From: Bacilli bacterium
Lineage (GTDB): Bacteria > Bacillota_I > Bacilli_A > RF39 > UBA660
DNA length: 64,000 nucleotides
Reading direction: 5' to 3'
Assembly: GCA_050948865.1 (NCBI GenBank)
Contig: JBMNEQ010000002.1
Coordinates: forward strand, 200,161-264,160
Part shown: piece after piece, positions 1 through 64,000 of the stretch
How positions within the stretch are numbered: the first letter of the stretch is position 1
How the letters are laid out: every line of letters begins with the position of its first letter
Notes under the pieces: generated by a model
What the model was told of the DNA's origin: nothing
Databases searched by the model: none
The model's input: only the letters and a program-made list of their open reading frames with translations
Position numbers and translations under genes: made by a program

Positions 1-1
1 G

Positions 2-262
2 AATGCCTTTGAATCTAATGTCAAAATGTTAATTAGGGGTATTGATTATCAACTATTAACTGATCCTGGTTCAGTTACAGTAGGAGATAATTTAGAAAAT
101 GTTGATCGTTTTGGTGGCGATCCAGCCTTATATGATACATTTGAAATTACAAATCTTCAACCAGTAACAGTAACTGTAGTGGCAGCTAGTGGGGGTAATT
201 TTACCGGATGGCAAGCGACAGGAGCAACTTATACAAGTGTTAATGTTCAAGCCATTCCTTAA
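2..262 (+). CDS. Type IV pilin-like protein, 5'-truncated by the window edge
   Basis: Frame is open from base 2 (NAFESNVKMLIRGIDY), nearly identical to the corresponding segment of the pilin at 400..843. Confidence 0.85.
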   Translation, partial: NAFESNVKMLIRGIDYQLLTDPGSVTVGDNLENVDRFGGDPALYDTFEITNLQPVTVTVVAASGGNFTGWQATGATYTSVNVQAIP

Positions 263-278
263 ATTAAAATAGATAATA

Positions 279-325
279 TGTCAAGAAAGAGCACTTTTTA
301 ATCTTAATAGTGCTTTTTTTTGACA
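279..325 (+). terminator. Intrinsic terminator after pilin 1
   Basis: Inverted repeat TGTCAAGAAAGAGCACT...AGTGCTTTTTTTTGACA with T tract. Confidence 0.6.
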
Positions 326-341
326 AAAAAATCCTTTTTTA

Positions 342-370
342 TTGACACTCTATTAATCATATGTTATGCT
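342..370 (+). promoter_or_regulatory. SigA-type promoter of pilin 2
   Basis: TTGACA-17-TATGCT with extended TG; AAGGAGG RBS downstream. Confidence 0.7.
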
Positions 371-399
371 TAAAATATACAAAATAAGGAGGAAAGAAA

Positions 400-843
400 A
401 TGAATAAAAAAGGATTTACTTTAGTAGAATTACTTGCTGTTATTGTAATTTTAGCTATAATTTTAGCTATAGCAGTTCCTAGTATTACAGGATTATTAGA
501 AAAACAACGAGAAAACTCGTTTGAATCTAATGTTAAAATGTTAATAAGAGGTATTGATTATAAGAAATTAGAATTATCATCAGAGGATAAGGAGTTTACA
601 GATCAAGAAGAAGGTTATCAATTAAATACAAATTTAGCTAATGACATTGCCGATTTTGGAGGAAACCCTGATGATTATCAATGTTTTGTAATTAATAGTG
701 TTGATCCAATTACTGTTACAATTATAACTAAATCTACTAGTAAGTTTGGTCAATTAGGAGTAAAAAATGCTACTTTATCAAGTGTAACAGTTGCTAAAGA
801 TGGTGATGAGGGTTTTCCAGAAGCAAATTGTGGAGTTCAATAA
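400..843 (+). CDS. Type IV pilin (prepilin N-methylation motif)
   Basis: MNKKG|FTLVELLAVIVILAII class III signal peptide; two C-terminal-region Cys. Confidence 0.9.
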   Translation: MNKKGFTLVELLAVIVILAIILAIAVPSITGLLEKQRENSFESNVKMLIRGIDYKKLELSSEDKEFTDQEEGYQLNTNLANDIADFGGNPDDYQCFVINSVDPITVTIITKSTSKFGQLGVKNATLSSVTVAKDGDEGFPEANCGVQ

Positions 844-963
844 TTAATAAAATAATTATAAAGTTTAATTTAAAACTGTTAACAAGTAATATTGATACAG
901 TTTTAATTTTTTTAAAATATTAACTTTTTGTCACAATTTGACAAAGTTAAATTAATAGAAAAT
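612..963 (+). repeat. 352-bp direct repeat, copy 1 (copy 2 at 2665..3016)
   Basis: Sequence reads identical at an offset of 2053; covers the pilin 2 3' half and downstream intergenic DNA. Confidence 0.9.
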
Positions 964-1013
964 GTCAATAACTTTTGAAAATGTCTCACATTAGATAAAA
1001 AAAATAGTTTGGA

Positions 1014-1149
1014 AAATTTATTCCAATTCCTCCATCAATTCAGGAATCTAGATAATATCCTTTAGTTAGATGGCAATCAAATTTTTAATTTGATTGCCTG
1101 AAACATTACGGATATTATCTCCTAAATTGATGGATTATCTCGGCATAAA
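1014..1149 (-). other. Conserved structured element (putative ncRNA) downstream of the IS1202-like transposase
   Basis: TTTATGCCGAGA...GGAATTGGAATAAATTT termini with nested stems; homologous to 50391..50522. Confidence 0.6.
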
Positions 1150-1155
1150 ACTCGT

Positions 1156-2394
1156 TTATGCATAAACCTTTTCTTTATGAGATTTTTTCATTTGTTTCTC
1201 AAAAGAAGCTCTTTTCCAAGGATGACTCATAGGGGGCACATATTTTTCCTTTTTTATTTCTTCCTGAGGTAGATCAAGTTCTTTTGAAAACCTTTTATTT
1301 CTGGACAGTTCTCTTAACTCATAAATTTTTTCGTCTATACTCACCACTAAATCACCATTAAATGCTTCAATAACTAATGCTTTAGTTTTAGGCCTGAAGC
1401 ATTTTAACTCATTATTAAAATAAGGTAAATAATACTTGTTTTTATATTTAATGGAATTACCTCTATCTATTATTCTTGTTGATAAAACTGCTAAAGTATA
1501 ATTTATTTTTTCTTCACTAGGTGATTTTTCAAATGCACTTGGAAACTTCTTATAATCCATAGCAAAGCGTTTATTATATTTAGGAATAAAAACATTTATT
1601 AAATATTCATTAGCTTTTTCAAGTGTGTGTATTCCGTTTAATTTTAACTCATTAATTAGTCTTCCTTGAAATGTACCGTTAGTACGTTCAATAATTGGTT
1701 TTGCTTCAGGAACACTACTTGTTTTTAAATCAATACCTAGTTGTTTACATGAATAACCATACTGGGTAAGGATATCATTTTCAGATGTTTTTTTATCAGG
1801 GTTTAATTTGTTATAATTGAATACAGTTCTATTATCTGTTTTAAAACTATAAGGAATGCCATAACCTTTTAGGATTTGATATTTGGTTTGATAATAACCC
1901 TTTAAAGTTTCCTGATAGTCAAAATAACCGCCGACAACTGTGTTTGTTGCTTTATCTACAGCTAGATGAAGACATGTTTTAAAATCCCCAAACCATTGGT
2001 GTATTGAACCGTCTTGTTCAATAATTTCTCCGAAGTATTTTGGTTTTTCTTGCCTTGGGTGAGAATCCTCAATTGCTATCTCATTATTAACAATAACTTC
2101 TACTTCTTCTTCAGTTTTACCAGTCAGTAATTTTTCTTTTAACAATTGTTGTTTTCTATATTCCTTTCTAGTTCTTTTACGAGCCCTAGGCGATAAAATA
2201 CCTGCCTTATTTAAAGTATTATAAATAAAATTATAAGAGACCTTTATGTTTTCAACTTCTTCAAGATATTCTTTAAAATGATTAAAATTAAAACCTTGAT
2301 ATTTAATAGTATAAAGTAGTACAATATCATCAGAAAGAGATTTATCGTGTGCTATACTGGGTTTCTTATTTCGCTTGCCATGTACAAAACCAGG
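1156..2394 (-). CDS. IS1202/ISNCY-family transposase; N-terminus disrupted in this sequence
   Basis: FGEIIEQDGS.H.W, LHLAVDKAT, KTDNRTVF, IERTNGTFQGRL, PPMSHPWK. Frame stays open upstream of the ORF-track start to about 2394 (GFVHGKRNKKP). Confidence 0.85.
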   Translation of the reverse strand, partial: PGFVHGKRNKKPSIAHDKSLSDDIVLLYTIKYQGFNFNHFKEYLEEVENIKVSYNFIYNTLNKAGILSPRARKRTRKEYRKQQLLKEKLLTGKTEEEVEVIVNNEIAIEDSHPRQEKPKYFGEIIEQDGSIHQWFGDFKTCLHLAVDKATNTVVGGYFDYQETLKGYYQTKYQILKGYGIPYSFKTDNRTVFNYNKLNPDKKTSENDILTQYGYSCKQLGIDLKTSSVPEAKPIIERTNGTFQGRLINELKLNGIHTLEKANEYLINVFIPKYNKRFAMDYKKFPSAFEKSPSEEKINYTLAVLSTRIIDRGNSIKYKNKYYLPYFNNELKCFRPKTKALVIEAFNGDLVVSIDEKIYELRELSRNKRFSKELDLPQEEIKKEKYVPPMSHPWKRASFEKQMKKSHKEKVYA

Positions 2395-2664
2395 AGGTAC
2401 CGCTTTTTTTATAAATGAATAAAAAGACGATCACTTTAGTAGACTTACTAGCTAAAGATAGTTGTAATGCAACCCGATAATTTTAGCTATAGCCGTTCCT
2501 AGTATCTACTAGGACTTATTAGAAAAACAACGAGAAAACTCGTGTTCATTCATTCTTAATTGTTAACCTGTCTCATTCATAGCACCTCAGTGATATATAA
2601 GAAATTACTTTTGAGATCATCATCAGAGGATAAGCACTTAAGACAGTATCATAAGTTAAGCACT
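2395..2664. other. Chimeric, garbled segment: pilin-2 5' half interleaved with the transposase 5' end (probable consensus artefact)
   Basis: + strand pieces match 400-611 (ATGAATAAAAA, TTTTAGCTATAGC, AGAAAAACAACGAGAAAACTCG); - strand at 2544-2588 reads GAGGTG...ATG AGA CAG GTT..TTA AGA ATG AAT GAA (MRQV.LRMNE). Confidence 0.7.
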
Positions 2665-3016
2665 AGGTTATCAATTAAATACAAATTTAGCTAATGACAT
2701 TGCCGATTTTGGAGGAAACCCTGATGATTATCAATGTTTTGTAATTAATAGTGTTGATCCAATTACTGTTACAATTATAACTAAATCTACTAGTAAGTTT
2801 GGTCAATTAGGAGTAAAAAATGCTACTTTATCAAGTGTAACAGTTGCTAAAGATGGTGATGAGGGTTTTCCAGAAGCAAATTGTGGAGTTCAATAATTAA
2901 TAAAATAATTATAAAGTTTAATTTAAAACTGTTAACAAGTAATATTGATACAGTTTTAATTTTTTTAAAATATTAACTTTTTGTCACAATTTGACAAAGT
3001 TAAATTAATAGAAAAT
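2665..3016 (+). repeat. 352-bp direct repeat, copy 2 (3' half of pilin 2)
   Basis: Identical to 612..963. Confidence 0.9.
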
Positions 3017-3044
3017 TGACTATCTAAGATCCTTATGTTATATT
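3016..3044 (+). promoter_or_regulatory. SigA-type promoter of pilin 3
   Basis: TTGACT-17-TATATT with extended TG. Confidence 0.65.
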
Positions 3045-3074
3045 GAAATTAGATATAGTTAAGGAGGAAGAGAA

Positions 3075-3452
3075 GTGAAGAAAAAGGGATTTACTTTAGT
3101 GGAATTACTCGCGGTCATAGTTATTTTAGCTATAATTTTAGCTATAGCGGTTCCAAGTATTACAAAGTTAATTGAGAATCAAAGAAAAAGTGCTTTTGAA
3201 TCTAGTATTAAATTAATTATTAAAAATTTAGAAGTGAAAATTTTAGGGGATGAAGAATTTGATGTGACAGAAATAGATGAAGACAAATTAGGGGGTTTAG
3301 ATGTTAATCCAGATGATTATAATGAGTTTTCTGCTCAATTAAATGAAGATAACGTTCTAACAGTAACTGCTACTGGAGCGGGTAAATTTGATGGTTGGAA
3401 GGTAGAAAATGCTACTTCTTCTGAAGTTAATGCAACAAAAGTTGAAGGATAA
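3075..3452 (+). CDS. Type IV pilin
   Basis: MKKKG|FTLVELLAVIVILAIILAIAVPSI; AAGGAGG RBS. Confidence 0.9.
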   Translation: MKKKGFTLVELLAVIVILAIILAIAVPSITKLIENQRKSAFESSIKLIIKNLEVKILGDEEFDVTEIDEDKLGGLDVNPDDYNEFSAQLNEDNVLTVTATGAGKFDGWKVENATSSEVNATKVEG

Positions 3453-3481
3453 AAGATATCAATTTAGATATCTTTTTTTTT
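3453..3481 (+). terminator. Intrinsic terminator
   Basis: AAAGATATC-AATTTA-GATATCTTTTTTT. Confidence 0.7.
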
Positions 3482-3512
3482 ATATTTTTTGTATAATAAA
3501 GATGGTGATAAG

Positions 3513-4430
3513 ATGAAGTTATTAATAGGATCTCATGTTTCTTTTAAGAAAGAAGAGCAATTACTAGGTTCAGTTCAGGAAACTCTTTTCTATGGGGCTA
3601 ATACTTTTATGATTTATACAGGAGCTCCCCAAAATACAAAAAGAGTTAAAATAGATTCTTTAAAAACAAAAGAGGCTTTAAATTTAATGAAAGAAAAAGG
3701 GATTAATTTAAATGATGTTATTGTTCATGCTCCTTATTTAATTAATTTAGCTAATCATCAAAAAAACTATGATTTTACTATTTCTTTTTTAAAACAAGAA
3801 ATAAAAAGATGTTCTGCTTTAGGTCTTTCTAAATTAGTAGTTCATCCTGGAAGCCATCTTGGTTTAGGTGTAGAAGAGGGTCTTAAGAATATTATAAAAT
3901 CTTTAAATGAGGTTTTAGAACCTGATAATAAAGTTTTAATTTTATTAGAAACAATGTCTGGAAAAGGAACAGAATGTGGATTTACATTAGAACAATTAAA
4001 AAAAATAATTAGGGGAGTTAATTATCAAAACCAAGTAGGTGTTTGTCTTGATACTTGTCATATGCATGATGCGGGATATGATTTAAGTAATTTTGATCAT
4101 ATCCTTGATGAATTTGATCAGATTCTTGGTTTATCAAAGTTAGGTTGTATTCATGTGAATGATAGTAAAAATAAAAGAGGAACAAATAAAGATCGGCACG
4201 CTAACATTGGTTTTGGTTTAATTGGTTTTGATAATTTACTTCAAGTTATTTATAATAAACGAGTAAGTCATCTTCCAAAGATTTTAGAAACTCCTTATAT
4301 TTCTAAAACAGAGAGGGAAAAGGCAAAAATTTATCCTCCTTATAAGATGGAAATAAAAATGATTAAAGAAAAGGTTTTTAATCAAAATTTAATCGATGAT
4401 GTTAGAAGTTATTATAAAAAAACAAAGTAA
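3513..4430 (+). CDS. nfo: Endonuclease IV
   Basis: IGSHVS, HAPYLINLA, HPGS, LETMSGKG, CLDTCH, HVNDSK, DRHANIG, LETP motifs. Confidence 0.95.
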   Translation: MKLLIGSHVSFKKEEQLLGSVQETLFYGANTFMIYTGAPQNTKRVKIDSLKTKEALNLMKEKGINLNDVIVHAPYLINLANHQKNYDFTISFLKQEIKRCSALGLSKLVVHPGSHLGLGVEEGLKNIIKSLNEVLEPDNKVLILLETMSGKGTECGFTLEQLKKIIRGVNYQNQVGVCLDTCHMHDAGYDLSNFDHILDEFDQILGLSKLGCIHVNDSKNKRGTNKDRHANIGFGLIGFDNLLQVIYNKRVSHLPKILETPYISKTEREKAKIYPPYKMEIKMIKEKVFNQNLIDDVRSYYKKTK

Positions 4431-4432
4431 GT

Positions 4433-4687
4433 TTAACTTATTTTGTTTTTAAAATAAATATATAAGTTTTCTAATTTTGTATAAGTTTGAGAATTTAATC
4501 TTTCTTTTAATTCTTCTAAGATTGGTTTCGGGTTACCATAATAAATAGTCCGCCAATGATTTTTAAGATAATCATAAATAATAGTTGTTTCTTCATTGGT
4601 TAAATTTATGCCATTATTTTTAGCGAATTCTTTAATATCTTTTAATTTTAGTTGTTCTATATATTCTTTTATTAAATATTCATACAT
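4433..4687 (-). CDS. YqfT/DUF2624-like small protein
   Basis: 84 aa, adjacent to nfo as in Bacillus; resemblance judged from memory. Confidence 0.55.
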   Translation of the reverse strand: MYEYLIKEYIEQLKLKDIKEFAKNNGINLTNEETTIIYDYLKNHWRTIYYGNPKPILEELKERLNSQTYTKLENLYIYFKNKIS

Positions 4688-4774
4688 ATAGACACCTCTA
4701 ACTATATATATGAGAAAAATAAATTCCTATGTAAGAAAAACATAATATATAACATAATAAAAGAGGAGGGTTCA

Positions 4775-6853
4775 ATGAAAAGAAAACTTTATTATCAAAA
4801 ACGGGATCTAAATTTAATTACTTATTATCGTTATAATATTATAACTGGTGTAGTGGTTTTTGTTTTTTTAATTTTACTTATTAAATTAGTTATCTTACAA
4901 ATAGGTAATATAGAAGCTTATCAAGAACAATTATTAAATTTAACTGTTAAAGAAGTAACTGGTTCTTCTGTACCAAGAGGAAGAATATATGATCGTAATT
5001 ATAATCTTTTAGTTGATAATATTGGTTATAAGGTTATTTATTATCAAAAACCAAGGGGAATTACATTAAAAGAAGAAATTGAACTTGCTTATAAGGTTGG
5101 TAAAATTATTGAACTTGATTATGAAAAGATTTTGCCTGATGATTTAAAAAGATTTTGGTTAATTTTAAATCCTCTTTTAGGAGAAAAAAAGATTACGGAA
5201 AATGAGAATAGATTATTAGAAAGAAGAGAGTTAAAAAAGTCTGATCTTGAACAATTAAAAATAAAAAGAGTTACAGATGATGATTTAAAGGGTTTTAAAG
5301 AAATAGATAAGATTGCTGCTTATCTTTATACTTTAATGAATAAAGGGTATTATTTTGATGAAAAAGTTATTAAAAATAAAGATGTTTCTGATCAAGAATG
5401 GGCTTTAATTGCTGAAAATACGCATATTTATCCTGGTTTTTCTTCTAAATTAGAATGGAAAAGAAATTACTTATATGGAGATTTATTAAGGGAAGTTTTA
5501 GGTAATGTTTCTACTAAAGAACAAGGAATACCTCTTGAATATAAAAATGATTATTTAACTAAAGGATATGCTTTAAATGATCGAGTGGGTCTTAGTTTTT
5601 TAGAATTTCAATATGAGGATTTATTAAAAGGGGAAAAAACACTATATAAAGTTAATCGTTTGAATCAATTAGAAATAATTGAAAAGGGAAAAAGGGGTCA
5701 TGATTTAGTTTTAACAATTGATATTAAATTGCAACAAGCAGTTGAGGAAATTATAGCAGAAGAATTAAGAAAAGCGAAGGATGAATATAATACTGATTAT
5801 TATAATAAAGCAATTGTTTTAATTAGTGATCCTTTAACAGGGGAAATTTTAACTTATGCTTCTAAACAAATAGTTCCTAGTGGTGATGATTATAAAATTT
5901 ATGATTATACTCCTTTTATATCTTTAACTCCGATTGTGGCGGGTTCTGCAATTAAGGGGGCTTCAATGGCTGTCGCTTATAAAACAGGGGTTATAGATAT
6001 TGGAACAAAGATGCTTGATGAATGTATTAAACTTAAACATACTCCTAAAAAATGTTCTTGGCGGGATGGTTTAGGTGTTTTAGATGATATTCTTGCTTTA
6101 CAATTATCTTCTAATTCTTATCAATTTAAAATAGCGATGAAAGTAGGAGGAGCTAAATATGTTTATAATGGTTCTTTAAATATTGATCTAAAAGCTTTTG
6201 ATACTTACAGGGAAATGTTTGGTCAATTTGGTTTGGGAGTAGAAACAGGGATTGATTTACCTAGTGAGAGTTTAGGTTACAAAGGAAAAAGCACAGTTCC
6301 TGGTCATCTTTTAGATTTTGCTATTGGTCAATATGATACTTATACTCCTTTACAATTACTTCAATATATTAATACGATCGCTAATGGGGGGGAACGTTAT
6401 AAATTAAATTTATTAAAAGAAGTTTATGAACCAACTACTAATTTAGAAAGAGGAAATCTTTTATATAAAGTTAGTCCAACATTATTAAATAAAGTAGATT
6501 TAGAAGAAAAGTATATAAAGCGTATTCAAGAAGGTTTTCGGGCAGTAATGAGTAAAGGATTAGGAGTTAATCAGATGGGTAATGTTTTAAATCCGGCTGG
6601 TAAAACAGGGACTTCTGAAAGTTTTCTTGATACTACAGGAGATGGAGTAATTGATACTGATACTATTACAAAAACTTTTGTTGGTTATTTTCCTTATGAG
6701 AATCCGAAAATGAGTTTGGTAGTTATATCTCCTGATGTTAGTCATTATGGGTCTTCATCGTCTTATATTTCAGCTGTAAACACTAGAATTACAAGAAGAG
6801 TTTCGGAAATGTTTTCAAAATTATATGAAGAAGCTCTAAAAAATGATTTTTGA
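4775..6853 (+). CDS. pbpA: Class B penicillin-binding protein (PbpA/PBP2-like)
   Basis: N-terminal TM, PRGRIYDRN, GSAIK (SxxK), SSN (SxN), KTGT. Confidence 0.85.
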   Translation: MKRKLYYQKRDLNLITYYRYNIITGVVVFVFLILLIKLVILQIGNIEAYQEQLLNLTVKEVTGSSVPRGRIYDRNYNLLVDNIGYKVIYYQKPRGITLKEEIELAYKVGKIIELDYEKILPDDLKRFWLILNPLLGEKKITENENRLLERRELKKSDLEQLKIKRVTDDDLKGFKEIDKIAAYLYTLMNKGYYFDEKVIKNKDVSDQEWALIAENTHIYPGFSSKLEWKRNYLYGDLLREVLGNVSTKEQGIPLEYKNDYLTKGYALNDRVGLSFLEFQYEDLLKGEKTLYKVNRLNQLEIIEKGKRGHDLVLTIDIKLQQAVEEIIAEELRKAKDEYNTDYYNKAIVLISDPLTGEILTYASKQIVPSGDDYKIYDYTPFISLTPIVAGSAIKGASMAVAYKTGVIDIGTKMLDECIKLKHTPKKCSWRDGLGVLDDILALQLSSNSYQFKIAMKVGGAKYVYNGSLNIDLKAFDTYREMFGQFGLGVETGIDLPSESLGYKGKSTVPGHLLDFAIGQYDTYTPLQLLQYINTIANGGERYKLNLLKEVYEPTTNLERGNLLYKVSPTLLNKVDLEEKYIKRIQEGFRAVMSKGLGVNQMGNVLNPAGKTGTSESFLDTTGDGVIDTDTITKTFVGYFPYENPKMSLVVISPDVSHYGSSSSYISAVNTRITRRVSEMFSKLYEEALKNDF

Positions 6854-6945
6854 AGTTGCTAATTTCTTTTAAATTTGCTATAATGCTTGTGTTATTGATT
6901 GTTTTAAAGAAATAATTAATACTAAATTAGAAGGGGGGAAGTATC

Positions 6946-7152
6946 ATGGAAAAAGAAAATAAATTGGTAGTTGTTTTTGTAATTATCTGTGCATTTTTTA
7001 TGTTAACAACTTTTATTCCTGTTCCTAATACTTCAATAATGGTTAGTGCTGGTAAAAGGGGAATAGATAAAATAAGTAAATCAAAGCCTGTTAAGTATTA
7101 TCACCGTAGTAAAGAAAGTTTTTATAATGATATTCGCCAAATAGCATATTAA
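6946..7152 (+). CDS. Small hypothetical membrane protein
   Basis: 68 aa, purine-rich RBS, one hydrophobic segment. Confidence 0.6.
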
Positions 7153-7165
7153 AAAGGAGGATCTT

Positions 7166-7330
7166 ATGGCAAAATCACAAAATAGAGAATTAGTAACTTT
7201 AATATGTTCTGATTGTAAGGAAGAAAATTATCGAACTAGTAAAAATAAAAAAAATACTACTGATCGTTTGGAATTAAAAAAGTATTGTTCAAGATGTCAA
7301 AAAACAACTCTACATAAGGAAAAGAAATAA
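7166..7330 (+). CDS. rpmG: 50S ribosomal protein L33 (Zn-binding type); not in the ORF track
   Basis: [54 protein letters not shown]; AGGAGG RBS. Confidence 0.95.
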
Positions 7331-7338
7331 GGTAAAAG

Positions 7339-7896
7339 ATGATAAATGTTAATGATTTAAAGACAGGTCTTACTATTATTGTTGATAATCATTTATATCA
7401 AGTTTTAGAATTCTTACATGTAAAACCTGGTAAAGGCAGTGCTTTTGTTCGAACAAAATTAAAAGATTTAAGAACTAAGGCTATTATTGAACATACTTTT
7501 AATTCTTCAATTAAAGTAGAAAAAGCGATTGTTAATAAACAAAAAGTTGAATATATTTATAATACTGGTCATGATTATGTTTTTATGAAATTAGATACTT
7601 ATGAACAATTAAATATAAGTAAGGATCTGATTAAAGAAGAAATAAAGTATTTAAAAGAAAATTTAAAAGTAGAATTATTATTTTTTAATCAGGAGTTATT
7701 AGGAATTAATTTACCTGATAATGTTGAATATCAAGTTATAGAAACTGAACCTGCTGTTCGGGGTAATACGGCGACTACTGCTCTTAAAGAGGCTAAAATT
7801 GAAACTGGTTTAATAGTTAAAGTTCCTTTATTTATCGAAGAAGGAGAAACAATTATTGTTTCCACTAAAGATTCTAAATATGTTTCAAGGAAATAA
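7339..7896 (+). CDS. efp: Elongation factor P
   Basis: HVKPGKGSAFVRTK, ETGLIVKVPLFI, YVSR. Confidence 0.97.
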   Translation: MINVNDLKTGLTIIVDNHLYQVLEFLHVKPGKGSAFVRTKLKDLRTKAIIEHTFNSSIKVEKAIVNKQKVEYIYNTGHDYVFMKLDTYEQLNISKDLIKEEIKYLKENLKVELLFFNQELLGINLPDNVEYQVIETEPAVRGNTATTALKEAKIETGLIVKVPLFIEEGETIIVSTKDSKYVSRK

Positions 7897-7974
7897 GCTT
7901 TTAGGCTTGTTTTTTTTTGCATATTTTTTTCATGGTTTAATATAATATATTAGAATACTTGGGGAGGAGATAAA

Positions 7975-8469
7975 ATGATTAATAAACAAAGTTTATGGTT
8001 TTTAACTTTATTTAGTTTAATCTTAGTTTTAAGTGTTTATTATATAACAATGCCATCAGAGTTATTATTAACAGATAAAGATCAGTTTAAAAATTTTAAT
8101 GAAGGGCAAGTAAATATTGAAGAAAGTGAAATTCTAGCCGCTTTAAGATTAGAAAATGATAAGCAGCGTTTTGATACTCAAAAAGAATTAAAGATGGTTT
8201 TAACTAATCTTGAAGCTAGTGTTAATGAAAAAAATGCGGCTTATGAAGAATTAAAGGTTATTAGTGTTTTAAAAGGTAAGGAAGAAAAATTAGAGGCTAA
8301 GATTAAAGAAAAATTTTCTTTAAATGCTTTTATTAAGATTGATAATAATCAGGTTCGAGTAGTTGTTGATAGTGCTGATCATGATACTAAATTAGCGAAT
8401 GATATTATGAGAAGTATTCAAGAAGAGTTTCCAGAAAAGGTTTATATTTCGGTTAAATTTCAATCTTAA
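7975..8469 (+). CDS. spoIIIAH: SpoIIIAH-like protein
   Basis: KQSLWFLTLFSLILVLSVYY N-terminus typical of SpoIIIAH. Confidence 0.85.
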   Translation: MINKQSLWFLTLFSLILVLSVYYITMPSELLLTDKDQFKNFNEGQVNIEESEILAALRLENDKQRFDTQKELKMVLTNLEASVNEKNAAYEELKVISVLKGKEEKLEAKIKEKFSLNAFIKIDNNQVRVVVDSADHDTKLANDIMRSIQEEFPEKVYISVKFQS

Positions 8470-8585
8470 ATATTTTTAAATTCTCTTTTTTTTTATTCAA
8501 ATGTAATTCACTAAAGTAATGTTTTTACATACAATATTATGAGTAAAAATATAAACCACCTCTACTAAAGAAAGTGAGGATCAAG

Positions 8586-8792
8586 ATGAATAAAGGAATA
8601 CTAACGAAAAGAGAAAAAGAGATATTTGAATTGTTAGTTTTAAATAAATCAACTAAGGAAATAGCTGGGCAGTTAGGAATTAGTGAAAAAACTATTAGGA
8701 ACCATATTTCTAATGCTATGCAAAAGCTAGATGTTAAAGGACGAGCACAAGCAGTTGTGGAATTAATAAAACTTGGAGAAATTGTTATTTAA
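8586..8792 (+). CDS. gerE: Spore coat/germination transcription factor GerE (LuxR HTH)
   Basis: LTKREKEIFELLV...ISEKTIRNHISNAMQKLDVKGRAQAVVEL. Confidence 0.9.
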   Translation: MNKGILTKREKEIFELLVLNKSTKEIAGQLGISEKTIRNHISNAMQKLDVKGRAQAVVELIKLGEIVI

Positions 8793-8817
8793 AAGGTCGT
8801 ATTAACGACTTTTTTTC
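8792..8817 (+). terminator. Intrinsic terminator
   Basis: AAAGGTCGT-ATTA-ACGACTTTTTT. Confidence 0.7.
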
Positions 8818-8861
8818 ATTATTTTTATTATTTAAACATATTGTTTTGTAGGAGGGACTTT

Positions 8862-9827
8862 ATGTTAAAACAAATATCATTTTCCAGAATAGGATTTGCT
8901 AGTATTATTTTGCTTTTATTATTATTATTTAGTATTTTTCCTAAACGTTCGGAGTATGGTTTAAATTTAGAAAAGAATATCAGTGTAGAATATATAAAAG
9001 AAAACTTTCTTCAAGAGATATTTTTATTAGATAATAGTAATTATATAGCTCGAACTAGTGTTTTACTTACCGAAAAAACTACAGAAAAAAAGATAAGAGA
9101 AATATTAACTATTTTAATCAAAGAAGGAGAAAAGATGAGTCTAATTCCTAGTGGTTTTCAACCAATAATTCCTGTAGATACAAGAATCTTAGGAATAGAT
9201 CTTTTAGATGATGGTGTAGTTAAGATAAATCTTTCTCAAGACTTTTTAGATGTTAATGAAGAATATGAAGAAAAGATAGTTTCTGCAATTGTTTATAGTT
9301 TAACTAGCTTAAAGGATATTAAAGGGGTAATCTTATATGTAGAAAATGAATTATTATCAGTCTTACCAAAAAGTAATATTAAGTTGCCATCTCTTTTAAC
9401 TAGGGATTTTGGAATTAATAAAACTTATAATTTAATAAATACTTCTAATATTAAAGCTGTTAATGTTTATTATATAAATAGTTATGATGATAATTATTAT
9501 TATGTTCCTGTTACTAAATACTCTAATGATGAGCGAGATAAAATAAAAATTATTATTGAAGAATTAACAAGTGGTCCTATTTATGAAACTAATTTAATGA
9601 GTTTTATCAGTAGTAATGTGGAATTACTTAATTATGAACAACAAGATAAATCTTTTTTCTTAAATTTTAATAAATATATTTTTGATGATATTAAAGATAA
9701 AAAGATTTTAGAAGAAGTTTTATATACTATTTCCTTATCAATAGGGGATAGTTATAATGTGCAAGAGATAATATTTTTAGTAGATAATGAAGAGATTGAA
9801 AAAAGTGTTATTGGGTCTATTGAATAA
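8862..9827 (+). CDS. gerM: GerM (tandem GerMN domains)
   Basis: IVYSLTS, YYVPVT, ELTSGP motifs; gerE-gerM-tRNA-Arg order as in Bacillus. Confidence 0.85.
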   Translation: MLKQISFSRIGFASIILLLLLLFSIFPKRSEYGLNLEKNISVEYIKENFLQEIFLLDNSNYIARTSVLLTEKTTEKKIREILTILIKEGEKMSLIPSGFQPIIPVDTRILGIDLLDDGVVKINLSQDFLDVNEEYEEKIVSAIVYSLTSLKDIKGVILYVENELLSVLPKSNIKLPSLLTRDFGINKTYNLINTSNIKAVNVYYINSYDDNYYYVPVTKYSNDERDKIKIIIEELTSGPIYETNLMSFISSNVELLNYEQQDKSFFLNFNKYIFDDIKDKKILEEVLYTISLSIGDSYNVQEIIFLVDNEEIEKSVIGSIE

Positions 9828-9867
9828 TACTTTTTTTTATTGTATAATGAATTTGTTCTGAAGAGTT

Positions 9868-9944
<77 letters not shown>

Positions 9945-10070
9945 GATTAAATTTAATTAAAGTAAATATATAGATAAAAAAGGGTTTTTGACAAAAAAAA
10001 GTAAATAAATGTCATTTACTCTTTTTTTTTTCTGTAATTAATAGTATTATTATGCTAAGGAGGTAAAAGA

Positions 10071-10742
10071 ATGGCCAAACAAAAAGTAATTATCACTAAG
10101 GTAGTAGCTTTTATAATTGTTTTAGCAGCGATAATAGGTATTGGTAGCAACATTTGGTTATTTATCGAAGAAAGACAAAAAGAAACTATAGATTTTGATA
10201 AAATAACCAGTTTAAAAAACTTGCGGACTAACATTGGTGAAATAAAAAGTTATTACGAAGAAATAGATGCTGATAATTACCAAGGTAGTTTATCAAAAGA
10301 AGATTTTAATATTATTTATAATAATATTAAAGAGGGAATTGGTAAACTAGAAAATTTATCATTTATCGATTATAAGGGAAAGGAAACTATTAGAAAAAAG
10401 GAAAAGCGAAAAATATTTGATGAAGTAAATAAAGAAATTAGTTTAGGGGGAATTGTTAAGTCTTATCAAATTATTGAAAAAGAAGATAAGCGCTTAGAAG
10501 GGATAGTTGATTTATTTTTGTCACATTTATATTTTACTTTAGTTGGTAGTGATGGAGTAGGTGAACATTTAATGAAGAATTTAATTACTCCAGTCGATGA
10601 AAATACTTATTATACTGCTAGAAATCCTTCTAAATTAGAAATGAATGCAATTATTGCTCATGCGAATAATAAGGCTACTTCTTTAAAGTTTTTGGCTAAA
10701 TGGTTAGTAGAAAATGAAGAGGAGGAATTAAACGATGAATAG
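10071..10742 (+). CDS. Hypothetical protein with N-terminal membrane anchor
   Basis: AGGAGGT RBS; single TM helix. Confidence 0.7.
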   Translation: MAKQKVIITKVVAFIIVLAAIIGIGSNIWLFIEERQKETIDFDKITSLKNLRTNIGEIKSYYEEIDADNYQGSLSKEDFNIIYNNIKEGIGKLENLSFIDYKGKETIRKKEKRKIFDEVNKEISLGGIVKSYQIIEKEDKRLEGIVDLFLSHLYFTLVGSDGVGEHLMKNLITPVDENTYYTARNPSKLEMNAIIAHANNKATSLKFLAKWLVENEEEELNDE

Positions 10743-11145
10743 AACTCTTTATCTTATTAGAAATATATTATTTTTAATAGTTATAACTTTTTTAATTATT
10801 TATTTTGTTGATATGCCATCGATTAATCCGATCTTTGCATCTTTAGTTTATTTATTTAGTTTAATATTGGTTATTTTATTAATTAAACAGTATAGTAAAA
10901 AAGATAATAATATTAATTTTAATAAACAATATAATATTACGTTTATAATATCAATGATTTATATTTTAATTGTCATTGGAAGAAATTTATTAGATAATTA
11001 TATAGTTATCAAAGTAACAACGGATGGTTTGCATGATTTTACTTATTTTAATAATATCTTTTTTGGCAATGATTGTTTTTTCATAACGTTTATTCTTTTT
11101 GGTTTATTATTTTATAATTTCCTTTTAATAAGATTAAATGAATAA
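10735..11145 (+). CDS. Hypothetical 4-TM membrane protein (candidate immunity protein)
   Basis: Four hydrophobic segments; immediately upstream of the peptide exporter; function inferred. Confidence 0.6.
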   Translation: MNRTLYLIRNILFLIVITFLIIYFVDMPSINPIFASLVYLFSLILVILLIKQYSKKDNNINFNKQYNITFIISMIYILIVIGRNLLDNYIVIKVTTDGLHDFTYFNNIFFGNDCFFITFILFGLLFYNFLLIRLNE

Positions 11146-11236
11146 AGATTTTAAAAAAATGTTTAGAAATTAAACATTTTTTTTATTGAGGAAAGAAAAA
11201 TATTTTCGCTGTAGAACAATAAGGTAGGAGGCGAAA

Positions 11237-13291
11237 ATGAAAAAAAGGCCGAAGGTCATATTACAATCTAATATTAATGATTGTGGATTAGTTTGTTTGG
11301 TAATACTGACTAAGTTTTATGGGGGAAATGTTTCAGTAGAGGAATTAAAGAGAATTATTAAAATTACTCCCCAAGGGATTAGTGCTTATCATTTAATAGA
11401 AGTTGCTAAAAAAATAGGTTTTTTAGCTAAAGGATATCGTTGTTCAGATGATCAGCAAATACCTTTTCCTTCGATAGCTCATGTTCTTTTAGATAAAGTC
11501 TATTTTCATTATGTAATTATCGAAGATATTAATTATCAACAAAAAAAGATTATGATTATAGATCCAGCAGTAGGTAGAAAAGAATTATCTCTTTCTCAGT
11601 TTAAAGAGATATGGACAGAGATTGTTATTTCTTTAGAACCAACTTCTAATTTAAAAAAGAAGAACTATAGTAAAATTTATTGGAACTTTTTACTAGGTTT
11701 AATAAAGCCTGAAAAGAAGAGAATTTTAATTATCTTTTTGTTATCTTTAATTACTTTTCTTTTTAGTTTGATTAATAATTGGTATTTAAAATTGATTTCT
11801 GATAATGTATTTTCTACTGTTAAGCAATTAAAAAGTCTTTTATCTTTTTTTCTTTTAATAGTTTTAATTAGGATAATTAGTGGTTACATTCGGGGAGAAA
11901 TAATAATTAAGTTAAATAAAAGGATTGATGAAAAGTTATTAATTAATACTTATAGGCGTTTTTTATCGCTTCCTTATCGATATTATCATCAGCACCAAAC
12001 AGGTGATATAGTGAGTAAACTTAATGATTTAAATTTTATAAGAGATTTTATTAGTAGTGTTTCTGTTGTTCTTTTTATTGATATTGTTATATTTTTAGTT
12101 TTCTTTTTCCTTTTATATTTTATTAATCAAATTTTATTTAGTATTAGTCTCTTGATATTAATTATTTATCTTTTTATCGTGGCTTTTTTTCATAAAAGAT
12201 TAAATAATTATATTAATCAAAAACAAAAATTAAGGGCTTTAATTAATAGTTATTTATATGAAACAATAAGTAATATTGAAACAGTTAAAGGCTTAAATAT
12301 TGAAGAAGAAATGCTTTTAAATTTATCTAAAAAGCAAGAGTTAAATTTAAAAAATAATTATTCTTTAGAAAAACTTTTTAATTTGCAAAGTAATTTAAAA
12401 GATTTAGTAGTTTTAATTGGATTAAATGTTATATTATTTGGGGGAAGTTTTCTCTTATGGAAGAAAATGATAACAATTGGTGATTTACTTTTATTTTATA
12501 CTTTAGTAATCTTTTTTTTAGAACCAATTAGAAATATAGTTGAATTAGAACCTTTAATAAAAAGTGCTTATAGTTCTTTTAAGAGAATTGGAGAAATTTA
12601 TGAGATTAAACCAGAAAACTTAAAAGTTAATGAAATAAGTTTAAGAGGAAATATTTCTTTTAAGAATCTTGAATTTTCTTTTGATGATTTAAAAAATGTT
12701 TTAAATAAGTTTAATTTAAAGATTAAAAAGGGTCAAAAGATTTTAATATCAGGTCCTTCTGGTAGTGGTAAATCAACTTTATTTAAATTATTAAATAAAT
12801 ATTATGAAGATTATAGTGGTCAAATTAAAATAGATGATTATGAAATAAAAGATTTAAGTTTAAAAACGATTAGAGATAACATTTGTTATGTTTCTCAAAA
12901 AGAAAGGTTATTTACAGAGACGATTTATAATAATATTGTTTTAAATAGAACTATTCCTTTGAAGAAATTAGAGGAAGTTTCTCAAGTAACAATGATTGAA
13001 GAGTTTTTAAAGAAAAAGAATTTAGATTATAATTATTTAATTGAAGAAAGAGGGGAAAATTTAGCTGGGGGAGAAAGACAACAAATTATTATTGCGAGAA
13101 CATTATTAAAACAAGTTAATGTTTATATTTTTGATGAAAGTATGAATGAAATGGATTTAAAGTTTGAAAGAAGGATTCTTTTAAATATATTTAAGTATTT
13201 GCATGATAAAACTGTTATTGTTATATCGCATCGTTTGGATAATAAAGATTTATATGATGAAATAATTATGATGAAAAAAGAAAGGAGTTAA
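11237..13291 (+). CDS. Peptidase C39-containing ABC exporter (PCAT)
   Basis: QSNINDCGLVCL, HYVII, DPA; TM domain; GPSGSGKST; LAGGERQ; IFDE. Confidence 0.93.
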   Translation: MKKRPKVILQSNINDCGLVCLVILTKFYGGNVSVEELKRIIKITPQGISAYHLIEVAKKIGFLAKGYRCSDDQQIPFPSIAHVLLDKVYFHYVIIEDINYQQKKIMIIDPAVGRKELSLSQFKEIWTEIVISLEPTSNLKKKNYSKIYWNFLLGLIKPEKKRILIIFLLSLITFLFSLINNWYLKLISDNVFSTVKQLKSLLSFFLLIVLIRIISGYIRGEIIIKLNKRIDEKLLINTYRRFLSLPYRYYHQHQTGDIVSKLNDLNFIRDFISSVSVVLFIDIVIFLVFFFLLYFINQILFSISLLILIIYLFIVAFFHKRLNNYINQKQKLRALINSYLYETISNIETVKGLNIEEEMLLNLSKKQELNLKNNYSLEKLFNLQSNLKDLVVLIGLNVILFGGSFLLWKKMITIGDLLLFYTLVIFFLEPIRNIVELEPLIKSAYSSFKRIGEIYEIKPENLKVNEISLRGNISFKNLEFSFDDLKNVLNKFNLKIKKGQKILISGPSGSGKSTLFKLLNKYYEDYSGQIKIDDYEIKDLSLKTIRDNICYVSQKERLFTETIYNNIVLNRTIPLKKLEEVSQVTMIEEFLKKKNLDYNYLIEERGENLAGGERQQIIIARTLLKQVNVYIFDESMNEMDLKFERRILLNIFKYLHDKTVIVISHRLDNKDLYDEIIMMKKERS

Positions 13292-13431
13292 TGATGAAAG
13301 AATTACAAAAAGAAGAATTATTAATGATTAATGGTGGTCTTGGTATTTGGGCGATTATTGGGATTGTTAGTGGGATAACCTTTTTAATTGGTTTATTAGA
13401 TGGGTTTGTTCGTCCTTTAAAATGTAATTAA
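13291..13431 (+). CDS. Double-glycine-leader peptide 1 (class II bacteriocin-like), 46 aa; not in the ORF track
   Basis: MMKELQKEELLMINGG|LGIWAIIGIVSGITFLIGLLDGFVRPLKCN; TAATG overlap with the PCAT stop. Confidence 0.88.
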   Translation: MMKELQKEELLMINGGLGIWAIIGIVSGITFLIGLLDGFVRPLKCN

Positions 13432-13446
13432 GAAAGGAGGGAAAAA

Positions 13447-13614
13447 ATGTTTGAATTACAAAAAGAAGAATTATTGATGATTAATGGTGGTTTAACTATT
13501 TCTGGTAGTTTAGTAAGTTCTTTAGTGAAAGGAATCAGTGTGTTTTTAGAATTAGGTCGTTCTTTAGGAACAGCTATTAGAAGAGTAGTTACTAATAATT
13601 TATGTCCGTTTTAA
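13447..13614 (+). CDS. Double-glycine-leader peptide 2 (class II bacteriocin-like), 55 aa; not in the ORF track
   Basis: MFELQKEELLMINGG|LTISGSLVSSLVKGISVFLELGRSLGTAIRRVVTNNLCPF; AAGGAGG RBS. Confidence 0.88.
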   Translation: MFELQKEELLMINGGLTISGSLVSSLVKGISVFLELGRSLGTAIRRVVTNNLCPF

Positions 13615-13639
13615 AAAAAAGGAGGTTTCTCCTTTTTTT
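13613..13639 (+). terminator. Intrinsic terminator of the peptide operon
   Basis: AAAAAAGGAG-GTTT-CTCCTTTTTT. Confidence 0.75.
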
Positions 13640-13714
13640 ACTTTAGATAATCTTGATGTTCTATAAGAGAGGTGTTATAATAATATTCAACAAATATGAA
13701 GGGAGGGATCAAAG

Positions 13715-13897
13715 ATGACACATGTAGTTGTAAAAAATGGGAATATTGATGGGGCATTAAAAAAATTCAAACAAAAAATTGCTAGAAATGGTATCCCTTC
13801 TGAGTTTAAAAAAAGAGAACATTATGATAAACCTGGAGTTAGAAGAAGAAATGCTCGTAAAGAGGCTATTAAAAATAATCGAAAAAAAAGACCTTAG
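13715..13897 (+). CDS. rpsU: 30S ribosomal protein S21
   Basis: IDGALKKFK, KREHYDKPGVRR. Confidence 0.95.
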   Translation: MTHVVVKNGNIDGALKKFKQKIARNGIPSEFKKREHYDKPGVRRRNARKEAIKNNRKKRP

Positions 13898-13965
13898 TTT
13901 TTATTAATATTCTTTAATAAGGATAGTATAAAAAAATAAATGGCTATTTTTAACTGGAGGTTTTT

Positions 13966-15405
13966 ATGAAGAAATTAAAGGAGTTAATTCCTTGTGAATA
14001 TGATATAAAAATTGAATCTATTGAAGATGATTCTCGGGTTCAAAAAAATGATTATTTATTTTGTTGTATTGAGGGGCTTACTGTTGATGGTCATCAATAT
14101 GCTGGTAAAGCGGTAGAAAATGGGGCTGTAGCAGTTTTAGCGAGTAAGGATGTTAATGTTTCTGTTCCAGTTATCAAAGTTCAAGATACAAATAAAGCAA
14201 TGTTAAAAGCTTTATCTAATTTTTATGATAATGTTGATGAGAAACTTTCTTTATTTGGAGTAACAGGAACTGATGGAAAAACCACAGTAGCGAGTATTAT
14301 TTATCAAATCTTTAATCATTTAGATAAAAGTGGTTATATTGGAACAAATGGAATCATTTGTGATGAATTTAAAGCTAATGTTGGTTATACAACTCCTTTT
14401 CCGGGGGATTTATTTAAAGCTTTAGCTGATTTTAAAAGATATAATTGTAATTATGTGTCAATAGAAATTTCTTCAGAAAGATTATTAACTAAAAGAATTG
14501 ATGATTTAAAGTTAGATGTTGCGATATTTACTAATATTACTAGTGATCATTTGGATAAACATAAAACATGGAAAAATTATTTAGAATCAAAAACTAAAAT
14601 TTTTTCTATGTTAAAAGATAAGGGAACAGCAGTTATTAATGCTGATGATCCTCATGTTTCTTTTTTAAAGAAAAATATAAAGAAGAAAAATAAAGTATTA
14701 ACTTATGGAATTGAAAAGAAAGCAGATTTTATGGCAACTGATATTGTGATAGCTGAGCATACATTATTATTTACTTTAAAATCTCCAGAGGGTGATTTCT
14801 TTATTAAAAGTCCTTTATCAGGAAAGTTTAATGTTTACAATCTAATGGCTGCTTTCGCTACTTGTTATGCTTTAAAACTATCTTTAAAAGATATAGTTCC
14901 TCTAATTGAGGAATTAAAACCTATTCCTGGAAGAATAGATATTATTGATGTTTCTTCTAAGTATAAAGTAATGATTGATTATGCTCATACTCCTAATGCT
15001 TTAAAAAACTTATTACAATATGCAAAAATTATTACAAAGGGGAATATTATAACAGTTGTAGGAGCTGCTGGGGGAAGAGATGGTCAAAAGCGTTTTGAAA
15101 TGGGAGAAGTAGTTACTTCTTTATCTGATTATGTTATTTTTACAGCTGATGATCCTCGTCATGAGGATCCTAATAATATAATTGATGAAATGGTAAAAGG
15201 ATTATCCAAGGTTAATTTTGAACGGGTTATTGATCGCCCTTTAGCAATAAAGAGAGCTTTATCAATTGCTCAAGTTGATGATATGGTAGTAATTGCTGGT
15301 CGGGGGGATGATATTTATATGCCTGTTGGTGATACTTATATTAGATGTAATGATAAAGAGGAAGTTTTTAAATATTTGGCTTCTGAAAAAATTTCTTTAG
15401 ATTAA
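13966..15405 (+). CDS. murE: UDP-MurNAc-tripeptide synthetase (MurE)
   Basis: GVTGTDGKTT, FTNITSDHLDKH, DYAHTP, DDPR. Confidence 0.9.
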   Translation: MKKLKELIPCEYDIKIESIEDDSRVQKNDYLFCCIEGLTVDGHQYAGKAVENGAVAVLASKDVNVSVPVIKVQDTNKAMLKALSNFYDNVDEKLSLFGVTGTDGKTTVASIIYQIFNHLDKSGYIGTNGIICDEFKANVGYTTPFPGDLFKALADFKRYNCNYVSIEISSERLLTKRIDDLKLDVAIFTNITSDHLDKHKTWKNYLESKTKIFSMLKDKGTAVINADDPHVSFLKKNIKKKNKVLTYGIEKKADFMATDIVIAEHTLLFTLKSPEGDFFIKSPLSGKFNVYNLMAAFATCYALKLSLKDIVPLIEELKPIPGRIDIIDVSSKYKVMIDYAHTPNALKNLLQYAKIITKGNIITVVGAAGGRDGQKRFEMGEVVTSLSDYVIFTADDPRHEDPNNIIDEMVKGLSKVNFERVIDRPLAIKRALSIAQVDDMVVIAGRGDDIYMPVGDTYIRCNDKEEVFKYLASEKISLD

Positions 15406-15479
15406 AAAAGAATTGATTTTAAATTAATTCTTTTTTCATATCTTAATTATCTATTAATAAGATATTATAGGGTGGTATT

Positions 15480-15731
15480 ATGCAATTATTAAATAGATTT
15501 AAAGATTATATTAATGATAAAGAATTAATGATTAATATTTATAAAAATCAAATGAATGTGGTTAATTATACTGATATACCACACTTTAAAAGTAATGAAA
15601 TAATTATTCAACATCAGAAGGGATCAATAATTGTTAGAGGTTCTAAGTTAGTAATAACAAAGTTATTAAATGAAGAATTACTGATTAATGGTTTAATTAA
15701 TAAAATAGTATTGAAGCGATATAATGAATAA
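15480..15731 (+). CDS. yqfC: Sporulation protein YqfC (YabP family)
   Basis: Size, family resemblance and position before yqfD. Confidence 0.75.
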   Translation: MQLLNRFKDYINDKELMINIYKNQMNVVNYTDIPHFKSNEIIIQHQKGSIIVRGSKLVITKLLNEELLINGLINKIVLKRYNE

Positions 15732-16902
15732 CTTTTTTTTTAATTTAATCTCTGATATTATTCAATTAAAGATTAAAGATCGTCATTTTGAACATTTTTT
15801 ATCGGTTTTATATAAACATAATATTCCTTTAATAAAAGTTCAAATTCCAAAGAAGAAGGTTTTCTTTATAAAGATTTATGAAAAGGATTTAATAAAAATA
15901 GAAAAACTTCTTGGATTAAGAGGTGTAGAAGTTGTTGATTATCATGGAAAACTTCGTTTAAAAAGATGGTTTTTAAAGCATCGTCTTTTTTTATTTTTAG
16001 TGTTTTGTGGTTATCTTTTTTTATTGGTTTTAACTAATATTATTTTTGAAATTGAAGTTATTCATAGTCAAGCAGAAATAAGAAATTTAATAAATCAAGA
16101 ACTATTTATAAATAATTTAAAAAAAGGGAGTTTAAAACCAAATTATAAGCAGTTAGAAAAAATAGAGAAGAAGATTTTATCTAAGCATAAAGATAAAATT
16201 GAATGGTTAGAAATTATAGAAAGAGGAACAAAATATATTATTCGAGTTGAAGAAAGAAAAATCATCACTAAGGAAGAAGAATATATATACCAAGATATTA
16301 TTGCTTCTAAAGATGCTCTTATTTTAGAAGTGGAAGCTGAACAAGGAGAAATAGTTAAAGAAAAGAATGATTATGTTAAAAAAGGGGAAATAGTTATTAG
16401 GGGAACTATTGAACAAGGGGGAAGAATAACTGATTTTATTTCGGCTAAAGGTAGAATTTATGGGGAAGTATGGTATAATATAAATGTAGAATTTCCTTTA
16501 AGACAAATAGAAGAAATAGAAACTTCTAAAAGGAAAACAGTTTATAGTTTAAAATTTTTACGTTTTCGATGGCCCTTTTTTGATTTTAAACCTTTTAAAT
16601 ATAAAAGGGTTGAAGAAAAGATTTTATTAATTCATCGTTTAATACCTTTTAAAATAGTTAAAGAAAAACATTATCAAATAAAACGTACTGATTCTTTTTA
16701 TGATGAGGCTTCAGCCTTAATAAAGGCTTTAGAATTAGTTAATCAGAAGATGAAGTCTAATTTAAAGGACGATGAATCAATAATTAGTAGTCAATTATTA
16801 AATCAATTTAAAGACGAGGAGAAAATTTATTTAAAGATGTTTTTTAAAGTTTATGAAAATATTACTGCTTATCAAGAAATAAGTCTGATTAAAGAGGAGT
16901 AA
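15724..16902 (+). CDS. yqfD: Sporulation protein YqfD
   Basis: VKKGEIVIRG, AKGRIYGEVWY, YENI. Confidence 0.85.
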   Translation: MNNFFFNLISDIIQLKIKDRHFEHFLSVLYKHNIPLIKVQIPKKKVFFIKIYEKDLIKIEKLLGLRGVEVVDYHGKLRLKRWFLKHRLFLFLVFCGYLFLLVLTNIIFEIEVIHSQAEIRNLINQELFINNLKKGSLKPNYKQLEKIEKKILSKHKDKIEWLEIIERGTKYIIRVEERKIITKEEEYIYQDIIASKDALILEVEAEQGEIVKEKNDYVKKGEIVIRGTIEQGGRITDFISAKGRIYGEVWYNINVEFPLRQIEEIETSKRKTVYSLKFLRFRWPFFDFKPFKYKRVEEKILLIHRLIPFKIVKEKHYQIKRTDSFYDEASALIKALELVNQKMKSNLKDDESIISSQLLNQFKDEEKIYLKMFFKVYENITAYQEISLIKEE

Positions 16903-16914
16903 AGAGGTGTTGTA

Positions 16915-17508
16915 ATGATTAAGGAAGTATTAATAAATACACTATATAATATTTGGCCGATGGTTTTTATTTTTTCTGTAATTATTTCTTCAGTAAGGAT
17001 TGCGTTTATTTTATCTAAAAAGATTAAATTTGTTTTATATAAAGAAGTTTTAGGTTTGATTTTTATTATTTATGTTTTGATTTTATTTCATATCGTTACT
17101 TTTCAAGATGTTAATTATGGTGATTTAAATTATATTCCTTTTGCCGAAATGTTTAGGCATCCAATTGGGAGTGCTTTATTTGTAAAGAACTTTATTGGAA
17201 ATTTATTATTATTTGTTCCTTTTGGTATTTTTTTATCTATTTATTTAAAACCAAAAAGGATTTATGTAATTTTTTTCATTGCTTCTATTTCTTCTTTAGC
17301 TATAGAGTATACTCAATTACGTATTGGTAGAACATTTGATGTTGATGATATTCTTTTAAATGTTACAGGAGCGATAATTGGTTATTTGATTTATATTGGA
17401 CTTTCGGCAATATCAAAAAGATTTCCTAAAATAATAAGAAGTGAAGGTTTTTTAAATTTACTTGTTTTAATAATGATCATATTAATAGGAATATATTTTA
17501 TAAGTTAG
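16915..17508 (+). CDS. VanZ-family membrane protein
   Basis: NYIPF, GNLLLFVPFG, IEYTQ..GRTFDVDDILLN. Confidence 0.9.
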   Translation: MIKEVLINTLYNIWPMVFIFSVIISSVRIAFILSKKIKFVLYKEVLGLIFIIYVLILFHIVTFQDVNYGDLNYIPFAEMFRHPIGSALFVKNFIGNLLLFVPFGIFLSIYLKPKRIYVIFFIASISSLAIEYTQLRIGRTFDVDDILLNVTGAIIGYLIYIGLSAISKRFPKIIRSEGFLNLLVLIMIILIGIYFIS

Positions 17509-17964
17509 GTGGTTTTTATGAATAAGATTACGTTTTTTAATTATACAATTTATAATATTGATGAACAAGATAAATTAGAAGAGTTAATTAATTATGCCGC
17601 ACTAGGAGAAAATGTTAATAATTCTGAAATTAATTTTATTTTTGTTAATGATACGAAAATGGCTGAATTAAATATTAAATATCGTCAAATAAAAGGACCG
17701 ACCGATGTTTTATCTTTTGTTTATAATTCTGATTTTCAGTATTTAGGTTTGGATTATGTTATGTTAGGGGATATTTATATATCAATTGATCGAGCCCATA
17801 AACAGGCGAAAGAATATGGACATACTCTATTAGAGGAAATATCCTTTTTAATGGTTCATGGCTTTTTACATCTATTAGGATATAATCATATGGATGAAAA
17901 AGATAAAGAAGAAATGTTTAAAAGACAGGAGGAAATATTAAATGGTTTTAGAAACAAGGAATGA
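17509..17964 (+). CDS. ybeY: rRNA maturation RNase YbeY
   Basis: PTDVLSF, LGDIYIS, HGFLHLLGYNH. Confidence 0.95.
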   Translation: MVFMNKITFFNYTIYNIDEQDKLEELINYAALGENVNNSEINFIFVNDTKMAELNIKYRQIKGPTDVLSFVYNSDFQYLGLDYVMLGDIYISIDRAHKQAKEYGHTLLEEISFLMVHGFLHLLGYNHMDEKDKEEMFKRQEEILNGFRNKE

Positions 17965-18340
17965 AAGAAAAGGAAAGAGTTTAAAGAGGTTTTTTAATAG
18001 TTTTAAACATAGTTTTGCTGGTTTAGATTATACTGTTAAAAATGAACAAAGTATTTTAGTAATGGTTATTGCTATGATCTTAGTTGTTATTTTAGGTATA
18101 ACCTTTAAAATAGCAATTTTAGAATGGATTTTAATTGTGATGGTGATAGGTATTGTTTTATCTTGTGAATTACTTAATACTGCCATTGAAGCGGTAGTTG
18201 ATTTAGTTTCACCTGAAATTCATCCTTTAGCTAAAATTGCTAAAGATACAGCTTCAGCAGCGGTATTTGTTTGTTCAATGATTTCATTTATTATTGCTTG
18301 TTTTGTTTTTATCCCTAAAATTATTGAGATGGGGTGGTAA
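17942..18340 (+). CDS. dgkA: Diacylglycerol/undecaprenol kinase
   Basis: ELLNTAIEAVVDL, HPLAKIAKD. Confidence 0.93.
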   Translation: MVLETRNERKGKSLKRFFNSFKHSFAGLDYTVKNEQSILVMVIAMILVVILGITFKIAILEWILIVMVIGIVLSCELLNTAIEAVVDLVSPEIHPLAKIAKDTASAAVFVCSMISFIIACFVFIPKIIEMGW

Positions 18341-18341
18341 A

Positions 18342-18728
18342 TTGAAAGAAAAATTAAAAGCCTTATTAAAAAATGCTTATGCTCCATATTCTAATTATTT
18401 AGTCGCATCTATAGTTGAAACAAAAGACTCTAAGTTATTTTTTGGAGTTAATGTGGAGAATGCTTCATATGGAGGAACTATTTGTGCTGAGAGAAATGCT
18501 ATTAATAGTGCTTTGGCCAATGGATATAAAAAGGGTGATTTTAAACATTTATATCTTTTAAATAGCAGTGATAAACTTGGTTATCCTTGTTTTATTTGTC
18601 GTCAAACCTTTAGTGAATTTTTTGATAAAGATCTTTTAATTACTTTATATTGTATGAATGATGATGAAGAAACTTTTAAAGTGGAAGAACTTTTAGTTAA
18701 ACCTTTTAATAAGGATAATTTAAAATGA
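18342..18728 (+). CDS. cdd: Cytidine deaminase
   Basis: AYAPYS, NVENASYG.TICAER, PCFICRQ; TTG start chosen. Confidence 0.93.
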   Translation: MKEKLKALLKNAYAPYSNYLVASIVETKDSKLFFGVNVENASYGGTICAERNAINSALANGYKKGDFKHLYLLNSSDKLGYPCFICRQTFSEFFDKDLLITLYCMNDDEETFKVEELLVKPFNKDNLK

Positions 18729-19603
18729 AATCAGGGTTTGTTTCCATAATAGGTAGGCCTAATGTTGGGAAATCCACTTTATTAAATAGTATTTTGAATC
18801 AAAAAATTGCAATAATATCTGATAAACCTCAAACAACAAGAAATAAAATTCAAGGAGTTTATCATGAAGAAGATTTACAAATAGTTTTTATTGATACTCC
18901 AGGTATTCATAAGCCGAAACATCGTTTAGGTAAACATTTAAATGCTTCTGCTTATCATTCTATCGAAGAAGTTGATGTTGTTTTATTTTTAATTGATATT
19001 ACAGAATCTTTAGGTCGGGGAGATAAATTTGTTATTAATAAGTTAAGGGAAGTTAATAAACCAGTTATTTTGGTTTTAAACAAAATAGATAAAATTAAAA
19101 AAGAAATGATTTTACCTAAAATAGAAGAGTATAGGAATTTATATGATTTTGATGCTATTGTTCCTTTATCAGCTTTAAAGAAGGATAATATAAGTCGTTT
19201 AATAGAAGTAATAAAAAAGTATTTAACTGATACTATAGAATATTATAAAAAGGATGAAGTAAATAGTTTATCTAAAGAGTTTATGTTGGCAGAATTAGTT
19301 AGAGAAAAAGTTTTAATTTTTACTAGTGAAGAAGTTCCACATGCTGTAACTTGTTTAGTAGAAAAGATTGAAGAGAAGATTGATATTGCTTATCTTAATG
19401 TTTTAATTATTGTTGATCGAGAAAACTTAAGAAAAATAATTATTGGTAAAAAGGGACAAAAGATTAAACAAATAGGAATAGAGGCAAGGGAGGAAATAGA
19501 AAAATATTTAAAGAAAAAGGTTTATCTTAAACTTTATGTTAAAGTTTTTCCTAAATGGCGAGATAAAATAAAAACTTTAAATGATTTAGGTTTTAAAATT
19601 TGA
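18725..19603 (+). CDS. era: GTPase Era
   Basis: GRPNVGKST, DTPG, NKID, KH domain. Confidence 0.97.
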   Translation: MKSGFVSIIGRPNVGKSTLLNSILNQKIAIISDKPQTTRNKIQGVYHEEDLQIVFIDTPGIHKPKHRLGKHLNASAYHSIEEVDVVLFLIDITESLGRGDKFVINKLREVNKPVILVLNKIDKIKKEMILPKIEEYRNLYDFDAIVPLSALKKDNISRLIEVIKKYLTDTIEYYKKDEVNSLSKEFMLAELVREKVLIFTSEEVPHAVTCLVEKIEEKIDIAYLNVLIIVDRENLRKIIIGKKGQKIKQIGIEAREEIEKYLKKKVYLKLYVKVFPKWRDKIKTLNDLGFKI

Positions 19604-19653
19604 ATAAAAAAAGAAATAGTTAACCATTATAATAATGAAAGGTGGTTAATTAA

Positions 19654-19746
19654 ATGACTAAAAAAGAAATATGGAAACTTTTTATTAAAACAGGTAAAAT
19701 AAGATATTATTTAAAATATAAAGCGATGGCGAACGAAGGAGAATAA
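19654..19746 (+). CDS. yqzL: YqzL-like small protein (30 aa); not in the ORF track
   Basis: MTKKEIWKLFIKTGKIRYYLKYKAMANEGE; era-yqzL-recO order. Confidence 0.75.
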   Translation: MTKKEIWKLFIKTGKIRYYLKYKAMANEGE

Positions 19747-19750
19747 CTTT

Positions 19751-20485
19751 ATGATAAAGAAAGTTGAAGGCTTAATTATTAGAGATTTAGATTATGGTGA
19801 TACTAGTAAAATAATTTATCTCTTAACTAAAGAATATGGTCAACTTTCTGTTATAGCTAAAGGTGTTAAAAGCTTAAAAAGCAAATTAAGAGGAGTAACA
19901 ATGAAACTAACTTATGGTTATTTTCATATTTATTATAAAGAAGATAAATTATCAATTTTAGCTGAAGTGGATGTAATTGATAATTTGTTAGTAATAAAAA
20001 AAGATCTTACTAGACTTAGTTATGCTTCTTTTATTTGTAATTTAGTAGGACAAGTTATAAAACAGGCTAAAGAAGAAGAAAAGGAGGTAATTTATACTTC
20101 TTTTATTAATTCTCTTTTAAAAATAAATGAAGGTTATGATCCTTTAGTTATAACAAATATTTTGGAATTTAAATTATTAGATTATTTAGGAGTAAAACCA
20201 ATCATAGATAGATGCGTAAAGTGTGGTAATACAAATTCTATTGTTACTATTTCTAGTAGGGATTCTGGTTTTTTATGTTCTAAATGTTATCAAAACGAAA
20301 CTTTAATAAGCAGTAAGTCAATTAAGTTTTTACGAATGTTTTCTTACTTAGATATTGCTAAAATATCGAAGTTAAAAATTAGTGAAGAAGTAAAGCATGA
20401 AATAAATAATTTTATTAATATTTATTATCAAGAACATACAGGTTTATATTTAGATTCTAAAAACTTTTTAGAAGAAATAAAATAA
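19751..20485 (+). CDS. recO: DNA repair protein RecO
   Basis: DYGDTSKI, AKGVK, CxxC...CxxC. Confidence 0.93.
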   Translation: MIKKVEGLIIRDLDYGDTSKIIYLLTKEYGQLSVIAKGVKSLKSKLRGVTMKLTYGYFHIYYKEDKLSILAEVDVIDNLLVIKKDLTRLSYASFICNLVGQVIKQAKEEEKEVIYTSFINSLLKINEGYDPLVITNILEFKLLDYLGVKPIIDRCVKCGNTNSIVTISSRDSGFLCSKCYQNETLISSKSIKFLRMFSYLDIAKISKLKISEEVKHEINNFINIYYQEHTGLYLDSKNFLEEIK

Positions 20486-20531
20486 AGGCGGCATTTAATT
20501 ATTTATAACATTTAAAAAAGTTGAATTATTT

Positions 20532-20560
20532 TTGACAAATATTTATAATTATGCTATTAT
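20532..20560 (+). promoter_or_regulatory. SigA-type promoter
   Basis: TTGACA-17-TATTAT. Confidence 0.7.
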
Positions 20561-20574
20561 AAAATTTAATTTTA

Positions 20575-20775
20575 AAAAGCAATGAAAAGAAATAGTAAAT
20601 AATCCTCTTATCAATAGTGAATTGACGGTTAGTGGAAGTTAATGATAATGTTTATTGAACGTAGCTTGGAGCTTTTAAAGTAAATCTGCTATAAAGATAA
20701 AGAGTTGTATAGATTTCTATAAAATAAGGTGGTACCGCGTTATATCGTCCTTATATTATGGAAATCTTTTTTTTT
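20575..20775 (+). promoter_or_regulatory. T-box leader (specifier GUA/Val or CGU/Arg)
   Basis: Stem I with GA motif, AGUA and GAACGUAG; T-box AAGGTGGTACCGCG at 20726; CGTCCTT. Confidence 0.88.
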
Positions 20776-20797
20776 AAAAAATAAAGGAGGTAAAAAA

Positions 20798-20836
20798 ATG
20801 AAAAAAAATATTTATAGGAATAGACGATACCGGTAG
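20798..20836 (+). CDS. Arg-rich leader peptide MKKNIYRNRRYR
   Basis: AAGGAGGT RBS; four different Arg codons; followed by attenuator hairpins. Confidence 0.75.
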   Translation: MKKNIYRNRRYR

Positions 20837-20837
20837 A

Positions 20838-20934
20838 AGCGCTTGTAAATACGAAAACAAAGTAGATACAAGTGTTTTCCGATGCTTGTATCTACATAAA
20901 AAAAACTTATGTAGAAGAGGCATAAGTTTTTTTA
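20838..20934 (+). promoter_or_regulatory. Transcription attenuator with mutually exclusive hairpins and terminator
   Basis: A:B, B:C, C:D and D:E pairings; terminator AAAAAACTTATG...CATAAGTTTTTTT. Confidence 0.75.
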
Positions 20935-20949
20935 TTTGAAGGAGGAAAT

Positions 20950-22008
20950 ATGAAAAAGAAAATTATTCAAACTTTAGGCGATTTGATGAAATATAAAACA
21001 ATAGAAGGAAATAGTAAGGATTTTGATAGAGCTTTTGATTATATAAAAAAAGAAGTTTCTAAAACATTATTTTTAGTTGAGTATAAATTTAAAAATCAAA
21101 AAGCTCTAGTAATTAGTAATGTTAAAGAAAAGGTTTTAGATATTATATTTTGCACACATATTGATATAGTTCCTGCTGATAATTATGAAATGAAAATTAG
21201 TGATGATGTAATCTTTGGAAGGGGAACATTTGATATGAAGGGTAGTTTATCTGTTTTACTTAATTTATTTAATAATCTTAAAACAGATAAAAAAGTTGCT
21301 TTATTTATTACTAGTGATGAGGAAGTTGATGGTTATTCAGCAATGAAATTATTGAAAATATATAAAACTAATTTAGCAATTATTCCTGATGGTGGCTCGA
21401 ATTTTGATCTTATTGTAGAAGAAAAAGGTTTACTGCAATTAAAATTATCGATCAAAACTAAAGCGGCTCATGCTGCTGAATTGTATAAGGGAGAAAATGC
21501 TTTAATTAAATTAATTAAAATTTATGAAGAGTTAATAATTAAATACCCACTGCCAAAAAGTGAAACTGAATATATTACTTCTATTAATTTATCTAAGTTA
21601 GAAGGAGGGGATGCTTTAAATAAAGTCCCTGATTATGGTGAGATGATTTTAGATATTCGTTATACGTCTAAAGATAATGTGGAAGATATTATTAATTATA
21701 TAAAAAGCCTTAATAAAAAGGTTGTAGTTCAAACTATTGGTTTTGGACCTTTATTTAAAACAAAAATAAATGAAGAAATAAAAAGATATATAAAGATTTG
21801 TGAAATGGTTTTAAGAAAAGAAGTTCAAATTAAAACATCATCGATGGTGTCAGATGCTGTTTACTTTTCTAATTTAAATATTCCGACAATAATTATGAAT
21901 CCTGTAGGGGGAAATGCTCATGGCCCAGAAGAATATGTTACTCTATCTAGTTTAATAAAATTATATAAAATTTATGAAAAATTTTTGAAAAAGGAAGTGA
22001 AAAAATGA
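20950..22008 (+). CDS. M20 metallopeptidase (ArgE/DapE-like)
   Basis: HIDIVP, GRGTFDMKG, SDEE, AHAA, AHGPEE. Confidence 0.9.
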   Translation: MKKKIIQTLGDLMKYKTIEGNSKDFDRAFDYIKKEVSKTLFLVEYKFKNQKALVISNVKEKVLDIIFCTHIDIVPADNYEMKISDDVIFGRGTFDMKGSLSVLLNLFNNLKTDKKVALFITSDEEVDGYSAMKLLKIYKTNLAIIPDGGSNFDLIVEEKGLLQLKLSIKTKAAHAAELYKGENALIKLIKIYEELIIKYPLPKSETEYITSINLSKLEGGDALNKVPDYGEMILDIRYTSKDNVEDIINYIKSLNKKVVVQTIGFGPLFKTKINEEIKRYIKICEMVLRKEVQIKTSSMVSDAVYFSNLNIPTIIMNPVGGNAHGPEEYVTLSSLIKLYKIYEKFLKKEVKK

Positions 22009-22526
22009 ATTTAAATATTAAAAAAATAGAAATGTATAAAGACTTTAAAAAAGTTGTTCAAGTTTTTAAAGATCCACCATTTAGTGAAATATTAACAGAA
22101 AAGGAAATGATAGAGGAATTTAAATCTTATTTAGATAATGGGATATCTTATGGTTATTATAATAATAATAGTATATTAGGGTTTATTGGTGTTTTAAAAG
22201 GAGTTCAAAAGGGGCATCCTATAAATAAATATAATGCAGAGCAGGTGTTATATATTAATGGTATTGCTGTTTTAAAAGAATTCCGTAAAAAAGGAATTGC
22301 TACAAAACTTATGAATTATACTATAAAAGAAATAGATCTTTATAAATATTTAGCGATTTATTTAAGGACAAATTATCAAGGTTCAAAGATAAAAAATGTA
22401 GCTTTAAAAGCAGGTTTTGAAATCGTTAAAAAGGAAGGAAAAATAATAACTGAAGATGTTATTTTTAAAAGAAATAATGGGGAAATAGCTACAGATAAAA
22501 GAATGTTTATGTTAAAGAAACTTTAA
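22005..22526 (+). CDS. GNAT N-acetyltransferase
   Basis: IAVLKEFRKKGIATKLM acetyl-CoA motif. Confidence 0.88.
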   Translation: MNLNIKKIEMYKDFKKVVQVFKDPPFSEILTEKEMIEEFKSYLDNGISYGYYNNNSILGFIGVLKGVQKGHPINKYNAEQVLYINGIAVLKEFRKKGIATKLMNYTIKEIDLYKYLAIYLRTNYQGSKIKNVALKAGFEIVKKEGKIITEDVIFKRNNGEIATDKRMFMLKKL

Positions 22527-22528
22527 AA

Positions 22529-22695
22529 TTGACAAATATAAATAAGTATAATAAACTATAAGTATAAGAAAACGATGACGAAGTTGGCACTTCTAAGTTA
22601 TAGTTTAAAAAAGAGATTCTATGGAATAAATAAGGTGGAACCGCGGGGAAACTCGTCCTTATATATTTTTTAGAATCTTTTTATAAAAAAAGGAG
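22529..22695 (+). promoter_or_regulatory. Promoter and ultrashort Gly T-box leader of glyS
   Basis: TTGACA-17-TAAACT; GAAG-TTGGCA-CTTC hairpin with GGC; AAGGTGGAACCGCG. Confidence 0.8.
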
Positions 22696-22701
22696 ATGAA
22701 A

Positions 22702-24090
22702 ATGGAAAAGTTAACAATGGAAAAGATAGTATCTTTTTGTAAGCAGTATGGCTTTATTTATCAAGGTAGTGAATTATATGGGGGGTTAGCGAACACCTTT
22801 GATTATGGTCCTCTTGGGATTGAATTAAAAGAAAATCTTCGTAAAGCCTGGTGGAAAAAGTTTGTTCAAGAAAATCCTTATAATGTTGGTCTTCAATCAG
22901 CAATTTTAATGAATCCAAAAATTTGGGAGGTATCGGGTCATTTAAAACAAGCTACTGATCCTTTAATGGATTGTAAAAAATGTAAGGAACGTTTTAGGGC
23001 GGACAAAGTAATTAATGAATATATGAAAGAAAATAAGATAAATGATCAAGCGGATGGTTGGAATAATGAAAAGTTAATTAATTATTTAAAAGAAAAAAAG
23101 ATTAAATGTCCTAAATGTCAGGCTTTTGATTGGACAGATATTAGGGATTTTAATATAATGTTTAAAACCTATCAAGGGGTAACTGAAGAATCTCAAAATA
23201 TTGTTTATTTAAGACCAGAAACAGCGCAAGGGATGTTTGTTAATTTTAAAAATATTCAGCGCAGTATGCGTCTTAAAATTCCTTTTGGAGTAGCCCAAAC
23301 GGGAAAAAGTTTTCGTAATGAGATTACTCCTGGTAATTTTATTTTTAGGACTAGGGAATTTGAACAAATGGAATTGGAATTTTTTTGTCAACCAGGAACA
23401 GATTTAGCTTGGTTTGATTATTATAAAAAGTTTTGTTTAGATTGGTTAATAGATTTAGGAATAAAAAAAGAAAATCTTGATTTTCATGATCATTCTAAGG
23501 AAGAATTATGTCATTATTCAGTTGCGACAACTGATATTATTTATCATTATCCTTTTGGTTGGGATGAATTATGGGGAATAGCGAATAGGACTAATTATGA
23601 TTTAAAAAATCATTCTCAAGGTTCAAAAGTAGATTTATCATATTTAGATCCAGAAACTAATGAAAAGTATTTTCCATATTGTGTAGAACCAGCTTTAGGA
23701 TTAGATCGAGCTTTATTAGCTTTCTTATGTGATTCTTATTGTGAAGAAAAATTAGATAATGGTGAAACAAGAGAAATATTAAAACTTCATCCTTTTTTAG
23801 CCCCTTATAAAGTATCTGTTTTACCTTTATCAAAAAAGTATCACCAAGAAAAAGCTTTAGAAATATATCATAAATTAACCAAAAGATTGATGGTTAGTTA
23901 TGATGAAAATGGTAGTATTGGAAAAAGATATCGACGTCAAGATATAATTGGAACTCCTTTTGCTATTACAATTGATAATAATACTTTAGAAAATAATGAA
24001 GTAACAATTAGAGAGCGTGATACAATGGAACAAATAACTTTACCAATAGAAGAAATTGTTAATTATTTAGAAGAAAAAGTTTTATTTTAA
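22702..24090 (+). CDS. glyS: Glycine-tRNA ligase, alpha2 (dimeric) type
   Basis: DYGPLG, LRPETAQGMF, SFRNEITPGNFIFRTREFEQME. Confidence 0.96.
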   Translation: MEKLTMEKIVSFCKQYGFIYQGSELYGGLANTFDYGPLGIELKENLRKAWWKKFVQENPYNVGLQSAILMNPKIWEVSGHLKQATDPLMDCKKCKERFRADKVINEYMKENKINDQADGWNNEKLINYLKEKKIKCPKCQAFDWTDIRDFNIMFKTYQGVTEESQNIVYLRPETAQGMFVNFKNIQRSMRLKIPFGVAQTGKSFRNEITPGNFIFRTREFEQMELEFFCQPGTDLAWFDYYKKFCLDWLIDLGIKKENLDFHDHSKEELCHYSVATTDIIYHYPFGWDELWGIANRTNYDLKNHSQGSKVDLSYLDPETNEKYFPYCVEPALGLDRALLAFLCDSYCEEKLDNGETREILKLHPFLAPYKVSVLPLSKKYHQEKALEIYHKLTKRLMVSYDENGSIGKRYRRQDIIGTPFAITIDNNTLENNEVTIRERDTMEQITLPIEEIVNYLEEKVLF

Positions 24091-24171
24091 GTAAAATCTA
24101 TTTAAAATTTAATTTATATGTGGTAAAATCTTTTATAGATGATATTACTATAATAGATTTGGAGGGATAAA

Positions 24172-24582
24172 ATGGGTTTTAGTTTTAAAAAATTATTTTC
24201 CAGCGATGAAATAATTACTTCTAATTCTGATGAAGATGAGTTTTATAATATAAGTGTAGAAGAATCAATGGGGGAAAATGGTGAAGGAAAGAAAATGATT
24301 TTATTAGAACCACGGGCTTATTCTGAGTCGCAGCAAATAGCGGATCATTTAAAAAATCGTAATACAGTAGTAGTTAATTTAAAAAGAGTTACTGCTGATC
24401 AAGCAAAAAGAATTGTTGATTTTTTAAGTGGAACTGTTTATGCGATTGGGGGAGATTTACAAAAAATAGGTGGAGGAATCTTTTTATGCACTCCAAAAAA
24501 TATTACGGTTGATGGTAAAATTACTGAAGATGAAGAAAAATCAAAAGTTCATGATAATAGTGATATTGATGTTGAATGGTAA
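24172..24582 (+). CDS. sepF: Cell division protein SepF
   Basis: [20 protein letters not shown]. Confidence 0.95.
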
Positions 24583-24640
24583 AAATATTAATCAAAGTAG
24601 AAAAATAATGCTAGAATAAGGCATAGTGTCGGGGTGAGAT

Positions 24641-25090
24641 ATGAAAAAATTTAATAAAACACTTCGTGGCTATAATCCTGAAGAAGTTAATGCTTTTTTG
24701 GATGAAGTTATTGGTCGAGTTGAAAAGATGGTTATAGAAAGAAGAAAAAATGAAAAACAAATGAGGGAACTTCTTTCTAAAGTTTCTAATTTAGAAGAAC
24801 AAATAAATCGTTATAAAGCTTTAGAGGGAACGATGAACCAAACTATAGTTGCGGCTCAAGATAGTGGGGAACAAATAAGAAGATTAGCCAAACAAGAAAG
24901 AGATATGGTTGTTAATGAAGCGAGGAAAAATGCTAATCGGATTATTAATGAAGCGTTAATGAGATCTGAAAAAATAGAATATCAAACTAGTATTATGCGA
25001 AAAAATATTTCTTTATTTAAAAAGAGATTAAGAGGGGTCATTGAAAATCAATTAGAGATGATTGATGATATTGAAATTTTAGAAATATAA
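24641..25090 (+). CDS. divIVA: DivIVA
   Basis: LRGYNPEEVNAFLDEV plus coiled coil; sepF-divIVA-ileS order. Confidence 0.92.
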   Translation: MKKFNKTLRGYNPEEVNAFLDEVIGRVEKMVIERRKNEKQMRELLSKVSNLEEQINRYKALEGTMNQTIVAAQDSGEQIRRLAKQERDMVVNEARKNANRIINEALMRSEKIEYQTSIMRKNISLFKKRLRGVIENQLEMIDDIEILEI

Positions 25091-25299
25091 AACAAATGAG
25101 GGAGACGGTTTTTTAATTAATTTAAAAGCGAGTTGGAACTGGTGAAAGCCAATAAAATTAATAAAAAATAGATCACTCCTGATGTTCCTTTTTAAAATAG
25201 TAGAAAAGGACGCTTAGCGTTATAAAAGAAAGTGCATAATAGTTATTATGAACTAAGGTGGTACCGCGTTTTAACGTCCTTATTTAAGGATGTTTTTTT
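25091..25299 (+). promoter_or_regulatory. Ile T-box (canonical, transcriptional)
   Basis: AUC specifier at 25172-25174, AAGGTGGTACCGCG, terminator ACGTCCTTATTTAAGGATGTTTTTTT. Confidence 0.92.
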
Positions 25300-25316
25300 A
25301 TAGAAAGAGTGATAAA

Positions 25317-28300
25317 ATGGAAAAAATATTTGAAAGTTTAAGTAAAGAAAGAATAAATAAGGTTGAAGATAAAATAGCAGATTATTGGGAAGAAATTGAT
25401 GTGTTAGAAAAATCTATTAGAAATAGGAAAAATAAACCTAATTTTGTTTTTTATGAGGGTCCTCCTACGGCGAATGGGATGCCTGGTATTCATCATGTAG
25501 TAGCGAGAATTTTAAAAGATACTATTTGTAAGTATAAAACGATGACCGGTTATCGGGTGATTAGAAAAGCAGGTTGGGATACTCATGGACTACCTGTTGA
25601 AATAGAAGTAGAAAAAGAACTTGGTTTAAAGAGTAAAGATGAAATAGAAAAATATGGGATTAAGGAATTTAATGAAAAGTGTAAAGAATCTGTTTTTCGC
25701 AATGAAAAAGCTTTTGCTGATATGACTAAGAAGATGGGTTATTTTATTGATTTAAAGAATCCTTATGTTACTTATCATAATGATTATATAGAAACTGAAT
25801 GGTGGATTTTAAAAAGGTTTTATGAAGAAGGATATCTTTATCAGGGTCATAAGATTTTACCTTATTGTGCAAGATGTGGAACAGGGATTTCAACGCATGA
25901 AGTTGCCCAAGGTTATAAAGAAGTAACTGTTGATAGTGTTACTGTGGCGATGAAATTAGTTGAGGAGGATGTTTATTTTTTAGTTTGGACAACAACTCCC
26001 TGGACTTTAATTTCTAATGTTGCAATAGCAGTTAATCCTCATGAAGATTATATAAAAGTAGAAAGTAAGGGTTATCATTTTATTTTAGCTTCTTCTTTAG
26101 CTGATAAGGTATTAGGTAAAGGTTATCAAGTTCTTCAAACTTTTAAAGGAAAAGAATTAGAAGGAAAAAGATATGAACAATTAATTCCTTCTTTAAAAGT
26201 TGATAAAAAAGCATTTTATGTTACTTTAGGAGACTTTGTTACTATGGAAGAAGGAACTGGTCTTGTTCATATTGCTCCTGCTTTTGGGGAGGATGATTAT
26301 CAATTATCTTTAAAGTATGATTTACCTGTTTTAAATCCTGTTGGTGAAGATGGAAAGTTTAAAGAAGGTTTATGGGCTTTTAAATTTGTTATGGATGCTG
26401 ATCAAGAGGTAATAAAATATTTAGAAGAAAATAATAAATTATTTAAAAAACAAAAGTTAGAACATAATTATCCTCATTGTTGGCGTTGTTCAACGCCATT
26501 ACTTTATTATGCTAAACCAAGTTGGTATATTGAAATGACAAAATTAAGAGATGATTTAATTAAAAATAATAATCAAGTTAAATGGGTTCCTAGTTTTGTT
26601 GGAGAAAAAAGATTTGGTAATTGGTTAGAAAATATTCAAGATTGGGCTATTTCTAGAGATCGTTATTGGGGAACGCCATTAAATATATGGAAATGTGAAT
26701 GTGGTCATATTGAAAGTATTGGTTCAAGGAAAGAATTAATAGAAAAAGCAATTGAAGATATTGATATGACTATTGATTTACATCGTCCTGATGTTGATGA
26801 TATTCATATTTTATGTCCAAAGTGTGGAAAAAGGGTGAGTAGAGTTAAAGAAGTAATTGATTGTTGGTTTGATTCAGGAAGTATGCCTTTTGCTCAATAT
26901 CATTATCCTTTTTCTAATCAAGAAATATTTAAAGATCAATTTCCAGCTGATTTTATATGTGAAGGAATTGATCAAACAAGAGGGTGGTTTTATTCTTTAA
27001 TTGCGATTTCAACATTTTTAATGAAAGAAACACCTTATAAAAGTGTTTTAGTAAATGATTTATTACTTGATAAAGATGGGGGGAAGATGAGTAAATCAAA
27101 AGGAAATACTGTTGATCCATTTAAACTTTTTGAGGAATATGGGGCTGATGTTTTAAGATGGTATTTATTATATGTTTCTCCTGTTTGGACTCCGACTAAG
27201 TTTGATTTAGAAGGTTTAAAAGAAGTGCAAGCGAAATTCTTTAATACTTATAAAAATACTTATACCTTTTTTGAGTTATACGCTAATACTGATGGGATAG
27301 ATCCAAGAACTTTTTTTGTATCTTATAAAGACCTAAAAGAAATAGATAAATGGTTATTATCTAAATATAATAAATTAATAGAAAATGTTAGAAATTATTA
27401 TGAAGAATATGATTTAACTAAGGTTGTTCGTTTAATTAGTGAATTTCTTAATGATGATTTTTCTAATTGGTATATTAGAAGAAATAGAAGACGTTTTTGG
27501 GCTAGTGAATTAGATTTAAATAAAAAAGCTGTTTATAAAACTACTTATGAGGTATTAGTTGGTTTAACAAAATTAATTGCTCCAATTATTCCTTTTATCT
27601 CTGAAGATATTTATCAAAAATTAACTAAGGAGGTTTCAGTTCATTTAACTGATTTTCCGCTTGTTGATAAAAGTTTAATAAACGAAGTTATTGAAAAGAA
27701 AATGGATTTAGTTAGGGAACTTATTACTTTAGGACGTTTAGCTCGTGAAGAAGCTAAAATAAAGGTTAGGCAACCATTAAAAGAAGTTATAATTGAAGAA
27801 AAACATCAAATAATTATTAATGATTTAGTTTCTTTAATTAAAGAAGAATTAAATGTTAAAGAAGTGATTTATGTTAAGGATATTAGTTCTTATATGGATT
27901 ATTTAGTTAAACCTAATTATAAGGTTGCTGGTCCAATTTTTGGTCCTAAAATCAAAGATTTAGCTAGAAGATTAAAAGATCTAAAAGAAGAAGAAGTTAA
28001 GAAGTTAAATAATGATGAAACTTTAAAATTAACAATAGAAAAAGAAGATTATATTTTAACAAAAGAATTAGTCGAGATTAAAATAGTAGCTAAAGAAGGC
28101 TTTAATGTCGGTATGAATAAAAATTTATTTATTATTTTTAATACTAGTTTAAATCAAGACTTAATTGATGAAGGGATTATTAGAGAATTAAATTCCAAGG
28201 TTCAACAGTTAAGAAAAACTTATGATTTTAATGTAATTGATCGTATTAATATTTATTATGATGGTAATAATGAGTTTGAAAATGCTTTAAATAAACATTT

Positions 28301-28412
28301 AGATTATGTAAAAAAAGAAGCTTTAGCAATAGAAGTCATAAAAAAGGATAATCTTTCTAAAAAATATGATTTAAATGGAATTGATGTTTATTTAGATGTT
28401 GAAAAAAGATAA
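25317..28412 (+). CDS. ileS: Isoleucine-tRNA ligase, type 2
   Basis: EGPPTANGMPGIHH, GWDTHGLP, KMSKS; long type-2 C-terminus. Confidence 0.95.
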   Translation: MEKIFESLSKERINKVEDKIADYWEEIDVLEKSIRNRKNKPNFVFYEGPPTANGMPGIHHVVARILKDTICKYKTMTGYRVIRKAGWDTHGLPVEIEVEKELGLKSKDEIEKYGIKEFNEKCKESVFRNEKAFADMTKKMGYFIDLKNPYVTYHNDYIETEWWILKRFYEEGYLYQGHKILPYCARCGTGISTHEVAQGYKEVTVDSVTVAMKLVEEDVYFLVWTTTPWTLISNVAIAVNPHEDYIKVESKGYHFILASSLADKVLGKGYQVLQTFKGKELEGKRYEQLIPSLKVDKKAFYVTLGDFVTMEEGTGLVHIAPAFGEDDYQLSLKYDLPVLNPVGEDGKFKEGLWAFKFVMDADQEVIKYLEENNKLFKKQKLEHNYPHCWRCSTPLLYYAKPSWYIEMTKLRDDLIKNNNQVKWVPSFVGEKRFGNWLENIQDWAISRDRYWGTPLNIWKCECGHIESIGSRKELIEKAIEDIDMTIDLHRPDVDDIHILCPKCGKRVSRVKEVIDCWFDSGSMPFAQYHYPFSNQEIFKDQFPADFICEGIDQTRGWFYSLIAISTFLMKETPYKSVLVNDLLLDKDGGKMSKSKGNTVDPFKLFEEYGADVLRWYLLYVSPVWTPTKFDLEGLKEVQAKFFNTYKNTYTFFELYANTDGIDPRTFFVSYKDLKEIDKWLLSKYNKLIENVRNYYEEYDLTKVVRLISEFLNDDFSNWYIRRNRRRFWASELDLNKKAVYKTTYEVLVGLTKLIAPIIPFISEDIYQKLTKEVSVHLTDFPLVDKSLINEVIEKKMDLVRELITLGRLAREEAKIKVRQPLKEVIIEEKHQIIINDLVSLIKEELNVKEVIYVKDISSYMDYLVKPNYKVAGPIFGPKIKDLARRLKDLKEEEVKKLNNDETLKLTIEKEDYILTKELVEIKIVAKEGFNVGMNKNLFIIFNTSLNQDLIDEGIIRELNSKVQQLRKTYDFNVIDRINIYYDGNNEFENALNKHLDYVKKEALAIEVIKKDNLSKKYDLNGIDVYLDVEKR

Positions 28413-28435
28413 AATTTAATTTTAATTATTGTTTT

Positions 28436-28469
28436 AAAAAAAGACTGAGTAAAATACTCAATCTTTTTT
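28436..28469. terminator. Bidirectional terminator between ileS and pilB
   Basis: AAAAAAGACTGAGT-AAAAT-ACTCAATCTTTTTT. Confidence 0.7.
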
Positions 28470-29802
28470 AATTTAAAACTTCTATTTCTTCTTGTTCTTC
28501 ATCTGTTCCTAAAGTAATTTCATCACTTAAATGAAGGCCTCCACTTTCTTTACTAATATTACTTTCTTTAATAGCAGTATTTAAACTATAGCGATAATCT
28601 TTAGTTTTACCTTCTAAATCATCATCAAGTTCGATTAATTTTAAAACTTCTTCACAGGTAGTATAACCATTGACTACTTTTTCTAAACCATCTTGAAGAA
28701 GGGTAGTAACATCAGATTTATAAACTAACTCTCTTAATTTTTCTTTACTAACACCTTCGGCAATAGCATCTCTTATTTCTTGATTGATAAGTAATACTTC
28801 ATGAATCGCAATTCTTCCTCTATAACCATTACTACATTCTTCACATCCTTCAGCTGAATATATTTCTTTTATATCTAAATCAAGGACTGTTTTGAATAAA
28901 TCTCTTTCATATTGGTTAGTTGGTCTTAATTTACGACATTTGGTATGTAAACGACGAGCCAGTTTTTGGGAAACAATTCCTTCAAGAGCACTCGCTAATA
29001 AATAGCGTTCAACTTCCATATCAAGTAGTCTTTCAATGGTATTAAGAGAGTTATTAGTATGTAAGGTTGATAAGACTAAGTGTCCTGTAATGGACGCTCT
29101 AACAGCAATTCTAGCTGTTTCTGTATCTCTAATTTCTCCAATCATAATAATATTGGGGTCTTGTCTTAAAACAGATCTTAAAACATTAGCAAAAGTTAAA
29201 CCAATATCACTATTAACTTGAACTTGGTTAACACCTTGTAAGTCCATTTCCACAGGATCTTCAACAGAAATAACATTAGTGTATTCTTTATTTAATCTTT
29301 GTAAAACAGCATAAACAGTAGTTGATTTCCCACTACCAGTAGCTCCAGTAACTAAAATAATACCATTAGGAACTGCAATCATTTCTATTAACTTTTTAAA
29401 GTTATTTTCACTAAAACCTAAATGTTCAAGACCTTTTAAACTCATTTCAAAATCCAAGATTCGAATAACTATTTTTTCCCCTTCATTAGTAGGTAAAGAA
29501 GAAACCCGCAAATCAAGAGCAACATCTTTTAACATTGTTTGGACCGCTCCATCTTGGGGTAACCTAACTTCTGTAATATTCATTCCTGATATAATTTTAA
29601 CTCTAGTAATTAAATTTCTTTTTAAAGTATTAGGAATAGTAGCATAATCCATTAATTGACCATCGATTCTAATTCTTACTTTCATAAAATCAATCATTGG
29701 ATCAAAGTGGATATCACTAGCTCCTCTTTTAACAGCATCAAGTATAATTTCATTAACTACTTCTACAATCGGTAATTTATCAAAATCAAAACTTCTTATC
29801 AC
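28468..29802 (-). CDS. pilB: PilB/GspE-family assembly ATPase lacking the N-terminal domain
   Basis: ASDIHFDP, GATGSGKST, EDPVE, LRQDPNIIMIGEIRD, TGHLVLSTLH. Confidence 0.9.
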   Translation of the reverse strand: MIRSFDFDKLPIVEVVNEIILDAVKRGASDIHFDPMIDFMKVRIRIDGQLMDYATIPNTLKRNLITRVKIISGMNITEVRLPQDGAVQTMLKDVALDLRVSSLPTNEGEKIVIRILDFEMSLKGLEHLGFSENNFKKLIEMIAVPNGIILVTGATGSGKSTTVYAVLQRLNKEYTNVISVEDPVEMDLQGVNQVQVNSDIGLTFANVLRSVLRQDPNIIMIGEIRDTETARIAVRASITGHLVLSTLHTNNSLNTIERLLDMEVERYLLASALEGIVSQKLARRLHTKCRKLRPTNQYERDLFKTVLDLDIKEIYSAEGCEECSNGYRGRIAIHEVLLINQEIRDAIAEGVSKEKLRELVYKSDVTTLLQDGLEKVVNGYTTCEEVLKLIELDDDLEGKTKDYRYSLNTAIKESNISKESGGLHLSDEITLGTDEEQEEIEVLN

Positions 29803-29898
29803 CTTATCACCCTTATCTTATTCTTAATTAGACTAGTATTTATTATATTTATATTATATAATATTAAATATAAGATAGCAACAATATGAGGTGATAAA

Positions 29899-30384
29899 TT
29901 GAATAAATTAACAAAAAAAGGTTTTTTTGCAGTAGAAACACTAGTGGTAGTTACGATTGCTATTACTGTTTTAACTATCTTTTATCGCCAAATATCTGTT
30001 TTATATAATAGTTATGAAGATAGTTTTTATTATAATAGAGTTAATGGTCTTTATGCTGCGAATAATATTAAAGTTTTTTTAATCCAAAATAATCTTATTA
30101 ATTTAGGGGGAAATGATATTAAAGAAATTGAAAATACAACTGATTTTTACAGGAAGTTAATTAGTCTTTCTAATATTGATAAGGTTTATTTAACTAAATA
30201 TAATCTTAATGAGGTTATAGATGATTTAAATAATTCTAATTATGATATTTTATTTAGGCAATATCTTAAAACTTTAAAGTTATTAACTGATGATGATTCA
30301 GGTAATTTATATCGGGTGATTGTTTCTTTTCATGATGGAACTTACGCGAGTGTTATTTTAGATAATAGTTTGGAATTGAGGTAA
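29899..30384 (+). CDS. Minor pilin-like protein
   Basis: KKG|FFAVETLVVV prepilin motif. Confidence 0.75.
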   Translation: MNKLTKKGFFAVETLVVVTIAITVLTIFYRQISVLYNSYEDSFYYNRVNGLYAANNIKVFLIQNNLINLGGNDIKEIENTTDFYRKLISLSNIDKVYLTKYNLNEVIDDLNNSNYDILFRQYLKTLKLLTDDDSGNLYRVIVSFHDGTYASVILDNSLELR

Positions 30385-30388
30385 AAGA

Positions 30389-30886
30389 ATGAATAAAAAG
30401 GGATTTTCCACAGTTGAATTAGTAGTTAGTTTTATTATTGCTTCTTTAATTATTGCGGCGATGTATAGGGCTACTTTATCACTTAATGAAAAACTATTAT
30501 ATCATCAACATCTTTCTAATATTACTGTTTATATAGGAACTTTAACTAATAATATTTATGAAGATTTAATTGATAATATAGATAATCCTTTAACTGGGGT
30601 TAGTGATTGTGGAGAAGGTTGTTTTGCTTTAACTTTTAAAGATTCAAAAACAAAGGAAGTAAAAATTAATCAAGAAAATAATACTTTTTCGTATGATAAT
30701 ATTGTGGAAAAACTACCTAGTGATTTTCAGTTTAATTCTTCCGGAATGAGCGCTAAAATTATCTCAGAAAATATGTCAGAAGATTATCATGATAGTATTT
30801 TTATTTTAACTGTTCCTATTATAAGTAAAATCTATGATGATAAGTTTTCTATAGAGATTGTTTATACTTATGATAGTAGAAAATAA
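30389..30886 (+). CDS. Minor pilin-like protein
   Basis: KKG|FSTVELVVSF prepilin motif. Confidence 0.78.
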   Translation: MNKKGFSTVELVVSFIIASLIIAAMYRATLSLNEKLLYHQHLSNITVYIGTLTNNIYEDLIDNIDNPLTGVSDCGEGCFALTFKDSKTKEVKINQENNTFSYDNIVEKLPSDFQFNSSGMSAKIISENMSEDYHDSIFILTVPIISKIYDDKFSIEIVYTYDSRK

Positions 30887-31848
30887 TAATCAAAAAGAAA
30901 GTAAACAAGTAAACCAGCGATGGAAGCATGAAGGATTCTTCCTATTAAAAAGGGAAGATATTTTATTTTAGTATCACTTATTATGCTAATTGTTTGCATA
31001 TGAACACTAAGCCCTCCAAAGGAAATAAACATGGTTGCTAAAATAGTTTTATTTTTTAAGGGAATAGGTAATAAACTAACATATTTTAAACCTTGAGTCA
31101 TTTCAAAAATACCATTTAAAATTGCTTGATTATAGGCTGATAGATTAACGTTATTATCAATGATAGTTGTTAGGATTAAAAACATAGTAATTACTCCTAA
31201 AATTAAAAAAAGAGTTTTTATCGAGTTCATTAAAGATTTAGTGATTAGTTCTCCAAAGTTTAATTGATTACTAATTCTTTTTTTATGTAGAGCATTAATA
31301 GCTCTTTTTAAAGAGATAGAAAAATTATCTTTTTTACTAATGTAATAATTTCTAAATAACAGACCAATAATAAAATTACTAAAATAATGACAAACTAAGA
31401 TTAAAAGACCAACCTCTTTATTATTTAAAAACATAATAGAGATTGCTCCTAAAATAAAAAGAGGGCTAGAAAAATGAGTAAAAGTTAATAACTTACTTGC
31501 TTCTTGTTTATTAATTAATCCTTCTAAATATAGTTCTTTAGTGTATTTAGCTCCACTAGGAGATCCACTTAACATACTTAAGACTAAAGCAAAAGAAGAT
31601 TCACCCTTTAGTTTAAATAAACTATACATAAAAGGTTTTAATATTTCTCCTAAGAAAGAAGCAAAACCACAACTAATTAGTAAATCAGCAATCACAAAAA
31701 AGGGAAAAAGAGAAGGAAAGATATTCGCTTCCCAAATTGTTAAAGAAAATTTGACAGTTTTTAAAATGCTTTTGGATTCTATTAATATTTCTAAACCAAT
31801 AAATAGTATAATAATAATAATGAAAATGCTTAAAAACTTTCTTTTCAT
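30868..31848 (-). CDS. ylbJ: Sporulation integral membrane protein YlbJ
   Basis: IFPSLFPFF, SGSPSGAK, GIFEMTQG, FGGLSVHMQ; divergent from ylbL. Confidence 0.88.
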   Translation of the reverse strand: MKRKFLSIFIIIIILFIGLEILIESKSILKTVKFSLTIWEANIFPSLFPFFVIADLLISCGFASFLGEILKPFMYSLFKLKGESSFALVLSMLSGSPSGAKYTKELYLEGLINKQEASKLLTFTHFSSPLFILGAISIMFLNNKEVGLLILVCHYFSNFIIGLLFRNYYISKKDNFSISLKRAINALHKKRISNQLNFGELITKSLMNSIKTLFLILGVITMFLILTTIIDNNVNLSAYNQAILNGIFEMTQGLKYVSLLPIPLKNKTILATMFISFGGLSVHMQTISIISDTKIKYLPFLIGRILHASIAGLLVYFLFDYYFLLS

Positions 31849-31891
31849 AAATCCATCCTTTTGTTATAATATTTTTAGAAAGAGGTAACAG

Positions 31892-32905
31892 ATGTTTAGT
31901 AAAGTATATTCCTTTTTAAATAGATTTTTAAAAGAAAACTCTTATTTAGTTCTTGGTTTAATTTGTTTTAGTTTAGTTATTAATATTCCTTTACCTTATT
32001 ATGTTCATACTACTGGAGGAATAATTAATATTTCTGATAAAGTAATTGTAGAAAAGGAATATTTGGAAGTTGGAAGTTTAAATTTAAGTTATGTAACAGA
32101 AGTTAAAGGGAATGTGATGACAGTTCTTTTAGCGATGGTGATTCCAAATTGGGATTTAATTAAAAGTAAAGAAGTAAAATTAGGGAAAGAAACTGTAGAA
32201 GAAGTTGATTTTCGTAGTAAATTATTTTTAGAGGAGGCTAATCAAAATGCTGTTTTTTTAGCTTATCAGGCTGCAGAAAAGGAAATTAAAATCAAAAAGG
32301 GTTTTAATCATGTTGTTTATATAGATGATTTAGCAGAAACAGATTTAAAAATTAAAGATAAAATATTAAAGGTTAATGATTTAACTATTAACTCTGTTAT
32401 TGAATATAATGATATTGTTAGTCAAAGTAAGATTGGGGATACTTTAAAGTTATTAGTTTTAACAAATAATAATCAAGAAGTAGAAAAAAAGATCAAAGTA
32501 ATAAATTATTTAGGGAAAAAGATAACAGGTATTTATTTTGTTTCTATCTATGAATATGAAACTAATCCTAAAATAGAATTTAATTTTAAAAAGTCTGAAT
32601 CTGGTTCTAGTGGTGGTTTAATGACAGCTTTATCTATTTATAATAAGTTAACTAAAACAGATATTACTAAAGGTAAAAAGATTGTTGGAACAGGAGCAAT
32701 TGATCAAGAGGGTAATGTGGAAGAAATAAGTGGTTTAGCTTATAAATTAGCTGGAAGTGTTAAGGAAAAAGCAGAAATATTTTTAGTTCCTAGTGGTGAA
32801 AATTATCAAGAAGCAATGAAGTTAAAAAAAGAAAGAAATTATAATATTTCTATTGTAGGAGTTAATACTTTTCAAGAAGCACTTAATTATTTAAATAATA
32901 TGTAA
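31892..32905 (+). CDS. ylbL: YlbL-like PDZ/Lon-protease-domain protein
   Basis: LPYY..TGG, GSSGGLM, GTGAIDQEG, Ser-Lys dyad region. Confidence 0.85.
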   Translation: MFSKVYSFLNRFLKENSYLVLGLICFSLVINIPLPYYVHTTGGIINISDKVIVEKEYLEVGSLNLSYVTEVKGNVMTVLLAMVIPNWDLIKSKEVKLGKETVEEVDFRSKLFLEEANQNAVFLAYQAAEKEIKIKKGFNHVVYIDDLAETDLKIKDKILKVNDLTINSVIEYNDIVSQSKIGDTLKLLVLTNNNQEVEKKIKVINYLGKKITGIYFVSIYEYETNPKIEFNFKKSESGSSGGLMTALSIYNKLTKTDITKGKKIVGTGAIDQEGNVEEISGLAYKLAGSVKEKAEIFLVPSGENYQEAMKLKKERNYNISIVGVNTFQEALNYLNNM

Positions 32906-32916
32906 AGGGGGATTTT

Positions 32917-33234
32917 ATGAAAAAAACTGTTAATTTAATTATAAAAGAAAGGTTAAATGAATTCCCAAGAAGATTAAATAAAATACCTTATTTTGTGATT
33001 CCTTTAGAAGATGGTCAATTTAAACTTAAGGAATTACCAATTAATTTTACTGGTTATTTTAAAGAATATTTAAAACAAAATAATTATAAATTAGGGATTG
33101 TTCTTTTAGATGAAGAAAAGCAAAGGTTAAATAAAAAAGAAGATCTTGTTAAAACTTATTTTCAAGATGAAAATGGATTATGTGATGCTAAGATATATGA
33201 ATTAAGAAAAACCAAGAGAAAGAAGAGGAGATAG
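32917..33234 (+). CDS. Hypothetical protein
   Basis: 105-aa ORF with RBS. Confidence 0.6.
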   Translation: MKKTVNLIIKERLNEFPRRLNKIPYFVIPLEDGQFKLKELPINFTGYFKEYLKQNNYKLGIVLLDEEKQRLNKKEDLVKTYFQDENGLCDAKIYELRKTKRKKRR

Positions 33235-33280
33235 AGAATACTATTTTCTTTTTTTGTGCTATACTTTTATTGGTGGTTGT

Positions 33281-35824
33281 ATGAAAAGAAAAGATATTGA
33301 TAAATCTAAATTAACACCAATGATGAAACAATATATGGAGATAAAAGATCAATATGAAGATGTTATTTTAATGTATCGTTTAGGAGATTTTTATGAAATG
33401 TTTTTTGAAGATGCTTACACTGCTTCTAGAGAATTAGAATTAGTTTTAACAGGAAGAAGTGCTGGTTTAAAAGAACGAATTCCCATGTGTGGAGTTCCTC
33501 ATCATGCTGTAAATGGTTATTTAGAAAAATTAATTGATAAAGGTTATAAAGTTGGATTATGTGAACAAGTAGAAGATCCTAAAGAAGCGAAAGGGATAGT
33601 TAAAAGGGAAGTTTTACAAATAGTTTCTAAGGGAACTATTATGAATGGAGAACTATTAGATGAAAAAGTAAATAATTATATAGGAAATGTTTATAGTTTT
33701 AAACATTGTTTTGTGATTGGTTATACTGATATTTCTACAGGGGAATTAGGAGCTATCATGATAGAAAATAATCTAAATAAATTAGTTTTAGAATTAGTTT
33801 CTTTAGGTTTAAATGAGGTAATTATTTCTGATGAAGTAGATAAAAGTATTATTTCTTTATTAAGAACAAGATATAAAATGGTTGTCTCTGTTTATAACAA
33901 TATTTTAGAAGAAGAAATATATAAACATTTATATCAAGATCTTCAAGATATTAGATATGTAGAAACAATAAAACATTTATTAACTTATTTAAGTGAGACG
34001 CAAAAAAGAAGTTTAAATCATTTACAAAAAGTTAAAATAAAAAATAATAATGAATATTTAAAAATGGATCTTTCAACGAAAAAGAATCTAGAATTAACAG
34101 AAAACTTTCGTTTAAAAACAAGAAATTATTCTTTATTATGGTTACTGGATAAAACAAAAACAGCAATGGGAAGTAGAATGTTAAAGAATTTTATTGAAAA
34201 TCCTTTAACTGATAAAGAAGAAATAAATAAACGTTATGATATGATTAATCGTTTATTAGAAGAATTTATTTTAAAAGAAGATTTACAAAAATTATTAAGT
34301 GAAGTTTATGATTTAGAAAGATTATGTGGAAGAATTTCTTATGGAAATGCTAATGCTAAAGATTTAATTCAATTAAAAAGATCTTTAAAAGTAATTCCAG
34401 CGATAAAAGATATTTTAGAAAAATTAAATTTTTATGAAAAAATAAATTTCTTAGATTCTTTATATCAATTATTAGAAAAAAGTATTTATGAAAATCCTCC
34501 TTATACTTTAAAAGAAGGTTATTTAATTAAAGATGGATATAATGAATTATTAGATGAACTTAAAATAAATCGTAAAGGTGGTAAAGATTTTATTGCTAAA
34601 CTAGAACAAGAGGAAAGAAAAAGAACAGGCATTAAAAATTTAAAAGTAGGATTTAATAAGATTTTTGGTTATTATATTGAAGTTTCTAAAGGAAATATTG
34701 GTTTGATTAAAGATGAGTTTGGTTATGAAAGAAAACAAACTTTAGCTAATTGTGAGCGCTATATTACTCCTTTATTAAAAGAAAAAGAAGTTTTGATTTT
34801 GGGGGCGGAAGAAAAGATTATTAATTTAGAATATGAATTATTTATGGAAATTAGAGAAGAGACTAAAAAGTATATTTATCAAATTCAAGAAGTAGCGAAA
34901 GTTATTTCTAAAATCGATGTTTTACAGTCTTTTGCTACTATAACAGAAGAAAATAATTATGTTCGTCCTCTTTTAAGAGAAGAAAAATATTTAAAAATAT
35001 TAGAAAATAGGCATCCTATTGTCGAAAAGGTAATGGAAGAAGAATTTGTTCCTAATGATATTTTAATGAGTGAAGATATTGATATTCTTTTAATAACAGG
35101 TCCTAATATGGCGGGGAAATCTACTTATATGAGACAATTAGCTTTAACAGTTATAATGGCTCAAATAGGGTGCTTTGTTCCCGCTAAAGAGGCTATAATG
35201 CCTATCTTTGATAAGATCTTTACGAGAATTGGTGCTAGTGATGATCTTGTTAGTGGGGAGTCTACTTTTATGGTAGAAATGATGGAAGCGAATAATGCTT
35301 TAATGAATGCTACTAAAAATAGTTTAATTTTATTTGATGAACTTGGTCGAGGAACTGCTACCTATGATGGAATGAGTTTAGCTCAGGCGATAATTGAATA
35401 TATTCATCAATATATTCAAGCTAAAACTTTGTTTTCTACTCATTATCATGAATTAGTTAGTTTAGAAAAAACTTTAAAAAGTTTAAAAAATGTTCATGTT
35501 AGTGCTCATGAAGAAGATGGGGAACTAACATTCTTACATCAAGTAAAAGATGGTTCTATTGATAAAAGTTATGGTATTCATGTTGCCAAATTAGCTTCTT
35601 TACCAAAAGAATTAATTAAAAGAGCTAATTTGATTTTAAAAGAATATGAAGAAAAAGGAGAAAGGGTAATTTATAAACAAATGGAGATGGAATTAACAAC
35701 TTTAAATAAAGATAAGGATTTATTAAAAGAAGAATTAAAGAAAATTAATCCTTTAGAAATTACTCCTCTAGAAGCTTTAAATAAATTATATAATTTAAAA
35801 GAATTAATCAAAAAAGAGAAATAG
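33281..35824 (+). CDS. mutS: DNA mismatch repair protein MutS
   Basis: TPMMKQY, GDFYEMF, TGPNMAGKSTYMRQ, DELGRGT. Confidence 0.97.
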   Translation: MKRKDIDKSKLTPMMKQYMEIKDQYEDVILMYRLGDFYEMFFEDAYTASRELELVLTGRSAGLKERIPMCGVPHHAVNGYLEKLIDKGYKVGLCEQVEDPKEAKGIVKREVLQIVSKGTIMNGELLDEKVNNYIGNVYSFKHCFVIGYTDISTGELGAIMIENNLNKLVLELVSLGLNEVIISDEVDKSIISLLRTRYKMVVSVYNNILEEEIYKHLYQDLQDIRYVETIKHLLTYLSETQKRSLNHLQKVKIKNNNEYLKMDLSTKKNLELTENFRLKTRNYSLLWLLDKTKTAMGSRMLKNFIENPLTDKEEINKRYDMINRLLEEFILKEDLQKLLSEVYDLERLCGRISYGNANAKDLIQLKRSLKVIPAIKDILEKLNFYEKINFLDSLYQLLEKSIYENPPYTLKEGYLIKDGYNELLDELKINRKGGKDFIAKLEQEERKRTGIKNLKVGFNKIFGYYIEVSKGNIGLIKDEFGYERKQTLANCERYITPLLKEKEVLILGAEEKIINLEYELFMEIREETKKYIYQIQEVAKVISKIDVLQSFATITEENNYVRPLLREEKYLKILENRHPIVEKVMEEEFVPNDILMSEDIDILLITGPNMAGKSTYMRQLALTVIMAQIGCFVPAKEAIMPIFDKIFTRIGASDDLVSGESTFMVEMMEANNALMNATKNSLILFDELGRGTATYDGMSLAQAIIEYIHQYIQAKTLFSTHYHELVSLEKTLKSLKNVHVSAHEEDGELTFLHQVKDGSIDKSYGIHVAKLASLPKELIKRANLILKEYEEKGERVIYKQMEMELTTLNKDKDLLKEELKKINPLEITPLEALNKLYNLKELIKKEK

Positions 35825-35868
35825 TTAAATAATATTAATTGTGATAGAATAAACATGGAGGAACTTAT

Positions 35869-36270
35869 ATGACAAAAAGTAGAAGAGAACAAAGGCAAAC
35901 AGCAATGATTATTTTATATCAAATTTTTTTATTTAAAAAAAGTAAAAACATGGAAGAAATAATGGGTTATATAAATAATCATTTAAAAATAGAAACAGAT
36001 TTTGTTCAATCATTAGTTAATGGGGTTTTATCTAATTATGATAAAATTATTAATCTAAGTAATAAGTATTTAAAAGAATGGAAATTAGAAAGATTAAATA
36101 AAGTGGATCAAGCAATATTAGGACTTGGAGTTTATGAACTTTTATATACATCTACTCCTGATCTTGTTTGTATTGATGAAGCGATAGAATTATCTAAATT
36201 ATATTCTGATGAAGCAGTTTCTAAAATGATTAATGGAGTTTTAGATAAAATCTATCATAATGAAAAGTAG
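35869..36270 (+). CDS. nusB: Transcription antitermination factor NusB
   Basis: WKLERL..VDQAIL, IDEAIELSK, INGVLD. Confidence 0.95.
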   Translation: MTKSRREQRQTAMIILYQIFLFKKSKNMEEIMGYINNHLKIETDFVQSLVNGVLSNYDKIINLSNKYLKEWKLERLNKVDQAILGLGVYELLYTSTPDLVCIDEAIELSKLYSDEAVSKMINGVLDKIYHNEK

Positions 36271-37578
36271 GTGATTTATTTGAATGATCAAGAAAAGTAT
36301 TTATCTATTAGTGCGATTACTAAATATTTAAAACATAAATTAGATAATGATAATCATTTACAAAATGTTTATTTAAAGGGGGAAATATCTAATTTTAAAG
36401 CTCATAGCCGGGGACATTTATATTTTTCTTTAAAAGATGAGAATAGTAAAATAAATGCGATTATGTTTTCTACTGCGGCAAGACAAGTAAGTTTTAAAAT
36501 AGAAGAAGGAATGATGGTTTTAGTAAGAGGGAAAATAAGTGTTTATGAACCATTAGGAAATTATCAAATTTATATAGAAGAAATGTTAGAAGATGGAATA
36601 GGGAATCTTTATCTTGCTTATGAACAATTAAAAAAAGATTTAGCAAAAAAAGGTTACTTTGATGAAAAAAGAAAAAAACCTTTACCCCTTTTTCCAAGAA
36701 GGATTGGCATCGTTACTGCTCCTACAGGAGCGGCAATAAAAGATATTTTATCAACTATTAATCGACGTTATCCTCTTTGTCAAACGATTCTTTTTCCTTC
36801 TTTAGTGCAAGGACCAACGGCTCACTTAGAGATAGTTAAACAAATGAAAAAAGCTTTTGAATATGAAATAGATCTTTTAATCATTGGAAGAGGTGGTGGT
36901 TCTATTGAGGATTTGTGGTCTTTTAATGAAAGAATAGTCGCAGAAACCATCTTTCACTCTCCGATTCCTATTATTAGTGCGGTTGGTCATGAAATAGATT
37001 TTACGATTAGTGATTTTGTAGCGGATAAAAGGGCTGCGACACCAACAGGAGCAGCAGAAATAGCAGTTCCTAATTTAGTAGATTTACTTAATCTTATTAA
37101 TCAATATAAAATAAGAGCAAATGAATTTATTTACCATAAATTAAAAAGCCAAAATTTAATTTTAAAAAAATTAAAAGAAAGTTATATTTTAAAAAATCCA
37201 TTAACTATTTATCAAGCTAAAGAACAAACGCTTGACTATATTCTTGAAAGATTAATAAAAAGTATGAACTTAGTTCTTTTTAATAAAAAGGTTTTATTTA
37301 ATCAATTAGAAGAAAGTTATATTTTTAAAAAACCTTCTTCTTTATATGAAAGACCTAAACAAATTATAAAACATTATATAGAAAAATTAGAAGTTTTAAA
37401 TCCTTTAAAAACTTTAAATAGAGGTTATGCTATTTTAAAAAAGGAAAATAAAGCTCTTTCTAGTATAAAAAATTTTCAAAAAGAGGACAATATTGATATA
37501 GTTTTACATGATGGTTTATTAAAAGCTAAAATTAAGGAAGTGGAGGAGAAAAAGGATGACAAAAACAGAAAAGTTTGA
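36271..37578 (+). CDS. xseA: Exonuclease VII large subunit
   Basis: GEISNF, GHLYFSLKD, GRGGGSIEDLW, SAVGHE. Confidence 0.96.
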   Translation: MIYLNDQEKYLSISAITKYLKHKLDNDNHLQNVYLKGEISNFKAHSRGHLYFSLKDENSKINAIMFSTAARQVSFKIEEGMMVLVRGKISVYEPLGNYQIYIEEMLEDGIGNLYLAYEQLKKDLAKKGYFDEKRKKPLPLFPRRIGIVTAPTGAAIKDILSTINRRYPLCQTILFPSLVQGPTAHLEIVKQMKKAFEYEIDLLIIGRGGGSIEDLWSFNERIVAETIFHSPIPIISAVGHEIDFTISDFVADKRAATPTGAAEIAVPNLVDLLNLINQYKIRANEFIYHKLKSQNLILKKLKESYILKNPLTIYQAKEQTLDYILERLIKSMNLVLFNKKVLFNQLEESYIFKKPSSLYERPKQIIKHYIEKLEVLNPLKTLNRGYAILKKENKALSSIKNFQKEDNIDIVLHDGLLKAKIKEVEEKKDDKNRKV

Positions 37579-37774
37579 GGAAAAATTAACCAAACTGGAA
37601 CAAATTATTAAAAAATTAGAAGCTGGAGATGTTGATTTAGATGAAGCGATTACTAAGTACACAGAAGCGATGAAATTAGCTAAAGAATGCTCTGACAAAT
37701 TAACTAATGCTGAAGAACAAGTTAATAAAATTTTAAAAGAAAATGGTAAATTGGAAGACTTTGAAGTTGAATAA
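37556..37774 (+). CDS. xseB: Exonuclease VII small subunit
   Basis: FEEKLTKLEQII..LE.GDVDLDEA. Confidence 0.94.
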   Translation: MTKTEKFEEKLTKLEQIIKKLEAGDVDLDEAITKYTEAMKLAKECSDKLTNAEEQVNKILKENGKLEDFEVE

Positions 37775-37854
37775 TTGGTATTAATTATTAACTATATTTT
37801 TAAAAATTTTAACCATAATAATAATGTAGTCTATGATTCAAAGGAGATGTTTTA

Positions 37855-38865
37855 ATGTTTATTAAAAAAGCAAAAAACATCCTTTGCTCTACTCTTTTAA
37901 CATTATTAATCATTCCAACCTTAGTTTTTGCTTATCCTAGTCATCTTATACCTGGTGGAGAGAATATTGGTATTCAAATTAATTCCAAAGGAATAATGAT
38001 TGTGGGGATGTATAAAGTTAATAACTATTATCCTGGACGTGATGCTGGTTTAAAAATAGGTGATAATATTTTAACTATTAACGATCAAAAGATTAGTAAT
38101 ATTAATGAAATGATTAACATTATTAATCAGGTTAATCAACAAGAAAAAATAACGATTGGTTATAAAAGAAATAATCTTTTTTATAAAACAACGTTAAAAT
38201 TAGTTAAAACAGAAGAAAACCTATATAAAACTGGTCTATATGTTAAAGATACTATTTCTGGTATTGGAACACTTACTTATATTGATCCTAAAACTAAAAT
38301 GTATGGAGCTTTAGGTCATGAAGTAATTGAAAAGTCTACTGGTCAAAAAGTTGAAGTTCAAACGGGTAAAATATTTAAATCTGATGTTTTAAACATTGAA
38401 AAAAGTAATCGAGGTTCACCCGGTGAAAAGAATGCTCGTTTTTATTCTAATTTAGTTTATGGTGATATTTTTAAAAATACAACAGTTGGTATTTTTGGGA
38501 CATATACGTCAGAATTACCAAATAAAAAACTATATAAAGTAGCGAAACCTAATGAAGTAAAAATAGGGGAAGCTACAATGTTAACAGTTTTAGAAAATTC
38601 TACTATTGAAGAATTTACGATTGATATTATTAAATTAAATAATAATCAACAGAAAATGAAAAATATTTTATTTAATATTACTGATGCTAAATTATTAGAT
38701 ATGACTGGGGGAATTGTTCAGGGAATGAGTGGTAGTCCTATTATTCAAGATGAAATGATAGTAGGAGCAGTAACTCATGTAGTGATTGATGAAACCTCTA
38801 AAGGCTATGGAATATTTATCCAACATATGTTAGAAGAAGGCAATAAAAATAAAGAGCAAAATTAA
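37855..38865 (+). CDS. spoIVB: SpoIVB peptidase (S55) with PDZ domain
   Basis: GIGTLTY, ALGH, TGGIVQGMSGSPIIQ, GAVTHV. Confidence 0.95.
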   Translation: MFIKKAKNILCSTLLTLLIIPTLVFAYPSHLIPGGENIGIQINSKGIMIVGMYKVNNYYPGRDAGLKIGDNILTINDQKISNINEMINIINQVNQQEKITIGYKRNNLFYKTTLKLVKTEENLYKTGLYVKDTISGIGTLTYIDPKTKMYGALGHEVIEKSTGQKVEVQTGKIFKSDVLNIEKSNRGSPGEKNARFYSNLVYGDIFKNTTVGIFGTYTSELPNKKLYKVAKPNEVKIGEATMLTVLENSTIEEFTIDIIKLNNNQQKMKNILFNITDAKLLDMTGGIVQGMSGSPIIQDEMIVGAVTHVVIDETSKGYGIFIQHMLEEGNKNKEQN

Positions 38866-38876
38866 TTTTTTGCTCT

Positions 38877-38972
38877 TTATTGTAATAAAGGTAAGATAAT
38901 CATCGATATAACACCTGCTAACATGCTAAGTAAAGCAATCCAAGCAGCAAGTTTAATAGATTTTTTTTTCAT
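38877..38972 (-). CDS. Small membrane protein (DUF4044/Prli42-like, 31 aa); not in the ORF track
   Basis: MKKKSIKLAAWIALLSMLAGVISMIILPLLQ; GAGGTG RBS; shares a bidirectional terminator with spoIVB. Confidence 0.65.
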   Translation of the reverse strand: MKKKSIKLAAWIALLSMLAGVISMIILPLLQ

Positions 38973-39063
38973 AAGATAACACCTCACACGAACATTATAT
39001 CACGATTGTTTTTATATTTGCATAAAAATTCTTTTTAAAAATATACTTTAACGAGGTGATAAA

Positions 39064-39693
39064 GTGGTCAAGCTCTTTAAAAAGATTATTAAGGAATTAA
39101 ATAAAGAAAAAAAGGTTTATACATTTTTAAGTTTAATTTTATTAAGTGGTTTATTTTTTGGTTCTTTATTTATTACTATATTAAACGAAGAAGATAAATT
39201 AGAAGTAATTAAGCAAATTACTTCTTTTTTTCATAGCATTAAAGAAGGTAAAATTAATTATTTAGAAGCTTTAAAAAGTAGTTTAATAGGTAATTTATTA
39301 TATATAAGTTCTATTTGGTTATTAGGTATTTCTATTATTGGAATTCCTATTATTATTTTTTTAGTTTTTTTAAAGGGTTTTATTATTGGTTTTAGTATTA
39401 TTACTATTATTATTCATTATAAAACTATTGGTATATTAGGCGCTTTTACTTATATTTTTCCCCACTTAATAATAAATTCTTTAGTTATTTTAGGAGTTGG
39501 TTGTTATGCTTTTTATTTATCTTTAGATCTATTTTTAGCAGTTATTAAAAGAAAAAACATAAATTTTAAGAATATTATTAATCGTTATTTTTTTGTTTTA
39601 TTATTAGGAATCTTTTTATTGTTTTTATCATCTTTAATGGAAGTTTATTTTTCTCCTTTTTTTATTAAGTTTTTTCTTTTCTTCGTTAAATAG
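39064..39693 (+). CDS. spoIIM: Stage II sporulation protein M
   Basis: IWLLGISIIGIPII, KGFIIGFS, PH, E-YFSP. Confidence 0.88.
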   Translation: MVKLFKKIIKELNKEKKVYTFLSLILLSGLFFGSLFITILNEEDKLEVIKQITSFFHSIKEGKINYLEALKSSLIGNLLYISSIWLLGISIIGIPIIIFLVFLKGFIIGFSIITIIIHYKTIGILGAFTYIFPHLIINSLVILGVGCYAFYLSLDLFLAVIKRKNINFKNIINRYFFVLLLGIFLLFLSSLMEVYFSPFFIKFFLFFVK

Positions 39694-39741
39694 TTTTATA
39701 TTAGATATTAGAAAACGTGATATAATATTAATGGTGATTTA

Positions 39742-40845
39742 ATGAAAACTGTAGTAGTGGGAATGAGTGGGGGAGTTGATTCTTCTGTTGCTGCTTATCT
39801 TCTTCAAAAAGAAGGTTACAAGGTTATTGGATTGTTTATTAGAAGTTGGGATTCTACTTTAAATTATGATATTTTAGGGAATCCTTCTTTAAATGATCAT
39901 ATTTGTCCAGAAGATAGGGATTATCAAGATGCGAAAGAAGTATGTTTAAAACTTGATATTCCTCTTTTTCGTGTAGATTTAATTAAAGAATATTGGGATT
40001 ATGTTTTCACTTATTTTTTAGAAGAATTAAAAAAGGGAAGAACGCCAAATCCAGATATTATGTGTAATAAATATATTAAGTTTGATAAATTTATTAAAGA
40101 AGCAAAAAAACTAGGGGCTGATTTAATTGCTACTGGTCATTATGCTAGGATTCAAGATGGTAAATTATATGAAGGGATTGATAAAAATAAGGATCAAACT
40201 TATTTTTTATCTCAATTAACGAAAGAGCAATTAGAAAATGTTCTTTTTCCAGTAGGAAGTTTAACTAAAGAAGAGGTAAGGGGAATTGCTTTAAAAATTA
40301 ATCAACATATTGCTAAAAAGAAGGATTCAACGGGAATTTGTTTTATTGGAGAACGTAATTTTTCTAAATTTTTACAAAATTATTTACCAAATAATCCTGG
40401 TAATATTGTTGATATTAAAACAAACAAGGTTTTAGCTAAACATATAGGGTTAATGTATTATACAATAGGCCAAAGAAGAGGTTTAAACTTAGGTGGTCAA
40501 AAGGATAAATTATATGTTGTTGGTAAAGATTTAAAGGAAAATATTCTTTATGTAGCGAGTGGTTTTAATAATGATTATTTATTTAGTGATAGTGCTTTAA
40601 TTGAAGAAGTAAATTTTATTAATGAAAAAAGACCAAGAGAGGTTCAAGCTAGATTTCGTTATCGTCAAAAAAAGCAAGCTGTTAAATTGGAATATTTGGG
40701 TAATAATCAAGTTTTGGTTACTTATAAACCAATTAAAGCTGTTACTCCTGGTCAAGCTTGTGTTTTTTATGAAGAAGAAGAATGTTTAGGAGGAGGAATT
40801 ATTAAAGAGGTTTTTAAAAAGGGTCAACCTCTTTGGTATTTATAA
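39742..40845 (+). CDS. mnmA: tRNA 2-thiouridylase MnmA
   Basis: GMSGGVDSSV, TPNPDIMCN, ATGHYA, KDSTGICFIGE, TPGQ. Confidence 0.97.
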   Translation: MKTVVVGMSGGVDSSVAAYLLQKEGYKVIGLFIRSWDSTLNYDILGNPSLNDHICPEDRDYQDAKEVCLKLDIPLFRVDLIKEYWDYVFTYFLEELKKGRTPNPDIMCNKYIKFDKFIKEAKKLGADLIATGHYARIQDGKLYEGIDKNKDQTYFLSQLTKEQLENVLFPVGSLTKEEVRGIALKINQHIAKKKDSTGICFIGERNFSKFLQNYLPNNPGNIVDIKTNKVLAKHIGLMYYTIGQRRGLNLGGQKDKLYVVGKDLKENILYVASGFNNDYLFSDSALIEEVNFINEKRPREVQARFRYRQKKQAVKLEYLGNNQVLVTYKPIKAVTPGQACVFYEEEECLGGGIIKEVFKKGQPLWYL

Positions 40846-40926
40846 GTGTTTTACAGTAATTGTCATTAAATTTACGATTGACAATTGACATTTTTATGTT
40901 AAAATGATAATAGGAGGGTAGAAGAG

Positions 40927-41703
40927 ATGATTAATAGTTTATTAAAAGAGTTAGGGATATCTAAAGTTAAATTAGCTAAATATTTAGGTGTTTCAAGACA
41001 AATGGTTTATAATTATTTAGAATTAAATAATTTAGAAGAATGGCCTAAAGATAAGAAAATGAAAATCTTTACTTTATTTGATATTGATTCAGCCGAAAAA
41101 TTAAAAGAAATTAATGTTACTAGTGATTATATTAACAGGGCAGAAGATATTCTTAATAAAGATGAATTTAAATCACTACGAAAGGATTTATCAACTTATG
41201 ATATGGGTTTGATGGATAAAAAGAGTCAACAAATTATAATTGATATTGTTGACATTATGAAAGAAGATTTATTTGATAGTGAAAAAGAATCAAAAGATGA
41301 GATGGTTATGGCTTATAATTATTTAATTCCTTTTTTACAGGTATTAGGAGATATTCCAGAATTAAAATATGTTTTAGCTTATTATGCTAAAATAAATGGT
41401 TTTATTTTACCTGAAGAGTTTGTTTTTGATGAAGAAAAACAAATTACTTTTGAAGGAATTATGTTTCAAGCGATGACTTTATATCATAATGGTGGTGCTT
41501 CTAAATCAAAAATTCAAGAAGCTCATAAAAGATTTGTTGCTGATATAGAACATAAAAAAGAAGAAAGATTAAGTCGAACGCAAGAACTTAATACGGCTAA
41601 AGTTCAGGCTTTAAAAGAATTAGGTTATACAGAAATAAATGAGGTTAATGCTTCTGAAGTGTTAGAAAAAATAGCAGAAATTCAAGCTCGTAAATCTGTT
41701 TAA
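40927..41703 (+). CDS. N-terminal HTH (XRE-like) protein
   Basis: LGISKVKLAKYLGVSRQMVYNY. Confidence 0.75.
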   Translation: MINSLLKELGISKVKLAKYLGVSRQMVYNYLELNNLEEWPKDKKMKIFTLFDIDSAEKLKEINVTSDYINRAEDILNKDEFKSLRKDLSTYDMGLMDKKSQQIIIDIVDIMKEDLFDSEKESKDEMVMAYNYLIPFLQVLGDIPELKYVLAYYAKINGFILPEEFVFDEEKQITFEGIMFQAMTLYHNGGASKSKIQEAHKRFVADIEHKKEERLSRTQELNTAKVQALKELGYTEINEVNASEVLEKIAEIQARKSV

Positions 41704-41794
41704 AGGGATAACTTCTTTGGTTATCTTTTTTAAGTGCTATATTAAGGAAATAGATGATATAATTAAGAAAGTAGTTAATTATATCTAAAGGAGG

Positions 41795-42439
41795 TTGTTT
41801 ATGTCTGTTGTCGCGATTATTCCTGCTTTAAATGAGGAAAAGACAATTAAAAGAATAATTGAAATGATTAAGGTTGTTCCTTTGGTTGATCGTATTATAG
41901 TTGTTAGTGATGGTTCTAAAGATAATACCGCTAATATAGCTAGAAGATGTGGTGTTGAAGTAATCGATTTAAAAGAGAATATTGGTAAAGGGGGAGCTAT
42001 GAGTATTGGGGTTAAAAGTTGTCAAGAAGAGATAATTTTATTTTTAGATGCTGATTTAATCGGTTTAACTAGAAAGCATATTGAAGATCTTTTAAAACCA
42101 GTAGTTGAAGATAATTATGCCATGTCCTTAGGTGTTTTTGTTCATGGAAAGGTAGGAACTGATTTAGCTCACATGGTAGCCCCCTTTTTATCAGGTCAAA
42201 GAGTAATAACTAGGCAATTATTTAATAAGGTTAATGATATTGAAATTAGCCGTTATGGGGTAGAAATGGCCTTAACTAGGTATATTGAAAAAAATAATAT
42301 TGCAATTAAGAAAATTAAACTTAATGGTTTAACTCATTTAACTAAAGAAGAAAAGTTAGGCTTTTTTACAGGAGTTACTATGAGATTTAAAATGTATAAA
42401 GAAATAATAGCTGTTTTCTTTTTAAATATTTTAAAATAG
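41795..42439 (+). CDS. GT2-family glycosyltransferase
   Basis: IPALNEE, DGSKD, GKGGA, FLDAD, LSGQR. Confidence 0.9.
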   Translation: MFMSVVAIIPALNEEKTIKRIIEMIKVVPLVDRIIVVSDGSKDNTANIARRCGVEVIDLKENIGKGGAMSIGVKSCQEEIILFLDADLIGLTRKHIEDLLKPVVEDNYAMSLGVFVHGKVGTDLAHMVAPFLSGQRVITRQLFNKVNDIEISRYGVEMALTRYIEKNNIAIKKIKLNGLTHLTKEEKLGFFTGVTMRFKMYKEIIAVFFLNILK

Positions 42440-42441
42440 TA

Positions 42442-43692
42442 TTGGAGAAAAAAATGACCAAAAGATTTGTTTTATTTATAAAAGTTTTTCTTTTGATTTT
42501 TGTTATAAGTTTTTTATATTGGGCTGAATATAAAACTTTTAATCAAAGAAAAGATTTAATCCCAACAGAATTAAAGAATGATCTTTTTCTAAAGGATAAA
42601 ACATTTAATAATGAAGAAATAATAGATGAAGATAAAGAAGATTATTTCTCTTTAGAAAAAAGGTATGTAAGGAATTTTTTAAATGAAAAAGAGAAACAAC
42701 TTTATGATTCCTTTTTAGTTAATTCTTTAAAACATATTTCTTCTTTTAATATTATTCCAATCAAAGAAGAAAGCTTACAAAATGTTTATCGAGCTTTTAT
42801 GAATGATAATCCTGATCATTTCTGGGTCGATAATTTAGTTTATTATACAAATTCAAATACTAATCAAGTGATAAAAATTGATTTTAAGTTTAATGTAGAT
42901 GAGAAGGAAAAAGAAAAAAGACAAGAAGAAATTGATCAGGTAGTAAAAGAGATTCTGGCCCCTATAAATAAAGAAATGACGGAATATGATCAAGTAAAAT
43001 ATATTTATGATTATATTATTGATAACACTATTTATGATTATCAAGCACCAGATAATCAAAACATTTATAGTGTTTTAATTAATGGAAGAAGTGTTTGTGC
43101 AGGATATGCTAGAACTTTTCAATATCTTATGAATAAATTAGATATTTTTAATTTATATGTTACTGGAACTACTACTACAGAAGATAACCAAACTTTGGGA
43201 CATGCTTGGAATTTAGTAAGATTAGATAATCAATTTTATAATATTGATTCGACATGGGGTAATTCTATTTTTATTACTGATCAATCTTTAAATAATTATA
43301 AAAATTATCATTATTTTAATGTAACTAGTGAAGAGATAAAAAAGACTCATATTTTTGATGCTTATTATCCTTTACCAGAAGCAAAAGGATTAAAATATAA
43401 TTATTATATTAAAGAAAAATTATTATTTACGGTTTATGATCTTAATTTAGAAAATAGATTATATGAACGACTAATAGAAATAAATGAGGAAAAGGACCCC
43501 CTTTTAACTATTAGTTTTACTAATAAAAAAGAATATCAAAAAGCTTTAGAACAATTATTTGATAAAGGGAAATTATTTAAATTAATAAAACAATCTAATA
43601 AAAGTAATAAAAATAAAGTTAATGAAAGAATTGTAAAGTCTTCTTCTAATGAAGAAAAATTGATTATTGATATTTATTTAAATTATATATAG
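42442..43692 (+). CDS. Membrane-anchored transglutaminase-like (Cys-His-Asp) protein
   Basis: VCAGYA, HAWNLV, IDSTW. Confidence 0.88.
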   Translation: MEKKMTKRFVLFIKVFLLIFVISFLYWAEYKTFNQRKDLIPTELKNDLFLKDKTFNNEEIIDEDKEDYFSLEKRYVRNFLNEKEKQLYDSFLVNSLKHISSFNIIPIKEESLQNVYRAFMNDNPDHFWVDNLVYYTNSNTNQVIKIDFKFNVDEKEKEKRQEEIDQVVKEILAPINKEMTEYDQVKYIYDYIIDNTIYDYQAPDNQNIYSVLINGRSVCAGYARTFQYLMNKLDIFNLYVTGTTTTEDNQTLGHAWNLVRLDNQFYNIDSTWGNSIFITDQSLNNYKNYHYFNVTSEEIKKTHIFDAYYPLPEAKGLKYNYYIKEKLLFTVYDLNLENRLYERLIEINEEKDPLLTISFTNKKEYQKALEQLFDKGKLFKLIKQSNKSNKNKVNERIVKSSSNEEKLIIDIYLNYI

Positions 43693-43785
43693 GATAAATA
43701 GGATTAAAACCTTGATACTATTGCTTTCTTTCCTTTTTTTTGTTAAGATAAGACTTGTTGTTGAAATTGGAAGGGAAGTGATTTT

Positions 43786-44532
43786 GTGAAGAAGAAACGT
43801 CTATTTAAGCTGGATAAAGAAAAATCCAAAAAGTTTATAGCCGTAGTTTGTCTTACAACTTTATTTACTTTAACAAATTTTAAAGTTTCTGGTTCAACTT
43901 TTGATGAATCTAATTTTTTTAAACCTTATACAATTCAAGAAAAGGTCCCAGAAACTTTAAAAGAAAAGCCTAAAGAAAGTGTATCAAAACCAATCTATGA
44001 AATTGAATTTGGATTAGATATGGAAGTTCAAAAATATATTTATGATAGATGTGAGGAATTAAATTTAGATTTTATTAAAACAATGGGATTAATTCATCAT
44101 GAAAGTAAATTTGATTCTACTAATATAGGTTCTACTAATGATTATGGTTTGTTTCAAATTAATAAGATGAATCATAATTGGTTATCAAAAAATTTAAAGA
44201 CCCCTTGTGAACCTTTAGATCCTATTATAAATTCTACTTGGGGAACTTATATGCTAAAAAATATTTATACTTTTTGGGAAGAAAGAGGTATAAAAGAAGA
44301 ACAATTAGATCATTTTGTTTGGTCTACTTATAATAAGGGCTTAAAAGGATTTAAAAGTTCTGGTGAGGCTGTAAATTATATTAATAAGGTTTATGAAAGC
44401 ATTGATTATATAAATGAAACAATTGAACATGATAAAAAGCAAACAACACTAAAAGAATTATATGTAATGAAAGAAGAATTAGAAACTATAAAAAAAGTTA
44501 AGGTAAATGAAAAAGAAAGAAAGAATCTTTAA
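43786..44532 (+). CDS. SLT-domain lytic transglycosylase
   Basis: HESKF, GLFQIN, YNKG. Confidence 0.82.
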   Translation: MKKKRLFKLDKEKSKKFIAVVCLTTLFTLTNFKVSGSTFDESNFFKPYTIQEKVPETLKEKPKESVSKPIYEIEFGLDMEVQKYIYDRCEELNLDFIKTMGLIHHESKFDSTNIGSTNDYGLFQINKMNHNWLSKNLKTPCEPLDPIINSTWGTYMLKNIYTFWEERGIKEEQLDHFVWSTYNKGLKGFKSSGEAVNYINKVYESIDYINETIEHDKKQTTLKELYVMKEELETIKKVKVNEKERKNL

Positions 44533-44544
44533 GGGTTCTTTTTT

Positions 44545-44572
44545 ACTTCCTATAATATATATTATGTTAACC
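44545..44572 (+). other. dif: Chromosome dimer resolution site dif
   Basis: ACTTCCTATAA-TATATA-TTATGTTAACC, close to B. subtilis/Staphylococcus dif; intergenic; at the gene-orientation switch. Confidence 0.9.
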
Positions 44573-44638
44573 TATAGAAAAAAATAGATTTCTCCCCTAG
44601 TTTTAATTAAGTTATGATATAATTAAAGCGGTGATTTT

Positions 44639-45838
44639 ATGAAGAAAAAACGTTGTCTTGGAACTGTTATTAGAGGAATTAGAACTCCTATTATAAAAAA
44701 AGGAGATAATTTAGTGAAGATAACTATTGATTCTTTAATGGAAGCTTCTCAATATGAAGGTTTTACTTTTAATGATAAAGATATTATTGGTCTTACAGAA
44801 GGTATAGTAGCGAAGGCTCAGGGCAATTATGTTAGTGTTGATGAGATAGCTTTAGATATTAAGAGGAAGTTTTCTTGTGAACATCTTGGAATTGTCTATC
44901 CTATTTTAAGTCGTAATCGGTTTTCCTTATGTTTAAAAGGTATAGCTAGGGCTTCAAAAAAGATTACGATGTTATTAACATACCCTACTGATGAAGTAGG
45001 TAATCCTATTTTAGCAAAAGAAAAGATGGAACAATATAATATTAATCCTTATAATGATATTATTTTAAAAGAGAAATATGATACTCTTTTTAAAGATTAT
45101 CTTCATCCTTTTACGGGAGTTAATATGGTTCAGGTTTATCAAGATATTGCTTTAGAAGAAGGTTGTCAAATTGAATTTGTTTTTAGTAATAATCCTTTAA
45201 CAATTTTAAATTATACTAAGAATGTTTTAGTTTCTAATATTCATCAACGAGAAGAAACTAAAGAAAAGATTATTCAGGCTGGAGCTAAGATTGTTTATAC
45301 TTTATGTGATATTATGAATGAAAGTATAAATAATAGTGGTTATAATAAAGAGTATGGGCTCTTAGGTTCTAATAAAGCAGAAAAGGAAATATTAAAATTA
45401 TTTCCTACGGAAGCTTTTGATATAATTAATGATATTCAAAAGGAAATGAAAAGGTTAACAGGAAAAACATTAGAGGTTTTAGTTTATGGGGATGGTGCTT
45501 TTAAAGATCCAGTAATGGGCATTTGGGAACTAGCTGATCCTGTTGTCTCCCCTTTTTATACTTCAGGATTAGAAGGAACTCCTAATGAAATTAAACTAAA
45601 ATATATAGCTGATAATAAATTTAAGAATTTAGAAGGTTTAAAATTACAAGAGGCAATTAAAAAAGAGATTAAAGAGAAAAAGGATAATTTAAAAGATTGT
45701 GATAATAATTTAGGAACAACTCCAAGAAAGATTACTGATTTATTAGGTTCTTTATGTGATTTAACCTCTGGTAGTGGTGATAAAGGCACCCCTCTTGTCT
45801 TAATCCAAGGTTACTTTGATGATTATGCTAGTGATTAA
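44639..45838 (+). CDS. F420-0:gamma-glutamyl ligase-like (CofE-fold) protein
   Basis: GIRTPIIKKGD, GTTPR..TDLLGSLCDLTSGSGDKGTPLV. Confidence 0.8.
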   Translation: MKKKRCLGTVIRGIRTPIIKKGDNLVKITIDSLMEASQYEGFTFNDKDIIGLTEGIVAKAQGNYVSVDEIALDIKRKFSCEHLGIVYPILSRNRFSLCLKGIARASKKITMLLTYPTDEVGNPILAKEKMEQYNINPYNDIILKEKYDTLFKDYLHPFTGVNMVQVYQDIALEEGCQIEFVFSNNPLTILNYTKNVLVSNIHQREETKEKIIQAGAKIVYTLCDIMNESINNSGYNKEYGLLGSNKAEKEILKLFPTEAFDIINDIQKEMKRLTGKTLEVLVYGDGAFKDPVMGIWELADPVVSPFYTSGLEGTPNEIKLKYIADNKFKNLEGLKLQEAIKKEIKEKKDNLKDCDNNLGTTPRKITDLLGSLCDLTSGSGDKGTPLVLIQGYFDDYASD

Positions 45839-45840
45839 AT

Positions 45841-45865
45841 AAAATAGCCTTAAAAAGGCTATTTT
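45841..45865. terminator. Bidirectional terminator
   Basis: AAAATAGCCTT-AAA-AAGGCTATTTT. Confidence 0.75.
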
Positions 45866-46314
45866 AAATTGGCATTTAACATCCACTGTTCTTTTTCTAA
45901 GAAACTAGTAAAATCACTTAAGATAGAAGTTGTTACTAAATCATTAGTAGATTCTGTATAATTAATTATTTGTTTAGTGATAGCAGTTAAATAGTTAAAA
46001 TCATGAAGAACATTTTTAATTACTTCTTTTTCAGTATAATCTTTACTAGGATGATTTTTTAAATGGGCTAATTCTGAATATTGTTTTAATTCAGTAAGAG
46101 GAAACCCATTTAATTGTTTTATACGTTCGGCTGTTAAATCAAACATCTTTAACCCCTCTTGATAATATTCTTCTAATTTTTTATGCATAGAAATAAAATT
46201 AGGTCCAATTATATTCCAATGAAAATTATATAAATTAGTTGTTATAACAGCAATATTCGCTAAATATTGATTTAAAAGATTAATTATTTCTTTTTGTTGG
46301 TTAGTGTTATCCAT
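45859..46314 (-). CDS. dps: Dps/ferritin-like DNA protection protein
   Basis: NFHWNIIGPNF..MHKKLEE, DLTAERI, EKEQWML. Confidence 0.92.
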   Translation of the reverse strand: MDNTNQQKEIINLLNQYLANIAVITTNLYNFHWNIIGPNFISMHKKLEEYYQEGLKMFDLTAERIKQLNGFPLTELKQYSELAHLKNHPSKDYTEKEVIKNVLHDFNYLTAITKQIINYTESTNDLVTTSILSDFTSFLEKEQWMLNANLK

Positions 46315-46365
46315 TTAAAACCTCCCTTATTAGTTTATGGGATGGTTATTAATAGGTGCTTATAA

Positions 46366-47268
46366 TTACTCTTTTTCTTTTTTACTACGGGGATGATATT
46401 CTATATAATTTTTTATTAAAGTGTTTTTAGCAACATGAGTATAGATTGCTGTAGTAGTTATATCACTATGGCCCATTAGTTCTTGAATACTTCTTAAATC
46501 AGCTCCATATTCTAATAAATGAGTAGCAAAAGAATGCCTTAAAGTATGAGGAGAAAAATTTTTAGTTACTCCCCTTTTTAAAGCAATCTTTTTTAACATC
46601 TTAAAAAAACCTTGTCGACTTAAATTATTTCCTTGATTATTTAAAAATAAATAATCACTATTTTTGTTTTTTAATAAAAATGGTCTTGTCTTGTTGAGAT
46701 ATTCCTTTACCCATTTTGTAGCAATATCCCCTATTGGAATCATTCTTTCTTTATTTCCTTTACCATAACATTTTATAATATTCATTTCTAAATTAACATT
46801 CATTATTTTTAAAGTAATTAATTCACTAATTCGTAAACCAGTGGCATAAAGTAATTCAAGCATTGCTTTATTTCGGTATTCTAAATGATTATTTGGAGAA
46901 AAATTTAATAATCTAGTTATTTCTTCAATAGTTAATACTTGAGGCAATTTCTTTCTTAATTTAGGAGTTTCTATATTTTCACTAGGATTATGAGAACTTC
47001 TTTCTTCTTTGATTAAAAATAGATGAAAGTTTTTTAAACTGACTATTTTTCTAGTTATACTACTACTAGCTAAATTAGTTTTACTTAAATGTTCTATATA
47101 ATTAGTAATATTTTTTTTCGATATTTTTTCTATAGAATTAATTTTTTCTTTTTTTTCTAAAAAATTTAAATAATCTTCTAAATCTCTTTTATAAGCTTTT
47201 TTAGTATTTTCACTTAACTTTTTTTCTATAAAAATATAATTTAAATAATCATTTAGATCCTTCTTCAT
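46366..47268 (-). CDS. xerD: Tyrosine recombinase XerD
   Basis: LYATGLRISEL, GKGNKER, HTLRHSFATHLL, LMGHSDITTTAIYTH. Confidence 0.9.
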   Translation of the reverse strand: MKKDLNDYLNYIFIEKKLSENTKKAYKRDLEDYLNFLEKKEKINSIEKISKKNITNYIEHLSKTNLASSSITRKIVSLKNFHLFLIKEERSSHNPSENIETPKLRKKLPQVLTIEEITRLLNFSPNNHLEYRNKAMLELLYATGLRISELITLKIMNVNLEMNIIKCYGKGNKERMIPIGDIATKWVKEYLNKTRPFLLKNKNSDYLFLNNQGNNLSRQGFFKMLKKIALKRGVTKNFSPHTLRHSFATHLLEYGADLRSIQELMGHSDITTTAIYTHVAKNTLIKNYIEYHPRSKKEKE

Positions 47269-47376
47269 TTTATCCCTTCTTCTTTAATAAATTGTATCAT
47301 GTTAATTTTGTTATAACAAATATTTATTTCTATACAAGGAAACTTACTCATGTTAAAATAAAGATGGAGGGATAAA

Positions 47377-48582
47377 ATGAATGAACCTTTAGCTTACGCT
47401 CTTCGTCCTAAAAGATTAGAAGATATTGTTGGACAAGAACATTTAGTTGGAAAAGATAAAGTTATTGCTAAGATGTTAAAAAATAAAAAGTTTTTTTCAA
47501 TGATTTTATATGGTAATCCAGGTGTTGGAAAAAACAGTATGGCTGAAGTTATTGTTAAAGAGTCTGGTTTAAATTATCGACAATTAAATGCTGTTATTAA
47601 TAATAAACAAGATTTTGATATGATTGTGGAAGAAGCTAAAATGTATAAAGGACTGCTTCTTATTATGGATGAGTTTCATCGTTTAAATAAAGATAAACAA
47701 GATTTACTTTTACCTCATTTAGAAAGCGGTTTAATTAAGGTTATTGGTCTAACGACTTCTAATCCTTATTTTTCTATTAATCCTGCTTTAAGAAGTCGTT
47801 GTCATATTTTTGAATTAAAAGATTTGACTAATGAAGATTTAAAAAAAGCTTTGTTTAAAAGTATAGAAAGTAAATATTTAAAAGATATTAAAATAACTGA
47901 AAAAGAAATAGATTATATTATTAGATTAGCTAATGGAGATTTAAGATATGCTTATAATCTTTTAGAACTTAGTTATTATTCTTCTATAGATCATCATATA
48001 ACTTTAGAAACACTGTTAGATATTAGTAGTAAACCAAGAACTTATTTTGATAAAAATGAAGATGGTTATTATGATTTATTAAGTGCTTTTCAAAAATCTA
48101 TTCGTGGTAGTGATGTTGATGCTTCTCTTCATTATTTAGCTCGTTTAATTGAAAGTGGTGATTTAAAAAGTATATATCGTCGTCTTAGTGTTTGTGCTTA
48201 TGAAGATATTGGTTTAGCTAATCCTTTGCTTGGTCTTAAAGTTAATGCTTGTATTGAAATATGTGAACGTTTAGGTTTACCAGAAGCTAGAATACCTTTA
48301 GCTACTGTTGTTATTGAACTAGCTTTATCCCCTAAATCAAATAGCAGTTATCAAGCTATAACTTTAGCTTTAGAGGATTTAAAACAAGGTAATATTGAAG
48401 ATATTCCTACTCATTTAAAGATGAATTCTAAAGATTATTTATATCCTCATAATTATCAAGATGGATATGTTAAACAAGATTATTTACCAAATAAGTTAAA
48501 AGATAAAAGATATTATCATCCCTTAATTAGAAATAAGTATGAAAAAATATTAAAAAGTGTTTATGATAAATTAAAAAAATAG
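47377..48582 (+). CDS. rarA: Replication-associated recombination protein RarA/MgsA
   Basis: PLAYALRP, DEFHR, SAFQKSIRGSDVDA, EDIGLA. Confidence 0.95.
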   Translation: MNEPLAYALRPKRLEDIVGQEHLVGKDKVIAKMLKNKKFFSMILYGNPGVGKNSMAEVIVKESGLNYRQLNAVINNKQDFDMIVEEAKMYKGLLLIMDEFHRLNKDKQDLLLPHLESGLIKVIGLTTSNPYFSINPALRSRCHIFELKDLTNEDLKKALFKSIESKYLKDIKITEKEIDYIIRLANGDLRYAYNLLELSYYSSIDHHITLETLLDISSKPRTYFDKNEDGYYDLLSAFQKSIRGSDVDASLHYLARLIESGDLKSIYRRLSVCAYEDIGLANPLLGLKVNACIEICERLGLPEARIPLATVVIELALSPKSNSSYQAITLALEDLKQGNIEDIPTHLKMNSKDYLYPHNYQDGYVKQDYLPNKLKDKRYYHPLIRNKYEKILKSVYDKLKK

Positions 48583-48586
48583 AAAA

Positions 48587-50053
48587 TTAAATTCTATTTT
48601 TTTTATATTTTTTAAAATCAATTATTTTTTCTTTTGGTTCTTTAAAAAATGTTTTAGTTAGTTGTTTGGCTTTAATAGTTCTAGAACTTGGATTAATTCG
48701 TTCACAAGTCATTAAAGCTTGAGAAAGATAATCTTTAGTAATATTATCATCATCATTAAATAAAGCAAAAGCATAGGCTTTTCTTAAAATAGATAAAGCT
48801 AAATCAGGATTATGGACAACATCATTATAAGGACGATGTTTTTTCTTAGTAGAATCAATAATAAAATTTAATATCCCTTCTTGATTATTTAAATTAAATT
48901 TAATTTTAGTAGTTTTTTCCAATTTTTTAATGTTTTCTTTTAAAATAGATAAAATTACTTTTTCTTTTGGTTCATCTATATTTATTCGTTCAAATCTTCT
49001 TTTAAAAGCTTGATCAGTTAAAATATATTTTTCATATTCTTCTTTAGTAGTACAACCGATAATCTTAATTAAATCTCGATCTAAATAAGGTTTTAAGATG
49101 TTAGCAAGATCAAGAGATCCAGTTGAAGTTTGCCCAGCTCCAATAGAGGTATGTAGTTCGTCTAAAAATAAAATATTTCTTTTATCAAGGATTAAATAAG
49201 AAAGAAGTGTTTCCACCTTTTTTTCAAATTCTCCTAAATATTTAGTATCACTAACTAAAGAAGAAATATTAACTTTAATTATATTATGATCTTTTAAAAT
49301 ATTCGGGACTTGTTTATTTTTTATTTTATAAGCTAAACCTTCAACGATGGCAGTTTTACCAACACCAGATTCTCCTACTAATAAAGCTGATTTTTCTTTA
49401 GTAAGAAGAGCCAAAATTAAATTATTAATTTCTTTTTCTCGCCCAATTGCCGGATTGCTTTGATATTCATAATTAGTTAAGATTTGAGTTACTATCTTTT
49501 TTTGGTTATTATCTAAAAAATCCAAAGAAGAATCTATTTCTTCAATGCTTTTCATTGTTTTATCATAAATGTTCATATTTAATAATAAAGAATTAATAAT
49601 ATTGGTATCAACTACTGTTTCATCATAAAGATATTCATAAAAATAATCTATTAAAAATTCATCTGGTCCAGCTAAATAATAAAAGTGTTTACTTAATGTA
49701 TAAAAAGCAGTAATTGTTTCTTTGAAGTTTTGATTATAAATAGTTTGATATTCTTTATTAGTAATAACCTTTTCTTCTTGAATTGGTAAATTTAAATGAT
49801 TTTTAATCATTTCATAATTAATTCCTAATTCGTTTAAGTTTTTTTGAATGTTGCTATTTACTTTTAAAAAACTTAAATATAAAGATAAGATTGTTAAATC
49901 ATCTTTTAATAGTTTAAGTTGTTTAGATTTTTCTTTTTCTTTTTTTAATTCAATAAAAATATCTTCTTCTTTAATGTTATTAAAAATTTTCATTGATGTA
50001 AAAATAATTTTTTTTGTTACTCTTGGTAAATCATTTAATTCATTATATTTCAT
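48587..50053 (-). CDS. Clp-like single-module AAA+ ATPase with divergent N-domain
   Basis: IGREKEI, GESGVGKTAIVEGLA, TKYLGEFE, LFLDELH, AFKRRF; no second AAA module. Start moved to 50053 because the upstream part overlaps the 6S RNA. Confidence 0.85.
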   Translation of the reverse strand: MKYNELNDLPRVTKKIIFTSMKIFNNIKEEDIFIELKKEKEKSKQLKLLKDDLTILSLYLSFLKVNSNIQKNLNELGINYEMIKNHLNLPIQEEKVITNKEYQTIYNQNFKETITAFYTLSKHFYYLAGPDEFLIDYFYEYLYDETVVDTNIINSLLLNMNIYDKTMKSIEEIDSSLDFLDNNQKKIVTQILTNYEYQSNPAIGREKEINNLILALLTKEKSALLVGESGVGKTAIVEGLAYKIKNKQVPNILKDHNIIKVNISSLVSDTKYLGEFEKKVETLLSYLILDKRNILFLDELHTSIGAGQTSTGSLDLANILKPYLDRDLIKIIGCTTKEEYEKYILTDQAFKRRFERINIDEPKEKVILSILKENIKKLEKTTKIKFNLNNQEGILNFIIDSTKKKHRPYNDVVHNPDLALSILRKAYAFALFNDDDNITKDYLSQALMTCERINPSSRTIKAKQLTKTFFKEPKEKIIDFKKYKKNRI

Positions 50054-50074
50054 TTTCATCCCCCGTATTGAAAA

Positions 50075-50245
50075 AACCATGAAAGTGATTCTAAAAACGA
50101 TAAAACCTGATTAAATACAGGTGGGCATCTCATTAATACCTTTAGGATTCTTACATCATATGAGTAAGCATTCACACCAGCACTAAATTAGATTCCCTTA
50201 TCGTTGTTTGTAGGTTTTTCTTTTTACGAATCAACAATCATGGTT
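50075..50245 (-). ncRNA. ssrS: 6S RNA
   Basis: AACCATGA/TCATGGTT closing stem; GGGAATCT/AGATGCCC, CCCACCTG..CAGGTT and ATGC motifs resemble B. subtilis 6S-1; lies in the aspS-rarA neighbourhood; promoter TTTACA-17-TATACT at 50280-50252. Confidence 0.8.
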
Positions 50246-50390
50246 AAATTAAGTATAGCATTTTTCTTTATTCTTGTAAATGTTAAAAGTCTTTTTTGTT
50301 AAATAAAAAGGTAAGTTCCCGCCCAACTACCATATGGGAACTTAGTTGTTGAAATAATTTTTTGGATTCCTTTTAAGGAATTTTTTTGTA

Positions 50391-50522
50391 TTTATGCCGA
50401 GAAAACTTTATTATTTTAGGCAATTCGTGTTAGTCGTAAAAGCGAAAGCGTCTATACGCTTTCCACGACAAAATTAACACGAATTGGGTTCCTAAAATCA
50501 TAAAGGAAATTGGAATAAATTT
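50391..50522 (+). other. Conserved structured element (putative ncRNA) upstream of the IS30 transposase
   Basis: Same termini and stem architecture as 1014..1149 (-). Confidence 0.6.
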
Positions 50523-50822
50523 AAATATAAATTAAAACGTTTATAAAAAAGCGTCTAAATACTTGACTTAAATCCAATCTTTATCAGTAATATCATCTGT
50601 AATAGAACTGTTTTTATTAAGAACCTATTTTTTAAATTCCTAATTCATTATATATAACAAACAAGAAACGAGCAAATTCATATCACTTAATAATTTAGGG
50701 ATTTTAACCATCAAACTTAGTTCATCAATTATTAGAAATGAATTTTACTTTGCTATATTTATTAATTAGTTATATTATATTCTATGTTGGTTTATTTGCC
50801 ATTAATGAAAGGAAGTGTCAAA

Positions 50823-52010
50823 ATGGCAAAATCAAGTTACAATCATCTTACTAAAGAACAAAGAGATGTTATAGAAATTTTAATAAGAAAAAACGTTACA
50901 TTTACTGATATTGGAAAAACAATTGAAAAGGATCGCACCACTATTGCTAAAGAAGTAAAAAGAAATAGATACTCTAAATATTCAAACAACAATGAAAACA
51001 CATCAAATTGTCCTAAACTCAATAAAGTTCCATATGTTTGTAATAATTGTTCAGCCAAAGGAGGATGCTCTAAAAAAAAGCTTTACTATAACGCTAAGAT
51101 AGCATACGATTTATATAAACTTAAACTTCGTACAACAAGAGAAGGCATTGATATCACTCCTCAAGAGATTGAAGAAATAGAAGAAATAATAGTTCCACTT
51201 ATAAAAGATAAAAAACAAAGTGTTAACCAAGTATTTGCAAACCACAAAGACATTCTTTGCATGAGCAAAACAACTTTTTATAAGTACATTGATATTAACG
51301 CTTTGTCTTTAACAAATTTAGATTTACCTAAAAAAGTAAAATACAAAAAAAGGAAATTAAATCAACGTAGAAATAGACGTGAATTAGCTATTCTAAAAAA
51401 TAGAACTTATAACGATTATCTGCTTTTCACAACTATACATCCTAGAATGAACGTTGCCCAAATGGATACTGTTATTGGAAAACAAGGTAATTCAAAAGTA
51501 TTATTAACGCTTTTAATTATTAAAACTAAGTTTATGTTGATTTTTTTATTAGATAAAAATAATATAGCATCAGTAGATGATAAATTTGTATTTTTAAAAG
51601 ACACACTTGGTATTAAGTTATACGCTCAAGTTTTACGGATTATTTTGACCGACAATGGAGGAGAATTTTTCAATCCTGATATGATGGAAAGAGATTATAA
51701 AAACAATAAAAAAATATGTAATGTGTTTTATTGTGATCCTTATCAATCAAATCAAAAAGCAGAAATAGAAAAAAATCACTATTACATCAGAAAGGTTTTT
51801 ACTAAAGGAACATCTTTTGAAAATTTGACTGATGAAACAGTGAAGTTTCTTGAGAATAACATAAACAATACTCCAAGAGTAAGTTTAGATAATAAGACAC
51901 CATATGAATTAACTAAAAAACTTTATCCGAATTTTATAAAAAAATTAAATTGCTCTTACATAAAACCTGATAATGTAACATTTAATCTAAGTGATTATAA
52001 AATTAAATAA
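50823..52010 (+). CDS. IS30-family transposase
   Basis: HLTKEQR..IE HTH, TIAKEVKRN, QMDTVIG, LTDNGGEF, FYCDPY..QKAEIE. Confidence 0.93.
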   Translation: MAKSSYNHLTKEQRDVIEILIRKNVTFTDIGKTIEKDRTTIAKEVKRNRYSKYSNNNENTSNCPKLNKVPYVCNNCSAKGGCSKKKLYYNAKIAYDLYKLKLRTTREGIDITPQEIEEIEEIIVPLIKDKKQSVNQVFANHKDILCMSKTTFYKYIDINALSLTNLDLPKKVKYKKRKLNQRRNRRELAILKNRTYNDYLLFTTIHPRMNVAQMDTVIGKQGNSKVLLTLLIIKTKFMLIFLLDKNNIASVDDKFVFLKDTLGIKLYAQVLRIILTDNGGEFFNPDMMERDYKNNKKICNVFYCDPYQSNQKAEIEKNHYYIRKVFTKGTSFENLTDETVKFLENNINNTPRVSLDNKTPYELTKKLYPNFIKKLNCSYIKPDNVTFNLSDYKIK

Positions 52011-52336
52011 AGTTTTCATTGATGATCATTTTGCTTACAAATGATTGTCAACCAATCACTTAAAAATCTACTATAACTTTAAATGATTGGTTGGCAAATA
52101 ATAGCCAACAACAATTCTTTTTTATTATTCCGATACGGGAACTAAGTCTTAAAATGACCAAGTACGTATCCTTTTTTAGCTGCTATAAATTTATAACATC
52201 GAATATATAGTATCATAATATTGAAAAAAAGACCATCTTTTTAGATTTTAAACACTAAAAAAACTCCCACAAACGAGAACTTTGTAACGAAATTATATTT
52301 TAGCATTCAAACGTGAACTTACTTTTTAATTCAACG

Positions 52337-53065
52337 TTAAAAGTCTTTTTTTCTTTTAAATTCTAAAACTTTAGCGGGCCTTTTTTGTTTTGTTTCTTCT
52401 TTATTTAAATAGTCAAATAAAATTCTTTTAAACATTGCTTTTTTATTTATTTTAGGATGATTTTTAATTTTACTGATTAAAGATAAACTTTTTAATTTTT
52501 CATCTTCTATTTCTTGATTATTCGTGTTAAAACTTTCTAAATATTCATTATAAAGATCCATATCTAATAACAAGTTTTCTACAATTTTAGAACCAACTAT
52601 ATCTTTAACATAAAGAGTTTCATATAGAAAATGAAAATAAATACTATCAGTAGGTTTTAAATTTAAAGTGTTGCCATTAGAATATTTTATTTTAGTTAAA
52701 GTGTTTAAAAAAGCTTTATTATATAATTTTTTATAATTTAGATGAGAAGGAAGTTGTTTAGATATTATATTTAGGTGAAAAAAGACATCATTGTAATATA
52801 AACCAATATCATTTAATTTATATTTAATTGGAGAATCAATTTTTAGAAAACTTAAATATAAAGATAGAATAATTTTATCTTGCTTTTTTAATCTAGTATT
52901 TTCCTCTTCTTTTCTTCTAAAAATATCATTATTTTTAATAATAAATTCTTCACTATAATTATCAATAACAATTATATTATCTTTAATTTTAGAATAGATT
53001 CTCATACTTTCAAAAATAAGATCAGCAGTAGTTTTAGGTAATGTTTTTAAATCTTTATATTCCAT
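52337..53065 (-). CDS. Paralog of the N-domain of the 48587..50053 ATPase, without an AAA module
   Basis: Shared LP..T...IF.SM.I, ILSLYLSFLK, YE.LY motifs and a similar C-terminal tail. Confidence 0.75.
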   Translation of the reverse strand: MEYKDLKTLPKTTADLIFESMRIYSKIKDNIIVIDNYSEEFIIKNNDIFRRKEEENTRLKKQDKIILSLYLSFLKIDSPIKYKLNDIGLYYNDVFFHLNIISKQLPSHLNYKKLYNKAFLNTLTKIKYSNGNTLNLKPTDSIYFHFLYETLYVKDIVGSKIVENLLLDMDLYNEYLESFNTNNQEIEDEKLKSLSLISKIKNHPKINKKAMFKRILFDYLNKEETKQKRPAKVLEFKRKKDF

Positions 53066-53112
53066 GCTCTTTCCCCTTTAAAATGTTATTATATAGTAAT
53101 CTGTTAAAAAAT

Positions 53113-53925
53113 TCAAATTTTTTCTTCATCATCATGAAGAAAATGAATAATTTTATCTTTAATTTTATAACTTATTAAAGTTTTTAAATTAACATTTTCA
53201 GTAGAATGAAAAATGTTTAAATTAACCTCTTTATTTTCTTTAATTAAATCTTTAATCAGGTTATTTATCTTTTCTCTTTTATTATCTTTATTAAAATAAG
53301 GACAATTACTTTTAAGAAAAGTTAAATTATTATATTTTTGCCATTTAATAATATCATCTTCGTCGATATAATAAAAAGGTCTTATTAATTCCATATTTTT
53401 AAAATTAGTGCTTTTTAATTTAGGTAAGATAGTTTTAAATTGTCCATTATAAAGAATACTCATAAGAATGGTAGTAGTAACATCATTTAAATGATGGGCT
53501 AAAGCGATTTTATTACAACCTAACTTTTTAGCTTCATTATATAAGTATCCTCTTCGCATTTTAGAACATAAATAACAAGCTGATTTATCTTTTCTTTTTT
53601 CAATGATTTCAAAAATTTTGGTGTTAAAAATTTTAATAGGAATATTAAGTTTTTTTAGATTATCTTTGATTAAGTTTAAGGAACTTTTATCATAACCAGG
53701 ATCCATTACAAGAAATAGTAATTCAAAATTAATTTGTTGGTGTTTTTTTAATTCTTGAAAACATTTAGCTAGTAAAAGACTATCTTTTCCCCCACTGATA
53801 CAAACGGCAATTTTATCATCCTCTTTTATTAAATCAAAATCTTTGATGGCTTTAATAAACTTTAGCCAAATTTCTTTTTTAAATTTTTTAGTAATACTTT
53901 TTTCTATGATCTTAAGATCTTTCAA
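53113..53925 (-). CDS. ttcA: TtcA-family tRNA thiolation PP-loop ATPase
   Basis: ISGGKDS, CYLCSKMRRG.LY, ALAHH..D, LIRP. Confidence 0.85.
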   Translation of the reverse strand: MKDLKIIEKSITKKFKKEIWLKFIKAIKDFDLIKEDDKIAVCISGGKDSLLLAKCFQELKKHQQINFELLFLVMDPGYDKSSLNLIKDNLKKLNIPIKIFNTKIFEIIEKRKDKSACYLCSKMRRGYLYNEAKKLGCNKIALAHHLNDVTTTILMSILYNGQFKTILPKLKSTNFKNMELIRPFYYIDEDDIIKWQKYNNLTFLKSNCPYFNKDNKREKINNLIKDLIKENKEVNLNIFHSTENVNLKTLISYKIKDKIIHFLHDDEEKI

Positions 53926-53974
53926 ATTTATCTTCCTTTCATAAGTAAAAAGTAATTATCTAGTTGATAATTAC

Positions 53975-55780
53975 TTATTCAATTGTAACACTTTTTGCTA
54001 GGTTTTTCGGTTTATCAATATCTCTTTTTAAGTAATCAGCTATATAATAAGCTAGTAATTGTAAAGGAATGATAGTTAAAATAGGAGAAAATAAGGGATT
54101 AAGACAAGGAATAATAATATTTTCTTTATTTGTTTTTATATTTTTATTACTTATAATAATTGTTTTAGCTTCTTTTAATGATATTTCTTGAAGATTATTA
54201 AGGGTTTTTTCAAAAATGATATTATTAGTTATGATTCCTATTACTAAAGTATTTTTATCTATTAAGGCCATTGTTCCATGTTTTAACTCTCCAGCAGGAT
54301 AAGCTTCAGCATGAATATAAGAGATCTCTTTTAATTTTAATGCTCCTTCTAAAGCTGTATAATAATCATTTAAACGTCCTATAAAATAAATATTCTTTAA
54401 GCGATAATACTTTTTAGCAATATCTTTAAGAAGAGGACCTAATTCAAAGATCTTTTCTATTTTTTTGGGTATTTCTTTTAATTCTTTAGTTAAGTCTTTA
54501 GCTTTTTCTTTTTCTATTTTATTTAAAAGAAGTCCCATTTTTATTATTAATAAATAAATAATAATTAATTGAGCACTATAATTTTTAGTTGAAGCAACAG
54601 CAATTTCTGGTCCTGCTCTAGTATAAATAACATCATCTGCTTCTTGGGCAATTGTAGAAGCAATAACATTAACGATCGCTAAAGTATGAGCTTTCTTTTC
54701 TTTAGCTAATCTAAGAGCCCCTAAAGTATCAGCTGTTTCCCCTGATTGACTTAAAACAATTACTAAGGAATTATTATCAACTAAAGGATTAGAATATTTA
54801 AATTCAGAAGCAATATTTATTTCAGTATTAATACCTAATAAATTTTCTCCTAAGTTTTTAAAATTTAAACTAGCATAATATGATGTTCCACATGCCACAA
54901 CATAAATTTTATTTATCTTTTGTAAAAGATCTTTATTTAATTTTAAATCAAAATAAGGTAAATCTTCTTTAATATTTTGATTAATAATACTAGAGATTAC
55001 TTTTGGTTGTTCATAGATTTCTTTTAACATAAAATGCTTAAAACCTTGTTTTTGAGCAGCATCATTATTCCAAGTAATTTTTGATAAGTATTTGTTAATT
55101 TCCTTTAAATTAAAATCATAAAAATTAATATTCCCTGCTGTTTTTAAAACAGCTATTTCTTTATTGCTTAAATAATAAACTTCCTTTGTATAATCAGTAA
55201 TAGCGGGAATATCAGAAGTTAGATATAATTCTTTTGGTTTTAATCCAATAATTAAGGGACTATCATTTCTAAGAGCAAAAATGGTTTCTGGATAATCCTC
55301 ATGGAGAATGGCTAGAGCATAAGAACCTTTTAATTTATTAGAAGTTTTTTTAATCGCTAAAAGAAAATCGTTGTTATCATTATATTCTAATAAATTAGCG
55401 ATTACTTCTGTATCAGTTTCTGATTTAAAAGAAAATCCTTCTTTGATTAATTCTTCTTTTAATTCTTTTTCATTTTCAATGATGCCATTATGAACAATTG
55501 CTATTTTTTTATTTTGACTTAAATGAGGATGAGCATTAATAGTTACTGGCTTTCCATGAGTAGCCCAACGAAGATGACCGATTCCAATATTTACTTTTAT
55601 ATTTCTAGTTAGGAATTTTAACCTTTTTAAAGTTCCACTACTTTTGATAACTTTTATTTTCCCATCTTTAAAGAAGGCTAGACCTGAAGAATCATAATCT
55701 TTATATTCTAGTTTAGATAAACCATTTAGCAAAACCTGGATAGAATTTTTAGGGCCAAGATAGCCTATTATTCCACACAT
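53975..55780 (-). CDS. glmS: Glutamine-fructose-6-phosphate aminotransferase
   Basis: MCGIIG, RWATHG, HNGIIEN, SQSGETAD, LAKSVTIE. Confidence 0.96.
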   Translation of the reverse strand: MCGIIGYLGPKNSIQVLLNGLSKLEYKDYDSSGLAFFKDGKIKVIKSSGTLKRLKFLTRNIKVNIGIGHLRWATHGKPVTINAHPHLSQNKKIAIVHNGIIENEKELKEELIKEGFSFKSETDTEVIANLLEYNDNNDFLLAIKKTSNKLKGSYALAILHEDYPETIFALRNDSPLIIGLKPKELYLTSDIPAITDYTKEVYYLSNKEIAVLKTAGNINFYDFNLKEINKYLSKITWNNDAAQKQGFKHFMLKEIYEQPKVISSIINQNIKEDLPYFDLKLNKDLLQKINKIYVVACGTSYYASLNFKNLGENLLGINTEINIASEFKYSNPLVDNNSLVIVLSQSGETADTLGALRLAKEKKAHTLAIVNVIASTIAQEADDVIYTRAGPEIAVASTKNYSAQLIIIYLLIIKMGLLLNKIEKEKAKDLTKELKEIPKKIEKIFELGPLLKDIAKKYYRLKNIYFIGRLNDYYTALEGALKLKEISYIHAEAYPAGELKHGTMALIDKNTLVIGIITNNIIFEKTLNNLQEISLKEAKTIIISNKNIKTNKENIIIPCLNPLFSPILTIIPLQLLAYYIADYLKRDIDKPKNLAKSVTIE

Positions 55781-55795
55781 AATAAATCCTTTCTA

Positions 55796-55922
55796 TTTTT
55801 ATGTTTAGTTTTGTTTATTTGTCTAAACATTTACGATTACAGTTAGTAACCGGGAAGTATCCGCTGATAATTCGATTAACTTCCTCCTCGTCAATCAATA
55901 AATTATTGATCCAAGCGCTTTT
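55796..55922 (-). ncRNA. glmS ribozyme
   Basis: AGCGCT.GGATC...TGACGAGG...ATCGAA..ATCAGCGGA.ACTTCCCGG core directly upstream of glmS. Confidence 0.9.
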
Positions 55923-56001
55923 AATCTTAATTATATTTTTTATATCACACCCTTTCAATTTAGTGTATAAAATTTAAGGAATCTAAAATACTAATATTGA
56001 G

Positions 56002-56562
56002 GTGATGAAGATGGAACAAGATTTAAAAAGTAAAGAAATTAGTGGTGGACTTATAATTTTAATGATTAGTTTGTTAGGAATGTTATATTTTTGGTATATT
56101 AATGTTAATATTTTTCCTTTAAATTGGTTATTACCAACATCAACTAGTTTATGGGAAGGAGGGAGGCTTTTATTTGTATCTATATTAATATATGGGATTG
56201 TTCAATATTATATTTTTGGTCATGATTATAAAAACTTTTTCTTTGCTAAAACAGCTTCCTTATTTTTAGCACCAATGATTTTTATTGGTGGGAGTTATTT
56301 AATGGATTTATTAGTAGGATCTGTTTTTATGATAACACACTTTTTAATGTTTGTTATAGCAGTTTCTATTGGTCAATGGATTAGTTATACTTTTTTAAAG
56401 ACGGGTTATTATTTTCGTTTTATGAATGGTTATGCTATTTTAGGAATAGTGGTTATGATGATGGTTTTCTTTGCTCATCTTAATAAAACAAAGACTTATC
56501 AAGGACCAATTTTTAAACCAATGTCTAGTTATCAAAAAGATATTTTAAATAATTTTGATTAA
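56002..56562 (+). CDS. Hypothetical multi-TM membrane protein
   Basis: About five hydrophobic segments; SLWE motif. Confidence 0.7.
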   Translation: MMKMEQDLKSKEISGGLIILMISLLGMLYFWYINVNIFPLNWLLPTSTSLWEGGRLLFVSILIYGIVQYYIFGHDYKNFFFAKTASLFLAPMIFIGGSYLMDLLVGSVFMITHFLMFVIAVSIGQWISYTFLKTGYYFRFMNGYAILGIVVMMMVFFAHLNKTKTYQGPIFKPMSSYQKDILNNFD

Positions 56563-57869
56563 GGGGTTAATCTATTTGGCCCTCGGTATAAGAAAGTAAC
56601 TTCTCGAACATTATCTATTTCCAAAAGTTGCATTAAAGTTCTTGTTAGACCTAAACCATATCCTCCATGGGGAGGACAACCATATTTAAAGAAATCTAAA
56701 TAAAAGTTAATTTCTTTTAAAGATAATCCCTTTTCTAAGGCTTGTTTTTTTAAGACATCATAACGATGTTCTCTTTGAGCTCCAGTAGTTATTTCTATTC
56801 CTTTATAAATTAAGTCAAAACTTTTTGTTAATCCTTCTTCATTAAGCATATGATAAAAAGGACGAGGTTCTAAAGGATAATCTATAATATAAACTAATTC
56901 TGATTGATATTTATTTTTAACATAATGACAGATTAATTCTTCTTCTTTTCGATCAATATCTGTTTCTTTAGGACCAATATATTGATACTGATCTTTTATT
57001 ATTTGTTTTACTTCATTAAAAGGAAGACGAGGTATTTTTTTAGGAATATTAACAGTAACATTAAAATATCTTTTTATTTCTTCTTGATGTTTTTCTTTAA
57101 CTTTAGATAATGAATAAATTAAAGTTTCTTCCAAGATATCCATTACTTCATGATGAGAATCAAGCCAAGATATTTCAGCATCAATACTGGTAAATTCAGT
57201 AGCATGATAAGAGGTATGGGATTTTTCAGCCCGAAAAGCTGGAGCAATTTCAAAAACCTTATTAAAATTAGAAGCCATAGCCATTTGTTTATAAAATTGA
57301 GGTGATTGGGCTAAAAAAGCTTCTTTTCCAAAGTAATCTAATTTAAAAACATCAGCCCCTGATTCAGAAGCTGTTCCTAATAATTTAGGAGTAAAAAGTT
57401 CTATATAATCATTTAAAAGCCAATATTCTCTTAAAGCATTAGTAAAGGTTGTTTGAACTTGAAAAATTAAATTCGCTTCTTCTCTTCTTAAATCAAGGAA
57501 GCGATAATCAAGACGAGTTTCTCTTAAGGCTTTAAATTTGTCTTTTAAATTAAGGGGTAATTCTTCTTGATTATAACTAGTGATTTTGATTTCTTTTGCT
57601 AGTAATTCTAATCCATTTAATTTAACTTTGTCATTACTTTTTAAAAGACCTTTAACTTCAATGGTGCTTTCAATTCTTAAAGAAGAAATAAGACTGTTTA
57701 GATCTTTATTTTCTTCATTTTTTTCTAAAGTGATTTGCAATTTATTCCTTTGATTTCTTAAAATAATAAATTGAACATATGGTAAATCGCGAATGGAATC
57801 AATAAAGCCAACGACTATTATTTCTCTTTCTAAATATCTAGGTAAATTTTCTAAAGTTTTAATTTTCAT
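56559..57869 (-). CDS. aspS: Aspartate-tRNA ligase, short archaeal-type (likely non-discriminating)
   Basis: 436 aa, LAQSPQFYKQ, FRAEKSHT.YH, GAQREH, GCPPHGG; no GAD insert. Confidence 0.9.
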   Translation of the reverse strand: MKIKTLENLPRYLEREIIVVGFIDSIRDLPYVQFIILRNQRNKLQITLEKNEENKDLNSLISSLRIESTIEVKGLLKSNDKVKLNGLELLAKEIKITSYNQEELPLNLKDKFKALRETRLDYRFLDLRREEANLIFQVQTTFTNALREYWLLNDYIELFTPKLLGTASESGADVFKLDYFGKEAFLAQSPQFYKQMAMASNFNKVFEIAPAFRAEKSHTSYHATEFTSIDAEISWLDSHHEVMDILEETLIYSLSKVKEKHQEEIKRYFNVTVNIPKKIPRLPFNEVKQIIKDQYQYIGPKETDIDRKEEELICHYVKNKYQSELVYIIDYPLEPRPFYHMLNEEGLTKSFDLIYKGIEITTGAQREHRYDVLKKQALEKGLSLKEINFYLDFFKYGCPPHGGYGLGLTRTLMQLLEIDNVREVTFLYRGPNRLTP

Positions 57870-59178
57870 AACTTTCCTCCTTTAATAATTCCTTTAGGGG
57901 AATTGTTTTTTGTTGATATGTTTTTAAATCTTTAACAGTAATAGTTTTAGTGTTAATTTCTTCTTCTCCAATAAAAATAAGAAAAGGGATATTTAAATGA
58001 AGAGCATAATTAATAATACTTTTTAGACTTCTTTTTTCATAAAATATTTGAGTTTTTATATTATTTTTCTGTAATTCATTATAACAATTTATAAGATATT
58101 GATAATCTTTAGTTAAAGGAACAATTAAATAATCGATGGGTTTTACTTTTTCTTCTTTTAAAAGTTTTAATTTATTTAATTGATCAAATAATCTAGTTAA
58201 TCCAATTGAAACTCCTACTCCTGGTAGTTTTTTTTCAATATAATATTCAGCTAAATCATCATAACGTCCACCAGAACAGATGCTTCCTAATTCTGGATAA
58301 TCTAAGAAGAAAGTTTCATAAACTGTTCCCGTATAATAATCTAAACCTCGAGAAATTTTTAAATCAATTTTGATTTTATTTTCATTTATTTGAAATAATT
58401 GAAGATAATGATAAACTTCTTTAAGTTCTTCTATTCCTTTTTTAAAAGTTTCTTGTTTAATTTTTAATTTATCTAATTGAGAAAGAATTTCTTTATTAGT
58501 TCCTGATATATTGATAAAACTTAGAATATTATTTAGAATATTTAAGGGTATTTTTAATTTTTTTAATTCGTTTTTAACTTCCTTTTCTCCTATTTTAGGT
58601 AATTTATCAATAATTCTCATAATTTCAATACTTTCTTTTTCTAAATTAAGATAATTAAAAAAACCTGTTAAAACTTTTCGATTATTTATTTTAATAATAA
58701 AGTTAGGAAGATTTAAGGTACTAAACAAATCATCAATTATTTTAACAATTTCAGCATCATTAATAATGCTTAGTTCACCATCTCCAATCATATCAATATC
58801 ACATTGATAAAACTCTCTAAATCGCCCTTTTTGAGTTCTTTCCCCCCGATAAACCTTACCTATTTGATAACGTCTAAAAGGAAAAGATAGTTTTCCATAA
58901 TTTTTCGCTACATATTTAGCTAAAGGAACAGTTAAATCAAAGCGGAGAGTTAATGCTGTTTTTCCTTTAGAAAATTGATATAATTGTTTTTCAGTTTCTC
59001 CCCCTGCTTTAGCTAAAAGAACCTCAGAAGCTTCAATAACTGGAGTATCAAGGGGTAAAAAGCCATACTTTTTATAAGTTGTTTCAATTCCTTTTAAAAG
59101 TTGATTAAATTTTAATTGTTCATTTGGTAATAATTCCATAAATCCTGATAAAGTTCTTGGTTTAATTAATTTTTTCAT
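57859..59178 (-). CDS. hisS: Histidine-tRNA ligase
   Basis: LRFDLTVP, GRFREFYQCD, RGLDYYTG, GGRYD. Confidence 0.97.
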   Translation of the reverse strand: MKKLIKPRTLSGFMELLPNEQLKFNQLLKGIETTYKKYGFLPLDTPVIEASEVLLAKAGGETEKQLYQFSKGKTALTLRFDLTVPLAKYVAKNYGKLSFPFRRYQIGKVYRGERTQKGRFREFYQCDIDMIGDGELSIINDAEIVKIIDDLFSTLNLPNFIIKINNRKVLTGFFNYLNLEKESIEIMRIIDKLPKIGEKEVKNELKKLKIPLNILNNILSFINISGTNKEILSQLDKLKIKQETFKKGIEELKEVYHYLQLFQINENKIKIDLKISRGLDYYTGTVYETFFLDYPELGSICSGGRYDDLAEYYIEKKLPGVGVSIGLTRLFDQLNKLKLLKEEKVKPIDYLIVPLTKDYQYLINCYNELQKNNIKTQIFYEKRSLKSIINYALHLNIPFLIFIGEEEINTKTITVKDLKTYQQKTIPLKELLKEESYEN

Positions 59179-59184
59179 TTATAA

Positions 59185-59390
59185 TTCCTTCTTTCTAAAA
59201 AAGCACCAAATAGCTTCTTAAAGGACGGATAAACCGTGGTGCCACCTTTATTCACCTATCAGTGCTCTTATTTGTTTTAACGCTTCAAGCGGTTTTTAAT
59301 AATAAGTGTCTTTCATAAATTAGAAAGTAGATATTTTCACCACCATATCTTTCTCTTTAACTTTCACCTTTATTACTTTTCTTATTTAAA
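59185..59390 (-). promoter_or_regulatory. Asp T-box upstream of hisS-aspS
   Basis: Specifier loop GAA-A-GAC-A; AAAGGTGGCACCACG (UGGC fits tRNA-Asp G73). Confidence 0.88.
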
Positions 59391-59392
59391 AA

Positions 59393-60196
59393 TTATTTTT
59401 TTAAAATTTTCATTTTTATTAATTTTTTTTCTTCCTCTTCATTTAAATGATTAATTATAAAATAGTCACTTAATTTTGGCCAAATATTATTTATTTCTTC
59501 ATAAATAGAATTAATAGTTTGTTTTTCTTCATTTAAATAACTAAATATTTTATAAATATTACTATTTCTAATAGAACTAACACTTAAAGGAAGACTATTA
59601 TTAAAATCATATATTTCTTTAGTGATAGTAGTTTTATAATTGTTTGGTAAAAGAACTTTTTGCTTTAAAGTAATTTTTTCTTTCCTTTTTAAAAGATAAT
59701 CTTGATTAATTTTTATTTTATTTATATATTCATGAAAATAGTAATTATTTTTCATATTTAATAAAATAAAATTACTAAATAATTGTAAATTTCTTTTTTC
59801 AATTTGGAAAAGTTTTAATTCATCTTGTTTTTTTATTATTTCATAATGAATATCTTTATTTTCTAATTTTACTTTATAAAAATCTTGATCTTTTTCTGAA
59901 GAAGTAAAGTAATATCTTTTTTGATCTTTATAAATATATCCCCCTCTACTTATTTCTTTTATTTCATTTTCTTTAGTATAAATAGTTCCTTTTCGATTAT
60001 GAAGATAATAAGATGATTTTAATAACCAGTCATTATTTTTATTAGGTAAAAAAACAATTTTCCCGACCTTTTTATTATCTTGATTAAATAAGAAAAATGG
60101 AGGCTTTAAATTATTTATATTTTGAGGATAAATATCTAGTAAAGATAATAATTTTAATTCCTTTTCTATTAAGTTTTTAATTTGCTCTAATTCCAT
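59393..60196 (-). CDS. Hypothetical protein
   Basis: 267-aa ORF; no motif recognised. Confidence 0.6.
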   Translation of the reverse strand: MELEQIKNLIEKELKLLSLLDIYPQNINNLKPPFFLFNQDNKKVGKIVFLPNKNNDWLLKSSYYLHNRKGTIYTKENEIKEISRGGYIYKDQKRYYFTSSEKDQDFYKVKLENKDIHYEIIKKQDELKLFQIEKRNLQLFSNFILLNMKNNYYFHEYINKIKINQDYLLKRKEKITLKQKVLLPNNYKTTITKEIYDFNNSLPLSVSSIRNSNIYKIFSYLNEEKQTINSIYEEINNIWPKLSDYFIINHLNEEEEKKLIKMKILKK

Positions 60197-60263
60197 TTTA
60201 ATCCTTTGGTAATTTATAAATTACATTTACATTATAAAATAAATTTAATTAGAAGTCAAAAAC

Positions 60264-61316
60264 TTATTTTTTTTCTTTATCAAATTTAGCATAAAGATCT
60301 GATTTATAATATTTAAAAGCACTTAAAATTATAATAGTAATAGGAATAGCGATGATAATACCAAAAACTCCTGCAATAACTCCCATAATAAAGACAGCGA
60401 GGATAACTAACAAAGGAGGTATTTTATTAGTCGTTCCAAAGATTTTAGGAGAAATGATATAACTATCGATTAAAGTTAAAGTAAAGACTGCTCCTAAAGT
60501 TAAGAAAAATAAATCTACAGAAACAACAAGAGCAGTTATTAAAGCAATAATATTAGTCGCGATTGCTCCTAAGTAAGGAATAAAAGTAGTTATTGAAGCT
60601 AAAAAGGCTATTAAAAGAAAATGGGGATGACCAATGGCATAGTAAACTAAATTGTATTCAAAAAATTGCCAAGTTAAAAGTTTAGTTAAACCGATTAAAT
60701 AAAAACGCATTTCTTGATCTAATATTTTTAAGTAAGCAAAAGTTTTGGGATTTCTTTTTTCTAGATGTTCTTTGATTTTTCCTCTTATTTTATCCATATC
60801 AATTAATAAATAAGCAGAAACAAAGATAATAACTAATATAGAAGTAAATAAGATAAATGATTTATTAATAAAACTAATGGCTCCATAAGAAACATATTCA
60901 CTCATTATTTTGATTAAACTATTTAAAGTATCATTTAAAGAATTATGTAAAACACCTAAATTTAAATTATAGACATTAGATAGATGATTAATAAAACTTA
61001 ATAAAGAATTTAATAAGCTAATTATTTGGGTATATAATAATGGAAATATAATATAAAAAACAAAGAGAATTAAGCCAAAGAAGGCAAAAATTATTAAAGA
61101 GAAGGCCAAAGGCTTAGGTATTCCTTTTTGTTCTAATTTGCGCAATAAAGGATATAATGCATGGGCAATAGCAAAGGCAATAAAAAGGGGAATTAAAATT
61201 CTAATGATTTTATAATAGATCATTAACCAAAAGTTACTAGTGAAATAGATAATTGCAATAATTAAAGCAATTAAAGTTAAATTTACTAATTTATAATCTA
61301 GTTTATTTTTTAGCAT
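60264..61316 (-). CDS. AI-2E family transporter
   Basis: FIPYLG, ISPKIFG, IPPLLVI, GIIIAIP. Confidence 0.88.
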   Translation of the reverse strand: MLKNKLDYKLVNLTLIALIIAIIYFTSNFWLMIYYKIIRILIPLFIAFAIAHALYPLLRKLEQKGIPKPLAFSLIIFAFFGLILFVFYIIFPLLYTQIISLLNSLLSFINHLSNVYNLNLGVLHNSLNDTLNSLIKIMSEYVSYGAISFINKSFILFTSILVIIFVSAYLLIDMDKIRGKIKEHLEKRNPKTFAYLKILDQEMRFYLIGLTKLLTWQFFEYNLVYYAIGHPHFLLIAFLASITTFIPYLGAIATNIIALITALVVSVDLFFLTLGAVFTLTLIDSYIISPKIFGTTNKIPPLLVILAVFIMGVIAGVFGIIIAIPITIIILSAFKYYKSDLYAKFDKEKK

Positions 61317-61329
61317 GCTATCACCTCTT

Positions 61330-61767
61330 TTATATTTCTATAATTATTGTTACTGGACCATCATTTATTAAGGAAACTTCCATATTTTCTCCAAATATTC
61401 CAGTTTGGACATTAATATTTTTCTTTAATAATAATTGATTAAAAGTTTTATATAACTTTTCTGCTTCTATATAATGAAGGGAATTTATATAACTTGGTCT
61501 TCTTCCTTTTTTAGTATCAGCATATAAAGTAAATTGAGAAATAGATAAAATAGATCCTTTTACATCTAGTAAAGAAAGATTCATTAATTTTTTATCATCA
61601 TCAAAAATACGAAGATTAATAATCTTATCGATCATTTTTTCTATTATTTCTTCATTATCATGTTCTGTAAACCCTACTAAAATAACTAGTCCTTCTTCTA
61701 TTTGACCAATTACTTTTTCTTTTACTTTAACTGTTGCTTTTTTTGTTCTTTGTAAAACTACTTTCAT
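61330..61767 (-). CDS. dtd: D-aminoacyl-tRNA deacylase
   Basis: MKVVLQR, SQFTL, KGRRPS, NDGPVT. Confidence 0.96.
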   Translation of the reverse strand: MKVVLQRTKKATVKVKEKVIGQIEEGLVILVGFTEHDNEEIIEKMIDKIINLRIFDDDKKLMNLSLLDVKGSILSISQFTLYADTKKGRRPSYINSLHYIEAEKLYKTFNQLLLKKNINVQTGIFGENMEVSLINDGPVTIIIEI

Positions 61768-63923
61768 TATTTAATCACCCTTTTTGCTTTATGAACATTG
61801 GGAATTGTTAAAACATCCCAAAGAAATCTTTTTAAAAGATCTTTATCTTCAACCATTATTTTTAGATCATAGATTACTAAACCATTAGAATTAATAACTT
61901 CAACACTTTTAACATTAATCTTATGATTAGAAGTTTTTGAAAATAAATCTAAAAGAAAATTATCTCTACTTTCAGTTTCTATAACAATATTTGTTAACCA
62001 TTTTTTTGTCGCTTGTTGATTCCAAGAAACTTCAATAAGTCTTTCTTCTTTATTAGTAATATTATGGCATTCTATTCGGTGAACAGTAATCCCTTGACCT
62101 TTAGTAATATAACCTAAAATTTTATCCCCTTTTACTGGTCCACAGCAGTTAGCTAAAGTAATTTTAATTTCATCAATTCCTTCCACTAAAATATCATTTT
62201 TAATCGTTATATTCTCTTCAGTTGTCTTTAACATTTTATTTAATAACTCTTTTTCTTTAGCTTTTGTTTCTTTAGTAATAATATTTAAAACATGATTAGG
62301 AGTAAAATTAGAAGATCCAATATTATGATAGATATCATTAATATTATCGACTGCTAAAGTTTTAAAGATTAGATCCATGTTTTCATTAGTAAAAAGTTCA
62401 CTAAATACTAATTTTCTTTTTCTTAATTCCTTATTTAGTAACTCTTCTCCTTTTTCTATTAAATCATCTTTATCAATTCTACGAAAATAGTTCTTTATTT
62501 TATTTTTCGCTTGGGCTGTTTTGGCAATGTAAACCCATTCTCGGCTTGGTCCTTTAGAATTTTTATTAATATTAATTTTAACAATTTCTCCATCTTGTAA
62601 TTCATAATCCAAAGGAACAATATTATCATTAACGATTGCTCCTACCATTTTTTCTCCTATTTCACTATGAACTCGGTAAGCAAAATCAATGGGAGTGCTT
62701 CCAATAGGTAGTTCAATAACATCTCCTTTTGGTGTAAAAACATAGATATTATCTTTTAATATTTCACTTTCTACGTTTTTTATAAATTCTTCAGGATTAT
62801 GTTCTTCATTATTTAAATCAATTAAAGAACGAAACATTGCTAATTTTTTTTCCATGACATTTTTAAGTTGAGGACTACTTTCTTTATATGACCAATGAGA
62901 GGCAAGACCATATTCAGCTATTTTATCCATTTCATAGGTTCTAATTTGGATCTCAAATAAATGTCCATCAATTCCAAATACTGTAGTATGAAGAGATTGA
63001 TACATATTTTCTTTAGGCATAGCTACATAATCTTTAAAACGTTTTGGGACTGGTTTAAATTTAGAATGAATTAAACCTAAAGTTAAATAACAATTTTGTT
63101 CAGTTTCAACATAAACCCGAAGAGCTAAAATATCATATATTTCTTTAAATTTACGTCCAGTTTGCATTTTTTGATAAATACTATAAACACTCTTAGAACG
63201 CCCTTTAATTTCATGTTTAATATTATTGTTATTTAATATTTCCATTATTTTAAACTTCATTTCTTTAATAGCATGTTCTCTTTCAGCTTTTGTATTATTT
63301 AGATTTCCTAGAATATCTAAATAAATATCTGGTTTATAATATTTTAATGATAAATCTTCTAATTCACTTTTAATATTATAAATACCTAAACGATGAGCAA
63401 TAGGAGCTAAAATTTCTAAAGTTTCTTTGGCTTTTTCTTTTTGTTTATTATCTGGAATAGCCCATAAAGTACGCATATTATGTAAGCGATCTCCTAGTTT
63501 AATAAAAATAATTCGCACATCTTCACATAAACCAACAAGAATTTTACTATAATAAGCAATTGTCCATTCATTTTCTGCTGAAAAGGATAAACGATTTATT
63601 TTAGTAATACTATCAATTAAGTTCCCTATTTCTTCTCCAAAGTTTTTTTTAACTTCTTCTAAACTTGTTTGACCTTCATCGATTATTTCATGTAATAAAG
63701 CAGTAACAATAGTCATATAATCAGCTGTTAAATCAGTTAAAATATAAGCCACATTAAGAGGATGGGTAATAAAATCATTACCATCTAATCTTTTTTTTCC
63801 ATAATGTTTTAAAGCAGCATAATCATAAGCTTTTTTAATTATTTTTAATTCATCTTCTTGATGAATATAAGTTTTTACTTTAGTTAATAAATCAGTAAAA
63901 TTTATTTGTTTTTCTTTTGTCAT
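61767..63923 (-). CDS. relA: Rel (p)ppGpp synthetase/hydrolase
   Basis: DRLHNMRTL, APIAHRLG, RFKDY, YQSLHT, EIQIRT, TGS, CC and ACT domains. Confidence 0.96.
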   Translation of the reverse strand: MTKEKQINFTDLLTKVKTYIHQEDELKIIKKAYDYAALKHYGKKRLDGNDFITHPLNVAYILTDLTADYMTIVTALLHEIIDEGQTSLEEVKKNFGEEIGNLIDSITKINRLSFSAENEWTIAYYSKILVGLCEDVRIIFIKLGDRLHNMRTLWAIPDNKQKEKAKETLEILAPIAHRLGIYNIKSELEDLSLKYYKPDIYLDILGNLNNTKAEREHAIKEMKFKIMEILNNNNIKHEIKGRSKSVYSIYQKMQTGRKFKEIYDILALRVYVETEQNCYLTLGLIHSKFKPVPKRFKDYVAMPKENMYQSLHTTVFGIDGHLFEIQIRTYEMDKIAEYGLASHWSYKESSPQLKNVMEKKLAMFRSLIDLNNEEHNPEEFIKNVESEILKDNIYVFTPKGDVIELPIGSTPIDFAYRVHSEIGEKMVGAIVNDNIVPLDYELQDGEIVKININKNSKGPSREWVYIAKTAQAKNKIKNYFRRIDKDDLIEKGEELLNKELRKRKLVFSELFTNENMDLIFKTLAVDNINDIYHNIGSSNFTPNHVLNIITKETKAKEKELLNKMLKTTEENITIKNDILVEGIDEIKITLANCCGPVKGDKILGYITKGQGITVHRIECHNITNKEERLIEVSWNQQATKKWLTNIVIETESRDNFLLDLFSKTSNHKINVKSVEVINSNGLVIYDLKIMVEDKDLLKRFLWDVLTIPNVHKAKRVIK

Positions 63924-63936
63924 TTAGATTCCACCT

Positions 63937-63999
63937 TTATTTATTAATTCCTTTTACCTCAATTTCATCTAATTCATTTTTATCAATATATTTTTCAAA
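63937..63999 (-). CDS. 3' end of an upstream gene (truncated by the window edge)
   Basis: ...FEKYIDKNELDEIEVKGINK* ends just before the relA RBS; identity not determinable. Confidence 0.5.
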   Translation of the reverse strand, partial: FEKYIDKNELDEIEVKGINK

Positions 64000-64000
64000 C

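What the first reader, a model, noticed from the sequence alone, without database searches (positions are those of the whole stretch)
1014..1149. Same covarying ~135-nt structured element carried by two unrelated IS families (IS1202-like copy)
Seen, on the transposase-sense (-) strand just after the stop codon: TTTATGCCGAGA-TAA-TCCATCAATTTAGG-AGATAATATCC-[internal loop and 12-bp hairpin]-GGATATTATCT-AGATT-CCTGAATTGATGGA-GGAATTGGAATAAATTT. The IS30 element 49 kb away carries, also on its transposase-sense strand, TTTATGCCGAGA-AAA-CTTTATTATTTTAGG-CAATTCGTGTTA-[hairpin]-TAACACGAATTG-GGTT-CCTAAAATCATAAAG-GAAATTGGAATAAATTT. The basal stem, purine-rich internal loop, TTTAGG/CCT junction and 3' bulge (AGATT/GGTT) are conserved. 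The stems between differ in sequence but still pair, and lengths match (136 vs 132 nt). G-U pairs work on this strand only. This is the signature of a selected RNA or ssDNA fold, not a recent copy. Inference: a transposon-associated ncRNA module shared across DDE families (regulator, protein-binding scaffold, ribozyme or targeting RNA with a variable apex). Both hosts appear to make unusually long target duplications. I do not recognise it as a named Rfam family, but could not search.
Basis: partly seen in the sequence, partly recalled or inferred. Interest (0 to 1): 0.88.

Follow-up and report, generated by a model that had tools for sequence, protein, structure and literature searches.

The report
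Plasmid single-strand origin inside insertion sequences
The 135-base hairpin is not a new RNA but the well-known single-strand replication origin (ssoA/palA) of rolling-circle plasmids, here carried as an internal module by two unrelated insertion sequences, which suggests these jumping genes use it to copy a single-stranded intermediate.

Summary
Copy A (window 1014-1149, minus) and copy B (50391-50522, plus) share conserved ends, covarying stems and a basal stem that forms on one strand only.

The element is already known. Its 5' box TTTATGCCGAGAAAA is the RSB box of ssoA/palA, the lagging-strand origin of rolling-circle plasmids. pT181 and pE194 carry the same two end boxes and the same architecture. 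It acts as folded single-stranded DNA, so Rfam does not hold it.

The context is what looks new.
- All 11 copies in this 975-kb genome lie inside insertion sequences (IS): 7 in an ISNCY/IS1202-like IS and 4 in an IS30-family IS.
- No Mob_Pre or Rep_trans gene was found in the genome.
- In other genomes, 21 of 63 loci with the same box lie next to transposases (IS30, IS3, ISNCY, IS481-like, IS256, IS21 and others). 12 of 63 lie on plasmid-type loci.
- Near-identical sso lineages cross IS-family borders.
- The module is optional: 5 of 15 ISNCY relatives carry it and 0 of 29 IS30 relatives do.

Best reading: RNA polymerase primes second-strand synthesis on a single-stranded form of the IS. [quoted passage not shown] I found no paper describing an sso inside an IS.

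The parts
1014..1149 (-). ssoA-type single-strand origin, copy A (136 nt). RSB box at 1149->1135 (TTTATGCCGAGATAA, 14 of 15). 3' box GGAATTGGAATAAATTT at 1030->1014.
   Evidence: fold; covariance model R1, 90.3 bits, E 4e-22; same boxes in pT181 and pE194.
963..2664 (-). ISNCY/IS1202-like insertion sequence, window copy (IS-A). Its right end ...TTATTGACA lies about 50 nt beyond the sso. The left ~250 nt of this copy are mosaic with pilin-gene sequence.
   Evidence: 7 copies, 96.8% identity; ends, ~27-bp duplications in the other copies; intact 465-aa transposase of copy L001: transpos_ISNCY_2, 341.9 bits, cut-off 250.
1156..2430 (-). Transposase frame of the window's IS-A copy. 424 codons are open and the N-terminus is disrupted (intact copies have 465 aa). 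The stop codon is at 1156-1158.
50391..50522 (+). ssoA-type single-strand origin, copy B (132 nt). RSB box at 50391-50405 (15 of 15). 3' box GGAAATTGGAATAAA at 50505-50519. AAGCGA/AAGCGT near the apex, each one mismatch from CS-6.
   Evidence: 88.4 bits, E 1.5e-21; CS-6 scan.
50298..52336 (+). IS30-family insertion sequence (IS-B), 2.04 kb, with terminal inverted repeats GTTAAATAAAAAGGTAAGTTCCCG ... CGGGAACTTACTTTTTAATTCAACG.
   Evidence: 4 copies, 99.6-100% identity; a 2017-2019-nt contig with these borders in 3 of the 4 runs laid: X1, X5, X6.
50823..52010 (+). IS30-family transposase, 395 aa.
   Evidence: HTH_38; transpos_IS30, 87 bits, cut-off 80.
50283..50297 (.). Left copy of the 15-bp target duplication of IS-B (TTAAAAGTCTTTTTT). 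The right copy is at 52337-52351.
   Evidence: read from the flanks.

Best explanation
The element is an ssoA/palA-type single-strand origin of replication that lies inside two insertion sequences as an internal cargo module.

When the strand carrying TTTATGCCGAGAAAA (the transposase-sense strand in both IS) becomes single-stranded, it folds into a ~130-nt imperfect hairpin. The conserved base of that hairpin (RSB box paired to GGAAATTGGAATAAA) is recognised as a promoter by host RNA polymerase. A short RNA is made and serves as primer, and the complementary DNA strand is synthesised. This mechanism is established for plasmid ssoA; it is inferred here from sequence and architecture.

[quoted passage not shown] The sso would then turn that single-strand circle into the double-stranded minicircle that integrates.

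My odds: identity as an ssoA-type origin about 0.9. It serves the IS by priming second-strand synthesis on some single-stranded form about 0.55. That form is specifically the copy-out intermediate about 0.35.
For: Identity
- The RSB box is 15 of 15 in copy B and 14 of 15 in copy A, named as the typical conserved sso sequence in PMC6395029 and PMC5703833.
- pT181 (L119:3771-3926) and pE194 (L120:641-794) have identical 5' TTTATGCCGAGAAAAC and 3' GGAAATTGGAATAAA boxes, the same internal loop and a long variable hairpin. The pT181 copy starts 9 nt after the mob/pre stop, and copy A starts 7 nt after the transposase stop.
- The stems covary.
- The basal stem forms on one strand only, which fits the known orientation dependence.
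- The RNA-polymerase priming mechanism is described in PMC4595007 section 21.

Part of the IS
- All 11 model hits in the genome lie inside the repeated units, bounded by inverted repeats and target duplications.
- No Mob_Pre and no Rep_trans gene was found in the 94.5%-complete genome.

Recurrence
- 21 of 63 RSB-pattern loci lie next to transposases: IS30 6, IS3 6, ISNCY 3, IS481-like 2, IS256 1, IS21 IstB 1, TnpB 1, DDE_Tnp_1_6 1. Most are 3-16 nt from the stop codon.
- An IS110 case (L132) and two further IS3 cases (L121, L133) turned up among relatives.
- In three IS3-like loci the sso lies between the orfB stop and the right inverted repeat.
- ISNCY relatives at 57-66% protein identity hold an sso in the same slot.

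Link to copy-out
- IS3, IS30, IS21 and IS256 go through a figure-of-eight that host replication converts to a minicircle (PMC3299598 abstract and background).
- IS1202 and IS110 are also listed as circle-formers (bioRxiv 10.1101/2023.06.07.543989 introduction).
- All 8 IS3-like cases carry the sso on the transposase-sense strand. That is the strand cleaved at the right-end donor in IS2.
- A 381-bp non-coding element in genome G057 (4 copies) keeps the sso.
- In this genome the two sso-bearing IS have the most copies: 7-8 and 4, against 2 each for an IS1634, an IS110 and a second IS30 element, none of which gave a model hit.
Against: - No experiment. Neither priming nor a single-stranded IS intermediate is shown for these elements.
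- CS-6, the second conserved ssoA motif, is absent from copy A and one mismatch off in copy B. An exact CS-6 occurs in only 8 of 64 family members.
- The module is dispensable. Only 5 of 15 ISNCY relatives with downstream sequence carry it; 3 carry a different hairpin, 3 a third insert, 1 nothing, and 3 distant ones something else.
- 0 of 29 IS30-relative loci in the same bacterial family carry it, although several of those loci have short flanks.
- A second IS30 element, an IS110 and a ~240-bp two-ended derivative of IS-B in this same genome lack it.
- Orientation relative to the transposase is not uniform. It is opposite in 4 IS30-like loci, the IS256 locus and the IS21 locus.
- Many family members sit beside housekeeping genes with no transposase nearby.
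- I computed no baseline of IS-family abundance, so enrichment in circle-forming families is not tested. One TnpB and one DDE_Tnp_1_6 neighbour do not fit.
- PriA is present, so the host has a normal restart primosome.
Confidence: 0.55

Rival explanations
1. Passenger. The sso was captured from plasmids by recombination (RSB is a known recombination hot spot). It persists only because it sits in a permissive non-coding slot between the transposase gene and the terminal repeat. It does nothing for the IS.
For: - RSB was defined as a recombination site that forms plasmid cointegrates (PMC5703833).
- The module is optional and is replaced by other inserts at exactly the same slot in ISNCY relatives.
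- It is absent in 29 of 29 IS30-relative loci.
- sso lineages hop between IS families. Interior identities: window A to an IS3-borne copy 0.80; IS30 to IS256 0.87; IS481-like to IS30 0.87; IS110 to ISNCY 0.79-0.86; unrelated pairs about 0.6-0.67.
- A derivative of IS-B breaks 3 nt before the sso.
Against: - Capture has recurred in at least 7 IS families, always intact, with both boxes and the stems kept through compensatory changes.
- It is retained in ISNCY relatives down to 57% protein identity.
- It is retained in a 381-bp non-coding derivative.
- The sso-bearing IS are the most numerous in this genome.
Confidence: 0.25
2. Establishment after horizontal transfer. The sso serves when the IS enters a new cell as single-stranded DNA, by conjugation (riding on a plasmid or ICE) or by natural transformation. 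It converts the incoming strand to duplex so that the transposase can be expressed and the IS can jump.
For: - sso1 of ICEBs1 is needed for stable acquisition by recipients (PMC4595007).
- Mycoplasma ICEs with DDE transposases carry an sso-like sequence between the transposase gene and the terminal repeat (PMC3942029 discussion).
- The genome is rich in competence-type pseudopilin genes next to IS-A.
- The distribution among relatives is patchy: 16 of 150 other genomes, and 0 of 2 in the same genus.
Against: - On a linear strand, synthesis from the sso runs only towards the 5' end. In IS-B that covers just 94 nt, and in IS-A it never reaches the right end. A circle is therefore needed (inference).
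- No relaxase (Mob_Pre) or Rep_trans gene was found in the genome.
Confidence: 0.12
3. RNA-level element. The transcript hairpin acts as regulator, terminator, stabiliser, ribozyme or guide for the transposase.
For: The fold is very stable as RNA too. In IS-A and the IS3-like elements it lies just after the transposase stop in the sense orientation.
Against: - The end boxes are identical to those of a DNA element with a known single-stranded-DNA function in plasmids.
- It sits antisense to the transposase in 6 IS loci and upstream of it in others.
- No T-tract follows it.
- There is no Rfam match.
- The variable stems show no target-like relation to flanks (not tested beyond inspection).
Confidence: 0.05
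4. A self-standing miniature mobile element, or a preferred insertion target, that merely ends up beside transposases.
For: - Solitary copies lie beside housekeeping genes.
- The end boxes form an imperfect terminal inverted repeat.
- In run X4 the 130-nt sso B is a separate contig with four different upstream contexts.
Against: - In the window the sso has IS-specific sequence on both sides, shared by all copies, and no duplication at its own borders.
- The only multi-copy non-coding element seen (G057) is 381 bp with its own ends and has the sso in its middle.
Confidence: 0.03

Closest known systems
ssoA / palA lagging-strand origin of rolling-circle plasmids (pT181, pE194, pMV158 family)
   Same: Identical RSB box and identical 3' box. 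Same basal stem with a G-T pair, same internal loop, a 3'-side bulge and a long variable imperfect hairpin. Same size class: 132-136 nt here against 154-156 nt. It lies just after the stop codon of the upstream gene and is strand-specific.
   Different: It lies inside DDE-transposase insertion sequences in a chromosome where no Mob_Pre or Rep_trans gene was found. CS-6 is absent in copy A and imperfect in copy B. Function is untested.
[quoted passage not shown]
   Same: A plasmid-type single-strand origin carried by a chromosomally integrated mobile element. It is orientation-specific and thought to prime second-strand synthesis on a single-strand circle.
   Different: ICEBs1 has a relaxase and replicates by rolling circle. 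The IS here have only a DDE transposase. I made no sequence comparison with sso1.
sso-like sequence in Mycoplasma ICEs with Mutator-like DDE transposases (PMC3942029)
   Same: The sequence lies between the transposase gene and the terminal inverted repeat and resembles a plasmid single-strand origin. It was read as a sign of transient replication (one passage in the discussion).
   Different: Those are 20-30-kb conjugative elements. The similarity is to plasmid pMmc-95010 and is not stated to be RSB-type. They are not simple IS.
Integron attC sites
   Same: Conserved ends, a variable but pairing centre, and function as a folded single strand of one polarity (recalled, not tested).
   Different: attC sites are recombination sites for an integrase and have different end motifs. 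No integrase or cassette array is present here. This is a likeness of design only.

Membership tests
ssoA/palA single-strand origin | RSB box 5'-TTTATGCCGAGAAAA-3' at the 5' base of the hairpin | tested here: met
   Copy B 15 of 15, copy A 14 of 15. The motif is named in PMC6395029. The same box occurs in pT181 and pE194.
ssoA/palA single-strand origin | Partly complementary 3' arm that closes the base, and a long imperfect palindrome of about 130-160 nt | tested here: met
   GGAA(A)TTGGAATAAA is identical to pT181 and pE194. Folds. Model R1 scores 88-90 bits.
ssoA/palA single-strand origin | CS-6 (TAGCGT/TAGCGA) in the terminal loop | tested here: inconclusive
   Copy B has AAGCGA and AAGCGT (one mismatch each) near the apex. 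Copy A has none within one mismatch. An exact CS-6 occurs in only 8 of 64 family members that carry the RSB box.
ssoA/palA single-strand origin | Structure rather than sequence is conserved in the stems; active in one orientation only | tested here: met
   13 of 13 variable pairs have two-sided changes; 95.4% paired against 75.9% in shuffles. The basal stem forms on one strand only. Activity itself was not tested.
ssoA/palA single-strand origin | Resides on a rolling-circle replicon, on the displaced leading strand | tested here: not met
   All 11 copies lie inside IS. No Mob_Pre or Rep_trans match in the genome. Rep_1 and RepB were not searched in the genome.
ssoA/palA single-strand origin | RNA-polymerase-dependent primer synthesis and conversion of single-stranded to double-stranded DNA | not testable with these tools
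   Needs biochemistry or a plasmid assay.
IS30 family (host of copy B) | IS30-type transposase, terminal inverted repeats, target duplication | tested here: met
   transpos_IS30, 87 bits against a cut-off of 80. HTH_38. Inverted repeats and a 14-15-bp duplication in 4 of 4 copies.
ISNCY / IS1202 group (host of copy A) | ISNCY-type transposase and long target duplication | tested here: met
   transpos_ISNCY_2, 341.9 bits against a cut-off of 250. About 27-28-bp duplications read in 6 copies. That this model equals the IS1202 group, and that IS1202 makes 24-29-bp duplications, is recalled and not tested.
Any Rfam RNA family | Match at or near the gathering score | tested here: not met
   No match over either copy at gathering score. 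The best below-threshold matches are eukaryotic snoRNA/miRNA models with E 0.2-10.

The most novel reading that the evidence does not exclude
Plasmid-type single-strand origins are exchangeable, cis-acting accessory cassettes of insertion sequences that transpose through circles (IS3, IS30, IS21, IS256, IS1202/ISNCY, IS481, IS110). They let RNA polymerase prime the second strand of the displaced single-strand IS circle. The long-unspecified 'host replication' step of copy-out-paste-in would then have a dedicated, element-encoded origin, which IS families swap among themselves like a gene cassette. In ISNCY relatives the same slot holds alternative hairpins, one of them with a near-consensus sigma-A promoter built into its stem. 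These may be functional equivalents.
Probability: 0.3. Interest if true: 0.8.

Novelty: new member of a known kind. Interest (0 to 1): 0.55.

Why it matters
The hairpin itself is textbook plasmid biology, so the claim of a new RNA class falls.

An sso sitting inside simple insertion sequences, recurring across IS families, was not described in any paper my five sso-directed full-text searches found. The closest precedents are conjugative elements.

If the sso serves the IS, it points to a real single-stranded circular intermediate in copy-out-paste-in transposition. It would also name the priming step that turns that intermediate into the integrating minicircle, a step the literature leaves to 'host replication mechanisms'. 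This can be tested directly with deletion or inversion constructs.

It also gives annotators a cheap marker. The RSB box plus hairpin should not be read as evidence of a plasmid when it lies beside a transposase.

Tried and rejected
Rfam: nothing at gathering score over either copy. Only chance-level eukaryotic models at E 0.2-10.

BLAST of copy B against the plasmid collection: only 22-35-nt end-box matches, E 0.009-0.4. The stems are too diverged for BLAST, so I fetched pT181 and pE194 instead.

PriA loss as a reason for an element-borne priming site: rejected, because PriA is present.

Kink-turn, integron attC, retron and guide-RNA readings: considered from the sequence and dropped once the RSB identity was found. 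None was tested formally.

Circle junctions: contigs of 4 public runs laid on IS-B showed no joint going back from the right to the left end. Contigs drop rare forms, so this says nothing either way. The 'skips 92' joint inside the hairpin (side 20) looks like a palindrome artefact. The 50387->52308 joint in one X4 contig (side 26) may be a deletion derivative. No RNA holder was listed for the stretch.

The depth peak over the sso in run X4 is mixed with other peaks from unrelated contigs, so I use it only as a hint.

Limits of the counts:
- By my own arithmetic about 135 chance matches are expected for 19 fixed bases with 31 gap lengths in 596 Gb.
- I kept the 65 elements in 63 loci that also have the TTT prefix. 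I treated the other 52 loci as chance from their weak folds (whose output was partly cut).
- Helix 1 is invariant by this selection.
- Of the 63 loci, neighbours were classed by clustering plus Pfam or NCBIfam on 60 chosen ORFs.
- About 22 loci have housekeeping, unknown or unexamined neighbours.
- Some loci are the same places as G-handle loci (L055 = L129 = L163; L116 = L162; L049 = L122).

Supplementary files were not consulted. The S1 figure of PMC6395029 (annotated sso) could refine where CS-6 sits.

Full report
WHAT IS THERE

On the minus strand the window reads, 7 nt after a transposase stop codon (1156-1158), TTTATGCCGAGATAA ... GGAATTGGAATAAATTT (1149->1014). On the plus strand at 50391-50522 it reads TTTATGCCGAGAAAA ... 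GGAAATTGGAATAAATTT. The two end boxes each occur exactly twice in the window. Both stretches fold into a single long hairpin that 0 of 200 shuffles equal, whether folded as RNA or as DNA. The basal stem, which contains a G-T pair, forms only on the named strand. One detail needs adding: copy B lies upstream of its transposase gene, not after it.

BOTH COPIES ARE INTERNAL PARTS OF INSERTION SEQUENCES

The genome is 975 kb in 4 contigs, 26% G+C and 94.5% complete. It holds 7 identical copies of type A and 4 of type B, one of which has a single stem-restoring change. A covariance model finds these 11 copies and no others.

Type A lies in a 1.68-kb element:
- The intact transposase is 465 aa and is classed ISNCY.
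- The target duplications are about 27-28 bp.
- The sso ends about 50 nt before the right end.

Type B lies in a 2.04-kb IS30-family element:
- It has clear terminal inverted repeats and 14-15-bp duplications in 4 of 4 copies.
- The sso occupies nt 94-225 from the left end.

Contigs of three of the four public metagenome runs laid (X1, X5, X6) reproduce the IS-B borders.

WHAT IT IS

A full-text search for the 5' box led to a plasmid paper. It names 5'-TTTATGCCGAGAAAA-3' as the recombination site B (RSB) sequence. [quoted passage not shown] A review states the following (PMC5703833, passages read):
- RSB lies in the pT181 lagging-strand origin palA, also called ssoA.
- ssoA is about 160 nt.
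- It folds when single-stranded and is recognised and primed by RNA polymerase.
- It works in one orientation only.

I fetched pT181 and pE194. Their palA regions carry exactly the same 5' TTTATGCCGAGAAAAC and 3' GGAAATTGGAATAAA. They also share the basal stem, the internal loop and a long variable hairpin. In pT181 the element starts 9 nt after the mob/pre stop codon. The element is therefore an ssoA-type single-strand origin. It acts as folded DNA, which explains why Rfam has nothing. The second ssoA motif, CS-6, is one mismatch off in copy B and absent in copy A. It is exact in only 8 of 64 members carrying the RSB box.

THE FAMILY AND ITS COVARIATION

63 loci (65 elements) have the full 5' box and the hairpin. 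They come from Streptococcus, Staphylococcaceae, Bacillus, Planococcus, Erysipelotrichaceae and many uncultured Bacilli and Clostridia.

65 sequences were aligned: 61 of these elements plus the two window copies and the palA regions of pT181 and pE194. The outer 21 pairs are 95.4% paired, against 75.9% in shuffles. All 13 pairs that vary do so by two-sided changes, and slid controls collapse. The first helix is invariant because the scan selected for it. Model hits in relatives, however, show compensatory changes there too, for example TCGA/TTGA in L128.

WHERE FAMILY MEMBERS LIVE

Counts are out of the 63 loci.
- 12 are plasmid-type, with Mob_Pre, Relaxase, Rep_trans, Rep_1 or RepB next door. 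This is the expected home.
- 21 lie beside a transposase, most of them 3-16 nt from its stop codon. The families are IS30 (6), IS3 (6), ISNCY (3), IS481-like (2), IS256 (1), IS21 IstB (1), TnpB (1) and DDE_Tnp_1_6 (1).
- 8 lie beside serine or tyrosine recombinases, a coupling protein or MvaI-type endonucleases.
- The rest have housekeeping or unexamined neighbours.

Among 150 other genomes related to this one, 16 have a model hit: 15 of 90 in the same family and 0 of 2 in the same genus. Their contexts again include IS3, ISNCY and IS110. One genome has four copies of a 381-bp non-coding element with the sso in its middle. In three IS3-like loci, inverted repeats place the sso between the orfB stop and the right end.

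THE MODULE IS OPTIONAL AND IT MOVES BETWEEN IS FAMILIES

ISNCY relatives share the same right end (...GACATTTTC...TATTGACA). They also share a small hairpin (GCGGG...CCCGC) whose loop is a slot. Of 15 relatives with enough downstream sequence:
- 5 hold an ssoA in the slot.
- 3 hold a different ~125-nt hairpin. Scanned in one of them (L153), it contains an 11-of-12 sigma-70-type promoter, TTGACA-16-TAAAAT.
- 3 hold a third insert.
- 1 holds nothing.
- 3 distant ones differ altogether.

None of 29 IS30-relative loci in the same bacterial family has a model hit, although several have short flanks. In this genome, a second IS30 element, an IS110, an IS1634 and a ~240-bp two-ended derivative of IS-B also lack it.

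Comparing only the interiors:
- The window's copy A is closest to IS3-borne copies (0.77-0.80), not to those of other ISNCY elements.
- An IS30-borne and an IS256-borne copy share 0.87.
- An IS481-like and an IS30-borne copy share 0.87.
- IS110-borne and ISNCY-borne copies share 0.79-0.86.
- Unrelated pairs share about 0.6-0.67.

The sso therefore behaves as a cassette exchanged among IS families.

HOW IT MOST LIKELY WORKS

Established for plasmid and ICE sso elements: the single strand folds, RNA polymerase treats the fold as a promoter, and a short RNA primes the complementary strand (PMC4595007 section 21; PMC5703833).

Inferred here: the same happens on a single-stranded form of the IS. 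No Mob_Pre or Rep_trans gene was found in the genome that could produce such a strand by rolling circle.

The IS families involved are those reported to form circles:
- IS3, IS30, IS21 and IS256 make a figure-of-eight that 'host replication mechanisms' convert into a minicircle (PMC3299598, abstract and background).
- IS1202 and IS110 are listed with them (bioRxiv 10.1101/2023.06.07.543989, introduction).

In that pathway one strand is cleaved at the donor end and joined to the other end. A flanking 3'-OH then primes re-synthesis of the donor. By inference, the joined strand is displaced as a single-strand circle. That is exactly the substrate an sso acts on in plasmids. For a circle the position of the sso does not matter, which fits its varied positions. 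Its strand should match the strand that is circularised. All 8 IS3-like cases carry it on the sense strand, which is the strand cut at the right-end donor in IS2.

Against this reading:
- The module is dispensable.
- Its orientation differs in other families.
- No baseline of IS-family abundance was computed.
- Nothing was measured experimentally.

I put identity at about 0.9, a benefit to the IS through second-strand priming at about 0.55, and the copy-out intermediate as the substrate at about 0.35. The main rival is a neutral passenger spread by recombination at RSB, at about 0.25.

NOVELTY

The element is known. My five sso-directed full-text searches found no paper that places an sso inside an insertion sequence. 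The nearest precedents are sso1 of ICEBs1 and an sso-like stretch between the DDE transposase gene and the terminal repeat of Mycoplasma ICEs. Subscription journals and supplements were not searchable.

I file it as a new member of a known kind, in an unreported host context. Interest is moderate. The ncRNA claim falls, but the IS-sso association gives a testable handle on the replicative step of copy-out-paste-in transposition.

Noticed in passing
window 398-963 and 2413-3016; IS-A copy 963-2664: The window's IS-A copy is flanked by two ~600-bp stretches that are 89.75% alike (pseudopilin gene regions). The left ~250 nt of this IS copy read like a letter-by-letter mixture of IS sequence and pilin-gene sequence, and the transposase N-terminus is lost. 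This may be a consensus of filled and empty alleles in the assembly, or a gene conversion. No clean 27-bp duplication is seen here.
   Followed up: partly
L153:1383-1410 (-), and the same slot in L156, L159: ISNCY relatives without ssoA carry, at the same slot, a different ~125-nt hairpin. Scanned in L153, its 3' arm holds TTGACA-16-TAAAAT (11 of 12). By eye, L156 and L159 keep a similar motif (TTGACT-16-TAAAAT) while the stems covary. It could be another class of single-strand origin or single-strand promoter.
   Followed up: partly
G057 loci L124, L139, L142, L144 (about nt 1404-1784 of each): A 381-bp non-coding repeat in 4 copies at 98-100% identity, with a 142-nt ssoA in the middle. It is inserted beside housekeeping genes (DHH, MurD-like).
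   Followed up: partly
G000 C1:~305290-305540 (L003 ~290-540, minus strand): A ~240-bp element with both terminal repeats of IS-B but neither sso nor transposase. Homology to IS-B stops 3 nt before the sso start.
   Followed up: partly
G000 C1:151463-154284 (L211): An IS1634-family element (587-aa transposase, 358.8 bits) flanked by a perfect 417-bp direct repeat. A second copy is at C2:55139-57129. It shares a 62-bp stretch (88.7%) with IS-B (window 50578-50639). It has no sso.
   Followed up: partly
G000 C1:65937-68716 and C1:302417-305195: A 2.78-kb repeat (96.7%) encoding a 404-aa protein whose N-terminus looks like a reverse transcriptase (recalled likeness, not tested). It lies next to pilin-like genes that occur in many diverged copies. 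It could be a diversity-generating retroelement or a group II intron.
   Followed up: no
window 50070-50249 (-): A 6S RNA gene (Rfam 64.8 bits) ends about 50 nt from the left end of IS-B. The window also holds two T-box leaders (20573-20755, 25087-25284), a glmS ribozyme (55791-55930) and a tRNA (9868-9941).
   Followed up: no
window 963-990 (right end of IS-A) and the right ends of IS3-like loci L011, L017, L121: The IS ends carry an outward-facing TTGACA at or near the tip (IS-A ends ...TTATTGACA). The left end of IS-A has TGATAAT about 14 nt in. Abutted ends in a circle could form a junction promoter, as known for circle-forming IS (recalled). With a 27-bp duplication the spacing is unclear.
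   Followed up: no
run X4 laid on window 50391-50520: In one landfill metagenome the 130-nt sso B is a separate contig (depth 66 against 34-44 for the IS body). It has four different upstream continuations, which hints that the same cassette sits in other contexts in that community.
   Followed up: no
L134, L135, L136, L137, L140 (relatives): A sister group of hairpins with the same architecture but a different base (TTTATAAGCAAATC ... GAGGAATTATAAA). They have no RSB box, and the neighbours checked (MutS, SpoIVA, a BRO-domain protein, a TdeIII endonuclease; L140 not checked) include no transposase.
   Followed up: no

Follow-up and report, generated by a model that had tools for sequence, protein, structure and literature searches.

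Computational evidence for an arginine T-box and an Arg-codon leader attenuator in series upstream of an M20 hydrolase-GNAT operon in an uncultured Bacilli bacterium

Classical attenuation is textbook knowledge for Trp, His, Leu, Thr, Ile/Val and Phe. The trpL and hisL attenuators join a small ORF, whose regulatory codons form a run, to alternative antiterminator and terminator hairpins, and the outcome depends on whether the ribosome stalls in the run or passes through it. In the Bacillus subtilis at (rtpA/yczA-ycbK) operon, a T-box for one amino acid precedes a short ORF enriched in codons for it, and thus uncharged tRNA is sensed twice in series; in the work of Chen and Yanofsky of 2003 and 2004, the rtpA leader peptide with its Trp codons is said to act on rtpA translation initiation via the position of its stop codon. 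The T-box of this operon is given as a Trp T-box in a passage of PMC10327191. Serial arrangement of two cis-regulators, which sharpens the response, is also seen in tandem T-boxes and riboswitches; PMC9413887 refers to double T-boxes and, like PMC2965389, reports His-leader attenuators in Firmicutes. For arginine, consecutive Arg codons in the upstream ORF orf34 of Salmonella speF cause pausing that reports low arginine, whereupon the mRNA refolds, with an output that PMC6386406 gives as Rho-dependent termination, RBS unfolding and RNase G decay. A terminator-based transcription attenuator with Arg codons was not found for any bacterium in our full-text literature search.

The 64,000-nucleotide stretch of DNA analysed here (the window; contig JBMNEQ010000002.1 of Bacilli assembly GCA_050948865.1, positions 200,161 to 264,160) contains an operon for an M20 hydrolase and a GNAT acetyltransferase, inserted as a cassette between recO and glyS. 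Its leader carries, in series and all on the forward (+) strand, a promoter, a T-box, a first terminator (T1), a leader ORF with Arg codons, competing helices and a second terminator (T2). The anatomy, conservation, covariation and codon register of this tandem architecture are established by computation, and we consider it likely, with good confidence, that the M20-GNAT pair is controlled by two serial terminators that are both opened by arginine shortage, one through an Arg T-box and the other through an Arg leader attenuator. As in trpL and hisL, the leader ORF combines an RBS with 4 Arg codons among its 12, followed by covarying helices and a terminator, and the codons are positioned such that stalling favours the antiterminator; the window differs in having arginine as the regulatory amino acid, five segments rather than four, and no biosynthetic pathway under its control. 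Compared with rtpA, the second gate consists of an intrinsic terminator and four alternative helices, the amino acid is arginine and the regulated genes encode enzymes; moreover, T2 (20899-20933) stands between the leader ORF and the Shine-Dalgarno sequence of the M20 gene, an arrangement other than the rtpA type, in which translation initiation at the downstream gene is under the control of the leader peptide. The speF system, in contrast, has neither an intrinsic terminator nor a T-box, and regulates an ornithine decarboxylase. Finally, compared with tandem T-boxes and riboswitches, the two sensors in the window are of different kinds (RNA-tRNA and ribosome-mediated), and sister loci double the leader with another leader. 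With an Arg attenuator and an Arg T-box on one leader, shortage of a single amino acid would be checked twice, a rare arrangement.

The promoter is of the sigma-70 type with an extended -10 element (TTGACA, 17 nt, TG-n-TATTAT; 20532-20560); it matches at 11 of 12 positions, the upstream TG is present, and its -35 and -10 are kept in a four-way alignment (A5) of the window with three T-box homologues. Each element listed in the original prediction, the promoter included, was recovered where it had been placed. The T-box leader (20573-20755) scores 98.2 bits against RF00230 (gathering score 93), and its homologues in L036, L037 and L130 score 117.4, 117.7 and 121 bits (range 117-121). Stem II and the IIA/B pseudoknot are present in most T-box classes and absent in the glyQS type. 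In the cmscan alignment of the window T-box, the Stem II positions of the RF00230 model are deleted; the element matches the Stem II-less subclass, and the missing Stem II is compatible with T-box membership. Of the 'full T-box' originally described, the T-box thus stands and the fullness does not. The T-box bulge region (UGGU; 20730-20736), located from the sequence and by cmscan, has U as its variable base. T1 (20711-20775) is formed by a long helix at 20711-20767 and nine T at 20767-20775, with a minimum free energy of -23.2 kcal/mol (z = -3.55). The 3' half of Stem III is part of this helix, which closes around the T-box bulge. T1 is atypical in that it rivals Stem III and the bulge rather than helix A1 alone, antiterminator and terminator being mutually exclusive, and the same architecture is common to L036, L037 and L130. 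T1 had no place in the original list of elements. Genome-wide, we obtained ten T-box matches; argS was not among them, and valS carries its own T-box elsewhere. No sequencing run containing this DNA is on record as RNA; two runs that carry an RNA-Seq label are probably DNA, and their contigs gave no usable ends or joints. Apparent joints at 20743/20928 come from cross-mapping of the genome's other T-boxes.

Downstream of T1, a Shine-Dalgarno sequence (AAGGAGG, 20784-20790) lies 7 nt ahead of the ATG of a 12-codon leader ORF (20798-20836; ATG at 20798, stop TAG at 20834-20836), which was recognized from its sequence and from homologous ORFs in 25 other loci. It contains the four different Arg codons that had been predicted, namely AGG at 20816 (codon 7), AGA at 20822 (codon 9), CGA at 20825 (codon 10) and CGG at 20831 (codon 12). 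Segment A (20838-20852), which a ribosome at the stop codon would mask, is followed by segment B (20862-20876), a partner of either A or C, and by segment C (20881-20899), which pairs with B (through 20881-20895) or, via 20891-20899 (C'), with D; all three were defined by folding and covariation. Segment D (20907-20915), the antiterminator partner of C' as judged by folding, overlaps the 5' arm of T2 (20899-20933), an intrinsic terminator with an A-tract, a stem and a T-tract (-11.7 kcal/mol). The folding energies confirmed the mutually exclusive helices of the original prediction: -13.1 kcal/mol for A:B (20838-20876), -17.1 kcal/mol for B:C (20862-20895) and -7.4 kcal/mol for C':D (20891-20915), which has nine perfect pairs. 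The region 20756-20950 folds with z = -5.9, and none of 200 shuffles folded equally well. A permissive Rfam scan of 20480-22720 returned no family for the element at 20790-20935, giving only chance snoRNA-like rows with E > 1.

In ribosome-mask folding of the window leader, the terminator probability stayed at 0.00-0.01 for A-site positions on codons 1-10 and was 0.95-0.99 for codons 11, 12 and the stop. The prediction that a ribosome at the stop masks A and yields B:C plus the terminator was thereby reproduced. The companion claim, that stalling on the Arg codons gives read-through, holds for codons 7, 9 and 10; the switch point lies between codons 10 and 11, and for the fourth Arg codon (CGG, codon 12), which is beyond it, folding gives termination. 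Without any ribosome, folding predicts read-through, and therefore the window leader could also report a general failure of translation.

Conservation of the leader ORF, on which the original prediction depended, is complete: within the Arg-type M20 clade, every one of the 26 loci for which upstream sequence is available has a short ORF with an Arg run, mostly R-R-R. Synonymous changes among AGA and CGN are seen at the Arg codons of these loci, and ahead of the run there is a loose consensus (I/L-N-x-R-R-R). Covariation supports the helices. For A:B, 74.2% of cells were paired, compared with 26-48% when the alignment was slid, with changes on both sides in 11 of 15 pairs; for B:C plus the terminator, the values were 96.8% and 25-55%, with changes on both sides in 14 of 19 pairs; and the terminator columns were 99.5% paired, with both-side changes in 7 of 8 pairs. 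The partner of C depends on the lineage, being the terminator 5' arm in the T-box group and the loop plus 3' arm elsewhere, and because of this the C:D helix was judged by per-sequence folding, with no column count. In ribosome-mask folding of relatives, terminator loss was confined to the Arg run or positions immediately ahead of it in 17 of 25 units. Equilibrium folding showed no switch in 7 of the 25 related units, including the close relatives L036 and L037, in which the C:D helix prevails in the partial transcript only, and a partial switch in L041. A T-box accompanies the leader in 4 of the 26 loci, and two Arg leaders stand in series in five (L049, L051 and L055-L057); in the phylogeny, the type of regulator tracks the M20 clades. 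Searched against the window's own genome, a covariance model of the leader retrieved only the leader itself, the next match reaching 20 bits (E = 0.7; G000:C1:295881-295961). In sister genomes, the Arg-leader model found the same scaffold with His runs, occupying the same alignment columns as the Arg runs, before hisS (three loci) and hisG (one locus).

The original prediction had left open an Arg/Arg gate, a Val/Arg gate or antibiotic-induced attenuation, and the specifier, leader conservation, covariation and ribosome-mask folding support the Arg/Arg gate over the other two. [quoted passage not shown] The window sequence alone also permits a valine-specific register (GUA followed by G, then CUU), in which case the operon would require a shortage of valine and arginine together, and a tRNA-Val(UAC) exists whose A73 would pair with the bulge U in Watson-Crick fashion. 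However, the alignment with the homologous leaders, which are 85% identical by column across the four T-boxes, fixes the register: the window's CGU corresponds to CGC in the same column of all three homologues (context GAA-CGC-A or GAA-CGC-G, against GAA-CGU-A in the window; a purine next in each), and the specifier is therefore Arg and not Val. The shifted register reads inconsistently, GUA in the window and GCA, GCG and GCA (Ala) in the homologues, each of these followed by a pyrimidine, and in L037 the helix under the specifier loop is perfect in the Arg register only. As valS has its own T-box, with a GUC specifier, the window T-box is not an orphan valS leader, as had been entertained, and valine specificity is extremely improbable. 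An argument for valine from the pairing of the bulge U with A73 of tRNA-Val was dropped, since the valS T-box breaks that rule and the homologues fix the register. The genome encodes tRNA-Arg(ACG), the tRNA matching the Arg register. Since all three tRNA-Arg genes have G73, the variable U of the UGGU bulge would form only a G:U wobble, not a Watson-Crick pair, with the tRNA-Arg NCCA end; in our reading, the eight other T-boxes of the genome with unambiguous specifiers show Watson-Crick pairing at the variable base, and the valS T-box is outright mismatched. TBDB accepts such a wobble and reports it in 46% of Trp T-boxes; it also notes that Arg T-boxes prefer specifiers with a 3' C, a preference against which the window has U as its third specifier base. 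The low score of the window T-box, just 5 bits over the gathering score, and an A-G mismatch at the base of its specifier loop, together with an Arg run that is interrupted in the window leader (R-N-R-R-Y-R), would fit a decayed remnant, one of the two sensors having been carried in with the cassette and no longer regulating. We regard this as very unlikely indeed: promoter, T-box, T1, leader and T2 are kept in four genomes of at least three genera at 85% column identity, and L048, a metagenome contig of the same organism, retains every element. In addition, the main contigs of three of the four sequencing runs (X2, X4 and X9) differ by only one base in 20573-20933, which cuts a run of nine T to eight; three further differences occur in a minor X4 contig, and X20 covers the stretch only partly.

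Two other signals could be read by the leader ORF, and each is very unlikely in our view. Ribosome arrest by macrolides occurs at +x+ motifs, R-x-R among them, a pattern that R-N-R, R-Y-R and R-R-R would fit. A sensor of a ribosome-targeting antibiotic, with the GNAT or the M20 protein as the resistance enzyme, would also accord with the read-through predicted for the ribosome-free leader, as in sensors of translation inhibitors, and with weak matches of the GNAT protein to NCBIfam models of AAC(6') (E = 6e-5). These matches are far under the cut-offs, however (23 bits against 140), and the operon has no rRNA methylase, ABC-F or efflux gene; where an erm-like arrest leader would be followed by ribosome protection, rRNA modification or efflux, the regulated genes here are an M20 hydrolase and a GNAT. 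With an Arg-specific T-box in series, as in 4 loci, expression would then need arginine shortage and the drug together, and the His-run versions of the scaffold before hisS and hisG argue for amino-acid sensing and against antibiotic sensing. The nascent peptide might instead be a ligand-sensing arrest peptide of the SpeFL or TnaC kind, responding to a bound small molecule such as arginine or ornithine rather than reporting tRNA charging. Its composition (hydrophobic residues, Asn, then an Arg run, with the loosely conserved stretch ahead of the run) and the example of Salmonella speF orf34, in which, according to PMC6386406, consecutive Arg codons are joined to regulation by ornithine and arginine, lend this some plausibility. 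Nevertheless, residues outside the run vary freely and fit AT-rich codon usage, and in front of his genes this scaffold bears a His run in place of the Arg run, which is the behaviour of a codon sensor. Arrest induced by arginine would, moreover, turn the operon on in arginine plenty, opposite to the serial T-box.

Returning to two arginine gates in series, we infer that the T-box binds tRNA, that the leader ORF is translated and that the M20-GNAT leader responds to arginine, as follows. Transcription from the promoter at 20532 would have to pass T1 and then T2 to reach M20-GNAT. At the first gate, uncharged tRNA-Arg(ACG) would pair with the specifier CGU and the UGGU bulge, and this pairing would hold Stem III and the antiterminator together, so that the long T1 helix could not form. 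At the second gate, when arginine is sufficient, a ribosome at the stop codon would cover A, allowing B:C to pair and T2 to form; when arginine is short, a ribosome stalled on AGG, AGA or CGA would leave A free, and the pairing of A:B and C:D would block T2. The three stall codons (7, 9 and 10) would be read by three different tRNA-Arg. Two gates multiplied together may be expected to leak little and to respond steeply. Because one transcript would host both readouts of tRNA charging, RNA-tRNA contact and ribosome stalling, the leader offers a natural comparison between them.

Profile and structure-sequence searches place the M20 metallo-hydrolase (20950-22008; 352 aa) in the ArgE/DapE family; among sequences with solved structures it matches an uncharacterized M20 protein (2rb7) and DapE or ArgE, and it falls far under every NCBIfam equivalog cut-off. 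For ArgE (TIGR01892) it scores 84.9 bits against 297.7, and a search of the genome, which is 94.5% complete, did not find argB, argH, OTC or arcA; a role as the ArgE of the arginine pathway, raised by the original prediction, is not borne out. The GNAT N-acetyltransferase (22005-22526; 173 aa), whose start overlaps the M20 stop (ATGA), matches only generic N-alpha-acetyltransferases or AACs among sequences with solved structures (best E 0.01), and shows poor conservation across loci, with an identity of 28% that covers part of the protein. Atlas look-ups on the enzyme pair gave generic family names only. Since argB, argH, OTC and arcA were not found, the pair may serve in arginine salvage, releasing arginine that is acylated or bound in peptides, in an organism auxotrophic for it; we hold this tentatively, as the weakest step of our explanation. 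The leader would mark the M20-GNAT pair as arginine-linked in organisms unable to make arginine, which provides a lead for enzymology.

Taken across the relatives, these leaders lead us to favour, by a modest degree, a single modular attenuator scaffold in this uncultured, small-genome family of Bacilli, in which the regulatory codons have been exchanged to give His before hisS and hisG, Arg before M20-GNAT, and H-R-H or W-R-H before other M20 hydrolases. Re-aiming the scaffold from one amino acid to another would take the swap of a three-codon block, which would make it directly usable for synthetic amino-acid sensors. On the same reading, the Arg version would represent the first arginine case of classical transcription attenuation and would have given rise to AND-like gates by independent doublings, in one case through capture of an Arg T-box and elsewhere through duplication of the leader, and the M20 proteins of the family may be salvage enzymes with a specificity that follows the sensor (Arg, His or Trp).

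All of the elements named in the original prediction, a stacked T-box and Arg-codon leader-peptide attenuator, were present in the leader of the M20-GNAT operon. The promoter (20532-20560) includes an extended -10 element, and 11 of its 12 positions match; the T-box (20573-20755) reaches 98.2 bits, above its gathering score of 93. The T-box also has its own terminator, T1, which had not been listed: a long helix (20711-20767) with nine T behind it, which engulfs the T-box bulge and draws on the 3' half of Stem III, an architecture also seen in the three homologous Arg T-boxes considered below. The second gate comprises a 12-codon mini-ORF (20798-20836, + strand) with a strong Shine-Dalgarno sequence and the codons AGG, AGA, CGA and CGG, the competing helices A:B (-13.1 kcal/mol) and B:C (-17.1 kcal/mol), the antiterminator C':D (nine perfect pairs, -7.4 kcal/mol) and the terminator T2 (20899-20933, -11.7 kcal/mol). 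The mini-ORF and attenuator region folds far better than its shuffles (z = -5.9). The M20 hydrolase gene (20950-22008, + strand) follows, with the GNAT gene (22005-22526, + strand) 3' of it.

Of 400 other genomes of the order, 12 hold homologues of the M20 gene (43-65% identity), which also occur in metagenomes. At all 26 loci of its clade with sequence upstream (L034-L045, L049-L057, L059, L060, L062, L130 and the own locus, including three near-duplicate pairs; at four more, the sequence breaks off before the gene begins), the gene is preceded by a short ORF that encodes an Arg run, in most cases N-x-R-R-R, confirming that the leader ORF is conserved, and the Arg codons vary synonymously (AGA, CGU, CGC and CGA). 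No Arg-run leader was found upstream of the M20 gene at L061, at L068, where a GNAT-like ORF occupies the 420 nt upstream, or at L046, L047 and L064, which have a Trp T-box type instead. In an alignment of 25 units, 74.2% of the cells of A:B were paired, compared with 26-48% with slid partners, and 11 of 15 pairs showed two-sided changes; for B:C with the terminator, 96.8% were paired, compared with 25-55%, and 14 of 19 pairs changed on both sides. Both of the postulated competing helices thus covary, and the mini-ORF attenuator appears to be real and older than the T-box.

The specifier had been proposed to read either Val or Arg, and the loop indeed allows two registers, CGU with A next or GUA with G next. 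Homologous T-boxes of 117-121 bits lie at three M20 loci (L036, L037 and L130), and the four aligned leaders have a column identity of 85%. Across them, the first register reads CGU, CGC, CGC and CGC, with a purine next in each, whereas the alternative reads GUA, GCA, GCG and GCA. At L037, the helix under the specifier loop is perfect in the Arg register only, and the same model register yields AUC for the Ile T-box (25087-25284) before ileS. These observations argue that the Arg reading holds, that the Val reading does not and that the T-box is Arg-specific, its predicted partner being tRNA-Arg(ACG), the gene for which is present in the genome. The discriminator rule was undecisive as a register test: the T-box bulge is UGGU, and the discriminator base is A73 in tRNA-Val and G73 in each of the three tRNA-Arg, but in the genome's bona fide valS T-box the bulge is UGGC, against A73. 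That T-box (G000:C4:153374-153574; specifier GUC followed by G) precedes an HD-domain gene and valS, and its bulge, facing A73 in both tRNA-Val genes, breaks the discriminator covariation kept by the other T-boxes of the genome. TBDB also reports that a G:U wobble occupies the discriminator position in 46% of Trp T-boxes. There was no tRNA-Arg(CCG) among the 33 tRNA genes of the genome, in which CGG is used 1.4 times per 1000 codons of long ORFs; CGG or CGA followed by a stop codon terminates many Arg leaders. An ordinary tRNA-Arg(UCU) gene (Rfam) lies at 9868-9941 (+ strand).

The second gate was modelled by folding each leader with its 5' bases blocked as far as 13 nt beyond the first nucleotide of the codon in the A site, an equilibrium model in which kinetics are ignored. 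For the own leader, transcribed as far as 20928, the terminator probability was 0.00-0.01 when any of codons 1-10, which take in AGG (7), AGA (9) and CGA (10), occupied the A site, and 0.95-0.99 when codon 11, codon 12 or the stop did; extending the transcript to 20933, so that it contained the T-tract, shrank the low-probability window to codons 7-9. Of the 25 related units that possess a terminator, 17 lost it only with the ribosome on the Arg run or just ahead of it and regained it directly afterwards; L041 switched partially, and seven units (L036, L037, L038, L039, L050 and both of L051) showed no equilibrium switch. At L036 and L037, C:D forms while the terminator's 3' arm is not yet part of the transcript (-9.3 and -9.4 kcal/mol, reached by 8/200 and 0/200 shuffles, respectively), and kinetic control would be needed for switching.

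Antibiotic-induced attenuation had been raised as an alternative to amino-acid sensing. Without any ribosome, folding predicts read-through of the own leader, so the second gate could also be opened if translation were blocked in general. Searches with a covariance model of the Arg leaders found only the own leader in the source genome, and 12 more sites in 11 of 150 genomes from elsewhere in the family, each representing a different genus. One of these, L130, is the fourth T-box with an Arg leader; the others (L131-L141) keep the scaffold and carry His runs, or H-R-H or W-R-H motifs. The His-run form precedes hisS at L133, L136 and L137 (all above the TIGR00442 cut-off), hisG at L132 and other ORFs, and H-R-H (L134) and W-R-H (L135 and L140) precede distant M20 homologues. 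His and Arg runs fall in the same model-alignment columns, ~10-13 nt 5' of the helix A core. Because the three-codon block changes with the gene that lies downstream, the scaffold behaves as a codon sensor, probably a modular leader used family-wide, and this exchange favours amino-acid sensing rather than drug sensing; the antibiotic explanation is unlikely. His-leader attenuators are known in Firmicutes (PMC9413887, PMC2965389). An Arg version was not found in a full-text literature search, the nearest published case being Salmonella orf34 of speF (PMC6386406).

The M20 protein belongs to the ArgE/DapE family, with metal and catalytic residues that do not vary across 21 homologues. A role as ArgE is not supported: its score falls under every equivalog cut-off, and neither argB, argH, ornithine carbamoyltransferase nor arginine deiminase was found in the 94.5% complete genome, which places M20, as far as gene content indicates, outside any arginine pathway. 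A sister M20 clade (43-47% identity; L046 in genome G130, L047 in genome G096, and L064) lies behind a Trp-type T-box (GAA-UGG) and a subsequent short ORF that contains one or two Trp codons; here M20 is co-transcribed with trpS, with a GNAT-like ORF first in L046 and L047. This arrangement is a Trp analogue of the Arg one and recalls the B. subtilis rtpA leader. Other M20 homologues stand behind His-type leaders, and the regulator type tracks the M20 tree. We infer that M20 is an amidohydrolase that releases amino acids, with a specificity that varies between clades; that its substrate is N-acyl-Arg or an Arg dipeptide is a guess, prompted by M20 precedents. The GNAT protein has a normal acetyl-CoA motif and is poorly conserved between loci, and no informative relatives of it were found.

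The organism is an uncultured, small-genome member of Bacilli (genome G000, of which the window is C2:200161-264160; 975 kb, 26% G+C, 94.5% complete by marker genes), and its DNA is present in anaerobic-digester, landfill and bioreactor metagenomes. The operon lies between recO (19751-20485) and a short Gly T-box (22540-22663) with glyS (22696-24090), beyond which come the Ile T-box and ileS. In G001, a genome of the same genus (locus L142), the Gly T-box and glyS come immediately after recO (61% identical), and the promoter-T-box-leader-M20-GNAT unit (20486-22530) is absent; its homologues are situated in other neighbourhoods. This absence indicates that the ~2-kb unit is an inserted cassette, which seems to move as a single piece. 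The Gly T-box (45.8 bits, below the Rfam gathering score) has a much shortened Stem I and the specifier GGC followed by A, and its terminator appears to share the odd architecture of the Arg T-box, with a 5' strand from Stem III. Outside the window, an Asn T-box (G000:C3:3555-3768; AAC, 142.5 bits) stands ahead of two tRNA-Asn genes, with a gatA-like ORF after them, and therefore seems to control tRNA genes. A glmS ribozyme (55791-55930, - strand) and a 6S RNA (50070-50249, - strand) are ordinary Rfam matches.

A T-box accompanies the Arg leader at only 4 of the 26 loci, and none was found at the others (E at most 0.001-0.01). The four M20 genes concerned form one supported subclade (100/97) within the Arg-leader clade (90/82) of the M20 tree, so that the T-box was most simply gained once. 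At five other loci (L049, L051 and L055-L057), two Arg leaders stand in series, and in four of these (L049, L055, L056 and L057) the second unit is without an intrinsic terminator and the hairpin ending it seems to include or hide the M20 Shine-Dalgarno sequence; if so, transcriptional attenuation would be followed by translational attenuation. With a T-box plus leader at four loci and leader plus leader at five, tight two-step Arg control appears to be a recurring solution for the M20 operon.

Follow-up and report, generated by a model that had tools for sequence, protein, structure and literature searches.

A probable plasmid-type single-strand origin resident inside insertion sequences of a Bacilli bacterium

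In this work we describe a 132-nt hairpin at positions 50391-50522 of the window, i.e. the whole 64,000-nucleotide stretch of DNA that was analysed, from a Bacilli bacterium. We are highly confident that this is a single-strand origin (sso) of the RSB type, similar to the palA/ssoA origins of plasmids. The hairpin itself is a textbook plasmid element, and the apparent novelty is its place inside several families of insertion sequence (IS). Recurrent, cassette-like residence of such an origin inside IS elements appears to be undescribed: we found no paper in the literature searched that links a single-strand origin to the interior of an IS, although such a paper may exist. The whole reading that we favour, with fair confidence, is that an RSB-type sso cassette lies inside the IS and primes second-strand synthesis at the level of DNA. 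This residence points to a link between rolling-circle priming and transposition that can be tested.

An earlier note on this DNA had singled out the hairpin as a structured element, which would make it a candidate new RNA. That reading did not survive: its conserved 5′ end turns out to be RSB, a published motif that belongs to a DNA element, and the candidate structured RNA is therefore explained away as a known plasmid replication element. The features discussed below are collected in Table 1, where IS-A and IS-B denote the two carrier elements, and type A and type B the hairpins that they carry.

Table 1. Window coordinates of the two hairpin cassettes and of the elements that carry them
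Feature	Position	Strand	Details
RSB-type sso cassette, type B, 132 nt	50391..50522	+	motif, fold, 4 near-identical genome copies
RSB motif of type B	50391-50402	+	matches RSB as printed in an excerpt of PMC4598088
Pairing partner of RSB, type B	inside 50506-50522	+	
Apical hairpin of type B	about 50444-50463	+	8-bp stem, CTAT loop
IS-B, IS30-family IS, 2039 bp, 4 genome copies	50298..52336	+	colinear copies, junctions read
Left terminal inverted repeat of IS-B	50298..50321	+	~20/24 positions agree with 52312-52336 in reverse complement
Right terminal inverted repeat of IS-B	52312..52336	+	terminates in -35-like TTCAAC
Target-site duplication, left copy, 15 bp	50283..50297	.	same 15 bases at 52337-52351
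Target-site duplication, right copy	52337..52351	.	repeats the left 15 bases
IS30-family transposase gene of IS-B, 408 aa	50784..52010	+	HTH_38; NF033563 87.1 bits, cut-off 80
RSB-type sso cassette, type A, 136 nt (first copy)	1014..1149	-	7 identical genome copies
IS-A, degenerate copy, IS1202 subgroup (ISNCY)	963..2664, left end approximate	-	intact copies 1677 bp
ISNCY-family transposase ORF, truncated, 329 aa (intact copies 465 aa)	1156..2145	-	

The hairpin and its relatives

The earlier note had described the hairpin as sharing its termini and its stem and bulge layout with the first copy, and as differing from it at the apex. Motif matches and predicted folds agree on all of these points, and the type B apex is as it had been quoted. 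In the window the conserved 5′ 12-mer has just two exact matches, 50391-50402 (+) and 1138-1149 (-), against a chance expectation of 0.18. The 3′ 17-mer is found in the window only at 50506-50522 (+, with one mismatch) and at 1014-1030 (-), where about 0.2 occurrences are expected by chance. Both copies form a single long imperfect hairpin, the closing stem of which consists of the two termini. Inward of this stem lies an internal loop and then a helix of ~14 bp that ends in AGG/CCU, beyond which follow a bulge on the 3′ side, a further helix and the apical hairpin. The interiors of the two types are unrelated in sequence.

These predicted folds are unusually stable. Under RNA parameters we obtain -48.3 kcal/mol for type B (z -8.2) and -56.6 kcal/mol for type A (z -8.6); under DNA parameters the values are -30.9 (z -8.0) and -30.3 (z -7.5), respectively. 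None of 200 shuffled sequences folds as stably as either window copy. Type B shows little strand bias when folded with DNA parameters: the RSB-bearing strand scores -30.9 kcal/mol and its complement -30.5 kcal/mol. When the folds of both strands are compared, the type B closing stem forms on the RSB strand only.

Positions 50391-50402, together with the bases that follow, contain the RSB printed for plasmid pSELNU1, except for its last 2-3 bases. The conserved 3′ terminus pairs with RSB in the fold, so that RSB lies at the base of the hairpin. In the excerpted description of pSELNU1 (PMC4598088), RSB at the hairpin base and CS-6 in the loop are the conserved sequences that typify an sso. The excerpted text of PMC8860593 puts RSB in the loop-distal part of the sso hairpin, needed for the binding of RNA polymerase, and CS-6 in the loop as the sequence that ends the primer. 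Excerpts of PMC5703833 state that RSB is present in palA/ssoA and also in ssoU, ssoT and ssoW, that an sso is active in one orientation only, that ssoA is about 160 nt in length and that origins of the ssoA type are host-restricted.

At 132 nt the type B hairpin has the length and the fold of such an origin, i.e. an imperfect palindrome of roughly 130-160 nt on a single strand. An exact CS-6 (TAGCGT/A) is absent from both window cassettes. The nearest sequence is AAGCGT in the apical stem of type B, and type A has nothing similar. Because of this the window copies fall outside strict ssoA membership and we file them as RSB-type and ssoA-like; for the same reason, termination of the primer would need another way. 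Among the 107 unique relatives from the genome scan described below, only five have an exact CS-6, four of these from Streptococcus. Since RSB also occurs in ssoU, ssoT and ssoW, it cannot by itself fix the subtype. The single long hairpin of the window copies presumably fits the description of ssoA best.

The same termini bracket more than 200 different hairpins from Streptococcus, Staphylococcus, Macrococcus, Bacilli and Clostridia. These come from exact-pattern scans, which gave at least 113 loci in contigs representing one genome per species, two in viral sequences and at least 116 in metagenome contigs. The scans reduce to 107 unique genome sequences and 95 unique metagenome sequences. 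Four other matches without the full 5′ motif look like chance and were left out of later counts. As the search asked for exact termini, more divergent origins are uncounted and the invariance of the termini is by construction. The genome-scan matches include Streptococcus, Staphylococcus, Macrococcus (including 2.3-kb plasmids), Bacillus, Erysipelotrichaceae and Clostridia.

A plasmid collection contains 190 matching records, mainly small plasmids of Staphylococcus and Macrococcus. A good example is the 3.9-kb plasmid pDJ91S, where the match lies 88 nt after mobV and a replication-initiator gene is present on the same plasmid. The plasmid records, pDJ91S and the neighbouring genes tallied below together place relatives on rolling-circle plasmids, beside rep or mob genes. 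Two relatives from the same bacterial family have the same termini and other interiors. In one the hairpin lies between a weak match to a MobA/VirD2-like relaxase (below the Pfam cut-off) and an HTH gene; in the other it lies beside a serine recombinase.

The structure is conserved across these relatives. When 105 unique sequences are aligned with plain MAFFT, RNAalifold predicts 19 consensus pairs, 10 of which are kept through double changes, e.g. a pair that is CG in 61 sequences, UA in 35 and AU in 7. The nine closing pairs owe their invariance solely to the search pattern, which had them fixed. In 103 of the 107 unique sequences the fold of the RSB strand is more stable than that of its complement, with mean energies of -51.0 versus -39.9 kcal/mol (RNA parameters).

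The likeness to the ssoA/palA origins, i.e. those of the pT181, pE194 and pMV158/pLS1 families and of pSELNU1, extends from the identical RSB at the hairpin base to the long imperfect palindromes of 130-150 nt, the strand bias of the predicted folds and the position of relatives just after Mob_Pre relaxase genes on small plasmids. The window cassettes differ from these origins in being chromosomal, in lying inside IS elements and in having no exact CS-6. Unlike in the plasmid setting, we found no Rep or Mob gene in this assembly.

The plasmid relatives also bear on the possibility that the hairpin works as a structured RNA, either on the transposase message or in trans, e.g. as a UTR stabiliser, a read-through insulator or a small regulatory RNA. 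Both window cassettes are on the sense strand of their transposase and would be transcribed if read-through occurs, and G-U pairs stabilise the sense RNA fold. However, the same module is a DNA origin on plasmids that have no transposase, and other IS groups have it in antisense orientation relative to their transposase gene, on the 5′ or the 3′ side. Rfam scans of both IS regions, with E-values of up to 10, returned only chance-level matches to microRNAs and snoRNAs that score far below the gathering scores, and no U-run follows the hairpin in IS-B. We regard an RNA role as improbable. A simple terminator or operator had been argued against previously and is excluded here because the module occurs on both sides of transposase genes, 5′ as well as 3′, and in both orientations.

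Carrier insertion sequences

The assembly around the window comprises 975 kb in 4 contigs, with 26% G+C, and is 94.5% complete. It contains 11 copies of the hairpin in total, which fall into two sequence types and all lie within insertion sequences. Type A is represented by seven identical copies of 136 nt, and type B by four copies of 132 nt, one of which has a single substitution. Each type occupies a fixed place within its own multi-copy IS, which confirms the earlier description of the hairpin as IS-borne.

The four copies of IS-B are colinear, with 99.6% identity across about 2041 bp. Each of them has its own target duplication, of 14-16 bp, and the terminal repeats are ~24 bp long. The sso lies 93 nt from the left end of IS-B, on the sense strand of the transposase. 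The transposase ORF starts 261 nt downstream of the hairpin on the same strand and scores above the cut-off of NF033563, in agreement with the original placement of this hairpin some 300 bp 5′ of an IS30 transposase. IS-B has the DDE transposase, the terminal inverted repeats and the target duplication of an IS30-family element. Target duplications of IS30 elements are usually 2-3 bp, and the 15 bp of IS-B is long by comparison. Contigs of other samples depart from IS-B at 50295-50298 and at 52336-52339, which are the edges of the element, and IS-B is found almost unchanged in contigs from 14 studies of digester, landfill and bioreactor samples.

The first copy had likewise been assigned to an IS30 element, as lying 3′ of the transposase gene. 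This was wrong, as the transposase is of the ISNCY/IS1202 type (NF033594, 248.1 bits against a cut-off of 250, scored on the truncated window ORF of IS-A only). The two window copies belong to two unrelated IS families, not to IS30 twice. IS-A has seven copies in the genome, in which the sso lies 51 bp from the right end and 3′ of the transposase gene. The window copy of IS-A is 96.8% identical to the others and has ~25 extra bases. Target duplications of 26-27 bp are present at six of the seven copies, and because of these we place IS-A in the IS1202 subgroup, for which direct repeats of 27-28 bp are given in the excerpted text of a preprint (10.1101/2022.12.17.520857). The right ends of both IS-B and IS-A have outward-facing -35-like hexamers, as is the case in elements that form a junction promoter.

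As a side observation, IS-A and IS-B are the highest-copy IS elements of this genome (seven and four copies) and both have an sso, which is anecdotal. Three other transposase repeats, which inspection of their first residues by eye suggests to be IS1634-like, IS110-like and of a second IS30-like kind, are present in 2-3 copies. No RSB hairpin was found at the coordinates of these three lower-copy transposase repeats.

We have also taken a census of the genes that neighbour the hairpin in other genomes. The nearest ORF on each side of 112 hairpins was recorded and clustered; representatives of the clusters, and after them 150 of the 152 neighbours within 400 nt, were scanned against Pfam. About 32 of the 112 hairpins abut a transposase gene, and six kinds of transposase are represented. 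The IS3-family OrfB is the neighbour at nine loci, in eight of which the sso starts 9-15 nt past the stop codon on the same strand. An IS30-like transposase is also found at nine loci, with the sso convergent and 0-5 nt from the stop in seven of these. The sso lies 7-12 nt past the stop of an ISNCY transposase (four loci) and 2 nt past the stop of an IS110 transposase (three loci), in both cases on the same strand. Next to IS21 IstB (four loci) it is convergent in three and on the same strand in one, and next to the IS256 transposase (two loci) it is convergent. A TnpB gene adjoins the hairpin in one case. Neighbours of plasmid type are present in the same census: Mob_Pre (8/150), Rep_1, REP_ORF2-G2P, serine recombinases and a MvaI/BcnI restriction enzyme (five).

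A census of metagenome contigs, with 110 hairpins and 115 neighbours, contains Mob_Pre (10), IstB (7), rve (6), HTH_38 (6), rolling-circle Rep (6), IS256 (2) and IS110 (1). The transposase families in these two independent censuses are IS3/IS30 (rve, HTH_38), IS21 (IstB), IS110, IS256 (Transposase_mut) and ISNCY. Both tallies give the 25 commonest neighbour families, and rarer families could be hidden.

The hairpin sits inside the IS3-group, IS110, second IS30-group and IS1202-type elements, not merely beside them. Relative to the sso, colinearity between genomes extends from -1245 to +54..62 for nine IS3-group loci, from -1413..-1457 to +125..142 for three IS110 loci, and from -57..-89 to about +1227 for seven loci of the second IS30 group. 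In IS1202-type relatives, terminal repeats are found 43-79 bp beyond the sso in all three testable loci. A search for inverted repeats gave no significant ends for IS110 or for most IS3-group loci, and here the colinear homology settled the matter. Where ends have been mapped, in IS3, IS30 and IS110 elements of other genomes, the cassette lies 50-140 bp from the end of the IS. For IS21 and IS256 the observation is one of adjacency, the cassette abutting transposase genes.

The orientation of the cassette varies between families. In IS3, IS1202 and IS110 the active strand has it close to its 3′ end, and in both IS30 groups close to its 5′ end; judged by the orientation of the neighbouring gene alone, it is also near the 5′ end in IS256 and in three of the four IS21 loci. 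The second IS30 group, IS256 and three of the four IS21 loci have the cassette in antisense orientation to the transposase gene.

Exchange of the cassette between elements

In order to see the transposases independently of the hairpin, homologues of each window transposase were sought in 399 genomes of the class with the hairpin disregarded. IS1202-type homologues are present in 46 genomes. We examined 24 loci, of which four run off the contig, and left out five fragmentary matches; an sso is present at just one of the 20 loci that have at least 150 nt downstream. IS30-type homologues are present in 39 genomes, and RSB was found at none of 29 loci. Most relatives of both transposases are without an sso, which argues that it is an exchangeable accessory cassette and not a conserved part of these elements.

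Other comparisons give the same impression. The IS1202-type elements have a cargo slot, which begins after the stop codon and is bounded on the other side by ~60 bp of conserved right end. This slot is empty in distant relatives (loci L142, L144, L146 and L156), and in closer relatives it hosts an RSB origin, a different long hairpin or unrelated sequence (L139, L140 and L141 differ). The type A cassette is 75-81% identical to a cassette of the unrelated IS3 group, and this identity is confined to the length of the cassette; the similarity of IS-A to the other IS family is restricted to positions 1490-1626 of its 1677. Within the IS3 group, two different cassettes are found at the same site. 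Furthermore, contigs of other samples depart from IS-B exactly at 50391 and 50521, the edges of the module. The confined similarity and the contig breaks support the idea, already voiced in the earlier note, of a self-contained module in which the base stays constant and the interior varies. Sequence comparison indicates that the origin is an accessory cassette that moves between mobile elements. The conserved termini are likely crossover points for this exchange, which we infer from the history of RSB as a plasmid recombination site, excerpts of PMC5703833 describing RSB as a site that promotes cointegrates.

Much of this evidence is also what we would see if the cassette were a passenger. 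The sso hairpins may spread by recombination at their termini and settle in tolerant, non-coding slots near the ends of IS elements, where they are neutral or weakly useful and persist because the IS copies are young. The sporadic occurrence among homologous IS (1/20 and 0/29 loci), the IS1202-type slot with its varying cargo or none, the 75-81% identity of the type A cassette to an unrelated IS3-group cassette over its own length only, the two different cassettes at one place within the IS3 group, and the cointegrate-promoting property ascribed to RSB (PMC5703833, excerpt) all fit this explanation. The copies within our genome are identical or nearly so and hence uninformative on selection. 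Less easily accommodated is that two independent censuses find the cassette again and again, across six or more IS families and at 50-140 bp from mapped IS ends, with the hairpin and its strand bias intact. That the two highest-copy IS of the genome carry the cassette also speaks against a passenger, although this is anecdotal. We give such passive spread a minor share of our belief.

The sharp boundaries of the module and its many contexts could in theory reflect an independent MITE that has inserted into both IS elements. A MITE with target duplications of its own had been raised earlier as a possibility to check for. No target duplication or direct repeat is seen flanking the module in either IS, and the interiors of the different types are almost wholly different, unlike copies of one MITE. 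We consider this origin of the module very unlikely.

The combination of a constant scaffold with a variable interior also resembles the architecture of a guide, and it had been suggested that the apex or the loops act as guides, which would pair with target or IS-end sequence in the manner of the IS110 bridge RNAs. The data do not bear this out, and no covariation of cassette loops with target or end sequences is seen. The longest matches of the variable parts to IS ends or target flanks are 7-9 nt, on either strand, and 246-295 of 300 shuffles do equally well. Moreover, one type of cassette serves seven (IS-A) or four (IS-B) different targets, and closely related cassettes are found in unrelated IS families. 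The probability of a guide function is, in our view, very small.

Possible roles within the insertion sequence

We return to the reading of the hairpin as a single-strand origin, which would act as DNA and not as RNA. When the strand reading TTTATGCCGAGA... becomes single-stranded, it would fold into the long hairpin. Host RNA polymerase would then bind the conserved base, i.e. RSB and the 3′ terminus, and make a short primer RNA within the hairpin. DNA polymerase I, and after it the replicase, would extend this primer to give the complementary strand. The binding and priming steps are taken from literature summaries, and the role in the IS is one that we infer. The host encodes Pol I (polA). 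The cassette is probably still a working origin in its IS setting.

Single-strand origins are also found on chromosomally integrated mobile elements that have a single-stranded stage, namely sso1 of ICEBs1 and that of Tn916. These use a relaxase and rolling-circle replication, whereas the IS30 and IS1202 elements are without such a gene. IS-B shares its terminal repeats, its target duplication and the outward -35-like hexamers with IS elements that transpose by copy-out/paste-in (IS911/IS3, IS30, IS256/ISCth4 and IS21). For these families, the literature searched yielded no account of a single-strand origin in the interior of the element.

In copy-out/paste-in transposition a single strand of the IS is joined end to end by the transposase, which gives a figure-eight that host replication converts into a double-stranded circle, according to excerpts of PMC7780238. 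Excerpted sources further state that IS256 and IS30 use this pathway (PMC7780238; for IS30, PMC9333248), that circles are reported for a member of the IS1202 family (preprint 10.1101/2022.12.17.520857) and that in ISCth4 the right end as donor circularises the transposase-sense strand (PMC7780238). One role that we put forward tentatively is that the cassette primes the second strand on the circularised or displaced single strand during such transposition. Priming by host RNA polymerase would turn the single-stranded or figure-eight intermediate into a double-stranded circle, the end-to-end junction of which would then drive integration. It is conceivable, if speculative, that plasmid origins have been captured time and again for making circles, by IS elements of six or more families, and have been swapped as cassettes. 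If the cassette is active in transposition, it would name the unspecified host step between the figure-eight and the double-stranded circle, and would tie the lagging-strand priming of rolling-circle replication to IS biology.

Some observations are in line with this role in transposition. Every carrier IS family is a known or suspected former of circles or junctions. However, copy-out/paste-in is used by the majority of bacterial IS families (PMC7780238, excerpt), therefore the list of carrier families is weak evidence on its own. The cassette lies near the mapped IS ends, and this is near the circle junction. The transposase-sense strand of IS3, IS1202 and IS110 has it at the 3′ end; this is the strand that is circularised if the right end is the donor, as in ISCth4, and the cassette would be exposed last. 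The sso of a plasmid is likewise exposed last. Against the role stands the sporadic distribution of the cassette, as a part essential for transposition would not be so sporadic. The geometry is also the opposite in both IS30 groups and, by the orientation of neighbouring genes, in IS256 and most IS21 loci. Contigs assembled from four runs contain IS boundaries and other sso hairpins and no circle junction, which is uninformative as contigs drop rare forms.

Another role, which we hold to be doubtful but worth stating, is that of a portable, host-adapted origin that is donated to a rolling-circle plasmid or conjugative element when the IS enters it. The entered vehicle would replicate better, so the IS would gain a ride. 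If it does serve plasmids in this way, the cassette would be a portable host-range module. Genes of the Rep_1, Rep_trans, Rep_OBD and Mob_Pre families were not found in this 94.5%-complete assembly, from which small plasmids are easily missed, and thus no resident vehicle is in evidence. The Rep_1 model has no match in any control genome, so its part of this negative result is weak.

We have also considered some other ideas. A host that lacks PriA might need an origin primed by RNA polymerase, and this was rejected since priA is present (662 bits). A single-strand promoter for the transposase was rejected on geometric grounds, because RNA made on the active strand would be antisense in IS-B and would run toward the nearer IS end in both IS30 groups. 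The host has comEC, and the cassette might prime linear single strands that enter by transformation; this is unlikely unless the DNA is circular, since priming near one end cannot make both IS ends double-stranded.

Finally, the attC sites of integrons offer an analogy only. Their conserved sequences are different from those of the sso cassette, for which no integrase is involved, but attC sites likewise have conserved termini and a variable interior, and work as a folded single strand.

The cargo slot and cassette exchange

The IS1202-type relatives of IS-A, the 1677-bp element that carries the type A single-strand origin (sso) hairpin, have a variable cargo slot, bounded on one side by the stop codon of the transposase gene and on the other by a conserved right end of ~60 bp. 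This slot is empty in distant relatives (L142, L144, L146 and L156). In three closer relatives it holds other contents: a different hairpin of ~130 nt that lacks the RSB, the conserved 5′ motif of plasmid single-strand origins (L141), a short hairpin (L140) and ~150 nt resembling a small ORF (L139).

Two unrelated sso cassettes also occur at one position within a single IS3-family lineage of 74-92% nucleotide identity, one in L047, L089 and L117 versus the other in L017, L022, L059, L062, L118 and L127. This points to replacement of one cassette by another.

Genes and repeats beside sso hairpins

Five sso hairpins (L027, L050, L064, L083 and L112) lie 70-330 nt from a gene for an MvaI/BcnI-family restriction endonuclease, and one further sso in the metagenome set has a neighbour of the same family. 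At locus L074 an sso precedes a TnpB (OrfB_IS605 or Cas12f-like) gene on the same strand by 45 nt; IS200/IS605 elements transpose as single strands. Three metagenome contigs (L261, L269 and L273) each contain two same-strand sso matches, spaced 1.6-3.5 kb apart, which could reflect plasmids assembled in tandem or a pair of IS copies.

Insertion sites and outward -35 hexamers

Both IS-A and IS-B, the 2039-bp IS30-family element that carries the type B sso, insert immediately 3′ of a -35-like hexamer, as seen at the window junctions and at other junctions in the genome. The sequence before the duplicated target is TTGTCAA, TGTCAA, GGTCAA or TTGCAA; this set accounts for all four IS-B sites (with TGTAAA at one) and for 4-5 of the six intact IS-A sites. 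The terminus of each element is itself an outward -35-like hexamer, TTGACA in IS-A and TTCAAC in IS-B, and thus the -35 is restored at an equal distance from the duplicated DNA.

In one contig of run X20, IS-B is present as an insertion 17 nt past the right end of IS-A.

Further features of IS-B and its surroundings

The 3′ non-coding part of IS-B hosts a second, weaker hairpin region (DNA fold ~-15.6 kcal/mol, z ~-3.6), for which Rfam gave microRNA matches at chance level. A single T-to-G variant of type B occurs in one genomic copy (contig C1), and two runs belonging to different studies have contigs that carry it too. Around the IS copies lie many paralogues that encode a prepilin-type N-terminus (type IV pilin or competence-pilin-like), and the genome also has comEC.

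Coordinates of the features discussed (window positions unless a locus is named)
Feature	Position	Remark
Prepilin-type paralogues	2-262, 400-843, 3075-3452	also genome repeats
IS-B insertion junctions	50270-50297, 52337-52351	
Type B variant	50412	T-to-G
Second hairpin region of IS-B	52015-52125	
TnpB gene	L074:204-1502
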